A DNA stretch of 64,000 nucleotides from Patescibacteria group bacterium (lineage in GTDB: Bacteria; Patescibacteriota; Minisyncoccia; UBA6257; 2-01-FULL-56-20): the NCBI GenBank assembly GCA_038077975.1, contig JBBUGM010000011.1, positions 22,038-86,037 of the forward strand, given 5' to 3'. A program made the position numbers and the translations under genes. Under the pieces are notes generated by a model. The model was not told the DNA's origin. It saw only the letters and a list, made by a program, of their open reading frames with translations, and did not search any database. Shown piece after piece: positions 1-64,000 of this stretch (within the stretch, counting starts at the first letter, position 1; each line of letters starts with the position of its first letter).

Positions 1-116
1 GATAGACATATCCCGCCCACATAGCTCCGATTACTAGATGAACTACTATCTGAAGAGTCTCCCAGTCCATGCTGCACCTCGAAGAATTTACTACTATACA
101 TTGTAATCTTAAACAT

Positions 117-875
117 TTATTTTGTCAACACCATCGGGCCTCTCTCCGTTATCGCTACCGTATGCTCAAAATGGACCGCAAGCGAGCCGTCGGTGGTGAC
201 GAAGCTGTCGTCGGCGAGAGTTTTTGTGGCGCCGGAGCCTATGGCGACCATCGGCTCGATTGCGATGACCATTCCGACTTCGAGTTTTTCGCCATCGCCC
301 GCATATCCGAAATTCAGCACTTGGGGATCTTCGTGGAGCTCGCGGCCGATGCCATGGCCGGTTAGAGTTCGCACTACGGAAAAACCATTTTTCTCCACGA
401 ATTTTTGTATCGCGGCTCCGATATCCCCTACCGTCTTCCCGGCCTTAGCTTGCTTTATGCCCACCGCAAGAGATTCTTCGGTCACTTTTATAAGTTTTAG
501 CGCTTCTTGGCTGATCTCGCCCACAGCAACGGTAATTGCAGAGTCGAGATAAAATCCTTTATGCTTCAATCCTAAATCTAGCTTCAAAACATCTCCTTCT
601 TGTAATTTGTACTTAGACGGCCTGCCGTGCACTACACAATCGTTAAGCGATGCGCATAACGTAAATGGATACGCCTCGCGGCTGCCCGTCGGCCGGTAAT
701 TTAAAAAGGCTGGCTCGGCGTCGGCTTCTTTTATAAGCCGATGGGCTAGCTTGTCGAGCTCCAGAGTTTCGATCCCGGGCCGCACCTCGGCTCGCAAAGC
801 ACGCAGAACCTGGGCGAGCATCTTCCCGCCTTCAGCCATGATCGCAATTTCATGCGGTGTTTTAATCGTGGTCAT
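117..875 (-). CDS. map: methionine aminopeptidase, type I
   Basis: 252-aa ORF with the MetAP fold pattern (VVHG, GHGIG, IEPM). It sits after adk at the end of the spc cluster. Confidence 0.9.
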   Translation of the reverse strand: MTTIKTPHEIAIMAEGGKMLAQVLRALRAEVRPGIETLELDKLAHRLIKEADAEPAFLNYRPTGSREAYPFTLCASLNDCVVHGRPSKYKLQEGDVLKLDLGLKHKGFYLDSAITVAVGEISQEALKLIKVTEESLAVGIKQAKAGKTVGDIGAAIQKFVEKNGFSVVRTLTGHGIGRELHEDPQVLNFGYAGDGEKLEVGMVIAIEPMVAIGSGATKTLADDSFVTTDGSLAVHFEHTVAITERGPMVLTK

Positions 876-913
876 TTTCCGTTTACGTTTCTAAGCTAAA
901 CCAAAAAAATATA

Positions 914-949
914 ACTATCATTATACACCATATGGTTTATAATGATAGT
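914..949. repeat. palindrome ACTATCATTATA-N12-TATAATGATAGT, copy 1
   Basis: 36-bp near-perfect palindrome in the adk-map spacer. Confidence 0.85.
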
Positions 950-959
950 ATTTAAATCC

Positions 960-1751
960 TTAGCTGAAAAGTATTCTGTAGAAATCCAAGGTTTGCGCGG
1001 ACGTGGTTGTCGCATAAACCTTTTTCCCTATTCCTTTACTGCGCAACATGATCGTGCCGGCGATTTTGCCCAAAACTTTATACGGCGCGAGCGATGCATT
1101 GATCGGTTCTAAAACATATCTTCTCTTGCGCAAAATGTCGAAAATTGGCTTTGTGCGGTTTTCGTATTCGTGGAGCCGCACCTTGATGACCTCTGGTTTG
1201 TCCAAGGTACGCCTGTAAAGGCGTCCGCCGCAAACAGGGCAATACTTCGCCTTTACCACGTGAGATAACTTTCCGTATCTAACGTGGTGAACTTTCGGAT
1301 AATAGGCCGTTAAAAGTCCATAGCCGCATTCACGGCAAACAAGACGCGCGCTATTGCGCTTGATAGAACCTTTAGCCGGTAATTTGAGCTCAAAAACAAA
1401 AATATTGTTTTTTCCGTAAAGGCGTTCGAGGATCGGCACAAGTCCCTCGGCTTCGTAAATTGTCCGCGGCGAACCGGAAAAGACCATGCCTAATCCGGCT
1501 TTCGCGATCTTGGTTGCCGCTTCCGATACCTCTCGCAAAACAAAGCTCGGCGTGAGCAGTATCCCTTCGTCGAACATCTTGCGCTCGCGCCTGATAAACG
1601 CCTCTTTCTGCCGCCGCGGATCGTGCACGACGGACTCCAAGTACTTCCCCGTATCAAAATGGATCAAGCCCATTTTCTGGGCCAAAAGATTCGCCTGCGT
1701 GCCTTTACCGGAGCCCGGCGGCCCGTAGAGAATAATTACTATTTTTCTCAT
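960..1751 (-). CDS. adk: adenylate kinase with a Zn-finger LID and a C-terminal extension
   Basis: P-loop GPPGSGKGT. The LID has CRECG...CPVCGG. Start chosen at MRKIVII (M4 of the ORF). About 45 aa longer than typical Adk. Confidence 0.85.
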   Translation of the reverse strand: MRKIVIILYGPPGSGKGTQANLLAQKMGLIHFDTGKYLESVVHDPRRQKEAFIRRERKMFDEGILLTPSFVLREVSEAATKIAKAGLGMVFSGSPRTIYEAEGLVPILERLYGKNNIFVFELKLPAKGSIKRNSARLVCRECGYGLLTAYYPKVHHVRYGKLSHVVKAKYCPVCGGRLYRRTLDKPEVIKVRLHEYENRTKPIFDILRKRRYVLEPINASLAPYKVLGKIAGTIMLRSKGIGKKVYATTTSAQTLDFYRILFS

Positions 1752-1931
1752 TTGAAACAATCATAGCAAAAACTAAAAATATCCGCCAACTACCGATCAA
1801 AAAATATCTCTCTCGCATCGCATTGTACCATTCGCGCGAATGGTACAATGCGACTGTCGAACTAACATTGCGACGCAATAATACCTTGTGAAAAAAATAG
1901 CCCCGACAAATGCCGAGGCTAGCAAAAACGC

Positions 1932-2693
1932 TTATTTTTGACACGAAGCCGTCTGGGTTCTGGTATTAAACTTAATTTGCACTCTTTCCAGTTTGCAATC
2001 AAGACCTCGATTACAACGAATCTGCTCTTTTATGTTGTAGAACAGGGTAGGATAACCAAACGTGCTTAACAGGACAGGAATTGCTTTTTCGTCGTCCCTA
2101 AACCACCATGTCGATTCGATTGCATACAGAATGTTCGTTGAATATTTATCGTTGTCCTCATGCAGGACTTCGGGGAAATGAGTCGCCATGGCAATAACTT
2201 CTGCAATGAGCAGCCCTCGACGTTCATTTTTCGCAAAAAACTCTTTAAGTTCTTCGAGTGATTCAAATGAACTTGTCGAGGCAATACCCGTGTCAACATC
2301 GAATATGAGGTAGGGTTTATCCGCCACTTCCACGTCGTCAGTGATAAACCTCGTATCCTCTCTAAATGATTGCGAACCGCGCTTGCCCTTTTCCGTCTCT
2401 AAAAGATCGAATTGGGTACCGAGATTCAAAAAATCTCTCGGGAATACAATGAGAAACGGGATATTGCTCGTATCGGATTTCCTAAGTCGATTATTGAGTT
2501 GCTCGGACAAGGGGTTGATGGCGGTACGGAATTCTGCTTCTGTCATCTTGAGTGCTTGTGGGTATCCCAAATGGACTAATCGATTGACCTGAATTTCAAA
2601 AAGCAGTTTGTTATCGGATAGATCGTCAGCGCTAATCGCTAGTGCTGAAAGCAGGATAAAGACCATCACTCCAATCCAAAGGCAACCCTTCAT
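1932..2693 (-). CDS. hypothetical secreted protein
   Basis: 253-aa ORF with an N-terminal signal-like segment (MKGCLWIGVMVFILLSALAISA). Has its own TTGACA-18-TATTAT promoter-like site upstream. Inserted between secY and adk. Confidence 0.6.
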   Translation of the reverse strand: MKGCLWIGVMVFILLSALAISADDLSDNKLLFEIQVNRLVHLGYPQALKMTEAEFRTAINPLSEQLNNRLRKSDTSNIPFLIVFPRDFLNLGTQFDLLETEKGKRGSQSFREDTRFITDDVEVADKPYLIFDVDTGIASTSSFESLEELKEFFAKNERRGLLIAEVIAMATHFPEVLHEDNDKYSTNILYAIESTWWFRDDEKAIPVLLSTFGYPTLFYNIKEQIRCNRGLDCKLERVQIKFNTRTQTASCQK

Positions 2694-2892
2694 TTCACAA
2701 CCTCGCCAAAATATACTATCACCTATAATAATTTACAAAGGAGGCCTGTGTCAAGAGTCCACCGGCGCAGGAGTATTTCTTTCTCGATGGGGTTATCGGA
2801 GGTGCAAAAGCTCGGTGTCGCATTGCGACTTTTGCGCCGAGATACAGGCCGCCTTGCCGCAGGAGCAAGGCGAGCCGTCCCTCGAGAAAGAA

Positions 2893-4164
2893 TTACTCCA
2901 AGCCCTCGTATTCGCGAACCGTCAGTTGCGAATTCACCTGTCGCATCGTCTCCAAAGCCACGGCGACGACGATGAGCAAAGCAGTTCCGGAGATCGTCAA
3001 AACCTGAACTCCGGTAAGCTGCTGAATTATAATAGGCAGGATGGCGATGAGTCCCAAAAATGTCGCGCCAAAGAAAGTGATGCGATTCACGATGCCGGAG
3101 AAAAATGCAGTGGTTGACTCGCCGGGGCGCACGCCCGGGACAAAACCGCCACTCCTCTGGAGATTTTTTGAAACTTCCTCCGGATTGAAAGTTATCGCGG
3201 TGTAAAAATAGGTAAAAACGAACACAAGGCCAAAGTAAAAAATGCCGTAGAAAAGCTGGTTGTTTAAAAATCGCGTAATAATATCGTTCAGGCGCACGGC
3301 AATGTCCGGAGAAACAACCGACGCCGCCTGAGCGATAAATTGCGGAAATAAAAGCACGGAGATTGCGAAGATAAGGGGTATCATGCCCGCTTGGTTGATC
3401 TTCAAGGGCAAATAACTTTGCGCGCCGCCGTACATTTTCATCCCGCGAACGCGTTTCGCGTAAGCAACAGGAATTTTCCTCTCTCCTTCATTCAAATATA
3501 CGACTCCGGCAATGACTAAAACCGCGATGATAACGAAGCCGATGTAGGTTGGAAGCAAACCTGGCGTGTACGAAGCAAGCGCAAGCCCTACGGCGCCGGG
3601 AATACCCGCAACAATACCAGCCAATATCAAAAGCGAAATGCCGTTGCCTATTTTCTGCTCGCTGATGAGCTCGCCAAGCCACAAGGCAATCATCGAGCCC
3701 GCCGTGATAACGAGAACGTTGCGCACCATATCAAAGAGATCCGGCCGGTCGATAACGCCTTGGGAGATAAGCAACGTGAGGAATCCATAGGCCTGAACGA
3801 AGGCCAGGGGCACGGTTAAAAGACGCGACCATTGGTTGAATTTGGCCTTGCCGCGCTCCCCTTCTTCGTAATACATCTCCTTGAATTTGGGGAAGATGAT
3901 GGTCAAAAGCTGCATGATGATGGTCGCCGTGATATAGGGGCCGACTCCCAGCATAACGACGGACAAATTCGAAAGTCCGCCGCCGGAGAAAAAGTTCAAA
4001 AATCCTAAGAATTGGTTGGAGCCGAAATATTGACTCAAACGGCTTGCGTCGATGTCAGGTATCGGCACCGCGGCCAAAAGACGATAAAAAACCAAAAGCC
4101 CGGCGACAAAAAGAACCTTGTTACGCAGGTCGGGGATTTTGAAAATTTGTAAAAATCTTTGCAT
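2893..4164 (-). CDS. secY: preprotein translocase subunit SecY
   Basis: 423-aa polytopic membrane ORF. Position after rplO is the conserved spc order. Confidence 0.95.
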   Translation of the reverse strand: MQRFLQIFKIPDLRNKVLFVAGLLVFYRLLAAVPIPDIDASRLSQYFGSNQFLGFLNFFSGGGLSNLSVVMLGVGPYITATIIMQLLTIIFPKFKEMYYEEGERGKAKFNQWSRLLTVPLAFVQAYGFLTLLISQGVIDRPDLFDMVRNVLVITAGSMIALWLGELISEQKIGNGISLLILAGIVAGIPGAVGLALASYTPGLLPTYIGFVIIAVLVIAGVVYLNEGERKIPVAYAKRVRGMKMYGGAQSYLPLKINQAGMIPLIFAISVLLFPQFIAQAASVVSPDIAVRLNDIITRFLNNQLFYGIFYFGLVFVFTYFYTAITFNPEEVSKNLQRSGGFVPGVRPGESTTAFFSGIVNRITFFGATFLGLIAILPIIIQQLTGVQVLTISGTALLIVVAVALETMRQVNSQLTVREYEGLE

Positions 4165-4172
4165 GATTTTTT

Positions 4173-4243
4173 ATCAACGAATAGCGAATTTTGTTTCGAA
4201 TTTACGAATTCGTAGATTCGCAGTTTATTCGTTATTCGCTGAT
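4173..4243. repeat. intergenic imperfect palindrome, ACGAAT/ATTCG word family
   Basis: ATCAACGAATAGCGAATT ... ATTCGTTATTCGCTGAT. The right arm overlaps the rplO stop. Confidence 0.8.
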
Positions 4244-4681
4244 GACGCGCCCCCCAGCGCGTTCGATCTTCGCCTTCGCGCTCTTCGACACCTTTAACCC
4301 CTCCACGCGAATCGGCATGCCCATCTCTCCCTCGCCTAAAATTTTAACATCACCGCTAAAGCGGCGCGGCAAAAGCCCCGCCTCGAGAAGGAATTTCTTG
4401 TCGAGCGTAAATTCGCCTTTTTTCGCATGAACTTTTATTACTAAAGACAGGTCCTTCAAATTAAATATCTTCGACGCTGGCGAGGTCGGCTTATTCGGGC
4501 CACTTTTCCCAAGGCCACGTCTCTTCGGAATACGGATGATAAGGTCGCGCTCTGCCGGCCTAATGCGCCTCCCGGAACGCGACTTCTGTCCCTTAGTTCC
4601 TCGGCCCGAGGTCGTACCGCGCTTGCCGCCGCGCCCGACGCGCTGAGCCCGCTTTTGAATTGATGATAGATTGTGCAGCAT
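4232..4681 (-). CDS. rplO: 50S ribosomal protein L15
   Basis: 149 aa with a Gly/Arg/Lys-rich N-terminus (GRGGKRGTTSGRGTKGQK). Follows rpsE directly. Confidence 0.9.
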   Translation of the reverse strand: MLHNLSSIQKRAQRVGRGGKRGTTSGRGTKGQKSRSGRRIRPAERDLIIRIPKRRGLGKSGPNKPTSPASKIFNLKDLSLVIKVHAKKGEFTLDKKFLLEAGLLPRRFSGDVKILGEGEMGMPIRVEGLKVSKSAKAKIERAGGRVISE

Positions 4682-4685
4682 TATA

Positions 4686-4826
4686 AAACTCTAAATTCTA
4701 ATTTCTAAATCCTAAACAAACTCGAAATTCAAATATCTAAATTTTAAACGTTTGTTATCTTGAATTTTGATTATTGGGATTTGTTTCGGATTTCGGATTT
4801 CGTGCTTCGGATTTCAGATTCTTTAG
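4686..4826. repeat. imperfect palindrome, TCTAAAT/ATTTAGA word family
   Basis: The left arm is in the rplO-rpsE spacer. The right arm is the 3' end of rpsE. Confidence 0.7.
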
Positions 4827-5273
4827 GGCTTCGATCGTCGCCAAAGCATTCGTCAGTTTGTTCGGAGTTCGGCCAAGGCATTTTGCCGTGGCATCCTTCA
4901 CGCCGGCAAGAGCGAGCACGAACCTCACTGCGCCTCCAGCCCGAAGCCCGTGGCCGTCCGAGGCGGGCTTGATCAAAACCTTTGCGGCGCTGTATTTCGC
5001 GAAAACCTCATGTGGAATAGTTCGCTGGTCTTTGAGGCCGATCTTGATGATCTTTTTCTTCGCGTCTTCTTTCGCTTTGCCGACCGCCTGGGCAACATCT
5101 ATTCCTTTTGCGATACCCACCCCAACCCTGCCCTTGCCGTCACCCAAAACAATGGTCACCCTGAAACGAAATCTTTTTCCGCCGGCGACAACACGCGTGA
5201 CCCTGCGGAGGTCAAGAACTTTTTCCTTGAATTCTTCTCTTTTGGCCACTCTTGGTGAACGATCTCTTCTCAT
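4755..5273 (-). CDS. rpsE: 30S ribosomal protein S5
   Basis: Core RVTRVVAGGKRFRFRV. Start taken at MRRDRS (M21 of the ORF). The C-terminal tail KSEARNPKSETNPNNQNSR is encoded by repeat words. Confidence 0.9.
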   Translation of the reverse strand: MRRDRSPRVAKREEFKEKVLDLRRVTRVVAGGKRFRFRVTIVLGDGKGRVGVGIAKGIDVAQAVGKAKEDAKKKIIKIGLKDQRTIPHEVFAKYSAAKVLIKPASDGHGLRAGGAVRFVLALAGVKDATAKCLGRTPNKLTNALATIEALKNLKSEARNPKSETNPNNQNSR

Positions 5274-5279
5274 TGTTTT

Positions 5280-5514
5280 ATTATTCACCCGCAAGAATAC
5301 CCGCCCGCTTGCGGGCGGGATGAATTGCGGCACGTGAATAATAACCCCGCCCTATTTGTGGCAGAAATTGAGCAATTGCAATATTAGAGCCGTAAGGCGG
5401 CTTCGCCTTTAAGTGATGCATATGCTTAGATTTTACAGCAAATAGGGCGGGGTGAATAACCGCAAGACCGCAGAGCGGTTTTGGATACCGCACCGCTCTG
5501 CGGTGCGGTTATTC
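5280..5514. repeat. three abutting long hairpins (5280-5342, 5344-5453, 5454-5514)
   Basis: Perfect stems: ATTATTCAC/GTGAATAAT plus CCCGCCCGC/GCGGGCGGG; ACCCCGCCCTATTTG/CAAATAGGGCGGGGT; GAATAACCGCA/TGCGGTTATTC plus CCGCAGAGCGG/CCGCTCTGCGG. Confidence 0.85.
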
Positions 5515-5860
5515 ATATATTTAATCCGCCGCTTCGCGCCCCTTCGGCTAGAGCTCTCACGCGGCCGTGATAACGGTAGTGCCGACGGTCAAAAACCGCT
5601 TGCGAAATTCCGAGTTCTTTCGCTTTTTTGGAGATTGATTCTCCGACTTTGCGCGCCTGGTCCGTTTTCGAACCCTTCACGCCTTTGCTCGAGGCATTGG
5701 CAAGGGTGTGTCCCTTCACATCATCTATCAATTGTACAGAAAGGCCCCTATTGCTCCTCAAAACCGCGAGCCGTGGGCGCACGGCGGAACCAGAAATCCG
5801 CGCCCTTACACGAACGACACGCCTTGCCTTTTTTGCATTAAATGATTTTTTTTGGTTCAT
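5513..5860 (-). CDS. rplR: 50S ribosomal protein L18
   Basis: 115 aa. RPRLAVLRSNRGLSVQLIDD is the typical L18 signature. Operon position fits. Confidence 0.9.
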   Translation of the reverse strand: MNQKKSFNAKKARRVVRVRARISGSAVRPRLAVLRSNRGLSVQLIDDVKGHTLANASSKGVKGSKTDQARKVGESISKKAKELGISQAVFDRRHYRYHGRVRALAEGARSGGLNI

Positions 5861-5977
5861 CCCGTTAGAAGCAGATCGCGATCAAGGAAATCTGCAAAGT
5901 TTTTAATTAGTTATAAAGATTATCACTTTTATGTAATATTTTCTAGCCCGCGCCACGCGATCGCGGCTTCTAACGGG
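5861..5977. repeat. long-range hairpin in the rplF-rplR spacer
   Basis: CCCGTTAGAAGC (5861-5872) pairs with GCTTCTAACGGG (5966-5977). The loop is AT-rich. Confidence 0.8.
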
Positions 5978-5992
5978 ATTCATGTTGCGTTA

Positions 5993-6541
5993 TTAAGCAA
6001 CGGCAGCGGCACCGGCCTTCTTACCCGCCTTCCTTCTCACTATTTCACCGCGATACCTGATGCCTTTGCCCTTGTACGGCTCCGGCTTTTTGTAAGCTCT
6101 AATGTCCGCCGCAACCTGGCCCACAAGCGCCCTGTCAGCTCCGGACACTTTGATCGTGTTCTTTTCGATCTCTACGGCCACGCCTTCGGGTATCGTGAGG
6201 CGCACTGGCACGGCATAGCCCAAATGCAAAACCAAATTCTTCCCCTCCACTTGAGCGCGGAAACCAACTCCTTCGATATCCAACACTTTCAAAAAATTCT
6301 CTTTGGCGCCGCGGATCGCGTTTTGAACCAAAGCCCAAGTCGTTCCCAAGATCGCCTTATCTTGTTTGCGTTTGGCTTCGAACTTAACCCAAACCGAACC
6401 TTTGTCTGCGACAACATCGATGCCAGGAAAGAGTTTTACTTTCCTTTCCGTTTTGGCGCCTTTAACCAGCAAAAAATCTCCATTTTGCGCAATGGTTACG
6501 CCTTCGGGCAATTTGATAGGTTTTCTTGCTAAACGACTCAT
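5993..6541 (-). CDS. rplF: 50S ribosomal protein L6
   Basis: 182 aa starting MSRLARKPIKLPEGV. Operon position fits. Confidence 0.95.
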   Translation of the reverse strand: MSRLARKPIKLPEGVTIAQNGDFLLVKGAKTERKVKLFPGIDVVADKGSVWVKFEAKRKQDKAILGTTWALVQNAIRGAKENFLKVLDIEGVGFRAQVEGKNLVLHLGYAVPVRLTIPEGVAVEIEKNTIKVSGADRALVGQVAADIRAYKKPEPYKGKGIRYRGEIVRRKAGKKAGAAAVA

Positions 6542-6543
6542 GT

Positions 6544-6915
6544 TTACCAGATTTCGAATAAATACTCGCCGCCAATCTTTTGTTTTCTTGCGTCTTTGTT
6601 GCTCAATATACCCTTCGGCGTTGAATAAACTCCCCAGCCATAACCGTTCTTCACCGCTTTGATATTCCGATAATCAACATAGATGTGCCGACCCGGCTTG
6701 CTGACAAGTTTGATGCCTCTTATCTCGTTTTGATTCGGCAGTTTTATCTCCAGAAAATTCTTTTTGCCTACCGTCTTTTTCTGGACGTCTTTGATGTGAC
6801 CGGTCGCCGAAAGCACTTGGGCAATGGCAAAATCCATCTTAGAAAACGGAGCAAGAACGGAACTCTTTCCTGCGGCCTCGGCATTTTTAATTCTTGGTAA
6901 TAGATCGTAGTACAT
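6544..6915 (-). CDS. rpsH: 30S ribosomal protein S8
   Basis: 123 aa ending GGEYLFEIW. Operon position fits. Confidence 0.95.
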   Translation of the reverse strand: MYYDLLPRIKNAEAAGKSSVLAPFSKMDFAIAQVLSATGHIKDVQKKTVGKKNFLEIKLPNQNEIRGIKLVSKPGRHIYVDYRNIKAVKNGYGWGVYSTPKGILSNKDARKQKIGGEYLFEIW

Positions 6916-6921
6916 TGGTTT

Positions 6922-7107
6922 TTACCAGCTTGCTTTTTTTACTCCTGGTATCTGTTGCATGGTCGCCATTTCCCGGAAGCAAATACGGCAGAGATTGAAG
7001 TCCCTCATGTATCCCCTCTTCCTGCCGCAGCGAAAACAGCGCCGCACTATCCGTGTGGAAAATTTTGGTTTCTTTTTACTGCGCGCGATTACAGATTGTT
7101 TTGCCAT
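6922..7107 (-). CDS. rpsN: 30S ribosomal protein S14, type Z (zinc-binding)
   Basis: 61 aa with CFRCG...CRIC cysteine pairs. Confidence 0.9.
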
Positions 7108-7118
7108 ATCAATGTTAA

Positions 7119-7226
7119 AGTTCTAATTTCTAAATTCTAAATTCTAAAAATCCCTTCGGGTTTAAAATTTTGAAATTTGATATTTGTGATTTGTTTAGAA
7201 TTTAGGATTTAGGATTTTTCAGCGGA
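7119..7226. repeat. imperfect palindrome, TCTAAAT word family
   Basis: TCTAAATTCTAAATTCTAAA ... TTTAGAATTTAGGATTTAGG with a central CCCTTCGGG hairpin. The right arm encodes the rplE C-terminus. Confidence 0.8.
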
Positions 7227-7726
7227 ACCCCGAATGATCGATATTTTTCCATCGCCTTTTCTTTATTCTTAACTTTAGGCACAACGGTTACGCCCAAAGA
7301 AAATGTAGTGGGCGATAGCTCGGGACTGACCTCGGAAAAAACAAGTTGTTCCCTGAGTCCGATGTTCAGTGAACCTCCATCGTCTACCGCCGACAGTTTG
7401 ATCCCGCCAAAATCTTTTACCCGCGGCAATACCATTTTAATCATCCGCTCGAAAAAATCAACCATCCTTTTCCCGCGCAGGGTAACTTTAAGGCCGACAA
7501 CTTGCCCCTGCCTGGTTTTGAAGCCGGCAATGGACTTCTTGGCCGGACGTGATGCCGGTTTTTGGCCGGAAATAAGAGCAACGTCGCGCATGACTTGGGG
7601 CAGGATTTTTTCCTCAAAATTCGGCTGAGAACTCAAACGGCCGATGCCAACATCAATAACGATCTTTTCGAAAAAGCTGGCTATGCCCTTACCGTGGTCG
7701 GATGTGTGTTTAGTGGTTTTATGCAC
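7202..7726 (-). CDS. rplE: 50S ribosomal protein L5
   Basis: 174 aa. Operon position fits. The C-terminal codons (KNPKS) are encoded by a repeat arm. Confidence 0.9.
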   Translation of the reverse strand: MHKTTKHTSDHGKGIASFFEKIVIDVGIGRLSSQPNFEEKILPQVMRDVALISGQKPASRPAKKSIAGFKTRQGQVVGLKVTLRGKRMVDFFERMIKMVLPRVKDFGGIKLSAVDDGGSLNIGLREQLVFSEVSPELSPTTFSLGVTVVPKVKNKEKAMEKYRSFGVPLKNPKS

Positions 7727-7826
7727 GTTCGCTGTAGCTCACACACTAATTACCGCTAATATGGAACGAATAAACGCTAACATATTCGTGGTAATTCGTG
7801 TTTGTATTCGTGGTTATTCGTGTGCG
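7727..7826. repeat. imperfect palindrome, CACAC/ATTCGTG word family
   Basis: CACACACTAATTACCGCTAATATG ... CATATTCGTGGTAATTCGTGTTTG. Confidence 0.8.
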
Positions 7827-8132
7827 CTATATATTAGCGCCGCACTTCTTGCAATATCTGACCTTTTTGCCGCCTTCGCTACGAGATCCTACTCGCGCGG
7901 CTTTTTTACAACTCCCGCAAATAAGCATCAATGAAGATGCGTGCACGGGCCGCGGCACGTTAACTACTTCACCTTTCTGCCCCTGCCGCTTTGGCTTGGA
8001 GCGCTTCTTGTAAAGATTCAACCCTTCAACGGTCGCTCTGTCGTCTTCCGGAAAAACGCGCAAAACCTTGCCGACTTTACCGCGGTCCTTACCCGAAAGA
8101 ATTTTTACATTGTCGCCTTTGCGTATTTTCAT
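7827..8132 (-). CDS. rplX: 50S ribosomal protein L24 with a C-terminal Cys4 ribbon
   Basis: KOW motif MKIRKGDNVKILSGKDRGK. CGSC...CKKC at the C-terminus. Confidence 0.9.
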   Translation of the reverse strand: MKIRKGDNVKILSGKDRGKVGKVLRVFPEDDRATVEGLNLYKKRSKPKRQGQKGEVVNVPRPVHASSLMLICGSCKKAARVGSRSEGGKKVRYCKKCGANI

Positions 8133-8217
8133 GGAGTTCGGCTACGAAATACGAATTTCTTACGAATATACTAAATCATTTTCGTATATTCGTACTTTTT
8201 CGTAATTTAGTAGAGAA
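8133..8217. repeat. imperfect palindrome, ACGAAT word family
   Basis: TACGAATATAC-12 nt-GTATATTCGTA core, with imperfect outer arms. Confidence 0.8.
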
Positions 8218-8586
8218 TTACACGATTTCTTCCGCCATCGTCATTAATTTCTCAAAACCTTTTTCTTTGAGCTCGCGCGGCATCGGCCCGAAAACTCTGG
8301 TTGCCATGGGTTCTTTCTTCGCGTCAACAAGAACAACCGCGTTTTCATCAAAACGGATGTACGAGCCGTCTTTTCTCCTCATCGGCGCCCGCCCGCGAAC
8401 CAAGACCGCTTTCACAATGTCCTTTTTCTTCACCGCCTTCCTCGGCTCCGCCACCTGGACGGAAGCAACGATGATATCCCCGATCCTCGCGTACCTGCGC
8501 CTCGTTCCGCCTAAAATCCTAAAACAACGCACTATCTTTGCGCCTGTGTTGTCCGCTACTTTTAATATGGCTCGTTCTTGGATCAT
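8218..8586 (-). CDS. rplN: 50S ribosomal protein L14
   Basis: MIQERAILKVADNTGAK. Start taken at M8 of the ORF. Confidence 0.95.
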   Translation of the reverse strand: MIQERAILKVADNTGAKIVRCFRILGGTRRRYARIGDIIVASVQVAEPRKAVKKKDIVKAVLVRGRAPMRRKDGSYIRFDENAVVLVDAKKEPMATRVFGPMPRELKEKGFEKLMTMAEEIV

Positions 8587-8680
8587 TGCTAACGCGAGCG
8601 ATGCCAAACTACGAATCTCATGCGAATCTACGAATTAATTTTCGAGGCATTCGCATGTATTTGTAGTTTTGAATCGCAAT
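8587..8680. repeat. imperfect palindrome containing a copy of the 32-nt MPR motif (8646-8677)
   Basis: CCAAACTACGAATCTCATGCGAAT ... ATTCGCATGTATTTGTAGTTTTG. Confidence 0.8.
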
Positions 8681-8935
8681 TTACGTTTTCCCCACGATCC
8701 GCCACCGCTTATCTTTCGAAAGCGGCCGCGTTTCCTCAATAACGACTTTCTCGCCGACATGATATTCGTTCTTTTCATCATGGGCTTTGAATTTCTTCGA
8801 TGTCTTAAAATATTTCTGATATTTGGAATGCTTTTTCAAGCGCTCAATCAAAACAACCCTGGTTTTCGCCATTTTTTCGCTAACAACAGTTCCTGTCAAC
8901 CTTCTTTTTTTACTTGTTTCTTTGTTCATGGCCAT
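8681..8935 (-). CDS. rpsQ: 30S ribosomal protein S17
   Basis: 84 aa. [14 protein letters not shown] is the S17 pattern. Operon position fits. Confidence 0.9.
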
Positions 8936-8940
8936 AATTT

Positions 8941-9141
8941 TTATGATCTCGCTGCTTCGTTAATAAAAGTAGATATCCGAGCGATATTTCTTTTCAAGGC
9001 ATGCAATTCCTTTACGTTCTTCACTTTACCAGCCGCCAAATTGAATTTCAGCTCGCGTAAACGTTCACGGCTTTCTTTTGCGAGCTTTTGGAGCTCGGGC
9101 AACGGCTTACTTTTTAATTCTTGTAGCTCGCGTTTTTTCAT
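8941..9141 (-). CDS. rpmC: 50S ribosomal protein L29
   Basis: 66-aa helical ORF between rplP and rpsQ. Confidence 0.85.
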
Positions 9142-9238
9142 ATTTGAATCGCTCGCACACCAAGTACCACTAATATAGAACGAATAAACGCTAATATATT
9201 CGTGGTGCTTCGTGTTTATATTCGTGGTTATTAGTGTG
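9142..9238. repeat. imperfect palindrome, CACAC/ATTCGTG word family
   Basis: CACACCAAGTACCACTAATATA ... TATATTCGTGGTTATTAGTGTG. Confidence 0.8.
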
Positions 9239-9649
9239 TCATTTACTAATGACTATGCTTTTGAACGGTAATTTATGCCCGGCAAGCCGCAGCGCCTCTT
9301 CGGCTATGTTGCGTTCGACGCCGTCGATCTCAAAGATAACTCTCCCCGGACGAACAGGGAAAACATAGTGGTCCACAGAGCCCTTGCCTCCTCCTAGGGT
9401 CTTTTCCGGCGCCTGCTGTGTTATCGGCTTATCGGGGAAAACGCGTATCCAAAGCCGGCCGCTCCTTTTAAGGTGCCCGGTGATGGCGCGGCGCGCCGCC
9501 TCGATTTGGCGGGAGTTTAGCCACGACGCCTCTGTTGCCTTGAGGCCGAACTGGCCGAAGCTGACATTGATCCCTCGGGTCTCAACAAGGCGCCTGCGAC
9601 TTCTACCTTTCTGCCACTTTCTGTGTTTTACTTTCTTTGGTATTAACAT
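9239..9649 (-). CDS. rplP: 50S ribosomal protein L16
   Basis: MLIPKKVKHRKWQKGR start. 136 aa. Confidence 0.95.
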   Translation of the reverse strand: MLIPKKVKHRKWQKGRSRRRLVETRGINVSFGQFGLKATEASWLNSRQIEAARRAITGHLKRSGRLWIRVFPDKPITQQAPEKTLGGGKGSVDHYVFPVRPGRVIFEIDGVERNIAEEALRLAGHKLPFKSIVISK

Positions 9650-9726
9650 GTTCGCTATTGCTCACACACTAAGTATCACGAATATGGGACTAATTACCAC
9701 TAATATTCGTGGTGCTTCGTTTCATA
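9650..9726. repeat. imperfect palindrome, CACAC/ATTCGTG word family
   Basis: CTCACACACTAAGTATCACGAATATG ... AATATTCGTGGTGCTTCG. Confidence 0.75.
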
Positions 9727-10410
9727 TTAGTGATGTTTAGTGTTGTCTTCGCGCGCGAAGACCTCGCCTTTATATATCCAGATCTTGATGCCGATCGTGC
9801 CGTATGTGCAGAATGCCGTAGATTGCCCGTAATCGATGTTTGCCCGCAGCGTTTGCAAGGGCAATGCACCCCTGCTCAACCATTCCCTTCTTGCGATCTC
9901 ACCGCCATCTAACCGGCCGGAAAACCTTATCTTCGCGCCTTTAACTTCCTTGTACTGCATGATCGATTCAAGGTACTTTTTCATTGTTCTTCGAAAGGTC
10001 ATCCTTTTTTCTAGGTCCCAGGCGATCTGCTGAGCGATGTATTGAGCCGAAATTTCCGTGCGCTTGAGCTCTTCGACGTTAACACTGATACTTGCGGCAG
10101 TTTTTGTTTTCCTCAAGCCCTTAAGCACTTCGTTTATCGCTTTGCTTAGGTCTTCAATGCCTTTGCCACCTCGGCCTATGATGAGTCCCGGTTTTGCGGC
10201 CTTGATCAAAATTCTCACACTGCTGGCCGTCCTTTCTATCTCGATCGAAGAAATACCTGCGAGGCCGATCCTCTCGTTGATCACTTTCCTAATTGCCTCG
10301 TCCTCTTCGAGATGCTTGCCAAAAATCTTCCCGCGCGTCGGAAACCAGCGCGAAGCCCACTTCACGTTTATGCCCAACCTAAAAGATTTTGGATTTATTT
10401 TGTGTCCCAT
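9727..10410 (-). CDS. rpsC: 30S ribosomal protein S3
   Basis: MGHKINPKSFRLG start with a KH domain. 227 aa. Confidence 0.95.
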   Translation of the reverse strand: MGHKINPKSFRLGINVKWASRWFPTRGKIFGKHLEEDEAIRKVINERIGLAGISSIEIERTASSVRILIKAAKPGLIIGRGGKGIEDLSKAINEVLKGLRKTKTAASISVNVEELKRTEISAQYIAQQIAWDLEKRMTFRRTMKKYLESIMQYKEVKGAKIRFSGRLDGGEIARREWLSRGALPLQTLRANIDYGQSTAFCTYGTIGIKIWIYKGEVFAREDNTKHH

Positions 10411-10436
10411 CGTTCGCTATAAACTCACTTAACCGA

Positions 10437-10940
10437 CTATACTGCTTTACGCCTAGTGAATAATCTCTTAAAGAACCCTGGCCTTTTCGGTTTTTGTGTT
10501 TCTCTCGCAACTTCAACTTTCTTTTCCTTCCTAGGACGCCTTGCCTCTCCCGGAGGAAGTTTCACTTTCTTAGGCACAACTATCTTAAAGCGCGGCGCTT
10601 TCGGATTCACGTTTTCGGAAAGAACCATTGTTATGTGGCTCATTTTTTTCTGGATCGGGGTCGCCATGCCTTTCGCCCTCGGCAAAAACCGCTTGAGCAT
10701 CGGCCCTTGGTCAACCTCGAGCTTCTCAATGTAAAGCTTCTCGGAATCGAGCTTCTGGTTATTTTTCGCGTTGGCGATCGCCGAACGCAAAAGTTTTAAG
10801 ACCGCCGGAGCCGGGCGCTTTCTCAAAAGCATCAGTTGAGCTTCGGCATCGTTAACGGAGAGGCCCTTCACAAGGTCGGTAACCAGCCGCACTTTACGGG
10901 GTGCGACTCGCAGATAATTAAGTTTTGCGATTTGCTTCAT
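10437..10940 (-). CDS. rplV: 50S ribosomal protein L22 with a basic C-terminal extension
   Basis: Core LRVAPRKVRLVTDLVKG. Start at MKQIAKL. The upstream in-frame extension is repeat-derived. Confidence 0.9.
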   Translation of the reverse strand: MKQIAKLNYLRVAPRKVRLVTDLVKGLSVNDAEAQLMLLRKRPAPAVLKLLRSAIANAKNNQKLDSEKLYIEKLEVDQGPMLKRFLPRAKGMATPIQKKMSHITMVLSENVNPKAPRFKIVVPKKVKLPPGEARRPRKEKKVEVARETQKPKRPGFFKRLFTRRKAV

Positions 10941-11087
10941 GGTGATGATGCTAATTTGCGAATTTATCCTAATAATGCGAATGTCGCCGTAGCTCAATAA
11001 TGCAAATATACGAATGGGTCAATTAGTATATTGGTATGCAGCGCTAAAGCGCCATTAGTATCATTCGCACGCATTTGTATATTGGTA
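10941..11087. repeat. about 140-bp dispersed quasi-palindromic repeat, copy 1
   Basis: Near-identical to 12259-12399. Fills the rpsS-rplV spacer. Confidence 0.9.
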
Positions 11088-11432
11088 TTACGCTTTTTTT
11101 TCTTTTGCCGGTGCAACAGCCGCCGCGGTAGCGGCTCCCGCGCCCTCGGCAGACTTCATTTCGAGTTCCTTTTGCATCTTACCGCCGTGGCGCGTAAATT
11201 TGCGCGTCGGCGAAAACTCTCCCAGGCGATGGCCAACCATGTCCTCTGATACCCTTACATCAACAAAAATTTTGCCATTATGGACCGCGAACGTATACCC
11301 CACCATTTCGGGCGAGATCTCCGACGCGCGCGACCATGTTTTAATGGACGCACCCTCGCCGGGCTTCGCTCTGCCAATCTTTTTTATGATGTCCGGGGCG
11401 ACATAAGGCCCTTTTTTAGAACTGCGCGACAT
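11088..11432 (-). CDS. rpsS: 30S ribosomal protein S19 with an Ala-rich C-terminal tail
   Basis: [11 protein letters not shown] start and HNGKIFV core. 114 aa. Confidence 0.95.
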
Positions 11433-11436
11433 GATT

Positions 11437-12258
11437 TTATTTCCTGCGTTTGATAATTAGGACGCTCGACCACTTTTTCCTGTTTCTCGTCTTGTGTCCG
11501 CCGGTAACTTTGCCCCATTTCGTCTTCGGCTTCCGCGTGCCGCGCTGCGTGCGGCCTTCGCCGCCGCCATAGGGGTGGTCAACCGGGTTCATAACCTTAC
11601 CGCGCACGGTCGGACGCACGCCGAGCCATCTTGAGCGGCCCGCTTTGCCAATCGTCACTAAATTGTGTTCCGGATTCGAAACCTGCCCGATCGAAGCAAA
11701 GCAATCCCAAAGCACGCGGCGCACTTCTCCGGAAGAAAGCTTGATGTCCGTATATCCGTCCGCGTTCGCCAAAACTTCGGCGTAAGAACCGGCGGAGCGT
11801 GCGAGTTTCCCACCCATTTCCGGCGACATTTCTATGTTGTAGACCTGATAACCGATGGGGATGTTCTTCAGGCGCAAGCGATTGCCGACCCTAAGCGGCG
11901 CGGAATCCGCCGAAACCAATTTATCCCCGACCTTAAGTCCATGCGGGGCCAAAATGTAATGCTCTCTTGCGTTCGGATAAAGAACGAGTGCGATGAAAGC
12001 GGTGCGGTAAGGATCATATTCCAAAGTTTTCACGACAGCTTCCTGGTTAAGTTCAAGCTGCTTAAAATCGATGACCCGATAAAGTTTCTTGTTGCCGCCG
12101 CCCTGGTGGCGCATCGTTATCCTGCCCTGGGAATTCCTTCCGGAATTGCTCTTAAGTCGGCGCAAGAGCGACCGCTTCGGCCGCACACCGCTTAAGACGC
12201 CGTAGTCAACTACGGTCATGCTTCGGCGCGATGGAGTTGTTGGGGAAAATTGTTTCAT
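11437..12258 (-). CDS. rplB: 50S ribosomal protein L2
   Basis: Contains [13 protein letters not shown] and [12 protein letters not shown]. Start at MKQFSPT. Confidence 0.95.
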
Positions 12259-12399
12259 AATTCTAATCTGCGAATTTATACTAATACTGCGAATGTCGCT
12301 GTAGCTCAATAATACAAATATACGAATGGGTTAATTAGTTTATTGGTATGCTGCGCTAAAGCGCCATTAGTATCATTCGCGCGCATTAGTATATTGGTA
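12259..12399. repeat. about 140-bp dispersed repeat, copy 2
   Basis: Fills the rplW-rplB spacer. Confidence 0.9.
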
Positions 12400-12669
12400 T
12401 TACGCTATGTCTATCTTCTGCCCTTCCTTTAGTGTCACTATCGCTTTTTTATAACCCGGTTGGCGGCCGCGCACAGATCCCACGCGCTTACGCTTCGAGG
12501 GACGATTCACAATATTCACGTCGACCGGATCAACTTTATAAATGGATTTTATCGCTTTTTTTACTTCCGGTTTGGTCGCGTCGGGCCTCACAATAAAAAC
12601 ATACTTCCTCTCTCCGCTCAAGAAAGAAGATTTTTCCGTAACTAATGGTTTTTTGATGACGTCGTACAT
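12400..12669 (-). CDS. rplW: 50S ribosomal protein L23
   Basis: 89 aa. MYDVIKKPLVTEKS start. Confidence 0.9.
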   Translation of the reverse strand: MYDVIKKPLVTEKSSFLSGERKYVFIVRPDATKPEVKKAIKSIYKVDPVDVNIVNRPSKRKRVGSVRGRQPGYKKAIVTLKEGQKIDIA

Positions 12670-12674
12670 TATTG

Positions 12675-13319
12675 TTAACGATTATAACGTTTGCCGATCG
12701 TCGCGAGCGCCTCTTTTTCAACGAAAACACTTTTGTAATTCGCAGTATCGTAAATGTTAAGAGAATTAGCGTGAACGGCTTTTGTTTTCTGCAAATTGGA
12801 CGCGGCGCGCGTGATCGATCTATTGCCTTCGCCGGCGACCAAAAGCACATCGTATCTTTTGTCTTTTGCCGGCACCGCCAAAATTTTCCGAAGCGCGGCT
12901 GCTAAAATTTTTGTTTTTGGCGTTTCGAGCTCGAGGGAAGAAAATACCTTAACGTTGCCGTCCTTGAATTTCTTCGAAAGAACGCTCGCCAAGGCCTGGT
13001 TCCGCATCTTTTTATTAATTTTCTGCGAATAATCCCTTTCCTTATTAGGACCGTGGGATTTGCCTCCGCCAACCCATAAAGGCGAACGGATCGAGCCGTG
13101 CCGAGCGCGGCCAGTGCCCTTCTGCCTCCATGGTTTTCGGCCTCCGCCGCGGACTTCGGCACGTGTCTTCGCGTGCGCCCATGGACGCCTGCGGTTCGCT
13201 AGCTGTGCTCGCAAAACTTGGGCTACCAAAGCCGGCCTCCACTTCGCGCCGAAAACACCCTCTGGAAGTTCCGTTTTCTCCACAACTTTATTTTCCAAAT
13301 TATAAACGTCGGTTTGCAT
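12675..13319 (-). CDS. rplD: 50S ribosomal protein L4
   Basis: Contains GGGRKPWRQKGTGRARHGS. Start at MQTDVYN (M10 of the ORF). Confidence 0.9.
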   Translation of the reverse strand: MQTDVYNLENKVVEKTELPEGVFGAKWRPALVAQVLRAQLANRRRPWAHAKTRAEVRGGGRKPWRQKGTGRARHGSIRSPLWVGGGKSHGPNKERDYSQKINKKMRNQALASVLSKKFKDGNVKVFSSLELETPKTKILAAALRKILAVPAKDKRYDVLLVAGEGNRSITRAASNLQKTKAVHANSLNIYDTANYKSVFVEKEALATIGKRYNR

Positions 13320-13460
13320 AATGTTTAAATCACAAATTACAAGCACCAGATCACAAACAATATCTAATTTCGAAATTCTAAATTCAAAATGTTTTGGTCA
13401 TTTGGATTTTATATTTTGAATTTGTTTGGGATTTGTTATTTGGAATTTGAAATTTTTGCC
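13320..13460. repeat. imperfect palindrome, AAATTC/GAATTT word family
   Basis: The arm ...CTAAATTCAAAAT pairs with ATTTTGAATTTG.... The right arm encodes the rplC C-terminus ISNSK. Confidence 0.7.
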
Positions 13461-14008
13461 ACCTCTACAATTCCGCCTCTCGCTCCAGGAACGGCTCCGT
13501 GCAAGAACAAAAGATTTTTGTCTTTATCGACACCAACAACTTTCAATCCTTTAATCGTGACCCTTTCAACTCCCATGTGTCCTGCCATCCGCCTTCCCGG
13601 CACGACCCTCTGAAAGGCGGTGCTGCCGATCGAACCAGGCGCCCTGAAACGATTTTTTTGCCCGTGCGTCTTTGGACCGCCGGCGAAACCGTGCCGTTTC
13701 ACGACTCCCTGAAAACCTCTGCCCTTCGAAGTACCGCTCACACGCACAACATCACCTTCCTTAAAGGCCTCGACAGAGATAGCGTCGCCTTTTTTGAACT
13801 GTCCAATATCAAAAGTGGCTGGCCATTTGCTCCTGAATTCTTTTTTGTGCTTGCCGAAAGAAACCCGAACGGCTTCGTAGCCGTCCTTTTCTTTCGTACG
13901 CGAAGCGGAAACTTTGTTCGGCTCGGCTTGAAGCACCGTGACAGGGATCACGTTCTGGTCTTTCCAGACCTGGCTCATCTTTAATTTTTTCGCCAAAATA
14001 AAACTCAT
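13436..14008 (-). CDS. rplC: 50S ribosomal protein L3
   Basis: 190 aa with FQGVVKRHGFAGGPKTHG. The C-terminal ISNSK is encoded by a repeat arm. Confidence 0.9.
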   Translation of the reverse strand: MSFILAKKLKMSQVWKDQNVIPVTVLQAEPNKVSASRTKEKDGYEAVRVSFGKHKKEFRSKWPATFDIGQFKKGDAISVEAFKEGDVVRVSGTSKGRGFQGVVKRHGFAGGPKTHGQKNRFRAPGSIGSTAFQRVVPGRRMAGHMGVERVTIKGLKVVGVDKDKNLLFLHGAVPGARGGIVEVAKISNSK

Positions 14009-14100
14009 GTTTTCTTTTCGCAGACCGACGCGGACTTCACGCAGACTAACGCGGAAAATTTCTGCGTAGTTCTGCGTGCGTTCTGCGTAAGTCTGCGTTT
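14009..14100. repeat. imperfect palindrome, CGCAGA/TCTGCG word family
   Basis: CGCAGACCGACGCGGACTTCACGCAGACTAACGCGGA ... TCTGCGTAGTTCTGCGTGCGTTCTGCGTAAGTCTGCG. Confidence 0.8.
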
Positions 14101-14104
14101 ATGA

Positions 14105-14134
14105 CACAAAAACGACCCGGTCTTAGCCCGGGTC
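14105..14134 (-). terminator. intrinsic terminator
   Basis: 7-bp GC stem plus a T5 run on the minus strand. Confidence 0.65.
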
Positions 14135-14234
14135 GCCTGGCTAACACTCCAAAACCTTTATTCGGTTATCGAAAAATAACCATTATTTAGCTTAGTCCCG
14201 CACCGTCCGCCGTCGGCGGTCTGGTGCGCGGATT
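14105..14234 (-). ncRNA. candidate about 130-nt structured leader or sRNA ending in an intrinsic terminator
   Basis: Starts about 7 nt after the -10. Contains the hairpins CGCACC..CCGCC-GAC-GGCGG..GGTGCG and GGTTAT-TTTTCG-ATAACC. Ends GACCCGG-GCTAAGA-CCGGGTC-GTTTTTG. Confidence 0.45.
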
Positions 14235-14240
14235 ATGTAG

Positions 14241-14269
14241 ATGATAGCAAAACGGCGCAACAAAGTCAA
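14241..14269 (-). promoter_or_regulatory. sigma70-type promoter TTGACT-17-TATCAT between rpsJ and rplC
   Basis: Minus-strand read: TTGACTttgttgcgccgttttgcTATCAT. Confidence 0.6.
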
Positions 14270-14322
14270 TGCGAATAGGGCTGGCGGACACAAAACCAAG
14301 AAATAGTCCTTATTTCCTAAGG

Positions 14323-14352
14323 AAAAACCGTCCTTCTGCGGGGCGGTTTTTT
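14323..14352. terminator. candidate bidirectional terminator immediately after the rpsJ stop
   Basis: AAAAACCGTCC-loop-GGGGCGGTTTTTT. The minus-strand version has one A.C mismatch. Confidence 0.45.
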
Positions 14353-14685
14353 CTAAACCATCTTTATTTCGACATCGACTCCGGCCGGAAGATTTAGATT
14401 GCTCAGTGACTCGATTATCTTCTGCGAGGGATTCAATATCTCGACGAGACGTTTATGGACTCGGAGTTCAAACTGTTCGCGCGAGTCCTTGTCGATAAAG
14501 GCCGAGCGATTCACTGTGTAGCGCTTTATCTCGGTTGGAAGCGGGATCGGACCTGCGATCTTCGCGTCGTTCCTTTCCGCTGCCTCAATTATCTGGCGCG
14601 AAGAAGTGTCGATTAGTTTGTGATCGTACGACTTAATGCGCAAGCGCAATTTCTGCGGAATGTCCGCTTCTTTCTTTTTTGCCAT
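14353..14685 (-). CDS. rpsJ: 30S ribosomal protein S10
   Basis: 110 aa with [14 protein letters not shown]. Directly downstream of tuf. Confidence 0.95.
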
Positions 14686-14757
14686 GGATTACTAAATTAC
14701 GAATTTCTTACGAAAATACGAATTCGTACTATTCGTACTTATTCGTAATTTCGTAAC
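14686..14757. repeat. imperfect palindrome, ACGAAT word family
   Basis: Centre TACGAATTCGTA with imperfect flanking arms. Fills the tuf-rpsJ spacer. Confidence 0.75.
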
Positions 14758-15957
14758 TTACTTCAGTATTTTCGTTACAACTCCAGCGCCAACTGTTTTT
14801 CCGCCTTCGCGGATAGCGAACCTCTGCTTCTCTTCAAGGGCTACCGGGGAGATAAGTTTCACAACAAGTTTAACGGTGTCGCCCGGCATAACCATTTCCA
14901 TGCCTTGCGGCAACGTAACTTCGCCCGTCACGTCCGTCGTTCTGATGTAGAACTGCGGCTTGTATCCGGCAAAGAAAGGTGAGTGTCGGCCTCCTTCCTC
15001 TTTGGAGAGGATGTAGACCTCTGATTCGAATTCCGTGTGCGGCGTAACCGAACCGGGCTTCGCGATAACCTGACCGCGCTCAACGTCTTCTTTCTTCAGG
15101 CCGCGGAGGAGAATTCCGACGTTGTCGCCGGCCATACCTTCGTCCAAAAGCTTGTTGAACATTTCGATTCCCGTAACTACGGTTTTCTGCGTCGCGCGCA
15201 ATCCGATCACTTCAACTTCTTCGTTGACCTTGACCTTGCCGCGCTCAACACGGCCGGTAACCACGGTGCCTCTGCCTTCGATCGAGAAAACGTCTTCAAC
15301 AGGCATAAGGAACGGCCTGTCGAGCTCGCGAACCGGCTCCGGGATGAATTCGTCCAGTGCCTTTACGAGATCGAGGATCGGTTTCGCGTCAGCGTCATCT
15401 GCCGATTTCGCGTTCAAGGCCTTCAAGGCCGAACCGCGGATGATCGGGGTCGTGTCTCCCGGAAATTCATATTTCTTCAAGAGCTCGCGGACTTCGGATT
15501 CGACGAGGTCAATCAATTCCGGATCATCAACTTGGTCAACTTTGTTCAAGAAGACGATGATCGCCGGAACTCCGACCTGACGTGCAAGCAAAATGTGTTC
15601 GCGCGTCTGCGGCATCGGGCCGTCTGCGGCCGAGACAACCAAAACCGCTCCGTCCATCTGCGCCGCACCCGTGATCATGTTCTTGATGTAGTCAGCGTGG
15701 CCCGGAGCGTCGATATGCGCGTAGTGGCGCTTTTCGGATTCGTACTCCGAGTGATGAAGCGCGATAGTAATACCACGCGCTTTTTCTTCGGGAGCATTGT
15801 CAATTTGATCGACATTTTCCTCTTTCTTCGCCCATCCCTTCATGAAGAGGACGTGCGTAATTGCCGCGGTCAAAGTCGTCTTTCCGTGGTCAACGTGACC
15901 AATCGTGCCGACGTTCACGTGCGGCTTACCTCTTGTAAACTTTTCTTTCTCTGCCAT
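14758..15957 (-). CDS. tuf: elongation factor Tu
   Basis: 399 aa. G1 motif GHVDHGKTT, plus DAPGH and NKVD. Confidence 0.97.
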
Positions 15958-16022
15958 TTTTTTATTTTTTTATGTTTGAAACGTTTTTAAACCAACCGCC
16001 TTTCGACTAAGCGTTAGTTTAG

Positions 16023-16050
16023 AGCTTACAGGCGCCATTAAATCTGTCAA
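16023..16050 (-). promoter_or_regulatory. tuf promoter P2, TTGACA-16-TAAGCT
   Basis: A second consensus -35, 53 nt downstream of P1. Confidence 0.45.
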
Positions 16051-16075
16051 GCGGCGCGCGTAAGATATTCTAAAT

Positions 16076-16103
16076 ATTATACCAGATGGAAACATGCTGT
16101 CAA
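16076..16103 (-). promoter_or_regulatory. tuf promoter P1, TTGACA-16-TGgTATAAT
   Basis: Consensus -35 and extended -10 on the minus strand, about 115 nt upstream of the tuf ATG. Confidence 0.7.
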
Positions 16104-16210
16104 CCCCGCACCTTTTCCGGCTGGTGCTACGCGCAGAGTACCGAAAAAGCCGGAAAAGGTGCGGGGTCAAGCGCGCTGTGGAAAAGTATTGAAATGCTCC
16201 TGTTAAGAAC

Positions 16211-16245
16211 AAAAAAGCTCGCCAATCCAAAGGATTTGGCGAGCT
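16211..16245 (-). terminator. intrinsic terminator of the 292-aa gene
   Basis: AGCTCGCCAAATCC-TTT-GGATTGGCGAGCT plus T6. The stem starts at the stop codon. Confidence 0.8.
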
Positions 16246-17122
16246 ATTGCGTTTTTCCTTCATATCTCCGAATCAGTTCATTCTGCGGGTACAAAACTTT
16301 CAGGCGAACGTATAAATCATGGGTTTTAACCTGAAAGATCTCTTCGGCTTTACGCCGATGCTTATCTTTCAGTTTTTTGGTGTCGGTAAGGATCTGAAAC
16401 ATAAGAAGGCGGATGTCGTCCGCGAACGGGCCGGTGTTGTCCATTTCGGCTTCGTGGATCAATTGCAGGCCGTGCTCTCGATCACTCGGAAAGCCGTAAA
16501 ACGGCGCGGCGCGGCGCACTATCCAACCTTTAAGTCCGGGCATAAGACTTAATCCGTATTCCGCAAGACCCAAAAGATACTTCGAGTCCTGATAATCGGA
16601 TGTCTCGGCAAATTCTCTCATTCTTTCTGCGGTATCTACTCCTCCTTTCCAATTATCGTTTGCTTTTTGGAACACTCCTTTGATGCCTAAAGCGTCAGCC
16701 GCGACAAACCTGTAAAATCCGACCTTGTCTTCTTCGAGGATTTTTTCTTGGACTTGTTTTATGGCGGTATCGGCGAGAAGCATAAGCTCGGCATAGTAAA
16801 GGTCGTCAATTTTCTCTGTCTTTTTCCCGCTCGTCTCGTCAGCTTTACGATCGGCCCTGAATTGCATACACCGCGCTTTTAGGTTCATCCACGGCCCCCT
16901 CGGGTCATTCGGCTCACGCAAAGTATATTTCTCGAAACTTTCAACCGCCGCCGCGTAATCACTATTGCGAAATTTCAACAATCCTTCCCTGAAAACATCT
17001 TCCGCGTCGGACCGGCGAATCTCCTTTCTTTCTGCATTGTCATACCCCTCTGCCCCGGAAACCGGGAACGACGCGACAACCAACAAAAAAACGGCTATTA
17101 CAGCTAACCGCTTCAGTTGCAT
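16244..17122 (-). CDS. hypothetical secreted protein, TPR-like helical repeats
   Basis: 292 aa with signal-like N-terminus MQLKRLAVIAVFLLVVASFPVSGA. Has its own terminator at 16211-16245. Inserted between fusA and tuf. Confidence 0.55.
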   Translation of the reverse strand: MQLKRLAVIAVFLLVVASFPVSGAEGYDNAERKEIRRSDAEDVFREGLLKFRNSDYAAAVESFEKYTLREPNDPRGPWMNLKARCMQFRADRKADETSGKKTEKIDDLYYAELMLLADTAIKQVQEKILEEDKVGFYRFVAADALGIKGVFQKANDNWKGGVDTAERMREFAETSDYQDSKYLLGLAEYGLSLMPGLKGWIVRRAAPFYGFPSDREHGLQLIHEAEMDNTGPFADDIRLLMFQILTDTKKLKDKHRRKAEEIFQVKTHDLYVRLKVLYPQNELIRRYEGKTQ

Positions 17123-17273
17123 ACATGCCTTCGATTAAAACAACTCCAAGTAGTATAACACAAGCCGTGAACTAATCAACGAATAACGAATTGGAAACGA
17201 ATCTGCAAATGGTTCGACTCCGCTCACCACAAGAAATTCGTAAATTCGAACAGCATTCGCTATTCGCTGATAG
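17123..17273. repeat. ACGAAT-family palindrome with a GGTTCGAC..GCTCACC insert
   Basis: Same ends as 44784-44870 (ATCAACGAATAACGAATT ... ATTCGCTATTCGCTGAT), plus 21 extra nt in the loop. Confidence 0.8.
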
Positions 17274-19394
17274 CTATCTTCTTTTACCCTCAACAATAAG
17301 TTGGGCTATATTGCCAGGAACTATCTCGTATTTGAAGAATTCCATCACAAACGACCCGCGTCCCTGTGTCATTGAACGCAATTCCGTGGCGTAGCCGAAC
17401 ATTTCGGAGAGCGGCACTAGCGCGTCTATCACTTTTACGCCAATACGGTCGGAAAGCTCTTCGATCCGCGCGCGCTTGGAGTTCAGGTTCCCAGTAACCT
17501 CGCCCAAGAAATCGGGCGGCACGATGACCTGCACTTTCATGATCGGCTCCAGGATTGCGGGTTTCGCGCGCCGCACTGCTTCCTGAAGAGCGATCGAACC
17601 GGCGATTTTGAAAGCCGCCTCCGAAGAGTCAACTTCGTGGAAAGAGCCGTCGTAAAGCGAAACTTCTATGTCGGTCAAGGGGTAGTGCGCAAGGACGCCT
17701 TTGTCCATCGCTTCTTTAACTCCCTTCTCGACTGGAGTAATGAACTCTTGGGGTATGATGCCTCCTTTGATGTCATCGACGAATTCGAATCCTTTGCCGC
17801 GCTCGAGCGGTTTAACCTTAAGCCATACGTGTCCGTACTGCCCGCGACCTCCCGATTGGCGAATGTATTTTCCTTCCGCTTCGGATGTTCCGGTGATCGT
17901 TTCCTTGTAAGCCACCTGCGGCCGGCCAACCGAGGCATCAACGCTAAATTCGCGCTTCATCCTGTCGACGATGATCTCTAGGTGCAATTCACCCATGCCG
18001 GAAATGATGGTCTCTCCGGTGTCGGGGTCACCGGCAACGCGGAATGTCGGGTCTTCCTCTGCTAAGCGGTGCAGAGCCGTACCCATTTTCTCCTGGTCGG
18101 CTTTGGTTTTGGGTTCGATGCGGATGCCGATGACCGGCTCCGGGAACGTGATCTTCTCCAAGACGATCGGATTCGCTGGATCGCAAAGCGTATCCCCTGT
18201 CGTCGTGTTCTTGAGGCCGACTATCGCCGCGATGTCGCCCGCGTAGACCTCTTCAACTTCTTCGCGTTTGTTGGCGTGCATGCGCACAACCCGCCCGATG
18301 CGCTCCTGCTCGCCTTTCGTCGTATTCAAAATATATGAACCGCGCTTCAGCACTCCGGAATAATTTCGGAAAAATGCGAGCGTGCCGACGTACGGGTCCG
18401 TTGCTATCTTGAACGCCAGAGCGGAGAACGGCTGATTGTCGTCCGCGGTACGCGAAAGTTCGGCGCTCGTCTTGGGATCGATGCCTTTAACGGGAGGAAG
18501 ATCTGTTGGAGCCGGAAGATAGTCAACCACGGCATCAAGCACAAGTTGCACTCCCTTGTTTTTCAGAGCCGAACCGCAAAAAACAGGCACGATCTTATTT
18601 TCGAGCACAGCTTTCCGCAAAATTCTTTTCAAATCGTCGAGCGCCGGCTCACTGCCTTCGAGATATTGATGCATTAAGACATCGTCATTTTCGACTATCT
18701 TCTCCAAAAGTTCCCCGTGCCTAAGCTTCACTTCGTCGCTGAATGATTCAGGAATCGGGATTTCAACAATGTGCTCACCGTGTTCGCCCTGAAATTCAAA
18801 TGCTTTCTTTTGAAGCAAGTCGATGACCCCTCTAAAGGCGCCTTCGAGGCCGATCGGGATCTGCACCGGCACAGCATTCGGGGTTAAGCGATCGAGAATG
18901 GATTTATAGCTTTTCTCGAAACTCGCGCCCATGCGGTCGAGCTTGTTGATGAAGCAGATCCTCGGCACAGAGTACTCGTCCGCGTACCTCCAGTTAGTTT
19001 CCGACTGCGGCTCCACCCCGGCGACGCCGTCAAAAACGACAACAGCCCCGTCCAAAACTCGGAGCGAGCGCTTCACTTCAACCGTAAAGTCAATGTGGCC
19101 CGGCGTGTCGATGATATTTATGCGATATTCGTGCTCTTTGCTCTTTGCGCTTTGCTCTTTGCTGAAATATGTCGGCACCCAAAAAGTCGTGGTTGCGGCG
19201 GAGGTGATGGTAATTCCCCTTTCGCGCTCCTGTTCCATCCAGTCCATCACAGTGTCTCCCGTGTGTACTTCACCTATTTTGTGAGAAATTCCTGTATAAA
19301 AAAGCACCCGCTCGGATACGGTGGTTTTTCCGGCATCGATGTGGGCAATGATACCGATATTTCTTACTCTCTCAATTGGATAACTTCTGGGCAT
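17274..19394 (-). CDS. fusA: elongation factor G
   Basis: 706 aa. Motifs [14 protein letters not shown] and NKLDR. Confidence 0.97.
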
Positions 19395-19440
19395 ATTAAC
19401 GAGAATAATAACAGCACAAGGCGTGCTTATGCAAAAAGGC

Positions 19441-19929
19441 CTAAATATTCTTCAAAAGCTTTCCCACGCCCTCTAAATATTTCTTCTTTTCTTCATCTGT
19501 CGCTTTAGGATCCCAGTCGACAAATTGCGCCAATTCTCCTTCTACTTTTGCTTTCCCTGCTTCAAGTTCACGCATAGCTTCTTTCTTCTTAGTGTTGCTG
19601 AGTGGGCCATTCAATATTTCATTCTTTAAATTTTCGTAATCAGCTAATGGCTGGACAAAATTGTCGAAGGCCTGCTTTTGGAAAAAGTCATGAAGTTTGC
19701 GCTTGTCTTCGAGCGGAGGCACAACAAGTGCTTTATCCGGCTGCCTCGCGATCCATTCTTTCTCTTCTTCCAGTGTAAAGGCCTCTCTGTCGAACCGCTT
19801 CAAAAAGTTGGTTTTTTGTTTTCGGGCCTTATCGTACTTCCTTCTCTTTGCGCGTTGCGCCTCTTCCGGACTTAATTCAACCTCTTTGGGAAGTTGTTCC
19901 GCGCCGCTTTGTAGTTCGGGTCTTTCCAT
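19441..19929 (-). CDS. hypothetical charged helical protein
   Basis: 162-aa ORF, 5 nt after the preceding ORF and 46 nt before fusA. I recognise no motif. Confidence 0.5.
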
Positions 19930-19934
19930 AAATA

Positions 19935-20534
19935 TTATTTAAGATTGCTAAGTCGATCCAAAAGATTTTTTACTTTTGCTCCGTGAAGATTATATAGATC
20001 TTTAACCAAGTATTGCGCTGCCGGACCGCCTAAGTGGAGAAAGTGTAAGACGTCGTTAATGAGAATCAATTTTTCTTGCGGTGTTCTTGCTTGGTCTATT
20101 TTTTTTGCATACTGCAGTGTTTCATAGCTACGATCGTGAGCCAATATTGGTTCTTTGGAATCGCCGTAATATTTATCTATAGCCCAAATAATTTTTGATG
20201 CAATTTCTTCAATTTTCTGTTCCGTTTTTTCGCTGTAAACCTGCGGCCCTGGGGCTTTAAATGTTTGGCTGTCGCGCAATTCCATTAAACTCAATTCAAC
20301 AAGGTCCAAAAATTTAATCATGTTGGCCTCTCTTTCTTCCTCTGCCTCCAACCATTCTCTGCGGCCATACCCCCACTCGTTCGGCCCTAATGGTTTCGAT
20401 AATTCTTCCCTTGCTGCGTTAAACACTTCTTTGTCTGAAAGAGCCAATTGTTTTGCTTCTTCTAATAAAATTTGTCTTGGATCCTCGTGACTTGGGCTTT
20501 CTGAATTTTCTTGTTCGATTGCTTCCTTTTTCAT
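19935..20534 (-). CDS. hypothetical acidic protein
   Basis: 199-aa ORF starting 12 nt after the rpsG stop. I recognise no motif. Confidence 0.5.
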   Translation of the reverse strand: MKKEAIEQENSESPSHEDPRQILLEEAKQLALSDKEVFNAAREELSKPLGPNEWGYGRREWLEAEEEREANMIKFLDLVELSLMELRDSQTFKAPGPQVYSEKTEQKIEEIASKIIWAIDKYYGDSKEPILAHDRSYETLQYAKKIDQARTPQEKLILINDVLHFLHLGGPAAQYLVKDLYNLHGAKVKNLLDRLSNLK

Positions 20535-20546
20535 GGCTATACGCGT

Positions 20547-21014
20547 TTATCTAGCGAAATGAGCAAAGGCGCGGTTGGCTTCGGCCATGCGATGCATATC
20601 CTGCTTCTTTTTTATCGCCGCGCCTTCATTCTTTGCCGCCGCGAGGAGTTCCTCGGCCAATTTCTCGGCCATCGGCTTGCCTTTCTTCGCGCGCGCCGCG
20701 CCGATTATCCAGCGCAGAGCAAGCATAAATTTGCGCTCCGGCCGCACTTCGCGTGGGATCTGATAGTTCGCGCCGCCAACACGCCTTGAGGCGACTTCAA
20801 GCATAGGCGAAGCGTTCTCGAGCGCTTTTTCGAAAACTTTGAGCGGCTCTTCTTTCGAAACTTTTTTGATGTGCTCCAAAGCGTCATACACAACTCTTTC
20901 GGCCACGGACTTCTTGCCGTCACGCATTACGTAGTTAATAAGCCGGCCGAGCTCGATGCGGTCGTGAATAATATCTGCTTCGTAATGTTTTCTGTAAACT
21001 CGTTTTTTACGCAT
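20547..21014 (-). CDS. rpsG: 30S ribosomal protein S7
   Basis: 155 aa with GKKSVAERVVYDAL and VEVASRRVGGANYQIP. Confidence 0.95.
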   Translation of the reverse strand: MRKKRVYRKHYEADIIHDRIELGRLINYVMRDGKKSVAERVVYDALEHIKKVSKEEPLKVFEKALENASPMLEVASRRVGGANYQIPREVRPERKFMLALRWIIGAARAKKGKPMAEKLAEELLAAAKNEGAAIKKKQDMHRMAEANRAFAHFAR

Positions 21015-21079
21015 TGCCGTTTTTGTCTAAATTTTAGAGTCCGTTAGTGGCGAATAAAATTTAGCCACAAAAACGAGTA

Positions 21080-21178
21080 CCCCGCCCTCTAGGCACATGG
21101 ACCGAAGGTTAACTGTATTGAAGTTTTGAAAATTTATTTTCATGGATTTCTTTATAAGCGATAGCTTAGAGGGCGGGG
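21080..21178. repeat. long-range hairpin in the rpsL-rpsG spacer
   Basis: CCCCGCCCTCTA (21080-21091) pairs with TAGAGGGCGGGG (21167-21178). Same stem core as 5344-5453. Confidence 0.8.
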
Positions 21179-21225
21179 AACTTCGCCCACGGCAACCGCT
21201 CGCTACTCTCGCGGGCGCGTGGCGG

Positions 21226-21636
21226 TTACTTAGGTCTTTTTGTCCCATACTTCGACCTCTGCTGCTTCCTACCTTCAACCCCTGTCGTATCCATCACGCC
21301 GCGGACGACGTGGTAACGCACGCCCGGAAGGTCTTTAACGCGCCCGCCGCGAATGACAACGATCGAGTGCTCTTGCAAGGCGTGGCCTTCGCCGGGGATA
21401 TAAGCGGTTACCTCCATGCCGTTCGTAAGCCGCACGCGGCAAACTTTGCGGAGCGCGGAGTTCGGCTTCTTCGGAGTCGTGGTAAATACTTTAAGACACA
21501 CTCCTCTTTTAAAGGGCGAAGGCGAATCCACTGGCCGATTTTTGATGGTATTAAAATAGTACGACAAAGCCGGCGATTTCGTTTTCGCCTTAACGACTTT
21601 TCGTCCTTTTTTAATTAACTGACTGACTGTGGGCAT
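21226..21636 (-). CDS. rpsL: 30S ribosomal protein S12
   Basis: [12 protein letters not shown] start (M51 of the listed ORF) and [11 protein letters not shown] core. Confidence 0.95.
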
Positions 21637-21733
21637 ATCGAGAATATAGAATAGAGAATATAGTAGAAACATGCAAGTCGTGCACACTAGATGATACCAA
21701 AGAAAATGCTGGCTGACTAGGTCAGTCGGCGAT

Positions 21734-21765
21734 AAAAAGTGTGGGGGCAGAACGTGTCTGCCCCC
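21734..21765 (-). terminator. intrinsic terminator after the 102-aa ORF
   Basis: GGGGGCAGA-CACGT-TCTGCCCCC then ACACTTTTT. Confidence 0.6.
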
Positions 21766-21772
21766 GTTAGTT

Positions 21773-22081
21773 TCAGCGGTTGGCATACCCCACAGAAGGC
21801 GGGGTATACACTTCTCTTCCTTCGGCCGTGGACTGTTGCACCTCCCGCACTTTCACGCACTCGCCAATGTCGAACGAATACGCGGTACAGGTCGAATGGA
21901 TACAGCCGTGCTCCGTGCTGACTTCTCTTGCCGTGAGCAGGTGCGGACCAGTGTTCCGCTCTGCCACGTAAAGGTCGCCGGACCGGATTTCACCCTCGTC
22001 CATCTCGAGCAAGATGCCGCCGAAGTCGACGACCGCTCCACTCCGAAGGGCTTTCAATGTGCGATACTCTCTTCCGAACAT
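21773..22081 (-). CDS. hypothetical protein
   Basis: 102-aa ORF. Strong RBS AAAGGAGG sits 5 nt before the ATG. A hairpin plus T-run at 21734-21765 follows the stop. Confidence 0.45.
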
Positions 22082-22141
22082 CGGGGCCTCCTTTCCTCGA
22101 ATTTACATCTCTTAAAAGTATAGCACAAAAAAGAATCATTG

Positions 22142-22774
22142 TCAAACATCAAACTGCTGGCCAGTGATGGCAAGAAAAAGCAGGTCAATGATTGGAAGCA
22201 AAAATCGGAAAAATCCGGAGAAAACTAAGAGAAAAACAATGAACATTCCGTACCGCTCGAGCCAGATGAAAGCTCTTATTGTCGATTCCGTTTTGGGCAG
22301 AACCGCGAAAAGAACTTTAGAGCCGTCGAGGGGCGGGATGGGAACAAGATTGAAAATTGCAAGCAAAATATTTATAAAAACTATCATTCCGAAAAGCATG
22401 GCCAAGAAACTGGAAAGTAGGCCCGCGACGGCAAACAGCCGAATGAATGTTCCGAAAACTAGCGCGATGACTAAATTCGAAATCGGCCCGGCCACGGCTA
22501 TCTTCGCTCCCCCGCCGACCGGATCTTTCAAGTTGCGCGGATTGTACGGCACTGGCTTCGCCCAGCCGAAAACGATGCCGGCTGTTAAAGATAGTATGAG
22601 CGGCAAAAGGAACGAGCCGAAAAAATCGAGGTGCTTCAGCGGATTCAAAGTCAGCCGCCCCGCGAGCCGCGCCGTCTGGTCACCTAAATATTCCGCAATA
22701 TAACCGTGCGACACCTCATGAATAACGACTGAAAGAATTAGTATGATGAGTTGAAAAATGAGAAGTTCAGGCAT
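22142..22774 (-). CDS. site-2 protease family (M50) membrane metalloprotease
   Basis: HEVSHG (HExxH) lies in the first TM segment. Multi-TM protein. Start at MPELLIF. Confidence 0.75.
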   Translation of the reverse strand: MPELLIFQLIILILSVVIHEVSHGYIAEYLGDQTARLAGRLTLNPLKHLDFFGSFLLPLILSLTAGIVFGWAKPVPYNPRNLKDPVGGGAKIAVAGPISNLVIALVFGTFIRLFAVAGLLSSFLAMLFGMIVFINILLAIFNLVPIPPLDGSKVLFAVLPKTESTIRAFIWLERYGMFIVFLLVFSGFFRFLLPIIDLLFLAITGQQFDV

Positions 22775-22862
22775 CGATCCTAGTTTAACAACAAATCCAT
22801 TTGACACATAATACAGTACTTTGCTAATCTCTATGCAGGATTCCACTTAAAAAGGAGTTTAA

Positions 22863-23441
22863 ATGAAGCGAATCGTCATTAGCGTATTGCTTGCAATCAG
22901 CTTGCTTCTGTCAACTTGCTTGGTTAACGCGCAAACCACCAAATTGAGAATTCCCCAATATGCGCAAATCAAAAACTCAGTCATTCCGCCAATTGAATCG
23001 TGGCAGTTCAAGAAACGCGGAGAACTCTTCTTTGGATATAAACTTAAGCTTTTCAAATTAATCCCAGTCACGGGGACAAAGAAAGTGGTAACTTTTGGAG
23101 AAATATTGACCTTCAAAGACCCCGCAACGAAACAAAAGGGGCTTATCTTTACCAACGCAGAAGGTATTCCTGTCTTCAAGGTGTGGGGCAAGAAAGGACA
23201 AGAATTCGCCGCGATTCGTATCCGCACTCAAAGAGTCGAAACTGACGGCACTGTGTCTGATACCGAAGACATCTGGCGTTCGGGCAGCTATGCGTTGGTA
23301 ACTGCAGAATACATGCGGGATCCTCTCCGCTACAAGATAACCCTTACCGACAGCGATCTCGGATTTAGATTTTCAGTTGAACTTCCGGGCAAGTGTCTCG
23401 ATTCTCGAATTGTGCATTTTTGCGAATCCGTTCAGCTATAG
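22863..23441 (+). CDS. hypothetical secreted protein
   Basis: 192 aa with signal peptide MKRIVISVLLAISLLLSTCLVNAQ. The terminator overlaps the stop codon. Confidence 0.6.
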   Translation: MKRIVISVLLAISLLLSTCLVNAQTTKLRIPQYAQIKNSVIPPIESWQFKKRGELFFGYKLKLFKLIPVTGTKKVVTFGEILTFKDPATKQKGLIFTNAEGIPVFKVWGKKGQEFAAIRIRTQRVETDGTVSDTEDIWRSGSYALVTAEYMRDPLRYKITLTDSDLGFRFSVELPGKCLDSRIVHFCESVQL

Positions 23442-23457
23442 CTGGACGGATTTTTTT
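23426..23457 (+). terminator. intrinsic terminator
   Basis: ATCCGTTCAGC-TATA-GCTGGACGGAT plus T7. Confidence 0.8.
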
Positions 23458-23613
23458 GCGAAAATTCAAAAATTTATTTACTATAAAAACACAAGCGCCC
23501 TCGTGGTATAATGGACCCCGATAGTAGAAATTGCGAAAGCCTCCGGCTATAGTTATAAGTCGCAATTTCACTACGGGGCAAGTATCACGACCAGGCTTTT
23601 TACCCCGTAAATT

Positions 23614-23685
23614 GCCTCCGTAGTCTAATGGATAAAACGCGAGCCTTCGAAGCTCGATTTGGGGGTTCGAATCCCTCCGGGGGCA
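23614..23685 (+). tRNA. tRNA-Arg (anticodon TCG)
   Basis: Hand-folded cloverleaf. Acceptor GCCTCCG/CGGGGGC, anticodon arm CGAGC-CTTCGAA-GCTCG, T loop TTCGAAT. CCA is encoded at 23686-23688. Confidence 0.9.
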
Positions 23686-23702
23686 CCAAAACAAGGTGAA
23701 AA

Positions 23703-23730
23703 CCAGCGCTACACCATGGTGTAGCGCTGG
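23703..23730. terminator. bidirectional terminator (28-nt perfect palindrome)
   Basis: CCAGCGCTACACCATGGTGTAGCGCTGG, flanked by an A-run and a T-run. Lies between tRNA-Arg and the convergent 607-aa gene. Confidence 0.75.
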
Positions 23731-23767
23731 TAGTTTTGTTGCAAAAGAAGTTTTAAAAGGCGGATTT

Positions 23768-25591
23768 TTAAAACGGCAATAGCGGTCTGAAGACCTCGAG
23801 AAGATTTCCTCCGCCCGACTGGAGCGCATAGCACTTCTTGATCGCCTCGAGCACTTCCGGAGACGGCGGCTGATACTGTAAACTTCTCACCACTTCTTCG
23901 CTTAAAGAATTCTTAAGGCAGGAAATGACTTCGGGCGGAAAGGACGGCAGCGACGCCGGTTCAATGTTTTCCGACTTGCAACCGTAATATACTCCGCATT
24001 CGGGAGATTCGAACACGACAAACTTGTTCTGTCCGGGCGGGCATTCATTTACTGTAGGCATTGCCGGGCAAATACTGCCGGGAGATGGCAGTACACCGCC
24101 GCCGCTTGGCGGTTGAACTCCTGCTCCTGTTCCGGATTCATAGAAACACCGCTTAACCGCCTCGGCGAATTTCTCCCCCGAGATCGTGCCTGCTTTCAGT
24201 TGCTCTAAAACCCCTTCTCCTAAAACACGCTTCGCACAGCTTAAAACATCCGGCGGCAAGTTCTCGAAACCAAACTCTCCCGGTGCGCCGCCAGGCAACA
24301 CGCCACCCTCGCGCGGCGGAGCAAACTGTTCAAAACAAGAGCGGATATTGTCGCCAAGCTCAAGCGTCGGAGCTATTTTGCCCTCGCGAATCGCATCGAA
24401 ATCAACTCCAACCTTCACGCGGATGCAATTTAACACCTCTTGCGGCGCACCTTCAAAAACCTCTCCGGGAATTCCTCCCTGGCCAAACCTTTCGAAACAT
24501 TCGTGAACCTTCGTGCCGATTGCGGGGCCGGGAACAAGCGTACCGGCTTCAATTTCTGTAATGATGTTTGGACCGAGAGAGGATTTAAGGCAAGCGACAA
24601 CTTCTTCCGGCGCCTGCTCTAGTCCAATTCGCAAACTGGCAACCCCTTCTTTGAGGTGACGCAGTTCTTCCTCCGGCACTAAACCGTATTCTTGCGCGAA
24701 TTTGAAACAATCTTCCTGGTGCTCCGGCGTGTTGCAATACGCTTCACATTCGCGCGGACCGCGGCAGCCGCCTGGGCCCATGCCGCCGGTCTTGCGGATC
24801 AATGCCGCCTGTTCCGGAGGAATAAGGCCGACTTTCTCGCCGAAAGAAACACATTCTTCAAAATGATCTGGGTTTTGGCAGTACGACTCACATTCATTCT
24901 TAGATCTGCAACCACCCGGCGTCTCGCCTTTTTTAGCGAGTTCCAAGAACTTCTGGAACTGACCGGGAGGAATGTTCCCCTCTCCGCCATGCGTTATCGC
25001 GAGTCCGGCTTTCTCGGCGAAAGCGAAACACTCTTCGGCATGGTCAAAGTTACTGCAGTACGCTTCACAGGATTCCTTCGAATTACAGCCGCCGGGCATT
25101 TGGCCGCCGGAACGAATGTAGCTCAAAACTTTCCTGCCTTCGGCAACGTTTTCATCCTTTACCCCGTTCTTTTCCGCAAAAGCAATGCATTCTTCGATGT
25201 GTTCGGTATTGGAACAATAAGTATTACATTCGCGCGGAGATCTGCAGCCGCCGGGACCTCCGGCCTCCAGCCGGTCTCTGAACTTCCTTGCGAACCCGGC
25301 TTCTTCTTGACTCATCAAACCGTGCGCTTCGGCAAATGCGATACATGCCTCCATGTTTTCCGGCTGCTCGCAATAGGATTTACATTCGGATTTGTCTCGA
25401 CAGCCGCCAAGCTCAGCGACAGGGAAAACAATGCCGGCTTCGTCGATTTCCGCTTCCGTCGGCTCCGGCCCGCCTTGACTCGCGCTCGGCGAGGCAGGCT
25501 CCTCGGCAAAAGCAACGATGGCAAAACTAATAAGAAGCGCCGCAGTTAAAACGGATGCAACTAAAATAAATTTGGTTTCTATTCGCGGCAT
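23768..25591 (-). CDS. secreted Cys-rich tandem-repeat protein
   Basis: 607 aa with an N-terminal TM/signal segment. Five copies of GGC-x5-C-x3-C-x8-C-x2-FAE. Followed by four copies of a second single/double-Cys module. Confidence 0.7.
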   Translation of the reverse strand: MPRIETKFILVASVLTAALLISFAIVAFAEEPASPSASQGGPEPTEAEIDEAGIVFPVAELGGCRDKSECKSYCEQPENMEACIAFAEAHGLMSQEEAGFARKFRDRLEAGGPGGCRSPRECNTYCSNTEHIEECIAFAEKNGVKDENVAEGRKVLSYIRSGGQMPGGCNSKESCEAYCSNFDHAEECFAFAEKAGLAITHGGEGNIPPGQFQKFLELAKKGETPGGCRSKNECESYCQNPDHFEECVSFGEKVGLIPPEQAALIRKTGGMGPGGCRGPRECEAYCNTPEHQEDCFKFAQEYGLVPEEELRHLKEGVASLRIGLEQAPEEVVACLKSSLGPNIITEIEAGTLVPGPAIGTKVHECFERFGQGGIPGEVFEGAPQEVLNCIRVKVGVDFDAIREGKIAPTLELGDNIRSCFEQFAPPREGGVLPGGAPGEFGFENLPPDVLSCAKRVLGEGVLEQLKAGTISGEKFAEAVKRCFYESGTGAGVQPPSGGGVLPSPGSICPAMPTVNECPPGQNKFVVFESPECGVYYGCKSENIEPASLPSFPPEVISCLKNSLSEEVVRSLQYQPPSPEVLEAIKKCYALQSGGGNLLEVFRPLLPF

Positions 25592-25618
25592 TCGAATGTA
25601 TTTGTAGTTTCGGATCGC
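25587..25618 (-). repeat. 32-nt MPR motif copy (supplies the start codon of the 607-aa gene)
   Basis: GGCATTCGAATGTATTTGTAGTTTCGGATCGC. Compare 8646-8677 and 39163-39194. Confidence 0.8.
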
Positions 25619-25620
25619 GG

Positions 25621-25869
25621 TTACTCGAATGGATTTTTATATAGCCCCTCGATCGGATTCACGTCTGGCGCGACCGCAGGCAATGCATTTTTGAGAGGAT
25701 TTTGTGCTTCCTCCGCAAGTTGCGCGCCCAAGCTCGCCGGCCCATCAAACTCGCCGACCGGAGTTTCAATAACCGGGGAGACACCGCGCAAAACAAAAAA
25801 CCAGTATGCAAAACCGGCTAAGAGAATAAGAACTGCGATCAAGATAATTAAACGTTCTTTGTGCGCCAT
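25621..25869 (-). CDS. small membrane-anchored protein
   Basis: 82 aa with one TM segment (LIILIAVLILLAGFAYWFFVL). Confidence 0.5.
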   Translation of the reverse strand: MAHKERLIILIAVLILLAGFAYWFFVLRGVSPVIETPVGEFDGPASLGAQLAEEAQNPLKNALPAVAPDVNPIEGLYKNPFE

Positions 25870-25944
25870 ACCTTATTGAAATTATAGCAAAATGGCGCTA
25901 AAGTAGTTTGTGAATCCCGCCCATAGCTTCCGCCTTCGCATAAT

Positions 25945-26017
25945 GCCCCGTTAGCTCAGCTGGTAGAGCTGCTCCCTCTTAAGGAGAAGGTCGCAGGTTC
26001 GAATCCTGCACGGGGCA
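25945..26017 (+). tRNA. tRNA-Lys (anticodon CTT)
   Basis: Acceptor GCCCCGT/ACGGGGC, D arm GCTC..GAGC, anticodon loop CTCTTAA, T loop TTCGAAT. CCA is encoded. Confidence 0.9.
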
Positions 26018-26036
26018 CCAAGATTAAACTTTCAGA

Positions 26037-26090
26037 TTTTTGGCCGACGAGATTGGCCGCGCTTCGCGCGGCTGAATCGGTCGGGCAAAA
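26037..26090. terminator. long hairpin after tRNA-Lys, flanked by T5 and A5
   Basis: Core GCCGCGC-TTC-GCGCGGC with imperfect outer pairing. Confidence 0.5.
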
Positions 26091-26109
26091 ATCGGAAAGT
26101 TTGATATTG

Positions 26110-26283
26110 GTGGAATTATACAACTCTGCTCGAACATTTTTTGAACGAAACTGACCGCCTCCGCTTACCGCCTGCGCCGAGGCTTCGGCGGGCAGGCGCT
26201 CCGGCGGAACGCTCGGGCGTGGCGGAATCCCCCCGCCCCCCTTCCGCCGCGCCCTCGCGGGAGGCCAAAATTTTTCGCCGCTA
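26110..26283. repeat. left arm of a long inverted repeat (174 bp)
   Basis: Reverse complement of 27593-27759, with 2 substitutions and one 7-nt indel block. Confidence 0.9.
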
Positions 26284-26308
26284 ATTCAATTAAGAAAAGA
26301 TTTACCAT

Positions 26309-26328
26309 AGTTATATTATAGTATAACT
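26309..26328 (+). promoter_or_regulatory. candidate operator AGTTATA-N6-TATAACT upstream of the XRE gene
   Basis: 7-6-7 inverted repeat, 44 nt before the XRE ATG. Confidence 0.35.
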
Positions 26329-26371
26329 GTTGTCCGACAAAACAACAAGTGGTAAACTGTGAATAAGGAAT

Positions 26372-26578
26372 ATGCAGGAAATATCTAAAAAGTTAGGTGA
26401 GAACTTGAAAAAAGTTCGCGCTAAGAAAAAATTGTCGCAAGGCGCACTGGCACGTCTTTTAGAGGTGGATAAGGGTTATATAAGCAACATTGAGAGCGGA
26501 AATAAGAATCCTACACTTGCGACAATTCAAAGATTGGCGGACGCGCTTGGCGTGTCGGCCGATGAGTTAATAAAATAA
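26372..26578 (+). CDS. XRE-family helix-turn-helix transcriptional regulator
   Basis: 68 aa. LSQGALARLLEVDKGYISNIESGNKNPTLATIQRLADALGV is a classic HTH_3 pattern. Confidence 0.85.
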   Translation: MQEISKKLGENLKKVRAKKKLSQGALARLLEVDKGYISNIESGNKNPTLATIQRLADALGVSADELIK

Positions 26579-26582
26579 ATTT

Positions 26583-27584
26583 ATGTCAAATTTTGAAGAA
26601 CAACCACAATTTACACCGAAGCAAAAACAGAATAGTGTCGAGCACAACATGGGTGGTGTTAGTGTTGAAACATTAACCGAAGAGCTTGAGAAGTTGCGCG
26701 CGCAAGAAAAAATTTCTGAGGTGGAAATTCCTACTCTATTTGAAAAAATAAATAGAAAAATACTTACACAAGTCGGTGAACACCCCGAAGATGAGTTATT
26801 AAGACAGCTTGCTGAACGAAAGGCAGAAATATTTCGATCGATTTTGGAAAGAATGCAAGCGACATGTGGCGACCGTGGCAATTTTGAAGCGTTGGAAGGA
26901 GCAGCAAAAATTATGACGACGGAGGGAAGACATGTATTTGGTGAAGATATAAATCGGCCATATTTTGATGTACGAACACAAAAAATATATATGGGTCCAG
27001 AGGCAACAAGAATACTTGCTAACCCCGATATTCTAATTGCCTTGCTTGCGGCGAAAGGGTCAAGTGGCGCAGCCAATGATTTACACCATGAGTTTATACA
27101 TTCCCATCAAGTTAGAAAAACACAAACAAGTAAGGAAAAGCTCGTGGAAGCATTGAACATTTTTGGAGATAAGAATCTTCTTCTAAAAGAAGTTCATGCT
27201 CTGATAGGCGCAGATAGGAAAGGCAACGGGAAACGAATTGAAATTGGCAAGCTTCACGAAGAATTAAGCAGCGATTCTTACGGGTTAATTTCAACAGAAG
27301 AAGATGTGCGTCGTTTGAAAAATGCCGCGCTAAGAGTAAAGCAGTTGTATGCGCTCGGTTTTTCAGATGAAAGCATTGGGGGGTTGGTGGGCAGGACAAA
27401 ATGGGATAAAAAATCAGGAACTTATAATACTCTTGCATCTGAGGTTGAAAGAGTAATGCGCGACAGAAATTTATCCGAGAACGAAATTGCTAGTTTAGTG
27501 AAAGCGGATGAATTAAAAACTAGATTAAGGATCGAGAAAACGAGAATTGCTGCAAAAGAGGTTGTTGAGGGGTTTTTGAAATAA
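26583..27584 (+). CDS. hypothetical protein with an HExxH motif (putative metallopeptidase partner of the XRE regulator)
   Basis: 333 aa starting 4 nt after the XRE stop. HHEFIH motif mid-protein. The pairing resembles ImmR/ImmA-type modules. Confidence 0.6.
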   Translation: MSNFEEQPQFTPKQKQNSVEHNMGGVSVETLTEELEKLRAQEKISEVEIPTLFEKINRKILTQVGEHPEDELLRQLAERKAEIFRSILERMQATCGDRGNFEALEGAAKIMTTEGRHVFGEDINRPYFDVRTQKIYMGPEATRILANPDILIALLAAKGSSGAANDLHHEFIHSHQVRKTQTSKEKLVEALNIFGDKNLLLKEVHALIGADRKGNGKRIEIGKLHEELSSDSYGLISTEEDVRRLKNAALRVKQLYALGFSDESIGGLVGRTKWDKKSGTYNTLASEVERVMRDRNLSENEIASLVKADELKTRLRIEKTRIAAKEVVEGFLK

Positions 27585-27592
27585 TTTCTTAA

Positions 27593-27759
27593 TAGCGGCG
27601 AAAAATTTTGGCCTCCCGCGAGGGCGCGACGGATGGGGGGATTCCGCCACGCCCGAGCGTTCCGCCGGAGCGCCTGCCCGCCGAAGCCTCGGCGCAGGCG
27701 GGAAGCGGAGGCGGTCAGTTTCGTTCAAAAAATGTTAGAGCAGAGTTGTATAATTCCAC
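27593..27759. repeat. right arm of a long inverted repeat (167 bp)
   Basis: See 26110-26283. The outer end carries an outward-facing TTCAAA-18-TATAAT. Confidence 0.9.
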
Positions 27760-27922
27760 TCGCAAATTTATTTTTTCCTCGCTGCCAATTGTAAGGAGTA
27801 AGGTTCCAGAAATGCCGTAGAGGGGGTCGGGGAGAAATGTAATCTCTCCCCGTGTAGGAATTAGTCCCGCCAGGCGGGACGAGTTCAAAACCGAGGGTTT
27901 TGAAAGCGCAGCGAAGCGAGCA

Positions 27923-28339
27923 GTGAGATGCCTGGTGGGCGGACTAAATTACCCAAATTTATGCCCAAAGAAGAGTTTCAAAAGTGGCAAGAAGATTTGG
28001 ATCGGCGCGCGGAGGAAGCCGTGCAGAAAAACGCCGGCAAAACGCGGCAAGCTGAATCACCGAAAAAATCTCCTAGCGAAGAAAGCGTCCCCGCAGAAAG
28101 CTCAAAGGGGGGCGGCGCAGAAAAAACAAAGGATTGAAGAACGGATAAATAATTTGCGCAAGGATGGTTGGCAAGTCGTCGAGATCCTGCACGGCAAAGC
28201 TAAGGTTGGAGAAGAAAAAGCGGCGCCAGATGAGGAAATTCGCGTAGAAGGATTCGGAACGACTTTTTATATATTAAAAAGAAAAAAGGGTCGGCAACAC
28301 GACGAACCAAACGACGACGATGTGGAGACTGTCTATTGA
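27923..28339 (+). CDS. hypothetical Lys/Glu-rich protein, reading frame ambiguous
   Basis: Two overlapping ORFs (27928-28137 and 27923-28339). Each looks protein-like over a different half. G6 and A6 runs at 28107-28126 lie at the crossover. Confidence 0.35.
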   Translation: MRCLVGGLNYPNLCPKKSFKSGKKIWIGARRKPCRKTPAKRGKLNHRKNLLAKKASPQKAQRGAAQKKQRIEERINNLRKDGWQVVEILHGKAKVGEEKAAPDEEIRVEGFGTTFYILKRKKGRQHDEPNDDDVETVY

Positions 28340-28365
28340 AACGTTTGCTTCTCTGAACAAAATAT

Positions 28366-28393
28366 AAAGGCGGGATATTTCATCTCGCCTTTT
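28366..28393. terminator. bidirectional terminator between convergent genes
   Basis: AAAGGCGGGAT-ATTTC-ATCTCGCCTTTT. Confidence 0.65.
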
Positions 28394-28395
28394 AC

Positions 28396-29037
28396 CTAAA
28401 AATCCACTTCGAAGAAAATCCCGAACATATTAACTCCGTCATTCGGCTTAGGCGTTCCGAATACAGACGCGAAGTTAGAGTAATGGCGGTAGCGGCCTCC
28501 AACGATGATCGCGATGTTTCTGTTCCATCGCGGATAATGTTCAAATCCTACATCTGCGTTTATAGGGAATTGAAATGGTCCGGTTGTACGATCCGAGTGC
28601 GCATGCGGCCCAAAATAACTTCCGCCGACTCCACCGCCAAGAAAAAAAGTTGTGCGATAGAACACGGGGGAATGAATGCGCACGTCCAAAGAATATGCCA
28701 CGATCTTACCGGACGAAAAAGGAAGCGCGGTGCCGATATTCAAATTATGACCAAGCTCAACGCGCTGCAGCAAAGAAGCTTCTCTGACTCGGAATCTGTG
28801 TATCCAACGGTAGCTTGTCGAAACGATATGCAGCGGGTGTTTGTCAATCTTCTCCCGTTTGGTTTCCCATGGCCACTCCTCGCTGAATTGAAATTCTATT
28901 CCTCTCCCTATGTCTTTTCGCATCCAAAATTCTTGAGGCGCGGCCTCCTGCGCAAAGCAATGCGTGGGAAGCAACGTCAAGAAGAATAAGCCGCTAATCA
29001 TCGCGGTTGTCACGAAACGAGCGCTGTGTCTCCTCAC
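28396..29037 (-). CDS. PagL-like lipid A 3-O-deacylase / acyloxyacyl hydrolase family beta-barrel
   Basis: C-terminal VGGRYRHYSNFASVFGTPKPNDGVNMFGIFFEVDF matches the PagL HxSN...PNDG signature and ends in an aromatic residue. GTG start 5 nt after a GGAGG RBS. Signal peptide present. Confidence 0.7.
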   Translation of the reverse strand: MRRHSARFVTTAMISGLFFLTLLPTHCFAQEAAPQEFWMRKDIGRGIEFQFSEEWPWETKREKIDKHPLHIVSTSYRWIHRFRVREASLLQRVELGHNLNIGTALPFSSGKIVAYSLDVRIHSPVFYRTTFFLGGGVGGSYFGPHAHSDRTTGPFQFPINADVGFEHYPRWNRNIAIIVGGRYRHYSNFASVFGTPKPNDGVNMFGIFFEVDF

Positions 29038-29129
29038 AACTGCCTCCGATTTATTGAACTTCTCGCAGTATACGCCATATCGGCTAAAAAGGCAAGGTCT
29101 TTGCCACAATGTGCAATTTGCTATAATAT

Positions 29130-31313
29130 GTGCAACTCCATAACATGCGCATCCCCCTCACAACTCCCCTCTTCGGAATCCACGGAATGGGTCCGGGATT
29201 CGTGAAGCGCCTCGAAACTCTCGGCATCAAAACCGTTCGCGACCTTTTATGGCACTTCCCCGCCCGTTACGAGGACTTCTCCAAGATCTATAAGATCGGC
29301 GAACTCGAACCGGGGCAACACGCGACGATCCAGGGCGTGATCGAAGACGTGAGCGTTCGCAAAACTTGGAAAAAACAGATAACGATAGTCGAAGCGATGA
29401 TCGCGGATGAGTCGGGAACTATCCGCGCCGTCTGGTTCAACCAGCCGTACCTCGCCACGTCCTTGAAACCCGGGAGGCTTGCAAACTTCGCCGGCAAAAC
29501 CTCCGTCTCCGACGAAGGAGAAATATATCTTAATCATCCGGCGCATGAAATTCTCTCGCAGAAAAAACAGGAGACCAGGCACACCGCGCGCCTCGTGCCC
29601 ATTTACCCCGAAACGAAAGGGCTGACTTCGAAAGGCCTGAGATTTTTGGTCCAACCGATAATTAAAAACGTGGAGCTCGTCGCCGAGTGGATCCCGCAGG
29701 AAGTTCTGGCGAAATTCCGTCTTCCGGAAATTAATCTCGCTTTGAACGACATCCATTTCCCAAAGGCGATCGAAGACGCGGCCGTTGCCAAAAAAAGATT
29801 TGGGTTCGAAGATCTCTTTTTACTTCAGCTCTACAACCTTCAGCAAAAGCTCAAACTCAAAGAGCAAAAAGCTCCGGCACTCGCGACGGACATTGAATGG
29901 CTCAAGGCCGTCATCGAAAAATTGCCGTATGAACTCACGCTCTCGCAGAAAAAATCGCTCTGGGAAATGGTCAAGGATGTCGAACATCCGCGGCCGATGA
30001 ACCGCTTGCTCCAAGGGGACGTGGGCTCGGGCAAAACGGTCGTCGCGGCGCTTGTCGCGATCATCGCGGCGAAGAACGGACTCCAGACAGCATTCATGGC
30101 GCCGACGGAAGTTCTCGCGAGACAACACTTTGAAACATTGAAAAAGCTATTCGGCGGAGTAGCGCGCGATGTCCAGCCGATAACGGCGCTTATTACCTCG
30201 AGCGACGCCAAGCTCTTCCGCGAAACCGACACTGTTGCGGACGTCAAAAAAGAAGAATTGAATCAGAAAATAAAAGATGGCGAAATAAGAATTGTGATAG
30301 GCACGCACGCTTTGATACAAGAATCCGTGCGCTTCAAAAACCTCGCGTTCGTGATTGTCGACGAACAGCACCGCTTCGGCGTGAAACAGCGTGCGGCGCT
30401 CGCGCAACAGGACGGAAAAAATATACTTTTGCCGCACTTCTTGAGTATGTCGGCAACCCCTATCCCTCGGACGCTCATGATGACCGTCTTCGGCGACCTC
30501 GACATCTCGCTGATCACGGAGTTGCCTGCCGGAAGAAAAAATATAATAACCGAGATTGTGCCTCCTAAGGGGCGAAGCCGTTCCTACGAATTCATCCGTT
30601 CGGAGGTACAAAAAGGGAGGCAGGTCTTCGTGATCTGCCCGAGAATTGAAGTGGCGGGCAAGGAACCGGCGGCGAAAGGCGCGGACCAGCCATCCCTCAT
30701 ATCGCAAAAACAATCCGCATTGTGGGATGTAAAATCGGTCAAAGAAGAATACGAAAAATTATCGAAAAAGATATTTCCCGATCTTAAGGTAGCAATGCTC
30801 CACGGCAAACTCAAACCGAAAGAAAAAGAAGCGACGATGAAACAATTCAGTAGCGGAGCGGTTAATATTTTGGTTTCCACGTCCGTGATCGAAGTCGGCG
30901 TCGACATCCCCAATGCCACGATCATGATGATTGAAGGCGCGGACCGCTTCGGCTTGGCCCAACTTTACCAGTTCCGCGGACGCGTCGGCCGTAGCGAGCA
31001 CCAATCTTACTGCCTCTTATTCACCGACTCCGATTCGCAAAGCACGAAAGAGCGCCTCAAGGCCCTGCTTGAAGCGAAAAACGGATTTGAACTTGCCGAA
31101 TACGACCTTAAACTGCGCGGCCCGGGAGAGCTCTTAGGCGAAGGACAAGCCGGCATGCCCGACCTTGCCATGCAAGCGCTCCAAGACCCCGTACTTGTAA
31201 AAACCAGCCGCGAAGCCGCCTTGGCGATACTTGAAAGCGATCCCAAACTCAAAAACAGTCCCCCTCTCAAAGAAAAACTGTCGGAGTTCGAAAAAGCGCT
31301 GCATCTGGAATAA
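29130..31313 (+). CDS. recG: ATP-dependent DNA helicase RecG
   Basis: Walker A GDVGSGKT and DEQHRFG box. 727 aa. The true start may be ATG 29145, because an extended -10 (TGcTATAAT) ends at 29127. Confidence 0.9.
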   Translation: MQLHNMRIPLTTPLFGIHGMGPGFVKRLETLGIKTVRDLLWHFPARYEDFSKIYKIGELEPGQHATIQGVIEDVSVRKTWKKQITIVEAMIADESGTIRAVWFNQPYLATSLKPGRLANFAGKTSVSDEGEIYLNHPAHEILSQKKQETRHTARLVPIYPETKGLTSKGLRFLVQPIIKNVELVAEWIPQEVLAKFRLPEINLALNDIHFPKAIEDAAVAKKRFGFEDLFLLQLYNLQQKLKLKEQKAPALATDIEWLKAVIEKLPYELTLSQKKSLWEMVKDVEHPRPMNRLLQGDVGSGKTVVAALVAIIAAKNGLQTAFMAPTEVLARQHFETLKKLFGGVARDVQPITALITSSDAKLFRETDTVADVKKEELNQKIKDGEIRIVIGTHALIQESVRFKNLAFVIVDEQHRFGVKQRAALAQQDGKNILLPHFLSMSATPIPRTLMMTVFGDLDISLITELPAGRKNIITEIVPPKGRSRSYEFIRSEVQKGRQVFVICPRIEVAGKEPAAKGADQPSLISQKQSALWDVKSVKEEYEKLSKKIFPDLKVAMLHGKLKPKEKEATMKQFSSGAVNILVSTSVIEVGVDIPNATIMMIEGADRFGLAQLYQFRGRVGRSEHQSYCLLFTDSDSQSTKERLKALLEAKNGFELAEYDLKLRGPGELLGEGQAGMPDLAMQALQDPVLVKTSREAALAILESDPKLKNSPPLKEKLSEFEKALHLE

Positions 31314-31367
31314 AAAACGAGCACATAAATGTTATGCGCTCGTTTTTATTTATTGGAGTAACAGGCC

Positions 31368-32120
31368 CTACCTCAATTCGTAGGTAATCGAAACAGAAAC
31401 TTGCACTTCCTGACTTCCCGGTTCGATCGTCGGAGCCGCTACCGCGTCTCCTCCAAATCCGGCTTCCAATCCTTTCGCGTAGTAAGGGATCGGAGGATAT
31501 CCTCCCGACTCGCTCACATTTACGACTCGCCCTAACCGCACTCCGCTCGCGCGCGCAATCGACTTGGCTTTCTCTCTCGCCTTATCGAAGGCCTCTTCCC
31601 TCGCCCCGCTCAAATATGCCTCTTGGTCGTCGATCGTGAAGTTGATGCCGCCGATCTGGTTCACGCCCAAAGGCGTAAGCCCGGCAACGATATCCGCGAT
31701 CTTGCCCATCTCGCGCACTTTCACGGTAACTGTTTGCGAAAGCGTGTAGCCGACGATGAAATTCCTCCGGATATTCTCGTCATACCTGTAATCGGGAGAT
31801 AAGTTGTAGGACGTTGTCTTGATGTCCTTCGGATCGACCCCGCTCGACTTAAGGAATTCGATCACAGCCGACATTTTCTCGTTGGAATTATTCGCCAGAG
31901 CTTGCGGATTCTGGCCCTGCACTATCACGGAAAAAGATGATTCGGCGATGTCGGGGATCGCCAAAACTTTTCCGTCGGCAGACACCGTTAATGTTCTCAT
32001 TGCCGGCAAAGAATTGCCGTAACGGGAAATGGCCGGGAAACCGGCGAAAAGCATGCCTAAAACCGCAACAGCGATCCAAGTATCAAGGAGATACCAAAAA
32101 TATTTTTTTGCTTTATCCAT
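31368..32120 (-). CDS. SIMPL / DUF541 family periplasmic protein
   Basis: 250 aa with an N-terminal TM segment. Pattern is typical of 26-kDa periplasmic immunogenic protein homologues. Confidence 0.8.
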   Translation of the reverse strand: MDKAKKYFWYLLDTWIAVAVLGMLFAGFPAISRYGNSLPAMRTLTVSADGKVLAIPDIAESSFSVIVQGQNPQALANNSNEKMSAVIEFLKSSGVDPKDIKTTSYNLSPDYRYDENIRRNFIVGYTLSQTVTVKVREMGKIADIVAGLTPLGVNQIGGINFTIDDQEAYLSGAREEAFDKAREKAKSIARASGVRLGRVVNVSESGGYPPIPYYAKGLEAGFGGDAVAAPTIEPGSQEVQVSVSITYELR

Positions 32121-32166
32121 TGGATTTAATTATTTTTTGATCGACAAATTCACTGCGGGCATTATT

Positions 32167-32185
32167 CCCTGAGCTTGTCGAAGGG
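32167..32185. repeat. CCCTGAGCTTGTCGAAGGG motif, intergenic copy
   Basis: The same 19-mer or near-identical variants occur at 42344-42362, 54962-54978, 59352-59370 and 61097-61115, and inverted at 41411-41429. Confidence 0.85.
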
Positions 32186-32190
32186 TAGAA

Positions 32191-32958
32191 CTAATATCGA
32201 CCTATGTTTATTATTTTAGCAAACTCCCTTGCGTCCAAGCTGGCACCTCCGACAAGCGCGCCGTCGATCTCATTATGCTTTAGAAAGTTAGCAGCGTTTT
32301 TACTCGTAACCGAACCGCCGTATAAAATACGAGAATTTAGAATAGAGAATTTAGAATAGAGGGTTTTTTTAATAAATTTTGCCATCTCGACCGCTTCTTC
32401 CGGTTTATCGGCGCGGCCTGTGCCGATTGCCCAGATGGGCTCATAGGCAACAACTAGACGAGAATTTAGAATGTAGAATTTAGAATGTAGAATTTTTTTG
32501 ATACCTTGCAGATTTTGGCGAAGCTGGTTCCCAACGAATTGCTTCGCGGTGGAGAGACCGTTGCGGCGCACGGCAAGCGGTTCACCGACGCAGAGAATGA
32601 CCCTGAGGTCGGCGGCAAACGCGGCTTTAACTTTTTTATTTATCATTTCGTCGGTTTCGTTAAGCCACCTCCTTCGCTCGGAGTGGCCGATAATTACATA
32701 TGAAGCCCCGAGCGATTTCAACATCACGGGCGAGACCTCTCCTGTATAAGCGCCTTTCTCTTCCCAAAAAACATCTTGGGCACCGAGTCGAGGGTTTAGG
32801 TTTGAGGTTTTAGGTTTTAGTATTTCTAAAACCTGTTTCAAATATGGAAACGGCGGGCAGATAACGACGTCAACGCCTTTTGGCCCGCGAAAATGCCGCC
32901 ACTCGCCGAGAGGCGGCATGTTGAGCTTCCAGTTCGCGACGATAAGCTTCTTCGCCAT
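32191..32958 (-). CDS. tpiA: triosephosphate isomerase
   Basis: Contains ANWKLN, GHSERR, AYEPIWAIGTG and YGGSV. Three surface loops are encoded by repeat words. Confidence 0.9.
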   Translation of the reverse strand: MAKKLIVANWKLNMPPLGEWRHFRGPKGVDVVICPPFPYLKQVLEILKPKTSNLNPRLGAQDVFWEEKGAYTGEVSPVMLKSLGASYVIIGHSERRRWLNETDEMINKKVKAAFAADLRVILCVGEPLAVRRNGLSTAKQFVGNQLRQNLQGIKKILHSKFYILNSRLVVAYEPIWAIGTGRADKPEEAVEMAKFIKKTLYSKFSILNSRILYGGSVTSKNAANFLKHNEIDGALVGGASLDAREFAKIINIGRY

Positions 32959-33056
32959 ATCAATAAGTAAATTCTAACATATCCCCCGCGCTCGCTTGAC
33001 GCATAAGCGGGCAAACCTTAAATTTAATTTAGAACTTTCGAAAACAGGAGTGCGTT

Positions 33057-33917
33057 ATGAAAAGAGCAATTTGCTCCGTTTTGTTTTTTCTGACTATCTT
33101 GTTTTGCGGATACAGTTCCGCTTACGCAGGCAATGACAATGAGTTCGCCCGCTGGAACGAGCTTCAAACAGGACAAGTCGGCTACATGGACACGGTTTTT
33201 CAGGGCACCGTCATCCAAAGAATGAAAGTTATCTATGTGGGCACAACGCCGCATCCCGTCGGACAATCCGAAGCGGACCGGGCTATCGTTATCGCCTTGA
33301 TCGACAAGGAACTTGCCCCGAAAATGGCAACTGCTGTCGCCGGCACAAGCGGTTCCCCCGTGTATTTCAAAGTGCGTAAGAAGTTGCGCCTCGTCGGAGC
33401 CGCCGCTTTCATGTTCAGCGCCTTTCCTGTCAAAGGAACTATCATGGGAGTAACGCCGATCGAAATGATGATCGCCGGTACCGGAACGCCTCTCACCGAA
33501 CTGCCGCGAACGCTCAAGATCGAGAATTTCGGCGAATTTGGAATCAGGTGGTTGCCGATCTATCTCGACCAGCAAAAACTGCGCGCGAGTGCTGCGGTTG
33601 GAGCGACACCCGCTTCACGCCGGCCAGTACAGGGTGATTCCGTCACTGTCCATTTCCCAAGCGGCGGTGGCGGCATTTGCACCGTAACCTACGTTCACGA
33701 CGACCGCTTTTGGGCATGCGGCCACAGCATACTTAGGGAAAACGGCGAAAAATCGGTTGCTTTCCCCTCGTACCGCACGCAGATCACAATAACCGTCTAC
33801 AGCGCCGAAAGTTCTTATAAAATGTACGACCGCGACCTGGAATTCTTCGGAACGATCACAAGAAACACCTCTTTCAGCATCGAAGGCAAGGTCCACGCAT
33901 ACGGCCAAAATCCGTAA
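33057..33917 (+). CDS. putative secreted serine peptidase (SpoIVB/S55-like)
   Basis: Signal peptide present. GTSGSPVY followed by LVGAAAF resembles the S55 active-site region. Assignment is tentative. Confidence 0.45.
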   Translation: MKRAICSVLFFLTILFCGYSSAYAGNDNEFARWNELQTGQVGYMDTVFQGTVIQRMKVIYVGTTPHPVGQSEADRAIVIALIDKELAPKMATAVAGTSGSPVYFKVRKKLRLVGAAAFMFSAFPVKGTIMGVTPIEMMIAGTGTPLTELPRTLKIENFGEFGIRWLPIYLDQQKLRASAAVGATPASRRPVQGDSVTVHFPSGGGGICTVTYVHDDRFWACGHSILRENGEKSVAFPSYRTQITITVYSAESSYKMYDRDLEFFGTITRNTSFSIEGKVHAYGQNP

Positions 33918-33929
33918 TCGCATAATTCA

Positions 33930-33960
33930 AAGCTCCGCTTATAAGCGGAGCTTTTCGTTT
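33930..33960 (+). terminator. intrinsic terminator
   Basis: AAGCTCCGCTTATAAGCGGAGCTT plus TTCGTTT. Confidence 0.75.
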
Positions 33961-33962
33961 GG

Positions 33963-34033
33963 TGGACCTACGGGGAATTGAACCCCGACCTCCTCCATGC
34001 CATGGAGGCGTAATGCCGTTTTACTATAGGCCC
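33963..34033 (-). tRNA. tRNA-Ala (anticodon GGC)
   Basis: Acceptor GGGCCTA/TAGGTCC with G3:U70. Anticodon arm CCTCC-ATGGCAT-GGAGG. CCA encoded (33960-33962). Confidence 0.9.
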
Positions 34034-34034
34034 G

Positions 34035-34107
34035 TACCCCCAGCAGGAATCGAACCCGCATCTTTCCCTTAGGACGGGATTGCTCTTATCCATTGAGCTA
34101 TGGGGGC
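34035..34107 (-). tRNA. tRNA-Arg (anticodon CCT)
   Basis: Acceptor GCCCCCA/TGGGGGT, D arm GCTC..GAGC, loop GTCCTAA, T arm GCGGG-TTCGATT-CCTGC. Only 1 nt separates it from tRNA-Ala(GGC). Confidence 0.8.
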
Positions 34108-34727
34108 ATATTAACTTCTGAGGAAACACTTTTTATTATAGACTGTATAACGTTAAGCAAGTGACCACCCTTTTTGACTGCAATCCTGCATATTCCATAA
34201 GTTGTTTTCCCTCTTTTGCCGCCATCGTTATAGTACGCCCGAATTTTGTTTTTGTTAACACCGGTACATCTTGACCAATATTTTACGCATCGGTTACGAT
34301 TCATCCCGGTGAAGTATCTCACGGTAATTGATAGCGCGTTTCTATTTACGCCGTAACGCGCGCGCAAAAGTTTTATATACATTTTCACCATTTCGCCATT
34401 TGTATTGGTGAAAATACATCCTCTTTTTGAATTGCCCTCTGCCCAATATAGCATCGCGAGAATGACACAATAGTATTTGTTGGGGCCAGCCATAATTTTA
34501 TCTGCTTCTAAGGCCGCTTTTTCTCTTTCAGCTTGAGCACGCTTACGACTTCCCCCTTGTTTTCCTTTTAAAATCTTGCTATATTTTGGAGAAATCTTGA
34601 GTCGGTGGACATGGTGCCAAACTGTTGTTTTTGGAACAGAAAACATTTTGACCAACTCGTTGATACTGTAACCGCGCCTCCGCAATCTCTTTAGAGATTC
34701 TACCTTTTGCCTTGAGTGTATATGCAT
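34098..34727 (-). CDS. HTH domain protein with a LAGLIDADG-like core (putative homing endonuclease)
   Basis: 209 aa. N-terminal HTH (GYSINELVKMFSVPKTTVWHHV). A single LYWAEGN motif followed by an alpha/beta core. The last 10 nt overlap tRNA-Arg(CCT). Confidence 0.55.
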   Translation of the reverse strand: MHIHSRQKVESLKRLRRRGYSINELVKMFSVPKTTVWHHVHRLKISPKYSKILKGKQGGSRKRAQAEREKAALEADKIMAGPNKYYCVILAMLYWAEGNSKRGCIFTNTNGEMVKMYIKLLRARYGVNRNALSITVRYFTGMNRNRCVKYWSRCTGVNKNKIRAYYNDGGKRGKTTYGICRIAVKKGGHLLNVIQSIIKSVSSEVNMPP

Positions 34728-34835
34728 TATTGTTGTATAATTATATCAATATCCTAGAAACAGCAAATACGTCCTTGTCATCACTTGGGGTTTCTAATGT
34801 AGGGCCTATAGTTAAATGGCATAACACCTCATTTG

Positions 34836-34978
34836 TCCCGACTCGACATTTTTAATATGAACGAAGTCGAGGATTCTCGATAGTTCAGGTGGGCCCATAG
34901 CTCATCTGGTAGAGCGCCACATTTGCAATGTGGAGGTGACCGGTTCGAGTCCGGTTGGGTCCACCTGAACTATCGGAA
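34836..34978 (+). mobile_element. 143-nt insertion inside the outer tRNA-Ala, carrying a complete tRNA-Ala(TGC)
   Basis: Bounded by the outer tRNA halves. Contains a 6-bp hairpin. A 13-bp perfect helix flanks the inner tRNA. Confidence 0.5.
34891..34963 (+). tRNA. tRNA-Ala (anticodon TGC)
   Basis: Acceptor GGGCCCA/TGGGTCC with G3:U70, D arm GCTC-ATCTGGTA-GAGC, anticodon arm CCACA-TTTGCAA-TGTGG, T arm ACCGG-TTCGAGT-CCGGT. No encoded CCA. Confidence 0.9.
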
Positions 34979-35000
34979 CAATGAGGAATTGGCAGTTCGA

Positions 35001-35019
35001 TTCTGCCTAGGTCCACCAA
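35001..35019 (+). repeat. direct repeat copy 1 (TTCTGCCTAGGTCCACCAA, the tRNA 3' end)
   Basis: Identical 19-mer recurs at 35173-35191. Confidence 0.85.
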
Positions 35020-35172
35020 CTAAATTTATCCAACTTCTCGGTAGGTAAATTTAGTTTTATGATTTTGCAGAATCGAACGGGAAAGGGGTCGGGAAAACGG
35101 AAGTTTTCCCGTGGTGGAAGACTTGAAACCGCTGGGTTTCAAAAAATTTTGCATCCGCAAAATTTTGTGAGC

Positions 35173-35191
35173 TTCTGCCTAGGTCCACCAA
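35173..35191 (+). repeat. direct repeat copy 2 (orphan tRNA 3' end)
   Basis: Identical to 35001-35019. No tRNA body precedes it. Confidence 0.85.
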
Positions 35192-35220
35192 TGTGCTAAA
35201 TTAAAAGCATTACAAAATAA

Positions 35221-35538
35221 ATGAAAAAATCCGATTATTTCTTAAAAAGCTTGATAAATGCCGCTGGTGTTTTTGTTTATGTTTTCGGAGTAGTGTGGCT
35301 GATCTCGAACGCAAAAATTATCTTTGGCGAACAGGAACCGGAAGGCCCGATCATTCCCCTTTTCATGCTGCTCTTATTCATTGTCTCGGCAACGATCACC
35401 GTACTTTTGGTGTTCGGAAAACCGGTTTATATGTACCTCGACGGTTTGAAAAGAGAGGCTATCATTTTACTCCTCTCAACGCTCGCGTGGCTTATACTTT
35501 TGCTCGCTGTGGTTGCCGGAGTTATTATTGCGCAATAA
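35221..35538 (+). CDS. small integral membrane protein (3 TM)
   Basis: 105-aa hydrophobic ORF. Confidence 0.55.
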   Translation: MKKSDYFLKSLINAAGVFVYVFGVVWLISNAKIIFGEQEPEGPIIPLFMLLLFIVSATITVLLVFGKPVYMYLDGLKREAIILLLSTLAWLILLLAVVAGVIIAQ

Positions 35539-35545
35539 GGCGGGA

Positions 35546-35575
35546 TTGACTTTTCCCCAAGTTCCGTGCTATAAT
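35546..35575 (+). promoter_or_regulatory. sigma70-type promoter TTGACT-18-TGcTATAAT
   Basis: -35 at 35546-35551. Extended -10 at 35567-35575. Located 40 nt upstream of the small ORF. Confidence 0.7.
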
Positions 35576-35615
35576 AGACTCAGTTCGGCCGATCTCTAAC
35601 CCTTAAGGAGGGTTT

Positions 35616-35792
35616 ATGGCAACAACCATGGTTGAATCTCGGCAGCAGCCACATCTCTTCCGCTTCAAGCCGGAAGTTCCGACGAGCTACAGCTTCGGAG
35701 CTCCCTGCGAAGGCTGCGGATTGCTGATGGGCTCCGCCGAGCATCGATTCCCCTTGGAGAGCGGCGGCACGGGCCACAAGACGTGCAAGTAG
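35616..35792 (+). CDS. 58-aa Cys/His small protein, not in the ORF track (MATTMVESRQQPHLFRFKPEVPTSYSFGAPCEGCGLLMGSAEHRFPLESGGTGHKTCK)
   Basis: RBS AAGGAGG at 35605-35611 lies 4 nt before the ATG. Consensus promoter upstream and perfect terminator downstream. CxxC...HxxC spacing. Confidence 0.6.
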   Translation: MATTMVESRQQPHLFRFKPEVPTSYSFGAPCEGCGLLMGSAEHRFPLESGGTGHKTCK

Positions 35793-35807
35793 CTTCTCCA
35801 GCTTTTC

Positions 35808-35839
35808 AGAGTGTCCCCCTTGGGACACTCTTCTTTTTT
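35808..35839 (+). terminator. intrinsic terminator
   Basis: AGAGTGTCCC-CCTT-GGGACACTCT followed by TCTTTTTT. Confidence 0.85.
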
Positions 35840-35851
35840 GACGCGAAATTT

Positions 35852-36091
35852 TTAACGATGAGGGCAACCGGCCCAACAGCAAGGCCGGCGCTTTCCTTCT
35901 GCAAGCTCTGCGATTGTCCGCTTAACATGATTTTTCCTTGTCTTTGGAGTTTTAACGGAGATAATCCAGCAGATCCATTCGTTGCGCGCGAGTGGCGTAA
36001 TATCCTCCCATGCTGCTCGTGCCGCTGGGTGAGATGTAAGGGCTTTTCTTAAATCCGCTGGCATTTTGTGCGCCGATTCTTTTTCTGTCAT
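35852..36091 (-). CDS. YdeI/OmpD-associated family protein
   Basis: 79 aa. ITPLARNEWICWI and GKRRPCCWAGCPHR are typical of this family. Confidence 0.75.
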   Translation of the reverse strand: MTEKESAHKMPADLRKALTSHPAARAAWEDITPLARNEWICWIISVKTPKTRKNHVKRTIAELAEGKRRPCCWAGCPHR

Positions 36092-36182
36092 AAGATTATT
36101 TTATCAAAAAGAGGCGGTGAAGCCCGCCGTCGCGTTCTTTTTGCGAACTGTGTCCGCCGAAGCCCGCTATGGCGGGCGAAAG

Positions 36183-36269
36183 CGGAGGCGGGAGGATTCG
36201 AACCTCCGAGGGGATTTCTCCCCAACCGCATTTCGAGTGCGGCGCGTTAGACCACTCTGCCACGCCTCC
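36183..36269 (-). tRNA. tRNA-Ser (anticodon CGA)
   Basis: Acceptor GGAGGCG/CGCCTCC, anticodon arm CCGCA-CTCGAAA-TGCGG, long variable arm, T loop TTCGAAT. Confidence 0.9.
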
Positions 36270-36475
36270 ATGCCGCTAATAATAAAACGCCGCAATGCGA
36301 TTGTCGAGAACCAATTTTTTAAAAGAAAAATTGGGGATTAAAATCCCGTGTTGGAAGGCGCCCCGACCAGTTGGTCGGGGCGATGTGGGAAACCGAGGGT
36401 GTCCCAGATGGGGGTCGGGGTTTTAATTTGGACATGCTATACTTGGTCCAGGACTTTTGAAACGGAGAGTGGAAA

Positions 36476-37084
36476 ATGTCCACCTGGGCAGAACGGCTCG
36501 GCTTCTCCAAGTGGGTCGACTTTGACCACACACATTCTTTCGCGGGAAAACTCAAAAACGTTTTCGTTGTGCACGTCGTGAACTTCGCTTGGGTCATCAT
36601 GGCGCTTTTCATTTTGACCCAACTTACTGGCAAAACTTCTCAAGAGATCACCTCTATCCTCGCCGCCAGTCCTTTCATCGGCTCCGGAATACTCCTCAAG
36701 CTCTATCCCGCTCTGGCCGTAAGCGTGCCGCTCTTGTTTTTCCTCGCAGGTATCCTCGCTCCCTATTGGGAAGAAAGGGTATTCCGTGTTCTCGTGAATA
36801 AATACGGTCGGAAACATGAACCCGACTTCAACCCGAAAAAATGGGGATTCACATGGGAACTGATGCTCTGTTCTTCTATCATCTTCGGCATCATGCATGG
36901 CTCGCCACTCAACATTCTCTTTCAGGGAGTTGGCGGGTTCCTCTATTCTTATCTCTACGTCAAGAACAACAATTCCTACTGGTCCATTGTGCTCGCGCAC
37001 GCGATGTGGAACGTTTCTGTCATTTTCCTGCTTCCTTGGTTCGTGAACGGACAACTTTTTATGTTTCTCACCTCCGCATTCTAA
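36476..37084 (+). CDS. CPBP family intramembrane glutamic endopeptidase (CAAX protease-like)
   Basis: EERVFR, FGIMHG and HAMWN motifs in a multi-TM ORF. Confidence 0.8.
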   Translation: MSTWAERLGFSKWVDFDHTHSFAGKLKNVFVVHVVNFAWVIMALFILTQLTGKTSQEITSILAASPFIGSGILLKLYPALAVSVPLLFFLAGILAPYWEERVFRVLVNKYGRKHEPDFNPKKWGFTWELMLCSSIIFGIMHGSPLNILFQGVGGFLYSYLYVKNNNSYWSIVLAHAMWNVSVIFLLPWFVNGQLFMFLTSAF

Positions 37085-37097
37085 CGGAGGTGTTTTT

Positions 37098-38174
37098 TTG
37101 TATGCTACAATTATTCCAATGGCCCAATCCCCAATCATATCTACAATAAAAAAGGTGATGCCGGCGGTCGTCTCCATCGTCATCTCGAAACATCTTGAGG
37201 ATGTGGAAAAGGAACTACCCAAGGATCTTTTCGTTCCCGGGAAGGATGGCGAGAGCGCCCAAAAATTTCACATTCCGGAAATGCTCGTCGACAAGCGCGG
37301 TATGGTGCAGGTCGGCGGCGGCTCCGGGTTCGTGGTGGAGTCGGGCGGCCTTATTCTCACGAACAAGCACGTCATCGGCGACCCCAAGGCGGAATACACC
37401 GTCGTTTTGAACGATGACCGTAAATTCTCCGCAAAAATTTTAAGCCGCGATCCGATAAACGACGTTGCAATCGTGAAGATCGAAACAAAAGGACTGCCCG
37501 TAGTAAAATTGGGTGACGCGACAAAACTCGAACTTGGCGAACAGGTTGTCGCGATTGGGAACGCACTTGGAATATTCAAAAACACCGTCTCGGCGGGCAT
37601 CATCTCCGGCCTATCACGCGCCATCATGGCGCAGGCGGAACCGGACGCGCCGCCGCAGGAAATGCGCGGGCTGATACAGACGGATGCCGCCATCAACGTC
37701 GGCAATTCCGGCGGGCCGCTCGTCAATTTGAACGGTGAGGCGGTGGGTGTGAACGCCGCCATCGTTTTCGGCGCGCAGAACATCGGTTTCGCCATCCCGA
37801 TCAACGCCGCAGGTCGCGATCTCGACGACATAAAAAAATTCGGCCGGATAAAGCGGCCCTTCCTTGGCGTGCGCTACATGATGATCGATGACAACCTTTC
37901 CCAAAAAATGAATTTGTCTGTAAGCTACGGCGCTTTGGTGATGCCAGAGGGGCCGCAAGATATGGGGCACGGCATAGTTCCCGGAAGCCCAGCCGCAAAA
38001 GCGGGCATAAAAGAAAAAGATATTGTGCTCGAATTCGCGGGGCAAAAACTGGACCGCAATCACCCGATCCAGGATTTTTTGGAAAACATGAACGTCGGTG
38101 ACGAAGTCGAAATGCTAGTTCTGCGGAACGGCAAGCAGTTCAGAACGAAGGCGAAACTCTCGGAACGGACGTAG
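37098..38174 (+). CDS. htrA: HtrA/DegP family serine protease with a PDZ domain
   Basis: GNSGGPLVN active site and C-terminal PDZ-like region. TTG start 5 nt after GGAGGTG. Confidence 0.9.
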   Translation: MYATIIPMAQSPIISTIKKVMPAVVSIVISKHLEDVEKELPKDLFVPGKDGESAQKFHIPEMLVDKRGMVQVGGGSGFVVESGGLILTNKHVIGDPKAEYTVVLNDDRKFSAKILSRDPINDVAIVKIETKGLPVVKLGDATKLELGEQVVAIGNALGIFKNTVSAGIISGLSRAIMAQAEPDAPPQEMRGLIQTDAAINVGNSGGPLVNLNGEAVGVNAAIVFGAQNIGFAIPINAAGRDLDDIKKFGRIKRPFLGVRYMMIDDNLSQKMNLSVSYGALVMPEGPQDMGHGIVPGSPAAKAGIKEKDIVLEFAGQKLDRNHPIQDFLENMNVGDEVEMLVLRNGKQFRTKAKLSERT

Positions 38175-38258
38175 GCACCGGCACATTTGCCCTATATTTA
38201 AATATAGGGCAACACGAATGACGACTTCTCTTGTTCGCCAGATTCTAAAAAAGTAAAT

Positions 38259-38280
38259 GGCCGCTTCCGAAGAAGCGGCC
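38259..38280. terminator. hairpin between convergent htrA and the 147-aa gene
   Basis: GGCCGCTTC-CGAA-GAAGCGGCC. A T-run follows on the minus-strand side. Confidence 0.6.
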
Positions 38281-38290
38281 CTATGTGTAT

Positions 38291-38734
38291 TTAGGATGAA
38301 GAAGCGGTCCTGCAAATATCTTGAGCTTTTAGCTTCAAGACGGAGGCTCTACCGTCAAGTTCTCTCGCGTATTTCAAAATGGCATCGCGAACGACATCTT
38401 TCAATAAATCCACCGCCACAACCTTATTCACGGTAATCAGACTGCGAGTGTGATTAGCGGTGTCGAGGACAAAATCAACCTCAAACTTGCCCCTATCCTC
38501 TTTGTCAACAAGAACCACTTTAAAAATAGCGTTGGGACGCGTGGTTTCCTGCCCATATTTGTCGAAAAAGCAGAAGCTCACGGTTACCACCTCGACCATC
38601 TCCGACAAAACTCCCATCGCTTGTTCGAAGAGGAGGCAGATCTCGTAGACATTCCTGCGTTCGTCGTATCCTGGTTGAACAATACACAATTCTCCGCGAG
38701 CATCGCGGGCCACCGTGTTCACGCTAATCTTCAT
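38291..38734 (-). CDS. hypothetical protein
   Basis: 147 aa counting from MKISVN, which has the RBS GGAAGGTG. Confidence 0.5.
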   Translation of the reverse strand: MKISVNTVARDARGELCIVQPGYDERRNVYEICLLFEQAMGVLSEMVEVVTVSFCFFDKYGQETTRPNAIFKVVLVDKEDRGKFEVDFVLDTANHTRSLITVNKVVAVDLLKDVVRDAILKYARELDGRASVLKLKAQDICRTASSS

Positions 38735-38811
38735 CCTGCACCTTCCTTGAGCTCTCAAAGAGCTTTTAATTTCCGGCAAGCAAAGCTGTACCGGATATGC
38801 GCATTATAGCA

Positions 38812-39126
38812 TCATCCGAGCCAAAGCGCAACGATGCCGAATTTTCTAATTTTTTCTTTATAGCCGGGGTAGCCACCATAAACCTTTCTCACCTCACCCG
38901 AAGAACCTGCCAATGGCATAACTTTTTTGTAGTTTAGGGCGCGGAACATCATACCGATATTTCTAAAATGACTTACGCGTTTAACTTTCTTCGTCAGCCG
39001 CAATGTGCTGCAGCTAAAAACCAGCCGGTCGCCAGCTTCAATTTTTCTATAGCGCTCCGTAACTGCGCGAGTTTCGACGGTTTTTAACCCCCGCCTGATT
39101 GCATCGAAATTCTTTCTATCGCTCAT
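38812..39126 (-). CDS. ASCH domain protein
   Basis: FDAIRRGLKTVETRA...GDRLVF is an ASCH/PUA-like pattern. Start at MSDRK. Preceded by a 14-codon uORF that ends in an ATGA overlap. Confidence 0.7.
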   Translation of the reverse strand: MSDRKNFDAIRRGLKTVETRAVTERYRKIEAGDRLVFSCSTLRLTKKVKRVSHFRNIGMMFRALNYKKVMPLAGSSGEVRKVYGGYPGYKEKIRKFGIVALWLG

Positions 39127-39162
39127 TCTAAACCGCAATGTCCATTCTCGTCTCGTTTTCGC

Positions 39163-39194
39163 GGCATTCGCATGTATTCGTAGTTTGGAATCGC
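39163..39194 (-). repeat. 32-nt MPR motif copy (opens the 14-codon uORF 39123-39167)
   Basis: GGCATTCGCATGTATTCGTAGTTTGGAATCGC. Confidence 0.8.
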
Positions 39195-39196
39195 GG

Positions 39197-40102
39197 CTAG
39201 TATTCATATACATCCACCAGCTTCCCCGCTTTGTCGAATAAGAGAACTCTGTCGTGGTCGGGGTCGAGGAACGTGTTCCTCGTCCATGCGCGGAATTCGT
39301 GCGAAAGGAAATCCGAGTCGAACCTGTGGCGGGAATAACAGCCGCTCAAATTTATTTCGTCCAAATAATCCGGGCAAACATAATCCGTTTCCGGCACGGG
39401 AGGATTTGAACTCGGCAATTTACAGGAACGTAGCGAATCAATATAATCCTCGCAGGCGCCCATCACGCGGCTCATATCGAAGTCGTTAACGGGGTTGGGA
39501 CAGCTTAATGGCAGTGACGGAACAAATTTATTTCTTGCCTGGAGATACCCTGTGCATTTGTTGAGCCGCAAATTAAGGCCGATGGCGCTTTGGCCATAGT
39601 AAATATTCAAATAGCCGCCGCTCTCAAGCTGTATATCCGATTCCGCGGCAAGCCCGGACGGCTCATAAATGTTCACCGCGCGCGGAATAATAAAACTGCC
39701 CCTCCTTCCCTGCATCACCCAGCCGGAAATATTTATCGTGCCAGTTCCTTTAAAACTCGCTTTAAGCGCCGTGCGGCTTGATGTAAAAGACATTCTCACC
39801 TCGCGGAAATATATAGAAAGGTCCTCCGCCGTAAACCCCGACGGAATAAGCCGCGGATCTATCGCCGGCTTAATTTCTTCTTCTGTTGGAACAGACGTTT
39901 TAACGCCGGTTTGTCCGGGATATATTGAAGTGGAACCTGTCCTCGGCACCCTCTCCGAACTTAAACGCGGCGTGCTCGTACTACTCAAAGAGAACCCTTT
40001 CACAAAATCACTGATGCCGCCGGGAGCGCCGGAGGTAAAAAAGAAAACTATGCCGCCCAAGACAACCACAAAAATTAGAACTGTTAGTATTTTGCCGCCC
40101 AT
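39197..40102 (-). CDS. hypothetical membrane-anchored extracytoplasmic protein
   Basis: 301 aa with an N-terminal TM segment. Possible lamin-tail-like beta domain (weak). Confidence 0.5.
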   Translation of the reverse strand: MGGKILTVLIFVVVLGGIVFFFTSGAPGGISDFVKGFSLSSTSTPRLSSERVPRTGSTSIYPGQTGVKTSVPTEEEIKPAIDPRLIPSGFTAEDLSIYFREVRMSFTSSRTALKASFKGTGTINISGWVMQGRRGSFIIPRAVNIYEPSGLAAESDIQLESGGYLNIYYGQSAIGLNLRLNKCTGYLQARNKFVPSLPLSCPNPVNDFDMSRVMGACEDYIDSLRSCKLPSSNPPVPETDYVCPDYLDEINLSGCYSRHRFDSDFLSHEFRAWTRNTFLDPDHDRVLLFDKAGKLVDVYEY

Positions 40103-40186
40103 AATGGTGAATAAAATCCTAAACTCTAAATTCTAAATCCTAAACAATCTCAAAATCGCAAACGGCTTAATTACCAAATAGCATAA
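40103..40186. repeat. TCTAAAT word-family spacer
   Basis: ATCCTAAACTCTAAATTCTAAATCCTAAAC. I found only one arm. Confidence 0.5.
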
Positions 40187-43100
40187 TTACTCAATTACAA
40201 TGTTTACCAGTTTGCCCCTTACATAAACCACCTTTTTTATGGTGAGCGGAGTCGAACCATTCGGAGATTTCCCTTCCAAGTATCTTTGCACCTTTTCGCT
40301 TCGGAGCGCAATGTTCTTCGCATCTTCTTCGGTAATGTTAGCATCCACCTCGAAGGTGTCGCGCACTTTGCCATTCACCTGCACGACAAGCGTAATTTTT
40401 TCCTCTTGGATAAGTTTTTCGTCATACTCCGGCCATTTTTCGAAATCAAGATAGGTCTTGTTGCCAAGTTGAGACCAAAGTTCTTGAGCAAGGTGAGGGG
40501 CGAAAGGATGAAGCAGTTTTATAAATTTCTCTAATTGATGGGTTTTAAAAGCAGTGTTGGATAACTGCCCCGTTGCTCCAGGCAATAAAGGACCCGCTTC
40601 TTCCTCTTCGTGTATTTCGTTAAAAAATATCATCAACGACGATATTGCCGTATTAAATTTAAAAGATTGAATATCATCCCCAACTTTTTTAATTGTTTTG
40701 TGCAAAAACGTGTCTATGACTCTACTTTTTTTGTTCTCTGGAGCATTGTCTACATTTTCTCTGTTTTTTCTTTCGCTCCAGCGCTCAAAATATCTTCTGA
40801 TCTTTCCCAGAAATCTTTCCATCCCCAAAACGCCTTTCGGGTCCCACGGCTGGCCCTGCTCAAAGGGGCCCATGAACATTTCGTAAAGGCGCACGGTGTC
40901 CGCGCCGAACTCACCGACAATTTCGTCTGGATTAACAACATTGCCCTTCGATTTCGACATCTTCTGTCCGTCTTCGCCCAAAATTAGGCCTTGGTGGCGC
41001 AACTTCAAAAACGGCTCTGAAAAATTTAGATAGCCGATATCATGCAAAAATTTTGTAATGAAGCGCGCGTAAAGAAGGTGGAGCGTCGTGTGCTCTGCGC
41101 CGATGACGTATAAGTCCACCGGAAGCCACTCTTTCGCTTTTTTCTTATCAAAAATTTCTTTCTCGTTCGCCGGGTCCGTATAACGCAAGAAGTACCACGA
41201 GGAATCAACAAACGTGTCGAGAGTTTCGGGGTCGCGTTTGGCATCGCCGCCGCACTTAGGGCACACCACGCTCATAAATTCTTTGGAGCTCGCCAAAGGC
41301 GGCACACCTTTGGGGCGATAATTTTTGAGGGGCGGAAGCATTACCGGCAAATCTTTCTCCGGCACGGGAACAATTGCGTGTTTAACGCCGTCGATGATTG
41401 TTGTTCGTTGCCCTTCGACAAGCTCAGGGGATAAACTTTTTGATTTAGAAGATATACTTGGTGAGCCTGTCGAACCATTTCCAATTTCCCAGCATTTATG
41501 GCAATAAATGATGGGTATCGGCACTCCCCAGTAGCGCTGGCGGGAAACGGACCAATCGCGCAAACGGTATTGCACTTTCCGCCCTCCTCCCGCAAATTCC
41601 GTTATCTCCCATTTCGCTGTCTCCGATGTCCTGCCGTCGAACTTGCCGGAATTAATGAGCAGTCCTTCGCCCGTATATACGGATCCCGAATTCAGCTTTT
41701 CATTCCAAAGCTCAACTTCCGCATGCGTCATGTTCTCGTAATTCAACTTCGATTTGTCGAGCCAAATTACGTCATGAGATTCCCTCTCTTCTTTGCCTAT
41801 CTCCACTTGCTTATGGTCTACAAGCTCGAAAACTACCGCTGTTGTGTATGAAACTCTATTTTCGTCCTTGTGTGCGGCAAAATATTCGGCTCTGGCTTGA
41901 CCATCCAGAACTTTGACCAATTTTAGATTCACGAATCCGGTTTCTTCCTCCACTTCCCGTTTTGCGGCTTCGACAACGCTCTCGCCGTCTTGTATCCCGC
42001 CCATCGGAAATGTGGTCCAGTTGAACTTTCTCCATTTAAGCCCGAGGTATTTGCCCGTTTTAGGGTCCTTCACTATCGCATGGACATTCTTCCTTTCGAC
42101 GAATTTTTTGCCGTCAACCGGAGGATTGCGCTTGTCGATAATGTTCGGAACAACCACTTCTTTTATCGGCAATTCAAATTTTTTTGCGAACTCGAAGTCG
42201 CGCCCATCATGCGCCGGGACGGCCATGATCGCCCCCGTGCCATAACCCATCAAAACGTAATCCGCGATCCACACCGGAATTTCTTCCTTCGTCGCCGGAT
42301 TTATCGCTTTCACGCCTTTGAGCTCAACGCCTGTCTTACTATGCCCTGAACCAGTCGAAGGGTCATTCTCTCGCATCCTTTGCAGTTCGGTCTTATGTTT
42401 TGCCTTCTCGACATATTTCTCTACCTCTTTGAAATTTGTAATTTGGTGCTTGAAATTTTCGATGAGCTGGTGCTCGGGAGCGAGAACCATATAAGTTGCA
42501 CCAAAAAGCGTATCCGGTCGAGTGGTGAAAACTGTTATAACCTCCAAAAGGTTTCGCAAAACTTCCGGCTCTTCGGCGGCACAAGCGTGAGGTTTTTCCG
42601 CAACGAAATCCACCAACCGCCCACCAAAAAGTTCAGTAAGTTTTGCCGGTTGGTATTGCGGCACTGCGTCGTCCGTGAGATCCCTGAGCGATAAAAGTGA
42701 GCCAACGTTTTTGCTTATCTTCTTAATGTCGAACTTCCAGTCGAAAGTTTGTGGCTCAAAATTATCGTCGTCGACAAATTTATTCTCGGTAAACCCTCCC
42801 ACCAAAATCGTTTTTCTGACCGGCCGTTTTACCCTCTCAAGCACCTTTAAGGCCACGACTGTTCCCAAACTGTGTCCCAAAATCACGCTGTTCTCATCGA
42901 AAGAAACTGTTTTTAATGCGTGCTCCACCTGATCGTAAACTCTCGGATCGCCAGAATTTGGCAATTCTGGCGCCTGAACTTTATAGCCGCGGTTTGCTAA
43001 CTCTTTTTTGAGCCACGGGAAAAAGTTTTTCTCCGGCGACCCCCTATATCCATGTAGTAAAACAAAATTCGGTTTTTTTGAAAATTGTGAATTGGAAATT

Positions 43101-43795
43101 GGAAATTCTATAATCGCTCCCTCTGACTTCCCTATCCAGTCCTTCTGGCGCTTCGCGGATGATTCAGGCCAATCAAGTCCGTTTAAGTCCGCGAGCAGTT
43201 TGTCCGCGTAGTCCGTTATCCTCAAGAACCACTGCTCCATTTCCTTCTGCTCCACCTCCGCGCCACAACGCTCACAGCAACCGTTCACGACCTGCTCGTT
43301 TGCCAAAACCGTTTGGTCCTTGGGGCACCAATTAACCGTCGCCTTCTTGCGGTAAGCCAATCCTTTTTCGAAAAGTTTTATAAAAAGCCATTGTGTCCAT
43401 TTGTAGTAATCGGGACTTGAAGTGTTTATCTCGCGATCCCAGTCGTAGGAAAGGCCGAACATCCGCACTTGCCGTTTGAAATTTTTGATATTCTCTGCGG
43501 CAACTTCCTGCGGCGCTTTTCCGACTTTGATGGCATAATTTTCCGTTGGAAGCCCGAAGGCGTCCCAGCCCATCGTATAGAGCACGTCATGCCCATTCAT
43601 ACGCATAAAGCGCGCGTGAATGTCCTCTGCGATATAGCCCTTGGGGTGCCCGACGTGCAGGCCAGCCGCCGAAGGATACGGAAACGTTTCAAGTTGATAG
43701 TATTTCTTCTTCGGCTTATCGCTCGCCTTGAAAACTTTCTCCTTTAACCAGCGTTCCTGCCACCTTTTTTCTATTTTGCGAAAATCATATTTCAT
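40187..43795 (-). CDS. leuS: leucyl-tRNA synthetase with inserted serine-hydrolase and NUDIX domains
   Basis: HVGH (HIGH), KMSKS, the editing-domain motifs TTRPDT and GTGAIMAVPAHD. 1202 aa versus about 800-860 typical. Confidence 0.95.
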   Translation of the reverse strand: MKYDFRKIEKRWQERWLKEKVFKASDKPKKKYYQLETFPYPSAAGLHVGHPKGYIAEDIHARFMRMNGHDVLYTMGWDAFGLPTENYAIKVGKAPQEVAAENIKNFKRQVRMFGLSYDWDREINTSSPDYYKWTQWLFIKLFEKGLAYRKKATVNWCPKDQTVLANEQVVNGCCERCGAEVEQKEMEQWFLRITDYADKLLADLNGLDWPESSAKRQKDWIGKSEGAIIEFPISNSQFSKKPNFVLLHGYRGSPEKNFFPWLKKELANRGYKVQAPELPNSGDPRVYDQVEHALKTVSFDENSVILGHSLGTVVALKVLERVKRPVRKTILVGGFTENKFVDDDNFEPQTFDWKFDIKKISKNVGSLLSLRDLTDDAVPQYQPAKLTELFGGRLVDFVAEKPHACAAEEPEVLRNLLEVITVFTTRPDTLFGATYMVLAPEHQLIENFKHQITNFKEVEKYVEKAKHKTELQRMRENDPSTGSGHSKTGVELKGVKAINPATKEEIPVWIADYVLMGYGTGAIMAVPAHDGRDFEFAKKFELPIKEVVVPNIIDKRNPPVDGKKFVERKNVHAIVKDPKTGKYLGLKWRKFNWTTFPMGGIQDGESVVEAAKREVEEETGFVNLKLVKVLDGQARAEYFAAHKDENRVSYTTAVVFELVDHKQVEIGKEERESHDVIWLDKSKLNYENMTHAEVELWNEKLNSGSVYTGEGLLINSGKFDGRTSETAKWEITEFAGGGRKVQYRLRDWSVSRQRYWGVPIPIIYCHKCWEIGNGSTGSPSISSKSKSLSPELVEGQRTTIIDGVKHAIVPVPEKDLPVMLPPLKNYRPKGVPPLASSKEFMSVVCPKCGGDAKRDPETLDTFVDSSWYFLRYTDPANEKEIFDKKKAKEWLPVDLYVIGAEHTTLHLLYARFITKFLHDIGYLNFSEPFLKLRHQGLILGEDGQKMSKSKGNVVNPDEIVGEFGADTVRLYEMFMGPFEQGQPWDPKGVLGMERFLGKIRRYFERWSERKNRENVDNAPENKKSRVIDTFLHKTIKKVGDDIQSFKFNTAISSLMIFFNEIHEEEEAGPLLPGATGQLSNTAFKTHQLEKFIKLLHPFAPHLAQELWSQLGNKTYLDFEKWPEYDEKLIQEEKITLVVQVNGKVRDTFEVDANITEEDAKNIALRSEKVQRYLEGKSPNGSTPLTIKKVVYVRGKLVNIVIE
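41411..41476. repeat. hairpin-forming element inside leuS (TTCGACAAGCTCA ... TGAGCCTGTCGAA)
   Basis: 13-nt arms with one mismatch and a 35-nt loop. Translated in frame as GSTGSPSISSKSKSLSPELVEG. Confidence 0.8.
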
Positions 43796-43872
43796 AATTT
43801 TGTCCCGATTCGTGTAGCGAATCGCGGATCCTCGATTTTGTCACTGCGCGTAGCGCAAACAAAATCGGGACC
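43796..43872. repeat. palindromic spacer upstream of leuS
   Basis: GTCCCGATT...AATCGGGAC and CGATTTTGT...ACAAAATCG nested stems. Confidence 0.7.
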
Positions 43873-43908
43873 ATTTTTTTCGATCTTCTTTGGGTCGTAT
43901 TTAGCCAT
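43873..43908 (-). pseudogene. displaced leuS 5' end (MAKYDPKKIEKN)
   Basis: Resembles the functional start MKYDFRKIEKRW 113 nt downstream. It opens a 38-codon ORF (43792-43908) that runs through a palindromic repeat. Confidence 0.5.
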
Positions 43909-43928
43909 ATTCTCAATTCTATCGCGAT

Positions 43929-44783
43929 TTAGACCTCTACGCCAAAAACATTTTTCGCGTTTCGGGCGATAGCTTCTGCCATTTTTTCGACAGAAACATT
44001 CTTAAGTTCCGCAAGTTTTTTTACAACTTCCGTTACATATGCCGGTTCATTGCGCTTGCCGCGATACGGAACTGGTGCGACATACGGCGCGTCGGTTTCG
44101 GACAGTATCGCCTCAAGCGGGAGCATCTTTATTACTTCGTCGTAGTCACGGGCGAAGGTGATTACGCCGCCGAAGGTGAAAGCGAATCCGAGATCGAGCA
44201 ATTTTTTCGCTTCGTCTTTTCTGCCGGAGAAGAAATGAATTATTCCAGGAGCAGTAGGTAGTAGGTAGTGAGTAGTATGTAGTAGTTCTATCAAATCGGG
44301 AAATGCCGCGCGGCAGTGGATCATCAATGGCTTTTTAACTTCGTGCGCAAGTTCAATCTGCGCCGAAAACCCTTCTTGTTGTTTTTCTACCGTTTTTTTG
44401 TCCGCGTCAGTCAGCGTTCGGTCAGCGTTAGTCCGCGACTGAAGGCGAAAGTAGTCCAATCCGCATTCCCCAAGTGCCACCACTTCCGGTTCACCTGCCA
44501 GCTTGCGCAATGCATCAACGTCCAATCTCTCCCGCTCTTTCTCCGCCTGCTCGTTCTTATCGTGATACCAATTTTCCGAAAAATGAGCGGGGTGAAAACC
44601 GACTGTGGCCCAAACATCTCCTTTATGCGTTTTTGCGTAATTCACGGCGCTCTCGGAACTAGTATATTGCGTGCCCACGGTTATCATTTTTACGCCGGCT
44701 TTTTTTGCTCGCGCGAAAACATTCTCGCGGTCGTCATCATAGGCGGGAAAGTGTATGTGCGTGTGGGCGTCTAAAAAAGTCAT
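43929..44783 (-). CDS. tatD: TatD family metal-dependent hydrolase
   Basis: DAHTHIHF start, GECGLDYF and IHCR motifs. Two low-complexity inserts. Confidence 0.9.
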   Translation of the reverse strand: MTFLDAHTHIHFPAYDDDRENVFARAKKAGVKMITVGTQYTSSESAVNYAKTHKGDVWATVGFHPAHFSENWYHDKNEQAEKERERLDVDALRKLAGEPEVVALGECGLDYFRLQSRTNADRTLTDADKKTVEKQQEGFSAQIELAHEVKKPLMIHCRAAFPDLIELLHTTHYLLPTAPGIIHFFSGRKDEAKKLLDLGFAFTFGGVITFARDYDEVIKMLPLEAILSETDAPYVAPVPYRGKRNEPAYVTEVVKKLAELKNVSVEKMAEAIARNAKNVFGVEV

Positions 44784-44870
44784 GTACCATCAACGAATAA
44801 CGAATTAAAAAACGAATCTGCGAATGGAAATTCGTAAATTCGCAACTAGATTCGCTATTCGCTGATTACT
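44784..44870. repeat. imperfect palindrome, ACGAAT word family
   Basis: ATCAACGAATAACGAATT ... ATTCGCTATTCGCTGAT. Confidence 0.8.
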
Positions 44871-44936
44871 TTAGTTGCGTTTTCTTTGAAGATATGTTAG
44901 CATAAAAGTAGAATTTTGACTTGAGAGGATCGAACA

Positions 44937-45584
44937 GTGCGTTTCCGACTGGCAATTTTCGACTGGAATGGCACGCTTCTGAACGACTTACCTGCCGCTT
45001 ATGGCGCAGTCGTACATATTTTCCAAACCGTATCTCCCAACCTTGAACCGCCGACTCTTGAGGAATATTGCAACGAAATAACTTCAAAATTCATGGATTT
45101 CTACTATGCCCACGGAATACCGACTAGCGTAAGCGGCGATGATCTAAACAATATAAGAAAGCCGTATTATGAAGAACATTCCCGAACGGCCAAGCTTAAC
45201 GACGGCGCGCGAGAATTTCTTGCAAGATGCCAGGAACTCGGACTCAAAAACGCGATGGTAAGCGCTTCTCCCGAAGATGTCGAAAAAACGCTGGCCGAAT
45301 TCGGCGTAGCGAACCTTTTCGACAAAATCCGACTCAAGGCATGGCCCAAAGACGCTGCGCTCAGGGAAACGGTCGAGTATTTTGGCATCCGGCCCGAAGA
45401 AGCTTTTTATGTCGATGACACGTTCGACGGCATAACCTCCGCGAAAAATCTTGGCCTCTGGACGATCGGCTTTACGGGTGGTTATAACACGCGGGAAAGA
45501 ATCCTTGCGGCTCGGCCGAATTACGCGGTTGATTCCTTGAGGCACGCAATAGCAATTCTGAATTCGTGGGAGGTGAAGCCATGA
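44937..45584 (+). CDS. HAD superfamily hydrolase (phosphoglycolate phosphatase-like)
   Basis: Motif I FDWNGTL, later SASP and DDTFDG. Confidence 0.8.
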   Translation: MRFRLAIFDWNGTLLNDLPAAYGAVVHIFQTVSPNLEPPTLEEYCNEITSKFMDFYYAHGIPTSVSGDDLNNIRKPYYEEHSRTAKLNDGAREFLARCQELGLKNAMVSASPEDVEKTLAEFGVANLFDKIRLKAWPKDAALRETVEYFGIRPEEAFYVDDTFDGITSAKNLGLWTIGFTGGYNTRERILAARPNYAVDSLRHAIAILNSWEVKP

Positions 45585-46366
45585 GAATTATCCTCGGACA
45601 CGTCGGCGAGATACGCGCAGGCAAAGGCACTGTCGGCGATCTAATCGATCTATGGCTCAAAGAAAACGGATTTACCGGCGCGAGAGAAAGTTTCGGAGGA
45701 ATCCTCCGCGAAACACTGGGGCGGCTGCAAATGCTTCGCCAAAACGGCTGGACGGCGAACGGCGGGCTTGGGCTCTGCATACTGCGGGAAATACTTTCGA
45801 TCTGGAGCATAGAAAACACCGACTCCAACCTTTTCCTTCTGGCAAAAACTCTTTTCTCTGATAAAGGTTACGGCTACGGCCATGTGGAGACGAACCGGCA
45901 CAATCTGCAAAAACTGGCCCAGATCATGGTCGAACCGGATGCTTTCGGTCCATATGCCCTTGCGCATGCTGTTGCACAAAGAGCCATCAAGAGACCCGTG
46001 CAAGTCATCCAACTCGACGGAGTGCGATGGCTGGAAGACGAAGAAACTATCAGAACTTTTACTGGATACAGAAACGAAGAGCATCCCGACATCTTCGGCA
46101 TCATCCTCTACACAACGGCCGACTTTTACGTGCGTTTGAAACGCGCCAACGAAAGGAAAAGAGAGGGCGAGGCCGGCCTCACCGAAGAACAGGCGCGGCG
46201 CGACGAAGAGCAAAAGAACGAGATTTATATCCCGCAAATCGGCTCCCGCGCCGACTGGAAGATCGTGAATAACTACGACACGCTTGAACCACTCAAAGAA
46301 GATGTTTACAAATTCTGCGAGATGTTCATCCGCACCGTCCTTGAACCGAACGATTCGTACATATAA
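45581..46366 (+). CDS. P-loop kinase-like protein (dNMP-kinase-like)
   Basis: GEIRAGKGT P-loop and LDGVRWLEDEE. ATGA overlap with the HAD gene stop. Confidence 0.5.
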   Translation: MRIILGHVGEIRAGKGTVGDLIDLWLKENGFTGARESFGGILRETLGRLQMLRQNGWTANGGLGLCILREILSIWSIENTDSNLFLLAKTLFSDKGYGYGHVETNRHNLQKLAQIMVEPDAFGPYALAHAVAQRAIKRPVQVIQLDGVRWLEDEETIRTFTGYRNEEHPDIFGIILYTTADFYVRLKRANERKREGEAGLTEEQARRDEEQKNEIYIPQIGSRADWKIVNNYDTLEPLKEDVYKFCEMFIRTVLEPNDSYI

Positions 46367-46528
46367 AAACCCGAACGGCGAGGTTAATACCCTCGCCGTT
46401 TTTCTTTATACATATGCACTTGACACTGAATTGCAGGGGGGGGTAAAATGCCCTTAGGTAATTTAATCTCAATAGAGGTGATAGCATGAAAGTTCTTCGG
46501 GGGTCTTGCTTCCTGCGCAGTCGCAGTT

Positions 46529-46990
46529 TTGATTGCTGTTTCGCTGTATGCACCAATCTTCTTCGTTGTCGTAATTGCCACATCTCAACCAGCGCAAACC
46601 CTCCAAGACAACTTCCATGTCCGTGCTAGTTTCGGAGGCTCTTTGGGCGGTCCGGTGCTCGCCATCAGATCAATGAATCGACGGGTGGTTGAGGGAAAAA
46701 TCATTTCTGTAGAAACTCGCTCTCCCGAGATGCTGACGAACACGATACCAAGTTCATGGTCGGATACTACCGTTCTACGCATCCAGCTTGGCTATGGTCT
46801 GGGCGACGTCGACCGCCGCATTGAATACAAAGCTCCACGGACAATCGATTATACAATGAGTGGGCACGCGGAATACCGACGGGGGCAATTGGTCTGGTTG
46901 GAAATACAACCCGTATTAACGACTTACCTACTCGACAATCATCTCACCCTACATGAACTTCGGGTCACAAAAATTGAGCCGAAACGCTAA
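46529..46990 (+). CDS. hypothetical exported protein, 5' end uncertain
   Basis: Hydrophobic N-terminus. A good RBS plus ATG at 46486 is one nucleotide out of frame. Confidence 0.45.
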   Translation: MIAVSLYAPIFFVVVIATSQPAQTLQDNFHVRASFGGSLGGPVLAIRSMNRRVVEGKIISVETRSPEMLTNTIPSSWSDTTVLRIQLGYGLGDVDRRIEYKAPRTIDYTMSGHAEYRRGQLVWLEIQPVLTTYLLDNHLTLHELRVTKIEPKR

Positions 46991-47001
46991 ACAAAAACGT
47001 G

Positions 47002-47035
47002 CGGCAGGACAGAACGTCCTGCCGTTTTTCTTTTT
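47002..47035 (+). terminator. intrinsic terminator
   Basis: CGGCAGGAC-AGAAC-GTCCTGCCG plus TTTTTCTTTTT. Confidence 0.8.
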
Positions 47036-47060
47036 ATGAAATTTAATGATCAAAAAAAAC

Positions 47061-47100
47061 TTACTATCATTATATAACAATTGTTATATAATGATAGTAA
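47061..47100. repeat. palindrome ACTATCATTATA-N12-TATAATGATAGT, copy 2 (40-bp perfect)
   Basis: TTACTATCATTATATAACAA followed by its exact reverse complement. Confidence 0.9.
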
Positions 47101-47154
47101 TGCTTTCCCGATCAACGGGCACACAAAGATGGGGCTAAATGAGTCGAGGACTCG

Positions 47155-48636
47155 TCAAACGAGTCGGGGAAAAAGCGGCTCGATTTTTTTGACGTGCAAG
47201 TTGTTCCCTTCCCAAATTATGCTTTTGGTTATTTTCTCCGCCGTTTCGGGCAAGAAAGGCAAAAGTAAGGCGGCAACATTGTCGAGCAGAACCACGAGGT
47301 CTGAAACAACACAAATCTTGTCCTCTTCGTGCTCGATGTCCCATGGTTTTTTCTTATTGATATAGCCGTCGCCGAACTGAATAAGTTTCCAAATCTCGGC
47401 GAGCGCTTCGTGCAGTTTAAATTCGGCGATCTTCACTTCCACCATTTTCTTCGCGGCCTCGATTTGCTTCGCCACAACTGCGGACGGGCCGATACACCCT
47501 CTTAGATTTTCTAGCGTCGCTCCTAGTGTCATAACACGCGATGCGAAATTGCCGAGCCCGTTCGCGAGATCGCCGTTGTAGCGCTCGCGGAACTTCTTCT
47601 CGCCCCAATCGCCGTCTTCATGCGACGGAATTTCGCGCAAAAGATAGTAGCGGACCGCATCGGTGCCATATTGCTTCACGAGTGCGAAGGGATCGACAAC
47701 GTTCCCAAGCGTCTTAGACATTTTCTTGCCTTCGACGCCGACAAAACCGTGGACGAAAATGTTATTCGGCAGAGGCAAACCGGCAGACAAAAGCATCCCC
47801 GGCCAGATAGCGGCATGAAAGCGCAAAATGTCTTTGCCGATAAGGTGGACGTCCGCCGGCCACCATTTTTGAAAATTCTTGCCACTTGTCTCTTGTCTCT
47901 TGTCGCTTGTCTCCAATCCAAATCCTATTGCCGAGAGATAGTTCGTCAAAGCATCGCACCAAACATATATTATCTGTGAGTCGTCCCCGGGCACGGGAAT
48001 TCCCCACTCCAAGTCCTTCCTCGGGCGCGAGAAACTCACGTCTTCGAGTCCCGATCTGATAAGCGACATTATTTCGTTCTTACGGCTGTAGGGAAGTATG
48101 CGCAATTCATCGTTCTTGATCATCTCCCCTATATTCTTGCCGTACTTCGACAGCCGGAAAAAATAATTCTCTTCTTCGATAACTTCCGGCTCCGCGCCGT
48201 GGTCGGAACATTTTCCCTGCGCAAGGTCTTTCTCCGTCACAAATGATTCATGGCCAACGCAGTAAAGGCCTTTGTAGGCCTTTTTATAGATATCACCGGC
48301 CTCGACCAACTTATTCCACATCATCTCGACACCGGGCCAATGGCGAGTTTTGTCCGTCGTTCTTATGAAGTCGTCTGGAGATAAGTTGAGCGCGTCTTTT
48401 AACGCCTTAAATTTTTCGACCAGCTCGTCGACGAATTTCTGCGGCTCCATTTTTGCCGCCTGGGCCGCGCGCGCGATCTTCGCGCCGTGTTCGTCCGAAC
48501 CGGTCAAGAAAAAAACATCGTCTCCGCGGAGGCGATGGTATCGCGCGAGAACGTCTGCCTGGACTTTCTCAAGCGCGTGGCCTATGTGAGGCGGCGCGTT
48601 CAAATAATCAATGGCGGTTGTGATGTAAAACTTCAT
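47155..48636 (-). CDS. metG: methionyl-tRNA synthetase (short form)
   Basis: PPHIGHA and KMSKTLGN motifs. 493 aa. Confidence 0.95.
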   Translation of the reverse strand: MKFYITTAIDYLNAPPHIGHALEKVQADVLARYHRLRGDDVFFLTGSDEHGAKIARAAQAAKMEPQKFVDELVEKFKALKDALNLSPDDFIRTTDKTRHWPGVEMMWNKLVEAGDIYKKAYKGLYCVGHESFVTEKDLAQGKCSDHGAEPEVIEEENYFFRLSKYGKNIGEMIKNDELRILPYSRKNEIMSLIRSGLEDVSFSRPRKDLEWGIPVPGDDSQIIYVWCDALTNYLSAIGFGLETSDKRQETSGKNFQKWWPADVHLIGKDILRFHAAIWPGMLLSAGLPLPNNIFVHGFVGVEGKKMSKTLGNVVDPFALVKQYGTDAVRYYLLREIPSHEDGDWGEKKFRERYNGDLANGLGNFASRVMTLGATLENLRGCIGPSAVVAKQIEAAKKMVEVKIAEFKLHEALAEIWKLIQFGDGYINKKKPWDIEHEEDKICVVSDLVVLLDNVAALLLPFLPETAEKITKSIIWEGNNLHVKKIEPLFPRLV

Positions 48637-48736
48637 AAATGTAATGCTAATCTACGAATCCATTCGAATGCAACGAATAATACTAATTCGCATTATTAGC
48701 AGCATTCGCACGCCATTTGCAGATTGGCATTGCGCA
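48637..48736. repeat. imperfect palindrome, GCGAAT/ATTCGC word family
   Basis: AATGCTAATCTACGAATCCATTCGAATGC ... GCATTCGCACGCCATTTGCAGATTGGCATT. Confidence 0.7.
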
Positions 48737-49732
48737 CTATGCCACCGCGGGTTTCTTTCTGCTTACCGACCACTCGTCGATCACTTCTTCAAAAACCGCC
48801 GCGGCCGGCACGGCGATAAGTAATCCAAGCAAGCCCCACACTTCGGCGCCAATAAGCATGGCCGTAATAACGACGACGGGGTGAAGTCCGACTACTTTGC
48901 GGGTTAGGATCGGCACGAAGACGTGCGACTCAAGCTGGTGCAGTCCCAAAAATACCACAAGCGTATAGAGCGCAAGCGTCGGTGAAGTCGCAAAGGCCAT
49001 AAGCGTTGCCGCAGCACCCGAAAGTATCGGGCCGACATAGGGCACAAGCTCGAAAAGTCCTGCGAGTACGCCGAGAAGGAACGCATGCTTTACGCCCAAA
49101 ATTGCGAGCGCACCCCAAACCAATGACCCTATAAGTATGCTCAAAACTATCTGCATGCGGAACCAAGCGCCGATCTTTTTTCGCGATCTCTCGTAAATTC
49201 GCAACCCTTGCTTTTCGTAATCGGACGGCAGAACGACACGAAGGAATCTTTCCACTCCGTCCCTGCTCAAACTTAAGTAAAATGATGTCACGAGGACGGC
49301 AACCGCGAGCCCGACGCCGCCCAACGCCCGCGAGAATATCCCCAAGGGAGAAATATTCCCCGTAAAGAATTCCGCCGATAATTTATGGACAAAATCGCCG
49401 AAAATCTGCGATGTTCTTGAGTCGATGAAGGGCACTACCTTGCTGAAGCTGGAATCGTCGAGGCCCGCGCGTATCGCGTTCAACTCGACGATGATACGCG
49501 GCACTAAAGTGTAAATAACGGCTATCAAAAGGAGCAGGGTTAAAAAGAAGATCAGTACAACTCCAAGCGTGCGCGGTACCCCTTTTTGCTCCAGAAAATT
49601 AACAATAATTTCAAGGCCGGAAGAAACGACTATGGCCAAAAAAAGTCCGACCAAAACCTGTCTGCCCTGGAAAAGCACGACAACGAAAAGCGCGAAAAAC
49701 AATATTCTCCATAAACTTGCCCAGGAAATCAT
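48737..49732 (-). CDS. AI-2E family transporter (PerM/UPF0118)
   Basis: 331-aa polytopic protein with the typical family layout. Confidence 0.8.
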   Translation of the reverse strand: MISWASLWRILFFALFVVVLFQGRQVLVGLFLAIVVSSGLEIIVNFLEQKGVPRTLGVVLIFFLTLLLLIAVIYTLVPRIIVELNAIRAGLDDSSFSKVVPFIDSRTSQIFGDFVHKLSAEFFTGNISPLGIFSRALGGVGLAVAVLVTSFYLSLSRDGVERFLRVVLPSDYEKQGLRIYERSRKKIGAWFRMQIVLSILIGSLVWGALAILGVKHAFLLGVLAGLFELVPYVGPILSGAAATLMAFATSPTLALYTLVVFLGLHQLESHVFVPILTRKVVGLHPVVVITAMLIGAEVWGLLGLLIAVPAAAVFEEVIDEWSVSRKKPAVA

Positions 49733-49734
49733 GT

Positions 49735-51003
49735 CTATAATCTTAAAATTTTCTTGAAAGAGCCGGTATGTTTATACGGCCCAATAACAGCAAGATTCAG
49801 GTTTTTGTCCTTGAAGATCGCCCGAGCCACAGCCCGCACCTCTTCTGCTTTTATGTTTTGTATTTTATCAACTAATCCTTGCGGATGCAATGTTTTTCTG
49901 GCCAAAATTTCCTGCGAACCGTAGTACGAAGCAAGTTCGTCGGAGGTCTCGAGTTCCAGCATTAGGTTGCCGATAAGATGGTCTTTGGATTTCTGGAGCT
50001 CCTTCGCCGGCACGAGTTCCTTGGAAATCCGCCTAAATTCTTCAATTATCGCCTCGATAACGGCGGATGCCTTCAAGTGATCCACGCCGGCTGATACCGC
50101 CAAATAACCATGGTCAAGGTAAAGGTCGGGGCTCGCCGAAACGTAGTAAGCCGCCCCCATTTGCTCCCTGATGCGTTTAAAGAGCCGCGAGCTCATCCCG
50201 CCTCCAATGACGTCGGCAAGAACTTGAATGGCATACCTTCTCTTGTCGAAGAGGTCGAACGCGCGCACGCCCAAAACCAAGTGGCTCTGATCAGATTCTT
50301 TGAATTTGACCATGAGCTCGGGCCTTGCTTGCCTTTCCTTGGTTCTGAATCTCGGAGTGCGCGTGCCTTTTTTGACGTTCTCGAAATATCCACGAACCTG
50401 GGCTTCGGTACGCTTCGGGTCAAAATTGCCGGCGACGACAACAAGCGTTTTTTGCGGAACATAATGCTTACTCCTGTATGTGACGAAGTCGTCGCGTGAA
50501 AGTTTCTTGATTATCTCCTTATGCCCGGCTACATCCCACCCGGCCGGCTGGTCGCCGTAAAGAAGCGAGGTCAGAAGATCGTGAACTTTACGCATCGGCA
50601 TATCCTCATACATATTTATCTCTTCAATGATCACGCCCCTTTCCTTATCGATCTCCGTGGGATTAAAAAGCGGGTTGAGGTAAAGATCGGAAACGATCTC
50701 CATGATTTTCGGTAATTTGCGGTATTCCACCTTCGCCCAATAACCGGTGTATTCGTAGGAAGTGAAGGCATTGGACTGCGCGCCCAGGGCCGCGAGCTCT
50801 TCCGCAATCTGCCCCGGCTCGGGACGCTTCGAAGTGCCCTTAAATGTCATGTGCTCCAAAAAATGCGAAAGGCCGTTTATATTTTTCGTTTCATATTCCG
50901 CGCCGGCTTCGACCAATATCAAAACCGTCGCCGCAACGCTTTTTGGGCGCGGAATAAGGATCGCGCGCAGACCGTTTTTTAGCGTAAGTTTTTTAAATTC
51001 CAT
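49735..51003 (-). CDS. M16 family zinc peptidase (pitrilysin-like)
   Basis: HFLEH inverted zinc motif. 422 aa. Confidence 0.85.
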   Translation of the reverse strand: MEFKKLTLKNGLRAILIPRPKSVAATVLILVEAGAEYETKNINGLSHFLEHMTFKGTSKRPEPGQIAEELAALGAQSNAFTSYEYTGYWAKVEYRKLPKIMEIVSDLYLNPLFNPTEIDKERGVIIEEINMYEDMPMRKVHDLLTSLLYGDQPAGWDVAGHKEIIKKLSRDDFVTYRSKHYVPQKTLVVVAGNFDPKRTEAQVRGYFENVKKGTRTPRFRTKERQARPELMVKFKESDQSHLVLGVRAFDLFDKRRYAIQVLADVIGGGMSSRLFKRIREQMGAAYYVSASPDLYLDHGYLAVSAGVDHLKASAVIEAIIEEFRRISKELVPAKELQKSKDHLIGNLMLELETSDELASYYGSQEILARKTLHPQGLVDKIQNIKAEEVRAVARAIFKDKNLNLAVIGPYKHTGSFKKILRL

Positions 51004-51115
51004 TTGCGGTAAAAACTCTAAATTCTAATCTCTAAACTCTAAACAAATTCAAATATCTAATTTCAAAACCCGAAGGGTCGTTTAGGATTTAGTGTTTAGA
51101 ATTTAGGATTTGCAA
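51004..51115. repeat. imperfect palindrome, TCTAAAT word family
   Basis: CTCTAAATTCTAATCTCTAAACTCTAAAC ... GTTTAGGATTTAGTGTTTAGAATTTAGGA with a central CCCGAAGGG hairpin. Confidence 0.8.
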
Positions 51116-52612
51116 TCACGAAGTGATTGTTGCTATATCTTCCTCGAACCTTGCGGCGTGGACGATGACCGCCTCGCCATATGTCCATCGGTAACTGTAC
51201 CAGCGGCTACCGGCATAATATTTCGCCGCCGCACAGCGCTCCAAAAGTAGCTGTGCCTGGCTCGGTATCTCCCTGCTATATGCCACACAAGAACTCGACT
51301 TCAACATATCATTCAAATAAAGCGCCGTACCCGTAAAAGCATCCGCGTGATTCCATGGAGACGGTGGATTATTGCCTGTTATCTTCGATATCCTATCGCT
51401 ATAGAGCTTCCAAGTGGAAGGAATGAACTGCGCCGGGCCCATTGCGCCGCCGTAAGCTCCGTCACGCCGAATCGGACAAGAAACGGTGATGGAATCCGGG
51501 TTAATGCCGAGCGAGTTTACGATCTCCAAAAATATCGGGATATCGCGCGTAGGATGCATCGCTTCCTTATAACTGCAACGCCCGACGTTCTGCCCGAGGG
51601 CTGATTCACGATCCAGCACCGCAAGTATCAAAGCCGGGCGAACGCCCGTCGCTCCGCTCGCGAGCTTCGCAAAATTATAGGCCTCTTCAAAACTAAGCTC
51701 GCCGCCGCCTAAAAGTTTGAATATCCTTTTTCTGATCTCGGAAGCCGTTGCTTTTGTCTGCTTCAGGAGCTCCTGGTATTTTGACTCCTGCCCCTTGGTT
51801 ATCGCAAGTAGCTCGTTCGTCTTCGCTTTTGTTGTGGCAATTTCCTGCTTCTGCACTTGCTGATAATTCTTGTTGCTTTCCGCATCCGCCTTCGCCAAAG
51901 ACAATTGTTCTTTCTGATCGCTCAACTGATCACGGAGATCTATTACCTGCTCGATCTCGATGCGTAAATTATTTTGCAAAAGTACGATGCTTTGGACATT
52001 ACCGAAGAAGTCCGACAGCTTAGGATTCTTTAAAAACACCTCGACGAGCGTTGCCGTATCGTTCTCGTAGAGATCCTGGAACAAGCGGCTTAAGGCGTCT
52101 TTATGCGATTCTATTGTATCCTCCGTAATCACGATTTTGGACCTCGTGTCGTCTATCTTTTTGTCCAATTCGCGGATACTGAACGTTATGGCCTGGATCT
52201 GTAAATTGAGCTTGGCAATCTTGTCGTTAAGCCGATTCACCTCTCCTTTCAGGGTACTGCCCTGCTTCTGGTAGCTAACAACTTGTCCCTCATATTCGCC
52301 GATCTGCTTCTCGAGATCCGCGAGCTGCGCTTCTAGCGCGCGTCTTTCTTCATCACTCGATTGACCGGAGGCCCTGTTCAAATTGGTTGGGGCGGAAACG
52401 GAACCGAAAACGAGAATAGCGACGGCTACCGCAGAAACCAATGTTTTCAACGTGTTCGAAAGCGGTATGCGCAGGGTCCTTCCCTGCTCGAGATTCACGC
52501 GCTTCACTGAAAACGAAAAAGCGTCGCGATTGCGGCCGCGATTTGAAAAAATGTCACCTAAAATTCTGGGCCTTAAAAGTTTAAATTGGCCCGCTTTTTT
52601 GGGCTTCGTCAC
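51116..52612 (-). CDS. coiled-coil protein with a C-terminal lytic transglycosylase-like domain
   Basis: TM anchor, about 250 aa of coiled coil, then DRESALGQ...[13 protein letters not shown]. Confidence 0.7.
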
Positions 52613-52777
52613 TTAATAAGTATAACGCAGGCGTCGGGCGGCGAGTTACCCGCGCACCAGAAAACCGCAACGACAGCGTAAAATTTGTGGTTAAGTCTGG
52701 ATGGTTTTCGGTGCGGGGTTTCGCTTCACGAAACCACAAAGTAGCGGTTAGTGCCGCAACTGTAGAGCCGTGAAGAT

Positions 52778-53455
52778 TCACTTCCCGGGCTTTTCTTCAA
52801 CCTTCTCCGTAGCTTTTTCGGCTACCCGTTCCGCTTTTTTCTCTTCCGTTTCAACTTTGACCTCACTGACATCAACTGTGGGGGCGGGCGCTACAACTTC
52901 CTCTACCCGTGGCTCGGTCACGGTAACGATCGGTGTCTCCGGATCGATCAACACCTTCACCTTGTGGGGTATATTAATATCTTTAACGTAGATGCTTTGG
53001 TTCAATTCCGCGAGTACGGCAAGGTCCACTTTGAAATTGTGCGGCAGGTCCGCGGGCAGGGCCTCTACTTCGATCTCGGAAATACTTTTGTTCAAAATTC
53101 CTCCTTTGTCCTTTACCGCCGGCGAAATACCCAAAAACTCTACCGGGATCTTCGCCTTGATCGCTTCGTCCATACGCACCTGGTAAAAATCCACGTGGTC
53201 AACTTCGCTCGTAAGATAGTTTTTGCCGACTTCATAAATAATGACTGAGCGCTTTTCCGAGCCGATCATCAAATTAATAACCGTGTTCGTTCCGGCTTCC
53301 TTAAAAATGCGCAGGAAATCCTTCGCGGGAACGGAAAGATGTAAATTCTCTATGCCGCGCCCATAAAGTTCGGCTGGAACAAGCCCTTCTCTGCGCAGGG
53401 AATTTACGGATTTACCCAACTTTTCGCGTTTTTGAACAGCTAAATCAATTGCCAT
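52778..53455 (-). CDS. rplY: 50S ribosomal protein L25/Ctc
   Basis: 225 aa. LRREGLVPAELYG start with an acidic/Lys tail. Confidence 0.9.
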   Translation of the reverse strand: MAIDLAVQKREKLGKSVNSLRREGLVPAELYGRGIENLHLSVPAKDFLRIFKEAGTNTVINLMIGSEKRSVIIYEVGKNYLTSEVDHVDFYQVRMDEAIKAKIPVEFLGISPAVKDKGGILNKSISEIEVEALPADLPHNFKVDLAVLAELNQSIYVKDINIPHKVKVLIDPETPIVTVTEPRVEEVVAPAPTVDVSEVKVETEEKKAERVAEKATEKVEEKPGK

Positions 53456-53497
53456 TGTTAGTTAGAATAGCAAAACAGCGCCAACCGCGCAAGCAAG

Positions 53498-54289
53498 TTA
53501 TTTGCCATTATCCTTGCCGAACCTATCCGCCACGTTTATCGCAAGTTCCGCCAATAATCTTCTCGCTTTCCTCTTTTCCTCTTTCTGCTTTTTCGTGGCG
53601 TCCGGCAAGAGTTTGCCGCCGCCAACGTGGTCCGAGTGGTGCAATATCGCCGCCGCCTTGAACCCAAACTTTTTAGCCGCCGAGAAGATCACGCCGCTCT
53701 CAAGGTCCACACCCGTAAACCCCGCCCGCTTCCATTCGTCGATCATCTCTTTCGTCTGACCGACCATCGTTGAAACGGTTTTCATGATACCGCTCTGGTA
53801 TGGGATCTTCCGCTCACGCAAATGATTCTTGACCCACTCCTCAACTTCTTCGGTTGGATACACGAACCTGTCCTCTTTCCCTAAGAGGTGAAAACTCGCT
53901 CCGTCGGAACGATATGCGGCAGAAGGAATAAAAATCTCTCCAACAGTCAGACCGTCTTTAAGCCCGCCGAAATGCCCAACTAGGATAATAAGTTTCGCGC
54001 CGAGCTTCGCGTGCTGGATGGCTTGGTCCAAACTGAATGCTCCGCCGTAAGCGTGGCTCACTGCGATCTTGAGCCCATTCCTTTCTCCGATCCAAGTATG
54101 CGGCAGGGTGTGCTGGCGGATGTTCGTAAGATACGGTTCGAACTGCGCCTTCAAAAACTCCGGGACGCTCCAATATCCCTCCTCGGCAATGCTCTTAAAA
54201 ATACCCCAGAGTATCAAAACGTCCGGCTTATTCGCCTTATCGATATTCCACCACTTTTTCCATAAACGCTTTGGAAGGTCGCGGTACAT
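53498..54289 (-). CDS. nucleoside phosphorylase family (PNP_UDP_1-like) protein
   Basis: Start taken at MYRDLPK. GHFGGL...GEIFIPSAA and VDLESG patterns. Confidence 0.55.
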   Translation of the reverse strand: MYRDLPKRLWKKWWNIDKANKPDVLILWGIFKSIAEEGYWSVPEFLKAQFEPYLTNIRQHTLPHTWIGERNGLKIAVSHAYGGAFSLDQAIQHAKLGAKLIILVGHFGGLKDGLTVGEIFIPSAAYRSDGASFHLLGKEDRFVYPTEEVEEWVKNHLRERKIPYQSGIMKTVSTMVGQTKEMIDEWKRAGFTGVDLESGVIFSAAKKFGFKAAAILHHSDHVGGGKLLPDATKKQKEEKRKARRLLAELAINVADRFGKDNGK

Positions 54290-54377
54290 AACTATATTAA
54301 ACAAAAATCTATTTGCTTTGACAATGTCGCAATACTTTACTACGCTATACAATAGTAATATCGAGGGAGAAAATCTG

Positions 54378-54650
54378 ATGAGCAGAAAAGTTGTTGGGTA
54401 TACCGTCGAACTCAAAAAGCTTGGGCCGCCGCACGTTTCGCTCAATAATATTGGCGTCGTTCTTTTTCGACGCGGCAAGTTTGATCTGGCAGCCGAAGCG
54501 TTCCGCAAAGCCATTAAACTCCATCCTGGTTGCGCGACGCTTTTCTACAATCTCGGGATGGTGTTAACGAAGCTTGGTCGGCACAGAGCGGCGGAAATCG
54601 CATTGAAACGCGCGGGAGAACTGGATCCGAACTTCAAAATATCCATTTAA
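54378..54650 (+). CDS. small TPR-repeat protein
   Basis: 90 aa counting from MSRKVV, with the RBS GAGGGAG. Two TPR-like units (AAEAFRKAIKLHPG...). Confidence 0.6.
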   Translation: MSRKVVGYTVELKKLGPPHVSLNNIGVVLFRRGKFDLAAEAFRKAIKLHPGCATLFYNLGMVLTKLGRHRAAEIALKRAGELDPNFKISI

Positions 54651-54708
54651 GGGGGTCGGACTTCCTCACGGAAGTCCGACCTCAAAAACATTAAATTACA
54701 CTTAATTT

Positions 54709-55674
54709 CTATCGCTCACTCTCAAACAATTCCACAAACCCCTTATAATTTTTCGCAATCCTCTCCGCCGCTGCCGAGCGGCTGATCTTTTTTGCGGCAA
54801 AATCCGAGAGCGGCCTACTCCAAATTGTGCGCCCGACTGCCATGCCGATAACTCCGGGAATTCCTGCCGCAACTTCAAGCCAGTGGCGAACTTTTTGGTC
54901 GCTCTCGCCGCGTCCGAGAACTATTACACTGATCTCTTTACCTTTCGATTTAAAATTATTGCCTGAGCTTGTCGAAGGCCTATTATTCATGAACCCCTCG
55001 ACTCCGCTCGGTGAATAATCGTTCTTTCTGGCTTCCTCGACGACGGTAGCGAATTGTTTTTCATCATTCAACCCTTCGAGTTTCCAAATATCCGGTTCAA
55101 CGCCGGCGCACTTGAGCTCTCGGATGGCGCCTATCATCACCTTCCAGCGACCTCCGTCGTCGTAATTTTCCTTGCCGCCACACTCGTTGATATCCTTTTC
55201 GGTCGGCGTGGCCAGCAATTCGAATAAAAATTTATATCCGTTTTTTACGCAAAAATCACCTAGTTTTTTGAGACGCACGGCCTGGCGTTTGTTCATCTCC
55301 ACGTCTCCGCGCGGATTGTATCGCACAAGCGCCTTAACATAATTCGGTTGAAGTTTTTTGATGTGCGCGCCGAACGCATCGCCGTATTCGAAATCGAACT
55401 CATCTTGGCCGGATTTTTCGACGGTCAGGATCCTTGTGATGCCTGCCACCTGCGCCTCCTTATGAATTTCCGTGCCCAATTCTTCGTCAACCAAAATCGC
55501 GCCGTCTTCTTTTGATATTCCCATATTTAACGCCGCCAAAAACCCCTCGTAAATTACGTGCTTATAATCCTTTAAAACAATAACTTGCTCCGCGGTTAAA
55601 GAACCGTGTTTCATGCCAAACATCTTGGCGAACGAACCGCGGTGGTCGAAAGGAAGAACGTATAATTTGCGCAT
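54709..55674 (-). CDS. DUF2090 / class I aldolase-like protein (IolC C-terminal-like)
   Basis: YVLPFDHRGSF start pattern. Neighbour of a PfkB kinase. Confidence 0.6.
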   Translation of the reverse strand: MRKLYVLPFDHRGSFAKMFGMKHGSLTAEQVIVLKDYKHVIYEGFLAALNMGISKEDGAILVDEELGTEIHKEAQVAGITRILTVEKSGQDEFDFEYGDAFGAHIKKLQPNYVKALVRYNPRGDVEMNKRQAVRLKKLGDFCVKNGYKFLFELLATPTEKDINECGGKENYDDGGRWKVMIGAIRELKCAGVEPDIWKLEGLNDEKQFATVVEEARKNDYSPSGVEGFMNNRPSTSSGNNFKSKGKEISVIVLGRGESDQKVRHWLEVAAGIPGVIGMAVGRTIWSRPLSDFAAKKISRSAAAERIAKNYKGFVELFESER

Positions 55675-55918
55675 AACGCTTGAAAAATTGATTTAATTAT
55701 TCTAATTGACCTAATTTCTAATCAATGACAAAAACTTATAAATTCCAAATTACAAGCGCCAAATTACAAACAAATCCAAATGAACAAAATCAAAAATTAC
55801 AAACCTTTTGAATTTCGAGCTTGTAATTTTGATATTGTTTGTAATTTGTAATTTGTGATTTATTATTTTTGCAGATTGGGATTTGATTAGATCAATTAGA
55901 GCAATTAGAAATTAGTAA
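55675..55918. repeat. 244-bp nested imperfect palindrome (CTAATT / AAATTACAA words)
   Basis: Outer arms TTCTAATTGACCTAATTTCTAATCA / TGATTAGATCAATTAGAGCAATTAGAAATTAG. Inner arms AAATTACAA / TTGTAATTT. Confidence 0.8.
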
Positions 55919-57172
55919 TTAAATCTCAAAGTATCCCGTCAGCAAATATTTCCTTGAATATTCCTCAAGCTTTTCGCGCCCAAAATATTCGATGAAAATT
56001 TTGTTCCATAAGGCCTCCTGTTGGTGGTAAAGATATTTCACCATTTCTTTTTCCTTGACCAAGCTCATCACGGTGTCCACAAGGTCAAAACTCACCAAAA
56101 CTTCCACGCCGCTCTCATCCCTGAAATAGTGGCCCACCCAGTCGATGTCCTTCCAAAATGCGAGTTCTTTGCTGAAATGATTGAGTTGATCACCCACGGA
56201 AGCAAGGTGCTCCTCTGCTCGAAGCCAGTGGAGCGCTTCGGGATTGATGCGCGGAACGAAAAGTCGCCAGTCGTTCTCATCGTCCTTTGCCAAATAACGC
56301 TGAACGACGAGCCAGATTGATTTATCATTCTCCATAGGGATCTTCTTTTCTAAAACGTCGCCGCGCAAAAGCGAAGTAAAGTTCGCCGTGAAGGTTTTTC
56401 TCTCGCCGCCGAGCTCGCGGAAGATCGAGGAATAAAATGGCACTTCGTTTAAATAGTGGAGGATGAGCGAAAACATCCTCAAAAGTTCTCCGGAAATTCC
56501 CAAGAGCGCCGGGATAATGAAAACCACGCCAAGTTCTTTAAGGTGGCTGATGTTGTGGTGTTTCTTCAAAAGGAACTTCTGCGTCGCCTTGTTCCATTTT
56601 TCGTTGAGCGCCAGCACTCTTACTTCACGCTCTTCGAAATCATCCGGCGTAAGCTTTTCGTATTGCTTGAAAAACACGGTGTTCAGCCAGTCGCTGCCCT
56701 CGATAAACCGGAGAGAACACATAATCTCCACTAGATCCTCTTTCGCAAGCATGCTTTCTACGGATGAGTACCCCAAAAATTCCATTACCTGCCTGGGTGG
56801 TTCTTTCATCAAAAATTCCTTCGCTTTGTCGAGTTTCATGAAAAAGCCCTTCGGCTTTCCCGAGACCCTGAAGGCCATATCGGCTACTTTCTGGCAATCG
56901 CAAGCAAGTCTCGAATTCGGACTTTTCAGGGCTTTGAACAGGTGGTTGTCGTCCGACTCGATCTTGGAGATCAGGGCGTCATAAACGTCTTTCGCATTCG
57001 CGTCGCGCGGCACTCCCATAGTCGAGAGCCGTTCCATAATAAGAGCATCGTTTTCTACGACTATCTTTTTGAACACGTCTTTCTTTCCCGTAGCCGCGGA
57101 AAGGCGCGCCTCAAGGCGTTCCATCATGTGCTTATCAGCGCGCAAAATTTTCGCTACTATTCCTATCGGCAT
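55919..57172 (-). CDS. hypothetical protein
   Basis: 417 aa counting from MPIGIV. TAATG overlap with the PfkB stop implies one operon. Confidence 0.5.
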   Translation of the reverse strand: MPIGIVAKILRADKHMMERLEARLSAATGKKDVFKKIVVENDALIMERLSTMGVPRDANAKDVYDALISKIESDDNHLFKALKSPNSRLACDCQKVADMAFRVSGKPKGFFMKLDKAKEFLMKEPPRQVMEFLGYSSVESMLAKEDLVEIMCSLRFIEGSDWLNTVFFKQYEKLTPDDFEEREVRVLALNEKWNKATQKFLLKKHHNISHLKELGVVFIIPALLGISGELLRMFSLILHYLNEVPFYSSIFRELGGERKTFTANFTSLLRGDVLEKKIPMENDKSIWLVVQRYLAKDDENDWRLFVPRINPEALHWLRAEEHLASVGDQLNHFSKELAFWKDIDWVGHYFRDESGVEVLVSFDLVDTVMSLVKEKEMVKYLYHQQEALWNKIFIEYFGREKLEEYSRKYLLTGYFEI

Positions 57173-58191
57173 TAGATTTTTCTTATTTTTATTTTTAAAT
57201 TTTTCCACCGACTGTCATCGAAACCGCTTTTTGTGAGCGTTCCTTCCGTCGCGCCGATGTGTTCGACAACGGAAGTCGCGTTCGCGGTAGCGAGCCGGAT
57301 GGCATAAACGATATCCGCGGGTTTTGCCTCGTGAATATTTTTCGAAGTTATCCCCCGCCGCATGAGCCCTGCGGTAAATCCGGAGCCGAATGCGTCTCCG
57401 GCGCCCGTGCGGTCAACGAGCTTTTTCTCTTTGAAAATACCGGCTTTATAAATATATTTGCCGTCGGAGACCGTGACCCCGCCGCGGCCTCCGGTCACGG
57501 CGAGTATGCCGGGCACCAGCTTATCGAGTTTTTTGAAAACCGCTTTTTCCCGCGACCATGGAATACCCGTCACAAGCGCGGCCTCTTCGTCGTTCATCAC
57601 TAAGAACGAAAAATCCTTGAGTGATCTCAAAATATTTCTGCGCCGATGACGCAGGTGGTGCCCACTTGGATTAAAGGCGACGGCTATGTTGTTCTTGCGC
57701 GCGAAACGCAAAAGCGGGAAAAGCATCCTGTCCGACTCTCCCGCTAAAGACAGATACCACCATCGGCTTTTCATTCGGTTTAGTTTCAGGTCTGGCAGCC
57801 GGAACGTGTCGGAGGCGCCATGGTAGCCCAAAATCGTGCGCTCACCGCCCTGGAGTAAAAGTACGGAATAGGCGGTCGCGCGGTCGGGCGTGCAAACCAT
57901 AAGATCGGTTTTCACTTTTTCCTGTTTCAATTTCTGGAGCACGCCTTCCCCGGCAAAATCACAGCCAATCTTGCCCACGGCCGCGGTCTTAAATCCTTGC
58001 CGCGCGAAAGTAACGGAGGCATTCGCCGCGTTCCCGCCGATAGTGAAATAAATATCCTGCACTTCAAGCTTCTCGCCCAAGGACAGCGCGTACGCCTTGC
58101 GCGACGGCGTTTTCGGCCATTTGATGACCGGAAAATTAACTTTGTAGAACGCGTCGCGGGTCGTGGAACCGATGGTTATAACGTCTAACAT
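57172..58191 (-). CDS. PfkB family carbohydrate kinase
   Basis: GGNAANAS and DRTGAGDAFGSGF motifs. Confidence 0.85.
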   Translation of the reverse strand: MLDVITIGSTTRDAFYKVNFPVIKWPKTPSRKAYALSLGEKLEVQDIYFTIGGNAANASVTFARQGFKTAAVGKIGCDFAGEGVLQKLKQEKVKTDLMVCTPDRATAYSVLLLQGGERTILGYHGASDTFRLPDLKLNRMKSRWWYLSLAGESDRMLFPLLRFARKNNIAVAFNPSGHHLRHRRRNILRSLKDFSFLVMNDEEAALVTGIPWSREKAVFKKLDKLVPGILAVTGGRGGVTVSDGKYIYKAGIFKEKKLVDRTGAGDAFGSGFTAGLMRRGITSKNIHEAKPADIVYAIRLATANATSVVEHIGATEGTLTKSGFDDSRWKNLKIKIRKI

Positions 58192-58327
58192 AATTTTATT
58201 CCCCGAGTTTACTCGCCTCGCTATCGCTCCGGCGAAGTGGGTCGGTAGGGAGTATCGTACGCTTGACTAAATTATAGCAAAAGTTTACCATTGTATCAGT
58301 TGTTTATCCCAAAAGAAGCGGGGAACG

Positions 58328-58543
58328 ATGTCCCAGACAAATCCAACAGATCCAAGAAATTTTGGGTTATTTACGAAAATCTTCTTAAGCTTGGTTTTTG
58401 CCTTATTTGTTACGGGCTGTGCTTATGTGACTTGCATATTCGCCGATGCAGGTGGAGTTCTAGCTCTTGTGGCAATATTCTCCGGTAGTGCGACTATTTG
58501 TGCAACCTGGCTTGTCTGTGGTCTTTGGTTCAAGTGTACCTAG
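58328..58543 (+). CDS. small membrane protein
   Basis: 71 aa with 2 TM segments. TTGACT-17-TACCAT upstream. Confidence 0.4.
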   Translation: MSQTNPTDPRNFGLFTKIFLSLVFALFVTGCAYVTCIFADAGGVLALVAIFSGSATICATWLVCGLWFKCT

Positions 58544-58648
58544 TAAAACGGCCGTTCTAATGGAGCGGCCTTTCGATTGCATCGGTTTGACAGCTCATAC
58601 GAGGAAGCGCAGGATGAAGGTAGAAACTTGAACGAATGAGGTGCTCCA

Positions 58649-58885
58649 GTGAACATTATCTTGTTTTGGATTTACATCATAAGCGAACGCGCAGTGGAAC
58701 TCGTGCGCTTACAAACCTATCGCGATCAACTCGGCGGCATTTTGAACGGCCTTTCCAATAATTTTGTAATTCTATTTCTGATCGTTGTACTTCTTTATGG
58801 TTTGCTTTTCCTCGGTATGCACCGCGGAGCAAGAAAAGAGCGTAAGATGCTTGACGGGATCAGGCACAAAAATTTCAATAATTAA
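58649..58885 (+). CDS. small membrane protein
   Basis: 78 aa. GTG start 5 nt after GAGGTG. Confidence 0.4.
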   Translation: MNIILFWIYIISERAVELVRLQTYRDQLGGILNGLSNNFVILFLIVVLLYGLLFLGMHRGARKERKMLDGIRHKNFNN

Positions 58886-58957
58886 TCAAGGCAACGCTTT
58901 ACGCGCTGCCCTATTTTTAAAAAATTTGCACCCGAGCTCTTAAACTTTTTATAATTT

Positions 58958-58993
58958 ACTATCATTATAGCACAATTGTGTTATAATGATAGT
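58958..58993. repeat. palindrome ACTATCATTATA-N12-TATAATGATAGT, copy 3
   Basis: One mismatch in the inner part. Confidence 0.85.
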
Positions 58994-59022
58994 GATCGAT
59001 CTCTGCCAATTCAAAACAGAAC

Positions 59023-59045
59023 TATCTATCTATCTATCTATTTAT
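59023..59045. repeat. tetranucleotide microsatellite (CTAT)5 plus TTAT
   Basis: CTATCTATCTATCTATCTATTTA directly abuts the transketolase stop codon. Confidence 0.9.
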
Positions 59046-60071
59046 TTACTTCTTCCTCTTCAAAACTTTTTTCACCGCGTGCTTGATATCTTGAACGCCC
59101 ATTCCGTATTTCTCGATTAAAGCCGCTGGCGGGCCGGATTCGCCATAGGTGTCGTGGAGACCGACGAATTCCATGGGAGTAGGCGCGTGCTTTGCCAAGA
59201 CCTCGGCGCCCGCACCGCCCAAGCCGCCGTGAATTTGGTGCTCCTCGACCGTCACGACCGCGCCGCATTTTTTGGCTAGCTCAATAATTTTTTTATCATC
59301 GATCGGCTTAATGGTGTGGCAGTTCAACACTATCGTGCCGATTTTGCCCTGCCCTGAGCCTGTCGAAGGGTTTTTCTCCAATTCCCGCGCCGCAACCAAA
59401 GCATTATAGAGCACGCCGCCGCAGCCGATGATAAGCACATCCGCACCGCGGGATTGCCAGAAAATTTCGGCTTTCCCGGGCGTAAAAGGCGTCTGGTCGG
59501 TGGTCATCACGGGCGTTTTCTCGCGCTGGAAACGGAGGTATACCGGGCCCCACATTTGCGCCGCGGCCATCGTAGCTTTCCTTCCCTCAACGGCGTCGCA
59601 GGGAACAAAAACTTTCATGTTCGGCAAGACGCGCATCATGGCTATGTCTTCTGTTGCCTGGTGCGTCGCGCCGTCCGGCCCCACGGAAATCCCGGCATGA
59701 TGCCCCGCTACTTTCACGTTCGAGTCGTTGTAAGCGATCGTCGTACGGATTTGCTCCCAGTTCCGGCCCGGCGAAAAAGTCGCATAAGAAGATATGAACG
59801 GGATCTTGCCCGAGACGCCCAATCCGGCCGCGATCGTCGCCATATTCTGCTCGGCGACGCCGCATTCGAAAGACCGCTCTGGAAATTTCTTGAAAAACGC
59901 TTCCGCGCGAGTGGACTCGATAAGGTCCGCGCAAAGCGCGACCACGGCCTTGTTCTCGTCCCCTGCGATGATCAATCCCTCGCCATAACCATCTCTAGTT
60001 GGCGCCATTTTTAACTTATCGCTGTCAAAAATATCAATATTAAGTTGTGCTTCGGGATTGATCATGAACAA
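59046..60071 (-). CDS. transketolase, C-terminal subunit (pyrimidine-binding plus C-terminal domains)
   Basis: PTRDGYG, GVAEQNM and GPDGATHQ motifs. The RBS lies inside the 3' end of the GIY-YIG ORF. Confidence 0.9.
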   Translation of the reverse strand: MFMINPEAQLNIDIFDSDKLKMAPTRDGYGEGLIIAGDENKAVVALCADLIESTRAEAFFKKFPERSFECGVAEQNMATIAAGLGVSGKIPFISSYATFSPGRNWEQIRTTIAYNDSNVKVAGHHAGISVGPDGATHQATEDIAMMRVLPNMKVFVPCDAVEGRKATMAAAQMWGPVYLRFQREKTPVMTTDQTPFTPGKAEIFWQSRGADVLIIGCGGVLYNALVAARELEKNPSTGSGQGKIGTIVLNCHTIKPIDDKKIIELAKKCGAVVTVEEHQIHGGLGGAGAEVLAKHAPTPMEFVGLHDTYGESGPPAALIEKYGMGVQDIKHAVKKVLKRKK

Positions 60072-60362
60072 AACTTCACCCTCCTAACTTTTTATACCAA
60101 TTTTTTAAAATTTTAGCTAAGTGCCGCTTACCCCATCCAGACTTCAAAAACTTTTCTCTTACCGCTGCATCATGTTGATCCAAGTAAGACTCAATGTAAA
60201 TTGGGTAAAGCGGCACTCGATCTCGCGTGGCATAAACTTTGCCAGAATTATGCATTCCTAATCTCCGCTTTAAATCGTTGGTCATGCCGACATATTTATT
60301 ACCGTCAACTCTGCTTAGCAGAACATATACATGCCACATGGTATAAAAAGTTTGGAGGGCAA
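60066..60362 (-). mobile_element. GIY-YIG ORF cassette between the old and new transketolase 5' ends
   Basis: Bounded by the two homologous 5' coding segments. Confidence 0.45.
60076..60339 (-). CDS. GIY-YIG nuclease family protein
   Basis: 87 aa. VYVLLS...KYVGMTNDLKRRLGMHN, plus the conserved E in REKFLK. Confidence 0.85.
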   Translation of the reverse strand: MWHVYVLLSRVDGNKYVGMTNDLKRRLGMHNSGKVYATRDRVPLYPIYIESYLDQHDAAVREKFLKSGWGKRHLAKILKNWYKKLGG

Positions 60363-60443
60363 GCCGTACCCATCCCGGGTCGGTTTCTGCTCCACGTCCG
60401 GCTCAAAAATTTTTTCCGATAAATGTGCTTCCTGATTAAGCAT
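60363..60443 (-). pseudogene. displaced transketolase 5' end (MLNQEAHLSEKIFEPDVEQKPTRDGYG)
   Basis: Homologous to codons 1-28 of the functional gene (MINPEAQLNIDIFDSDKLKMAPTRDGYG). Differs at almost every synonymous site. Reading frame is lost after GYG. Confidence 0.6.
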
Positions 60444-60598
60444 AAGCGTAATACCAATATACTAATGCGTGCGAATAATACTAATGGCGCTTTAGCGCAG
60501 CATACAAATATACTAATTAACCCATTCGTATATTTGTATTATTGAGCTACAGCGATATTCGCAGTATTGGTATGAATTCGCAGATTAGCATTACATTA
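60444..60598. repeat. about 140-bp dispersed repeat, copy 3 (inverted orientation)
   Basis: Its reverse complement aligns with copies 1 and 2 over about 140 nt. Confidence 0.9.
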
Positions 60599-62005
60599 TT
60601 ATTGTAGCCCTTGCACGTTAAACGTGAAACTCTTAAAAACCATGTCTAGAAGCGCGCTTGATTTCGCTTGCGTTATAACTATCAAATAATTCCCGGGTTT
60701 TACGACAACCAACTTGTACGGCGATTCGCCGCTACCGGTGCCCACAACTTCAACTGCCGCCTTCCCGGAAATCGTGATGTCTCGCCGCGAACGTATCTCG
60801 GAGGATGGAATCAATCCCGAAAGGTTAACGGAAAGCCAAGAGTTGATACCGACATCTTCACTCACAACCTCGAAGCTCAATACGTTCGGATTGGCGGGGA
60901 CTTTGAAAAGTTCTTTTTCGTCTTCCGCCACCGTCGCGCGCTTGCTTTGCGAAGTTGCCCCAACCACGGCGTTTAATTCTGGTTTAATATCTTCAAAAAC
61001 TACATGGCTCCGCGGATATTTGAACCCGAAAAGATAAGAGGTGTTGACGTAGGCAATCCAGTTCGAGGTGTCGATTGCGACGGGCGTACTGTTATTCCCT
61101 GAGCTTGTCGAAGGGCTAGTCGCATCCAAAAACCTGAACGTGGAGAGAATTTGGTTGCTGATTTCTCTCGACTTTTCTAGATTTTTCCGGCATTTCCCCG
61201 CAACCACAGATAAACAGTCGGGTTCTATGGCAAGTTGAAAAAACACTTTATCCCGCTCTCGTGTAAATAAAATGGTATCACCGTAAAAATCTGGGGCGCG
61301 AACATCTAAAATTCTCAGCGCGCTTAAATCGTTAAGTGTAAAATATTCACTCACTGGATCGTTGTTCCCAGTAATTTCAAAAATAGTTTCTAGGTCTGCC
61401 AAATTAAACCTATCTTTTCTATAAACTTCGATATAAAAATATTCTAGATAAAATCCGGCTCCAACGTCATCCGACACGTCGACAAACGATAAACTCAGCA
61501 ACAGATCGTTATCTTTTATCTTCCACGAGTAAACGCTTTCTAAATGGCTACTGGTATCATCCCCGTATCTAAAATTGGCCGGATACTTCACCTCAAACCC
61601 AAACTCCTCGTTGCGGTAGGTACTCCAACCCTCCGTTGAAGACGTGGTATCCGTTGCAGACGTTGAAATCGTTAAAGTCTTCGGCGATGTAAATGGGTAA
61701 CAATTCCATTTTTGATCTTTTCTCTTACACCCTAAACGCATACCCATTCCGCATTCTGCTGGTGGTTCATGTCCACAGAAGCCTTGTGCCTCCACACCAT
61801 AAATAATGGGGCACTTTTCGAACTCGCAGTTCGGCCCGGTGCGGCCGACAGCGCTCCCGTCGGGACAGATTTTTGCTTCCTGCGTGCAGGCGGTGCGGCC
61901 AACTTCCTTAGGCGCAGGCAGACCAAAATACCCAACCACCCCCACGGCAACCGCGGCGAGGAAGATGAGGATGGGGAGGGCGATGAAGCCGTTGTTCGAT
62001 TTCAT
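60599..62005 (-). CDS. hypothetical secreted protein (Cys-rich N-domain, two beta-rich modules)
   Basis: 468 aa with a TM/signal segment FIALPILIFLAAVAVGVVGYF. Its ATG overlaps the RelE-like stop (ATGA). Confidence 0.6.
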   Translation of the reverse strand: MKSNNGFIALPILIFLAAVAVGVVGYFGLPAPKEVGRTACTQEAKICPDGSAVGRTGPNCEFEKCPIIYGVEAQGFCGHEPPAECGMGMRLGCKRKDQKWNCYPFTSPKTLTISTSATDTTSSTEGWSTYRNEEFGFEVKYPANFRYGDDTSSHLESVYSWKIKDNDLLLSLSFVDVSDDVGAGFYLEYFYIEVYRKDRFNLADLETIFEITGNNDPVSEYFTLNDLSALRILDVRAPDFYGDTILFTRERDKVFFQLAIEPDCLSVVAGKCRKNLEKSREISNQILSTFRFLDATSPSTSSGNNSTPVAIDTSNWIAYVNTSYLFGFKYPRSHVVFEDIKPELNAVVGATSQSKRATVAEDEKELFKVPANPNVLSFEVVSEDVGINSWLSVNLSGLIPSSEIRSRRDITISGKAAVEVVGTGSGESPYKLVVVKPGNYLIVITQAKSSALLDMVFKSFTFNVQGLQ

Positions 62006-62268
62006 TTATAAATATCGTGGGTTCCGATCTCTAAAAATAAAATGCTACCGTTTTCCAGAAGAGCGAATTTAATGCGGTAAGCGCGGTTAATCCAAAATGC
62101 CCAAAGTTCTTTTTCTCTGCCATGCAGTTTGTGAGTGCCAAGACGAGAATCGAACGGGTTGTTTCTGAAAATCCGCTCCCTCGCTTTCGCTAAGTCCTTA
62201 ATAGCGTCCGATAATTTCTTGTATTGCTTTTCGAATCTGGACGAAGTTCTGATTTCCGTTACGCGCAT
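62002..62268 (-). CDS. RelE/ParE (YafQ-like) type II toxin
   Basis: 88 aa. FEKQYKKL...THKLHG...WAFWINRAYRIKF...LEIGTHD pattern. Confidence 0.8.
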   Translation of the reverse strand: MRVTEIRTSSRFEKQYKKLSDAIKDLAKARERIFRNNPFDSRLGTHKLHGREKELWAFWINRAYRIKFALLENGSILFLEIGTHDIYK

Positions 62269-62570
62269 CGTCGGCTAATCTAGATCGCTAAGCGACTTAA
62301 TTCTTCTTGTTTTTCCAGCGCGGTACTCTCTCAATCCTTCCTCAACGAGTTTGTCCGCTCTCTCCGCCGCTTTTCCGCTCAAATAAAAAGTCGGCACCGC
62401 ACGCGCCAAAAGTTTCTTATATTCCTCAACCGGCAAAACAACGACCCCTTTCTCTTCCTTGATTCTCGATTTTTGGATAGTGATGTTGTTCATTGTTAAT
62501 AGCATAACACATAACCGTATAAAATGCATCGCTCATTTGGCGATTGTAGCTTTTTTAGCTACAATGTCTC
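62006..62570 (-). mobile_element. toxin-antitoxin cassette bracketed by about 85-bp direct repeats
   Basis: The repeats are 61921-62005 and 62571-62655. Both are copies of the 5' end of the secreted-protein gene. Confidence 0.45.
62275..62493 (-). CDS. putative antitoxin of the RelE-like toxin
   Basis: 72 aa counting from MNNITIQ. Sits 6 nt upstream of the toxin. Confidence 0.6.
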   Translation of the reverse strand: MNNITIQKSRIKEEKGVVVLPVEEYKKLLARAVPTFYLSGKAAERADKLVEEGLREYRAGKTRRIKSLSDLD

Positions 62571-62655
62571 GGCCACCAAAATACCCAACCGCCCCCACGG
62601 CAACCGCGGCGAGGAAGATAAGAATGGGGAGAGCAATGAATCCTTGGCGGTGCAT
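62533..62655 (-). pseudogene. orphan 5' fragment of the 60599-62005 gene (MHRQGFIALPILIFLAAVAVGAVGYFGG...)
   Basis: 47 of 48 nt are identical across ATCTTCCTCGCC...TATTTTGGT. Reaches a stop after 40 codons. Confidence 0.55.
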
Positions 62656-62670
62656 AAGAACTTTAAAATT

Positions 62671-62883
62671 TTATTCGAATTCTCCCTTCGGAATCTTCGA
62701 TTGCTTCACTATTGCAAGAAACGTCCCGATCGGGATCGGCTTTGCTCCGCCATGAAGCGGAACCGGCACCATTGTGCCGGATACTTTGTGGCGATAAATT
62801 TGGTGGCTGCCTTTCTGTCGAGCCAAAACAAATTCGTGTTTGGTCAAAATTTTCACGAGTTCCTTGGCGGAAAGCGGCTTCAT
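62671..62883 (-). CDS. hicA: HicA family toxin
   Basis: 70 aa. LVKILTKHEFVLARQKGSHQIYRH pattern. Confidence 0.85.
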   Translation of the reverse strand: MKPLSAKELVKILTKHEFVLARQKGSHQIYRHKVSGTMVPVPLHGGAKPIPIGTFLAIVKQSKIPKGEFE

Positions 62884-63128
62884 TACTTTGCCGGAACTGC
62901 CACCTCAACCTCGTCAACGATCGGACGAGATTTTCTGATAGGAATTCTTTCTCGATGCGCAACGAGTTCTTCGATCCACAATTCCAGGACTTCTTTGGCT
63001 TTTTCTTTTGCTTCCTCAAACGTCCTGCCGAAAGTGGCACAACCGGGAAATGCCGGGAAAGAAACGTTAAAGCCGCCTTCCTCCGCAGGATCAAAAATCG
63101 CAGTGTAATTGTAGATTTTCTGCTTCAT
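62883..63128 (-). CDS. hicB: HicB family antitoxin
   Basis: 81 aa. YTAIFDPAEEGGFNVSFPAFPGCATFGRTFEEA pattern. TAATG overlap with hicA. Confidence 0.85.
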   Translation of the reverse strand: MKQKIYNYTAIFDPAEEGGFNVSFPAFPGCATFGRTFEEAKEKAKEVLELWIEELVAHRERIPIRKSRPIVDEVEVAVPAK

Positions 63129-63323
63129 TATTTATCACTATAATGCAGAGCCGCTCGAAATGCAATTCCAATTACCAAATTGCTCAATTACCTAATTATT
63201 ATTGGCCATCTATAAATCTGAACGTTGAGAGAATTTGGTTGGGATTTTTCTTTATAAAACTAGAAGTGGGCGTAACGAGAAACTGTCGAAAGGATTGAAT
63301 TCTTAGTTAGCGCCCAGCAATCC

Positions 63324-63995
63324 CTAGACATCAAACGTTATGTACTCGTTTAAAAACGGCGTGACCAAAACGTCATTTTTCTCCAGATTTTTTATCTTAC
63401 ATACATACTCAATCTCACGCCCCCTCGGTACATTGAGCACAAACATTCCCGTGACGGGAAGAAAATTCTCGTCCCGCTCGTAATTTAAATACGCCTTATA
63501 GTATTGATCAACTCCTTCTGGAAAACGATCTTCTACCTTCATTATCGTGTCCAACGCAGACGATGCATCGACTGGATTATCAAACACGATTTCAAGAGAT
63601 TCTTTTCCGAAATACGATTTCTTGGCTGACTTTACTTGAGGATACAAGCTTTCGATTTTTTGGCCCAGTTCGTCTATGAACGCTTTAATTTCAGCAGCGC
63701 TAAATGTCCCGTCGGATCGTAGGAAAGAGCGATATTCTGGATATAAGTGTGCAGATAAAACTTTTACCGGGGGAATATATTGTCCAAGTCCGATTTTTTC
63801 TAAGAAAATGTTGGCTCGTTCGATTGAGTCGGGAGAGCCAAGTGCTGCAATTTCATGAAATATCAACGTTACACGCCCTGGCTCGAAATTGTCCTCGGAT
63901 CTGAGACTGCCGTAAAAATTAATTTCTTCTTCATAACATTTACTCAAGCCGTTTTCGTTAATCGAAAATTCGCCAAGCGGAGAAAAATCCTGCAA
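63324..63995 (-). CDS. hypothetical protein (may continue beyond the window)
   Basis: 223-aa ORF. I recognise no motif. Confidence 0.45.
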   Translation of the reverse strand: MQDFSPLGEFSINENGLSKCYEEEINFYGSLRSEDNFEPGRVTLIFHEIAALGSPDSIERANIFLEKIGLGQYIPPVKVLSAHLYPEYRSFLRSDGTFSAAEIKAFIDELGQKIESLYPQVKSAKKSYFGKESLEIVFDNPVDASSALDTIMKVEDRFPEGVDQYYKAYLNYERDENFLPVTGMFVLNVPRGREIEYVCKIKNLEKNDVLVTPFLNEYITFDV

Positions 63996-64000
63996 AGAAG

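Follow-up and report, generated by a model that had tools for sequence, protein, structure and literature searches.

A truncated paralogue start beside a RelE-fold toxin-antitoxin pair in the tktN-tktC island of a groundwater Patescibacteria genome: a probable recombination scar

The locus described here belongs to a groundwater Patescibacteria MAG and was analysed within a window of 64,000 nucleotides (the whole stretch of DNA under study). It lies in an island of about 6 kb located between tktN and tktC, the halves of a split transketolase, whose contents were variable across 80 relatives. The sequence and its ORFs were checked against the first-pass annotation, and the stub, the toxin, the antitoxin and the ATGA overlap were all recovered on the minus strand at the positions given there, the upstream copy of the gene start ending, as claimed, at a stop after 40 codons (62533). 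The features, with the basis of each assignment in brackets, were as follows:

60599-62005, minus strand: g468, an intact gene for a 468-aa secreted or membrane-anchored protein (ORF; weak PsbP_2 Pfam match; homologues)
61922-61990, minus strand: copy of the 5′ signal-anchor module in g468, GFIALPILIFLAAVAVGVVGYFG (repeat comparison)
62002-62268, minus strand: 88-aa toxin with a predicted RelE/YoeB/YafQ fold (predicted structure, profiles, homologues)
62275-62493, minus strand: 72-aa antitoxin candidate, directly upstream of the toxin (conserved partner gene)
62501-62509, minus strand: candidate extended -10 element, TGTTATGCT, whose end is 7 nt upstream of the antitoxin ATG (read from the sequence)
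62533-62655, minus strand: 40-codon stub ORF, signal anchor plus GGRDIVAKKATI, the putative 5′ end of a once full-length paralogue after hicA (homology and synteny in relatives)
62543-62565, minus strand: hairpin (stem of 9 bp, loop AAAAA) within coding sequence (IVAKKATI) (covariation in homologues)
62575-62643, minus strand: copy of the 5′ signal-anchor module in the stub (91% to g468, 80% to the 271-aa gene)
62671-62883, minus strand: hicA toxin gene, 70 aa (Pfam HicA_toxin, E 2e-16, 60.1 bits, above the gathering cutoff)
62883-63128, minus strand: hicB antitoxin gene, 81 aa (Pfam HicB_lk_antitox, E 1e-10, 42.2 bits, above the gathering cutoff)
63196-63251 (approximate), minus strand: 3′ paralogue remnant, ending in NPNQILSTFRFIDGQ and two stops (out of frame with the upstream gene; similarity to g468)
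63324-64000, minus strand: 3′ part of the 271-aa gene g271, which starts about 140 nt beyond the window (its start carries the third 5′ module)

In the g468 product, a signal anchor at the N-terminus is accompanied by a Cys motif (ACTQEAKICPDGS...CEF.KCP) and by a pair of PsbP_2-like domains, of which the first ends in NQILSTFRFLD; an in-frame TAA directly precedes the ATG of the gene. Homologues of g468 appeared within the same tktN-tktC island in the relatives L113 and L114, while the best full-length homologue overall was 35% identical, with none above this value. The NCBIfam search returned nothing for g468, g271, HicA, HicB or the antitoxin. The HicAB pair, the 3′ remnant and the third 5′ module had escaped the first-pass annotation. 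On its upstream side the stub is adjoined by the HicAB pair, whose genes overlap by 1 nt, and relatives carry HicB homologues at 80-88% flanked by secreted-protein genes. The 3′ remnant resembled positions 61123-61168 of g468 (35 nt at 89% and 46 nt at 85%), and it overlaps a promoter-like sequence called for hicBA in a promoter scan (TTCAGA-16-AATAAT at 63222-63195). In L102 and L025, a full-length gene ending in ILSTFKF precedes hicB, where the remnant sits here. As for g271, its body was unrelated to the secreted-protein family, and the gene overlaps the stop of a DUF5671 gene in the same style in which the toxin stop overlaps the g468 start as ATGA. As regards the proposal that the toxin cassette had been translationally spliced onto a host gene, the overlap is real, but it represents the usual operon style of this compact genome, as the g271/DUF5671 pair illustrates.

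Regarding the pair located between the displaced gene-start fragment and the intact secreted-protein gene, the earlier description of a RelE-fold toxin with a partner gene was borne out. The 88-aa toxin scored below threshold for PF15738 (YafQ_toxin, 22.9 bits vs. a cutoff of 30) and TIGR02385 (RelE_StbE, 22.9 vs. 27.9), and its family profile matched HigB with an E-value of 0.002. A total of 141 homologues were collected, many of them annotated as RelE/StbE or YafQ, and the family alignment showed invariant H46, K47, H49, R65, H84 and Y87. The AlphaFold model (pLDDT 93.2, pTM 0.83) showed a predicted RelE-type microbial RNase fold, with N-terminal helices on an antiparallel beta-sheet, and the top 50 PDB matches obtained with Foldseek were almost all RelE-superfamily toxins (YoeB, YafQ, RelE and HigB; TM up to 0.79, probability 1.00). 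The protein is a divergent member of the RelE/ParE superfamily with putative toxin activity, and its source records label it, like several of its relatives, RelE/StbE or YafQ. Direct sequence searches of the toxin and the antitoxin against the PDB gave no meaningful matches, and neither toxin relatives nor matches to the 5′-module pattern were found in viral contigs.

The 72-aa gene had 101 representative homologues, those in L088, L089, L093 and L112 being of the same length, and it precedes the toxin in L088, L089-92, L093-96 and L112; a partner of this kind stands directly upstream in five different genomic contexts. Moreover, the nucleotide homology to L088 covers exactly the toxin and antitoxin ORFs. 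No curated family in Pfam or NCBIfam was matched by the antitoxin, and its profile found no PDB relative. Weak PhdYeFM matches were limited to 7 of 49 antitoxin homologues (best E 0.006), the antitoxin of the window itself giving none; the family is an uncharacterised one that resembles Phd/YefM only faintly. The position of the candidate -10 element, which was not called by the promoter scan, suggests that the TA transcript would be leaderless; TGCTATACT stands at the same spacing before the antitoxin in L112, and similar elements occur in L089 and L093. Neither a recombinase ORF within 62000-62660 nor inverted repeats flanking the TA pair were detected. The first-pass annotation had proposed to look for duplicated gene starts beside other copies of the pair; they were absent at L088 and L093.

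The direct repeats bracketing the TA pair were real, but shorter than the 85 bp or so initially described. In the within-window comparison, positions 61922-61990 and 62575-62643 (minus strand) aligned over 69 nt with 91% identity, the alignable length of the g468 start and the stub being 69-73 nt at about 91%, whereas the first 4-5 codons were unrelated (MKSNN vs. MHRQ). The identity earlier given as 47 of 48 nt for the core amounted to 44/45 in the core and 46/48 in the best 48-nt window, and the longest identical run was 28 nt. Allowing up to 3 mismatches, two copies of the 5′ module were found in the window and none in any shuffle; the repeat is not due to chance. A third copy is located about 140 nt past the window end, at the start of g271, giving three copies in 2.2 kb in addition to the 3′ remnant upstream of hicB. 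Five of the six differences between the stub and g468 were synonymous (P about 0.008), which indicates that both copies diverged as working coding sequences, and 12 of the 16 codons differing between the stub and g271 were likewise synonymous. The 91% repeat is best read as a reflection of the family-wide conservation of 5′ modules and not as a target duplication. Gene conversion between module copies has probably taken place. To account for the 44/45 core identity of the stub and g468 under a truncated-paralogue reading, gene conversion or a recent common origin has to be assumed in addition.

The homology of the stub to g468 ended after 69 nt, while the next 30 nt or so remained in register with the 271-aa gene (83%). 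In total, 101 nt of the stub matched g271 at 82%, among them the 30 nt past the membrane segment where g468 diverges. Beyond this segment it tracked the 271-aa gene and full-length relatives (GGRDIVAKKATI), and not g468. The stub N-terminus was found on a full-length gene in L112 (A205, MTNNRGFIALPILIFAAAVAVGVAAYFGGYFDIVAKKATIESNK..., 76% over 38 of the 40 aa of the stub), and identities of 50-55% were obtained to P0006 and P0010 of L113. All homologues of the stub sequence were N-termini of proteins of 200-520 aa, and full-length genes fill its position after hicA in L100-L104, L097 and L112. As in a tandem-paralogue array that retains a stub, homology to full-length N-termini is thus accompanied by full-length genes at the same position in relatives. 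By these comparisons of homology and synteny, a paralogous origin was shown for the stub, as the putative leftover 5′ end of a neighbouring sister gene. The claim that the upstream copy was an insertion duplicate of the g468 start finds no support, given its tail, the third copy and the synonymous differences. The last codons and the stop of the stub had no counterpart among relatives, and the stub itself was seen in one population only.

Among relatives, L102 has the order hicBA-paralogue-TA-paralogue-tktC. The wider group L100-L104 (hicB 80%) presents tktN-DUF5671-X-hicBA-Q348-(60 aa and nucleotidyltransferase-like 192 aa)-199 aa-tktC, with Q348 and the 199-aa gene having 251 nt in common at 90%; L101, L103 and L104 retain an N-terminal stub ORF of 65-67 aa. 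In L112 the order is hicBA-A205-g414-antitoxin (69%)-toxin (57%)-B222, where A205 and B222 match over 238 nt at 88%. Thus, within L102 and L112, paralogue 5′ ends that match over 238-251 nt at 88-90% bracket the TA modules. The first-pass annotation had named, for example, relatives with two full-length tandem genes and no TA pair as evidence against insertion, and this is largely borne out: in L102 and L112, full-length tandem paralogues stand at the position of the stub, with the 5′ repeats bracketing TA modules. Simpler states were also observed: a secreted-protein gene immediately follows the Hic module in L097 and L114, L114 and L025 show hic-paralogue-tktC, and L113 (tktN 86%, tktC 81%) shows nothing more than tktN-paralogue-DUF5671-paralogue-tktC, lacking both a TA and a stub. 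The modules of L112 lie at a different chromosomal position, around a g417 homologue, and the hicBA-paralogue...TA-paralogue pattern may hence be recurrent rather than inherited. Of the 8 loci retrieved from metagenome contigs with a degenerate pattern, L112 alone proved to be a genuine member of the family. In several lineages, such a paralogue is immediately preceded by a TA module.

Taken together, the region is best read as a hypervariable island where secreted-protein paralogues in tandem alternate with HicAB and RelE-fold TA modules, and in which the ends of the paralogues are conserved (a 5′ signal anchor, with the hairpin in one subfamily, and a 3′ ILSTF[KR]F). No integrase-like ORF was found in the island, and no imperfect inverted repeats bracketing the modules were found by repeat comparison.

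The hairpin reported between the two copies was present as described, being a perfect palindrome of ATTGTAGCT-AAAAA-AGCTACAAT with 9-bp arms (62543-62565), but it lies inside the ancestral coding sequence of the stub and is not a scar. The same hairpin occurred in full-length relatives, where 95.6% of the cells were paired and compensatory changes affected 4 of the 9 pairs (a small sample of 5 distinct sequences from 3 genomes). These values were attained by only 2-4 of 500 shuffles, while controls slid along the alignment were 18-53% paired and had no compensations; fold z-scores ranged from -4.7 to -6.2 in 4 of the 5 sequences. The element was shown, on this comparative sequence evidence, to be an inherited part of the coding 5′ end of one gene subfamily that appears to be kept by covariation. 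Some of the compensatory changes alter amino acids. The Rfam search on 60000-64000 gave no hairpin match and only two sub-threshold chance matches, and a covariance model run over 1.33 Mb of collected loci recovered only the training copies; two of its weak matches (E 0.5 or above), in L008 and L114, fall at the corresponding codon position. Other family members had no consistent hairpin at the analogous position. A role as terminator or operator was considered and rejected, as the hairpin has no U-tract and is located approximately 35-55 nt upstream of the likely -10 element. Similarly, -1 frameshifting at the AAAAAA run was discarded by reasoning from the sequence, the run being the hairpin loop and not in a slippery-heptamer frame.

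The stub is most probably the remnant of a truncated paralogue in an array, and hence an ordinary recombination scar instead of a new mode of TA insertion (a probability of roughly 0.7). According to this proposal, a paralogue would once have followed hicA at full length, and an illegitimate recombination whose breakpoint fell a few bases beyond the hairpin on its 3′ side would have removed the paralogue body, leaving the stub abutting the TA promoter region. The favoured route would be a deletion within a hicBA-paralogue-TA-paralogue array like those in relatives, and the less favoured one a replacement by an incoming TA-plus-paralogue unit. TA addiction would restrict deletions to module edges, and the 28-nt identical run could permit a RecA-mediated excision of the TA pair, by which an intact gene would again stand beside hicA. 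By comparison, the idea of a mobile TA cassette that inserted some 28-37 codons into g468, with about 85 bp of its start duplicated as a target duplication, is very hard to sustain. It has in its favour that direct repeats bracket the pair and that the toxin stop overlaps the ATG, but the repeats are 91% identical, differing at 6 of 69 nt, mostly synonymously, and the start codons and first 4-5 codons differ between copies. Furthermore, the stub tail follows other paralogues rather than g468, the module occurs a third time, the hairpin belongs to ancestral coding sequence, neither a recombinase gene nor terminal inverted repeats accompany the pair, and the other TA copies have no such repeats.

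What can be defended of the insertion idea, with its displaced copy, is a replacement or import: DNA carrying the antitoxin, the toxin and a donor paralogue's 5′ portion would have entered the resident gene after hicA and displaced its 5′ end as the stub; this is possible, if rather unlikely. The left junction would be illegitimate, just 3′ of the hairpin, and the right one a homologous crossover in the Cys-motif or PsbP-like body. Consistent with it, L114 and L025 have a simple Hic module and a single paralogue beside tktC, a state compatible with insertion into one gene, antitoxin, toxin and paralogue form a contiguous unit at another locus in L112, the neighbouring GIY-YIG/tktC case combines a native 5′ stub with a diverged replacement 5′ end, and the synonymous divergence would fit donor and recipient homologues. 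Nevertheless, a two-ended event with one illegitimate end is demanded, whereas one deletion suffices where paralogue-TA-paralogue already exists, as in L102 and L112; besides, no chimera boundary was detectable in g468 and the search brought up no close donor, g468 having no full-length homologue more than 35% identical. No genome was near enough to show the immediate ancestral state, the nearest species-level relatives having different island contents, and for this reason deletion and replacement cannot be told apart. All contigs with the exact g468 or toxin proteins came from a single population, in which neither an empty site nor another allele was seen. A different possibility, that the 40-codon ORF is a functional gene for a small membrane protein, such as a peptide co-expressed with hicBA, is improbable. 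The ORF is intact from ATG to the stop (TGA at 62533-62535) and begins 15 nt after hicA, its membrane segment is conserved with mostly synonymous change, the hairpin is perfect, and the 65-67-aa stub ORF is kept in L101, L103 and L104. However, it is confined to one population, its last codons and stop lack counterparts, its homologues are all N-termini of much longer proteins (200-520 aa), and divergence before truncation explains the synonymous pattern equally. Lastly, repeats of 70-100 nt can confuse short-read assemblers, but an assembly artefact from the repeated 5′ modules has hardly any probability left, since at least six contigs, obtained independently with different assemblers from different samples, agree on the arrangement at 99.9-100% identity, with SNPs at 60506-60569 as the only variants among population contigs.

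Returning to the truncated-paralogue reading, the point of truncation of the stub and the point at which g271 is joined to an unrelated body both lie within about 4-13 nt 3′ of the hairpin. It is a speculative and rather doubtful extension that the conserved 5′ module and the 3′ ILSTF[KR]F could act as portable recombination handles shuffling surface-protein bodies, that TA-plus-paralogue units might travel and protect arrays, and that the hairpin would be a functional site, in RNA or in DNA, marking the exchange boundary. The finding itself is of an ordinary type; the conserved hairpin in coding sequence and the recurrent placement of a paralogue after a TA module are curiosities of modest interest. 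It does away with the attractive but unsupported notion of TA cassettes attaching themselves to host genes with duplication of the gene start, and it documents the turnover of accessory islands in ultra-small groundwater bacteria, where paralogues with homogenised ends alternate with TA modules and recombination scars gather at module edges.

With regard to known systems, the toxin is comparable to RelE, YoeB, YafQ and HigB in its size (88 aa), its predicted fold (TM 0.79), its small upstream partner and its invariant His, Lys, Arg and Tyr, but differs from RelE-family toxins in scoring below the cutoff of every named family and in having an antitoxin whose sequence matches no curated family. 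As in remnants of tandem-paralogue deletions, 5′ and 3′ stubs flank retained genes and identity stops abruptly, and, as where concerted evolution acts, the within-genome 5′ ends are 88-91% identical while the bodies have diverged; the breakpoint beside a conserved hairpin and the TA modules at both scars set the present case apart. The variable surface lipoprotein families of Mycoplasma (vlp, vsa) also combine conserved 5′ ends with variable bodies, and here too surface or secreted paralogues have conserved 5′ leader modules on divergent bodies, although no invertase, phase-variable repeats or silent-cassette organisation was seen and all copies are in direct orientation. The free-standing GIY-YIG homing endonuclease in neighbouring tktC (60076-60443) has the same layout of a gene-start stub, a selfish gene and an intact gene, which is the architectural parallel drawn initially; the two differ in that the stub at the TA locus comes from another paralogue and no mobility gene accompanies the TA pair, whereas the tktC stub is the true orthologous start of a single-copy gene (matching L008) and 21-nt inverted repeats flank the element. 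Finally, PMC7167474, citing Szekeres et al. 2007, states that TA cassettes limit large deletions in the Vibrio cholerae superintegron and that TA modules stabilise repeat-rich arrays. Both regions are hypervariable and contain self-contained two-gene TA modules with their own promoters among repeat-flanked accessory genes, and deletions appear to stop at module edges; the present island differs in having neither an integron integrase nor attC, its repeats being the conserved coding ends of paralogues, and array stabilisation is here presumed. If TA modules truly stabilise such arrays, the reasoning developed for the Vibrio superintegron would apply to minimal-genome organisms as well.

The arrangement in the window recurs in contig CAYIAC010000001.1 (Patescibacteria MAG GCA_964361345.1) and in five more contigs, obtained from other samples and with other assemblers, at 99.9-100% identity. 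Variants among these contigs were confined to 60506-60569, with no alternative allele of the locus in any contig carrying the arrangement, which is regarded as real because the independent contigs agree. All genes discussed lie on the minus strand; L-numbers denote homologous loci in other contigs, L001 being the contig that flanks the window. The ORFs proposed by the first-pass annotation were present as listed here, the overlap of the toxin stop and the ATG of g468 (ATGA) was seen in the sequence, and the palindrome of the hairpin was verified.

Features of the locus (window positions unless a locus is named)
60599-62005, minus strand: g468, the intact 468-aa secreted-protein gene
62002-62268, minus strand: toxin, 88-aa ORF
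62275-62493, minus strand: antitoxin candidate, 72-aa ORF
62533-62655, minus strand: stub, 40-codon ORF
62543-62565, minus strand: hairpin, a perfect palindrome (9-bp arms, AAAAA loop)
L112 11228-11250, 8600-8622 (minus strand); L113 4941-4963, 7012-7034; L001 7963-7985: hairpin copies
directly upstream of the stub, minus strand: hicB and hicA, each with a clear Pfam match
63196-63251, minus strand: 3' gene remnant ending NPNQILSTFRFIDGQ and two stops, out of frame, upstream of hicB

The direct repeat joining the stub to g468 extended over 69 nt (61922-61990 vs. 62575-62643) at 91% identity, and shuffled sequence gave zero such matches. A repeat had thus been correctly noticed, although its length is about 70 nt rather than the 85 bp first proposed, because the first 4-5 codons are unrelated. 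The core was identical at 44 of 45 positions, and the best 48-nt window reached 46/48, not 47/48. The longest identical run, 28 nt, is about the minimal homology length for RecA and might allow the TA pair to be excised now and then, which would restore an intact hicA-adjacent gene.

The stub had been read as a duplicate of the start of g468, but it is instead the beginning of a paralogue. A third copy of this 5' module heads g271, a 271-aa gene starting just beyond the window in the flanking contig (MIFSRKGFIALPILIFLAALAVGVVGYFGGREIVAKKAATLR). In the stub (MHRQGFIALPILIFLAAVAVGAVGYFGGRDIVAKKATIAK, then a stop), the match to g468 ended with the membrane segment; over the next 30 nt the stub tracked g271 (25/30), while g468 has LPAPKEVGRTAC there. 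Five of the six differences from g468 were synonymous third positions (P about 0.008), as were 12 of the 16 differing codons relative to g271; therefore, the copies diverged while protein-coding. Moreover, a degenerate pattern scan located in L112 a full-length 205-aa gene (A205; start MTNNRGFIALPILIFAAAVAVGVAAYFGGYFDIVAKKATIESNK) that runs into the family's WxTYRNEEYGFEVKYP domain, ends in ILSTFRFIK and is 76% identical across 38 of the 40 stub residues; the tail of the stub follows g271 and A205 instead of g468. A 65-67-aa ORF (L101 4010-4207, L103 4010-4207, L104 4199-4402) resembles only the N-terminal part of adjacent paralogues, being another gene-start stub kept across three contigs. 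The g271 gene (L001 7867-8682; window 63324-64000 plus about 140 nt past its end) looks chimeric, with the family 5' module as far as the hairpin and then a different body showing no Cys motif, PsbP-like domain or Pfam or NCBIfam match; its start codon and the DUF5671 stop overlap in the sequence ATGA.

The hairpin of the stub is inherited from the coding sequence of full-length genes, in which it occupies codons 30-38 (IVAKKATI), just after the signal anchor, in one secreted-protein subfamily; it was absent from g468 and other subfamilies. A205 and the downstream B222 of L112 carry ATCGTAGCTAAAAAAGCTACGAT, and the L113 gene P0006 carries ATTGTTGCTAAAAAAGCAATAAT with one G.U pair. In the L113 gene P0010 (ATTGTTCCCAAAAAGGGAACAAT) the stem is maintained by three compensatory pairs although the peptide is altered to IVPKKGTI, so that compensation extends to a pair with amino-acid changes; g271 retains 7 bp. 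Across five distinct sequences, 95.6% of the alignment cells were paired and 4/9 pairs had changed on both sides, values equalled by 2-4 of 500 shuffles, while slid controls were 18-53% paired with zero compensations. Fold z-scores were -4.7 to -6.2 in four of the five, and only 10 such hairpins were found in 2.8 Mb (both strands counted), half of them (5/10) at this codon position. Past the 3' end of the hairpin, homology of the stub ceases within about 4-13 nt, and so does that of g271 to the family.

The 88-aa protein is probably a divergent member of the RelE-superfamily toxins: its YafQ and RelE_StbE scores fell slightly below the curated cutoffs, a profile built from 47 of its homologues matched HigB, and its AlphaFold model (pLDDT 93) gave TM values of at most 0.79 to YoeB, YafQ, RelE and HigB structures. 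The 72-aa gene, which has about 100 representative homologues and resembles Phd/YefM only faintly, was the constant upstream partner of the toxin in five contexts, and nucleotide homology to L088 ran exactly from the antitoxin ATG to the toxin stop. A TGnTATrCT element ending 7 nt 5' of this ATG is common to the window and L112, with similar elements in L089 and L093, and its position suggests a leaderless TA transcript. Since the stub stop lies only about 23 nt from this element, the breakpoint falls between about 62510 and 62545. In L089-L092, TA modules are stacked (HicBA, MNT/HepT, HicBA, antitoxin/RelE-type pair) with a 53-nt repeat (94%) 5' of both hicB genes, and several of these contigs terminate about 170-200 nt past the toxin.

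Among 80 genomes scanned with tktN, the first half of the split transketolase, tktN and tktC were mostly direct neighbours or had just a DUF5671 gene between them, the variable extras being secreted paralogues, Hic modules and GIY-YIG genes. This gap is a hotspot in L008-L087, L100-L104, L113 and L114, holding anything from nothing, through DUF5671 alone, to several kb that include nucleotidyltransferase-type pairs. L113, among the closest relatives (tktN 86%, tktC 81%), has the order tktN-paralogue-DUF5671-paralogue-tktC, without TA, stub or GIY-YIG. In L100-L104 (HicB 80%), the order is tktN-DUF5671-X-hicB-hicA-Q348-(60 aa + 192 aa nucleotidyltransferase-like)-199 aa-tktC; here hicA is followed by the full-length gene Q348, whose initial 251 nt are 90% identical to those of the 199-aa gene, with different bodies. 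In L112 (pfkB-hicBA-A205-g414-antitoxin (69%)-toxin (57%)-B222), the same TA family likewise lies between direct repeats of the downstream gene's start (238 nt common to A205 and B222, 88%), the upstream repeat heading a complete gene. Secreted-protein genes also directly follow a Hic module in L097 and L114. TA modules directly upstream of a secreted paralogue (L112 8050-11924, L102 596-3526, L114 2576-4515, L097 1241-1692) span several lineages, TA families and chromosomal sites.

Upstream of hicB, the 63196-63251 remnant was 85-89% identical to the end of the first domain of g468, and in L102 and L025 the gene preceding hicB is full-length and ends in ILSTFKF. The remnant overlaps a site that resembles a promoter for hicBA; just past the g271 stop (about 63272-63304) there is a weaker trace, KNSILSTVSRY. 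At the tktC side, about 80-100 nt directly 5' of the tktN start codon are duplicated (92%) before the displaced tktC start (about 60436-60540 vs. L001 4790-4891, a palindromic stretch included) and may serve both halves as leader or promoter. A GIY-YIG ORF (60076-60339) lies between 21-nt inverted repeats (60079-60099, 60339-60359); its match to tktC of L008 identifies the 42-codon ORF at 60315-60443 as the native start of tktC, and the start that the working tktC now uses is a diverged replacement.

The evidence best fits an array of paralogues with TA modules set between them, where the paralogue that followed hicA has lost its body. The simplest route to the stub would be one deletion, starting from a hicBA-paralogue-TA-paralogue state of the L102 or L112 type. 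The observation in the first-pass annotation holds, and its interpretation only in part: insertion with literal target duplication is contradicted, the state named there as refuting it is largely present (full-length paralogues where the stub sits and 5' repeats around TA modules, in L102 and L112), and the RelE-type pairs of L088 and L093 lack flanking gene-start repeats. Alternatively, a TA-plus-paralogue unit may have been imported into a single resident gene; L114 shows that single-gene state. Overall, the feature is most likely a commonplace recombination scar within a hypervariable island; its points of modest interest are the hairpin conserved inside coding sequence and the repeated occurrence of a TA module followed directly by a paralogue. 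In the paralogue-array reading, the stub would survive at the module edges because deletions entering TA modules would be counter-selected, and TA modules have been reported to stabilise the Vibrio superintegron (PMC7167474).
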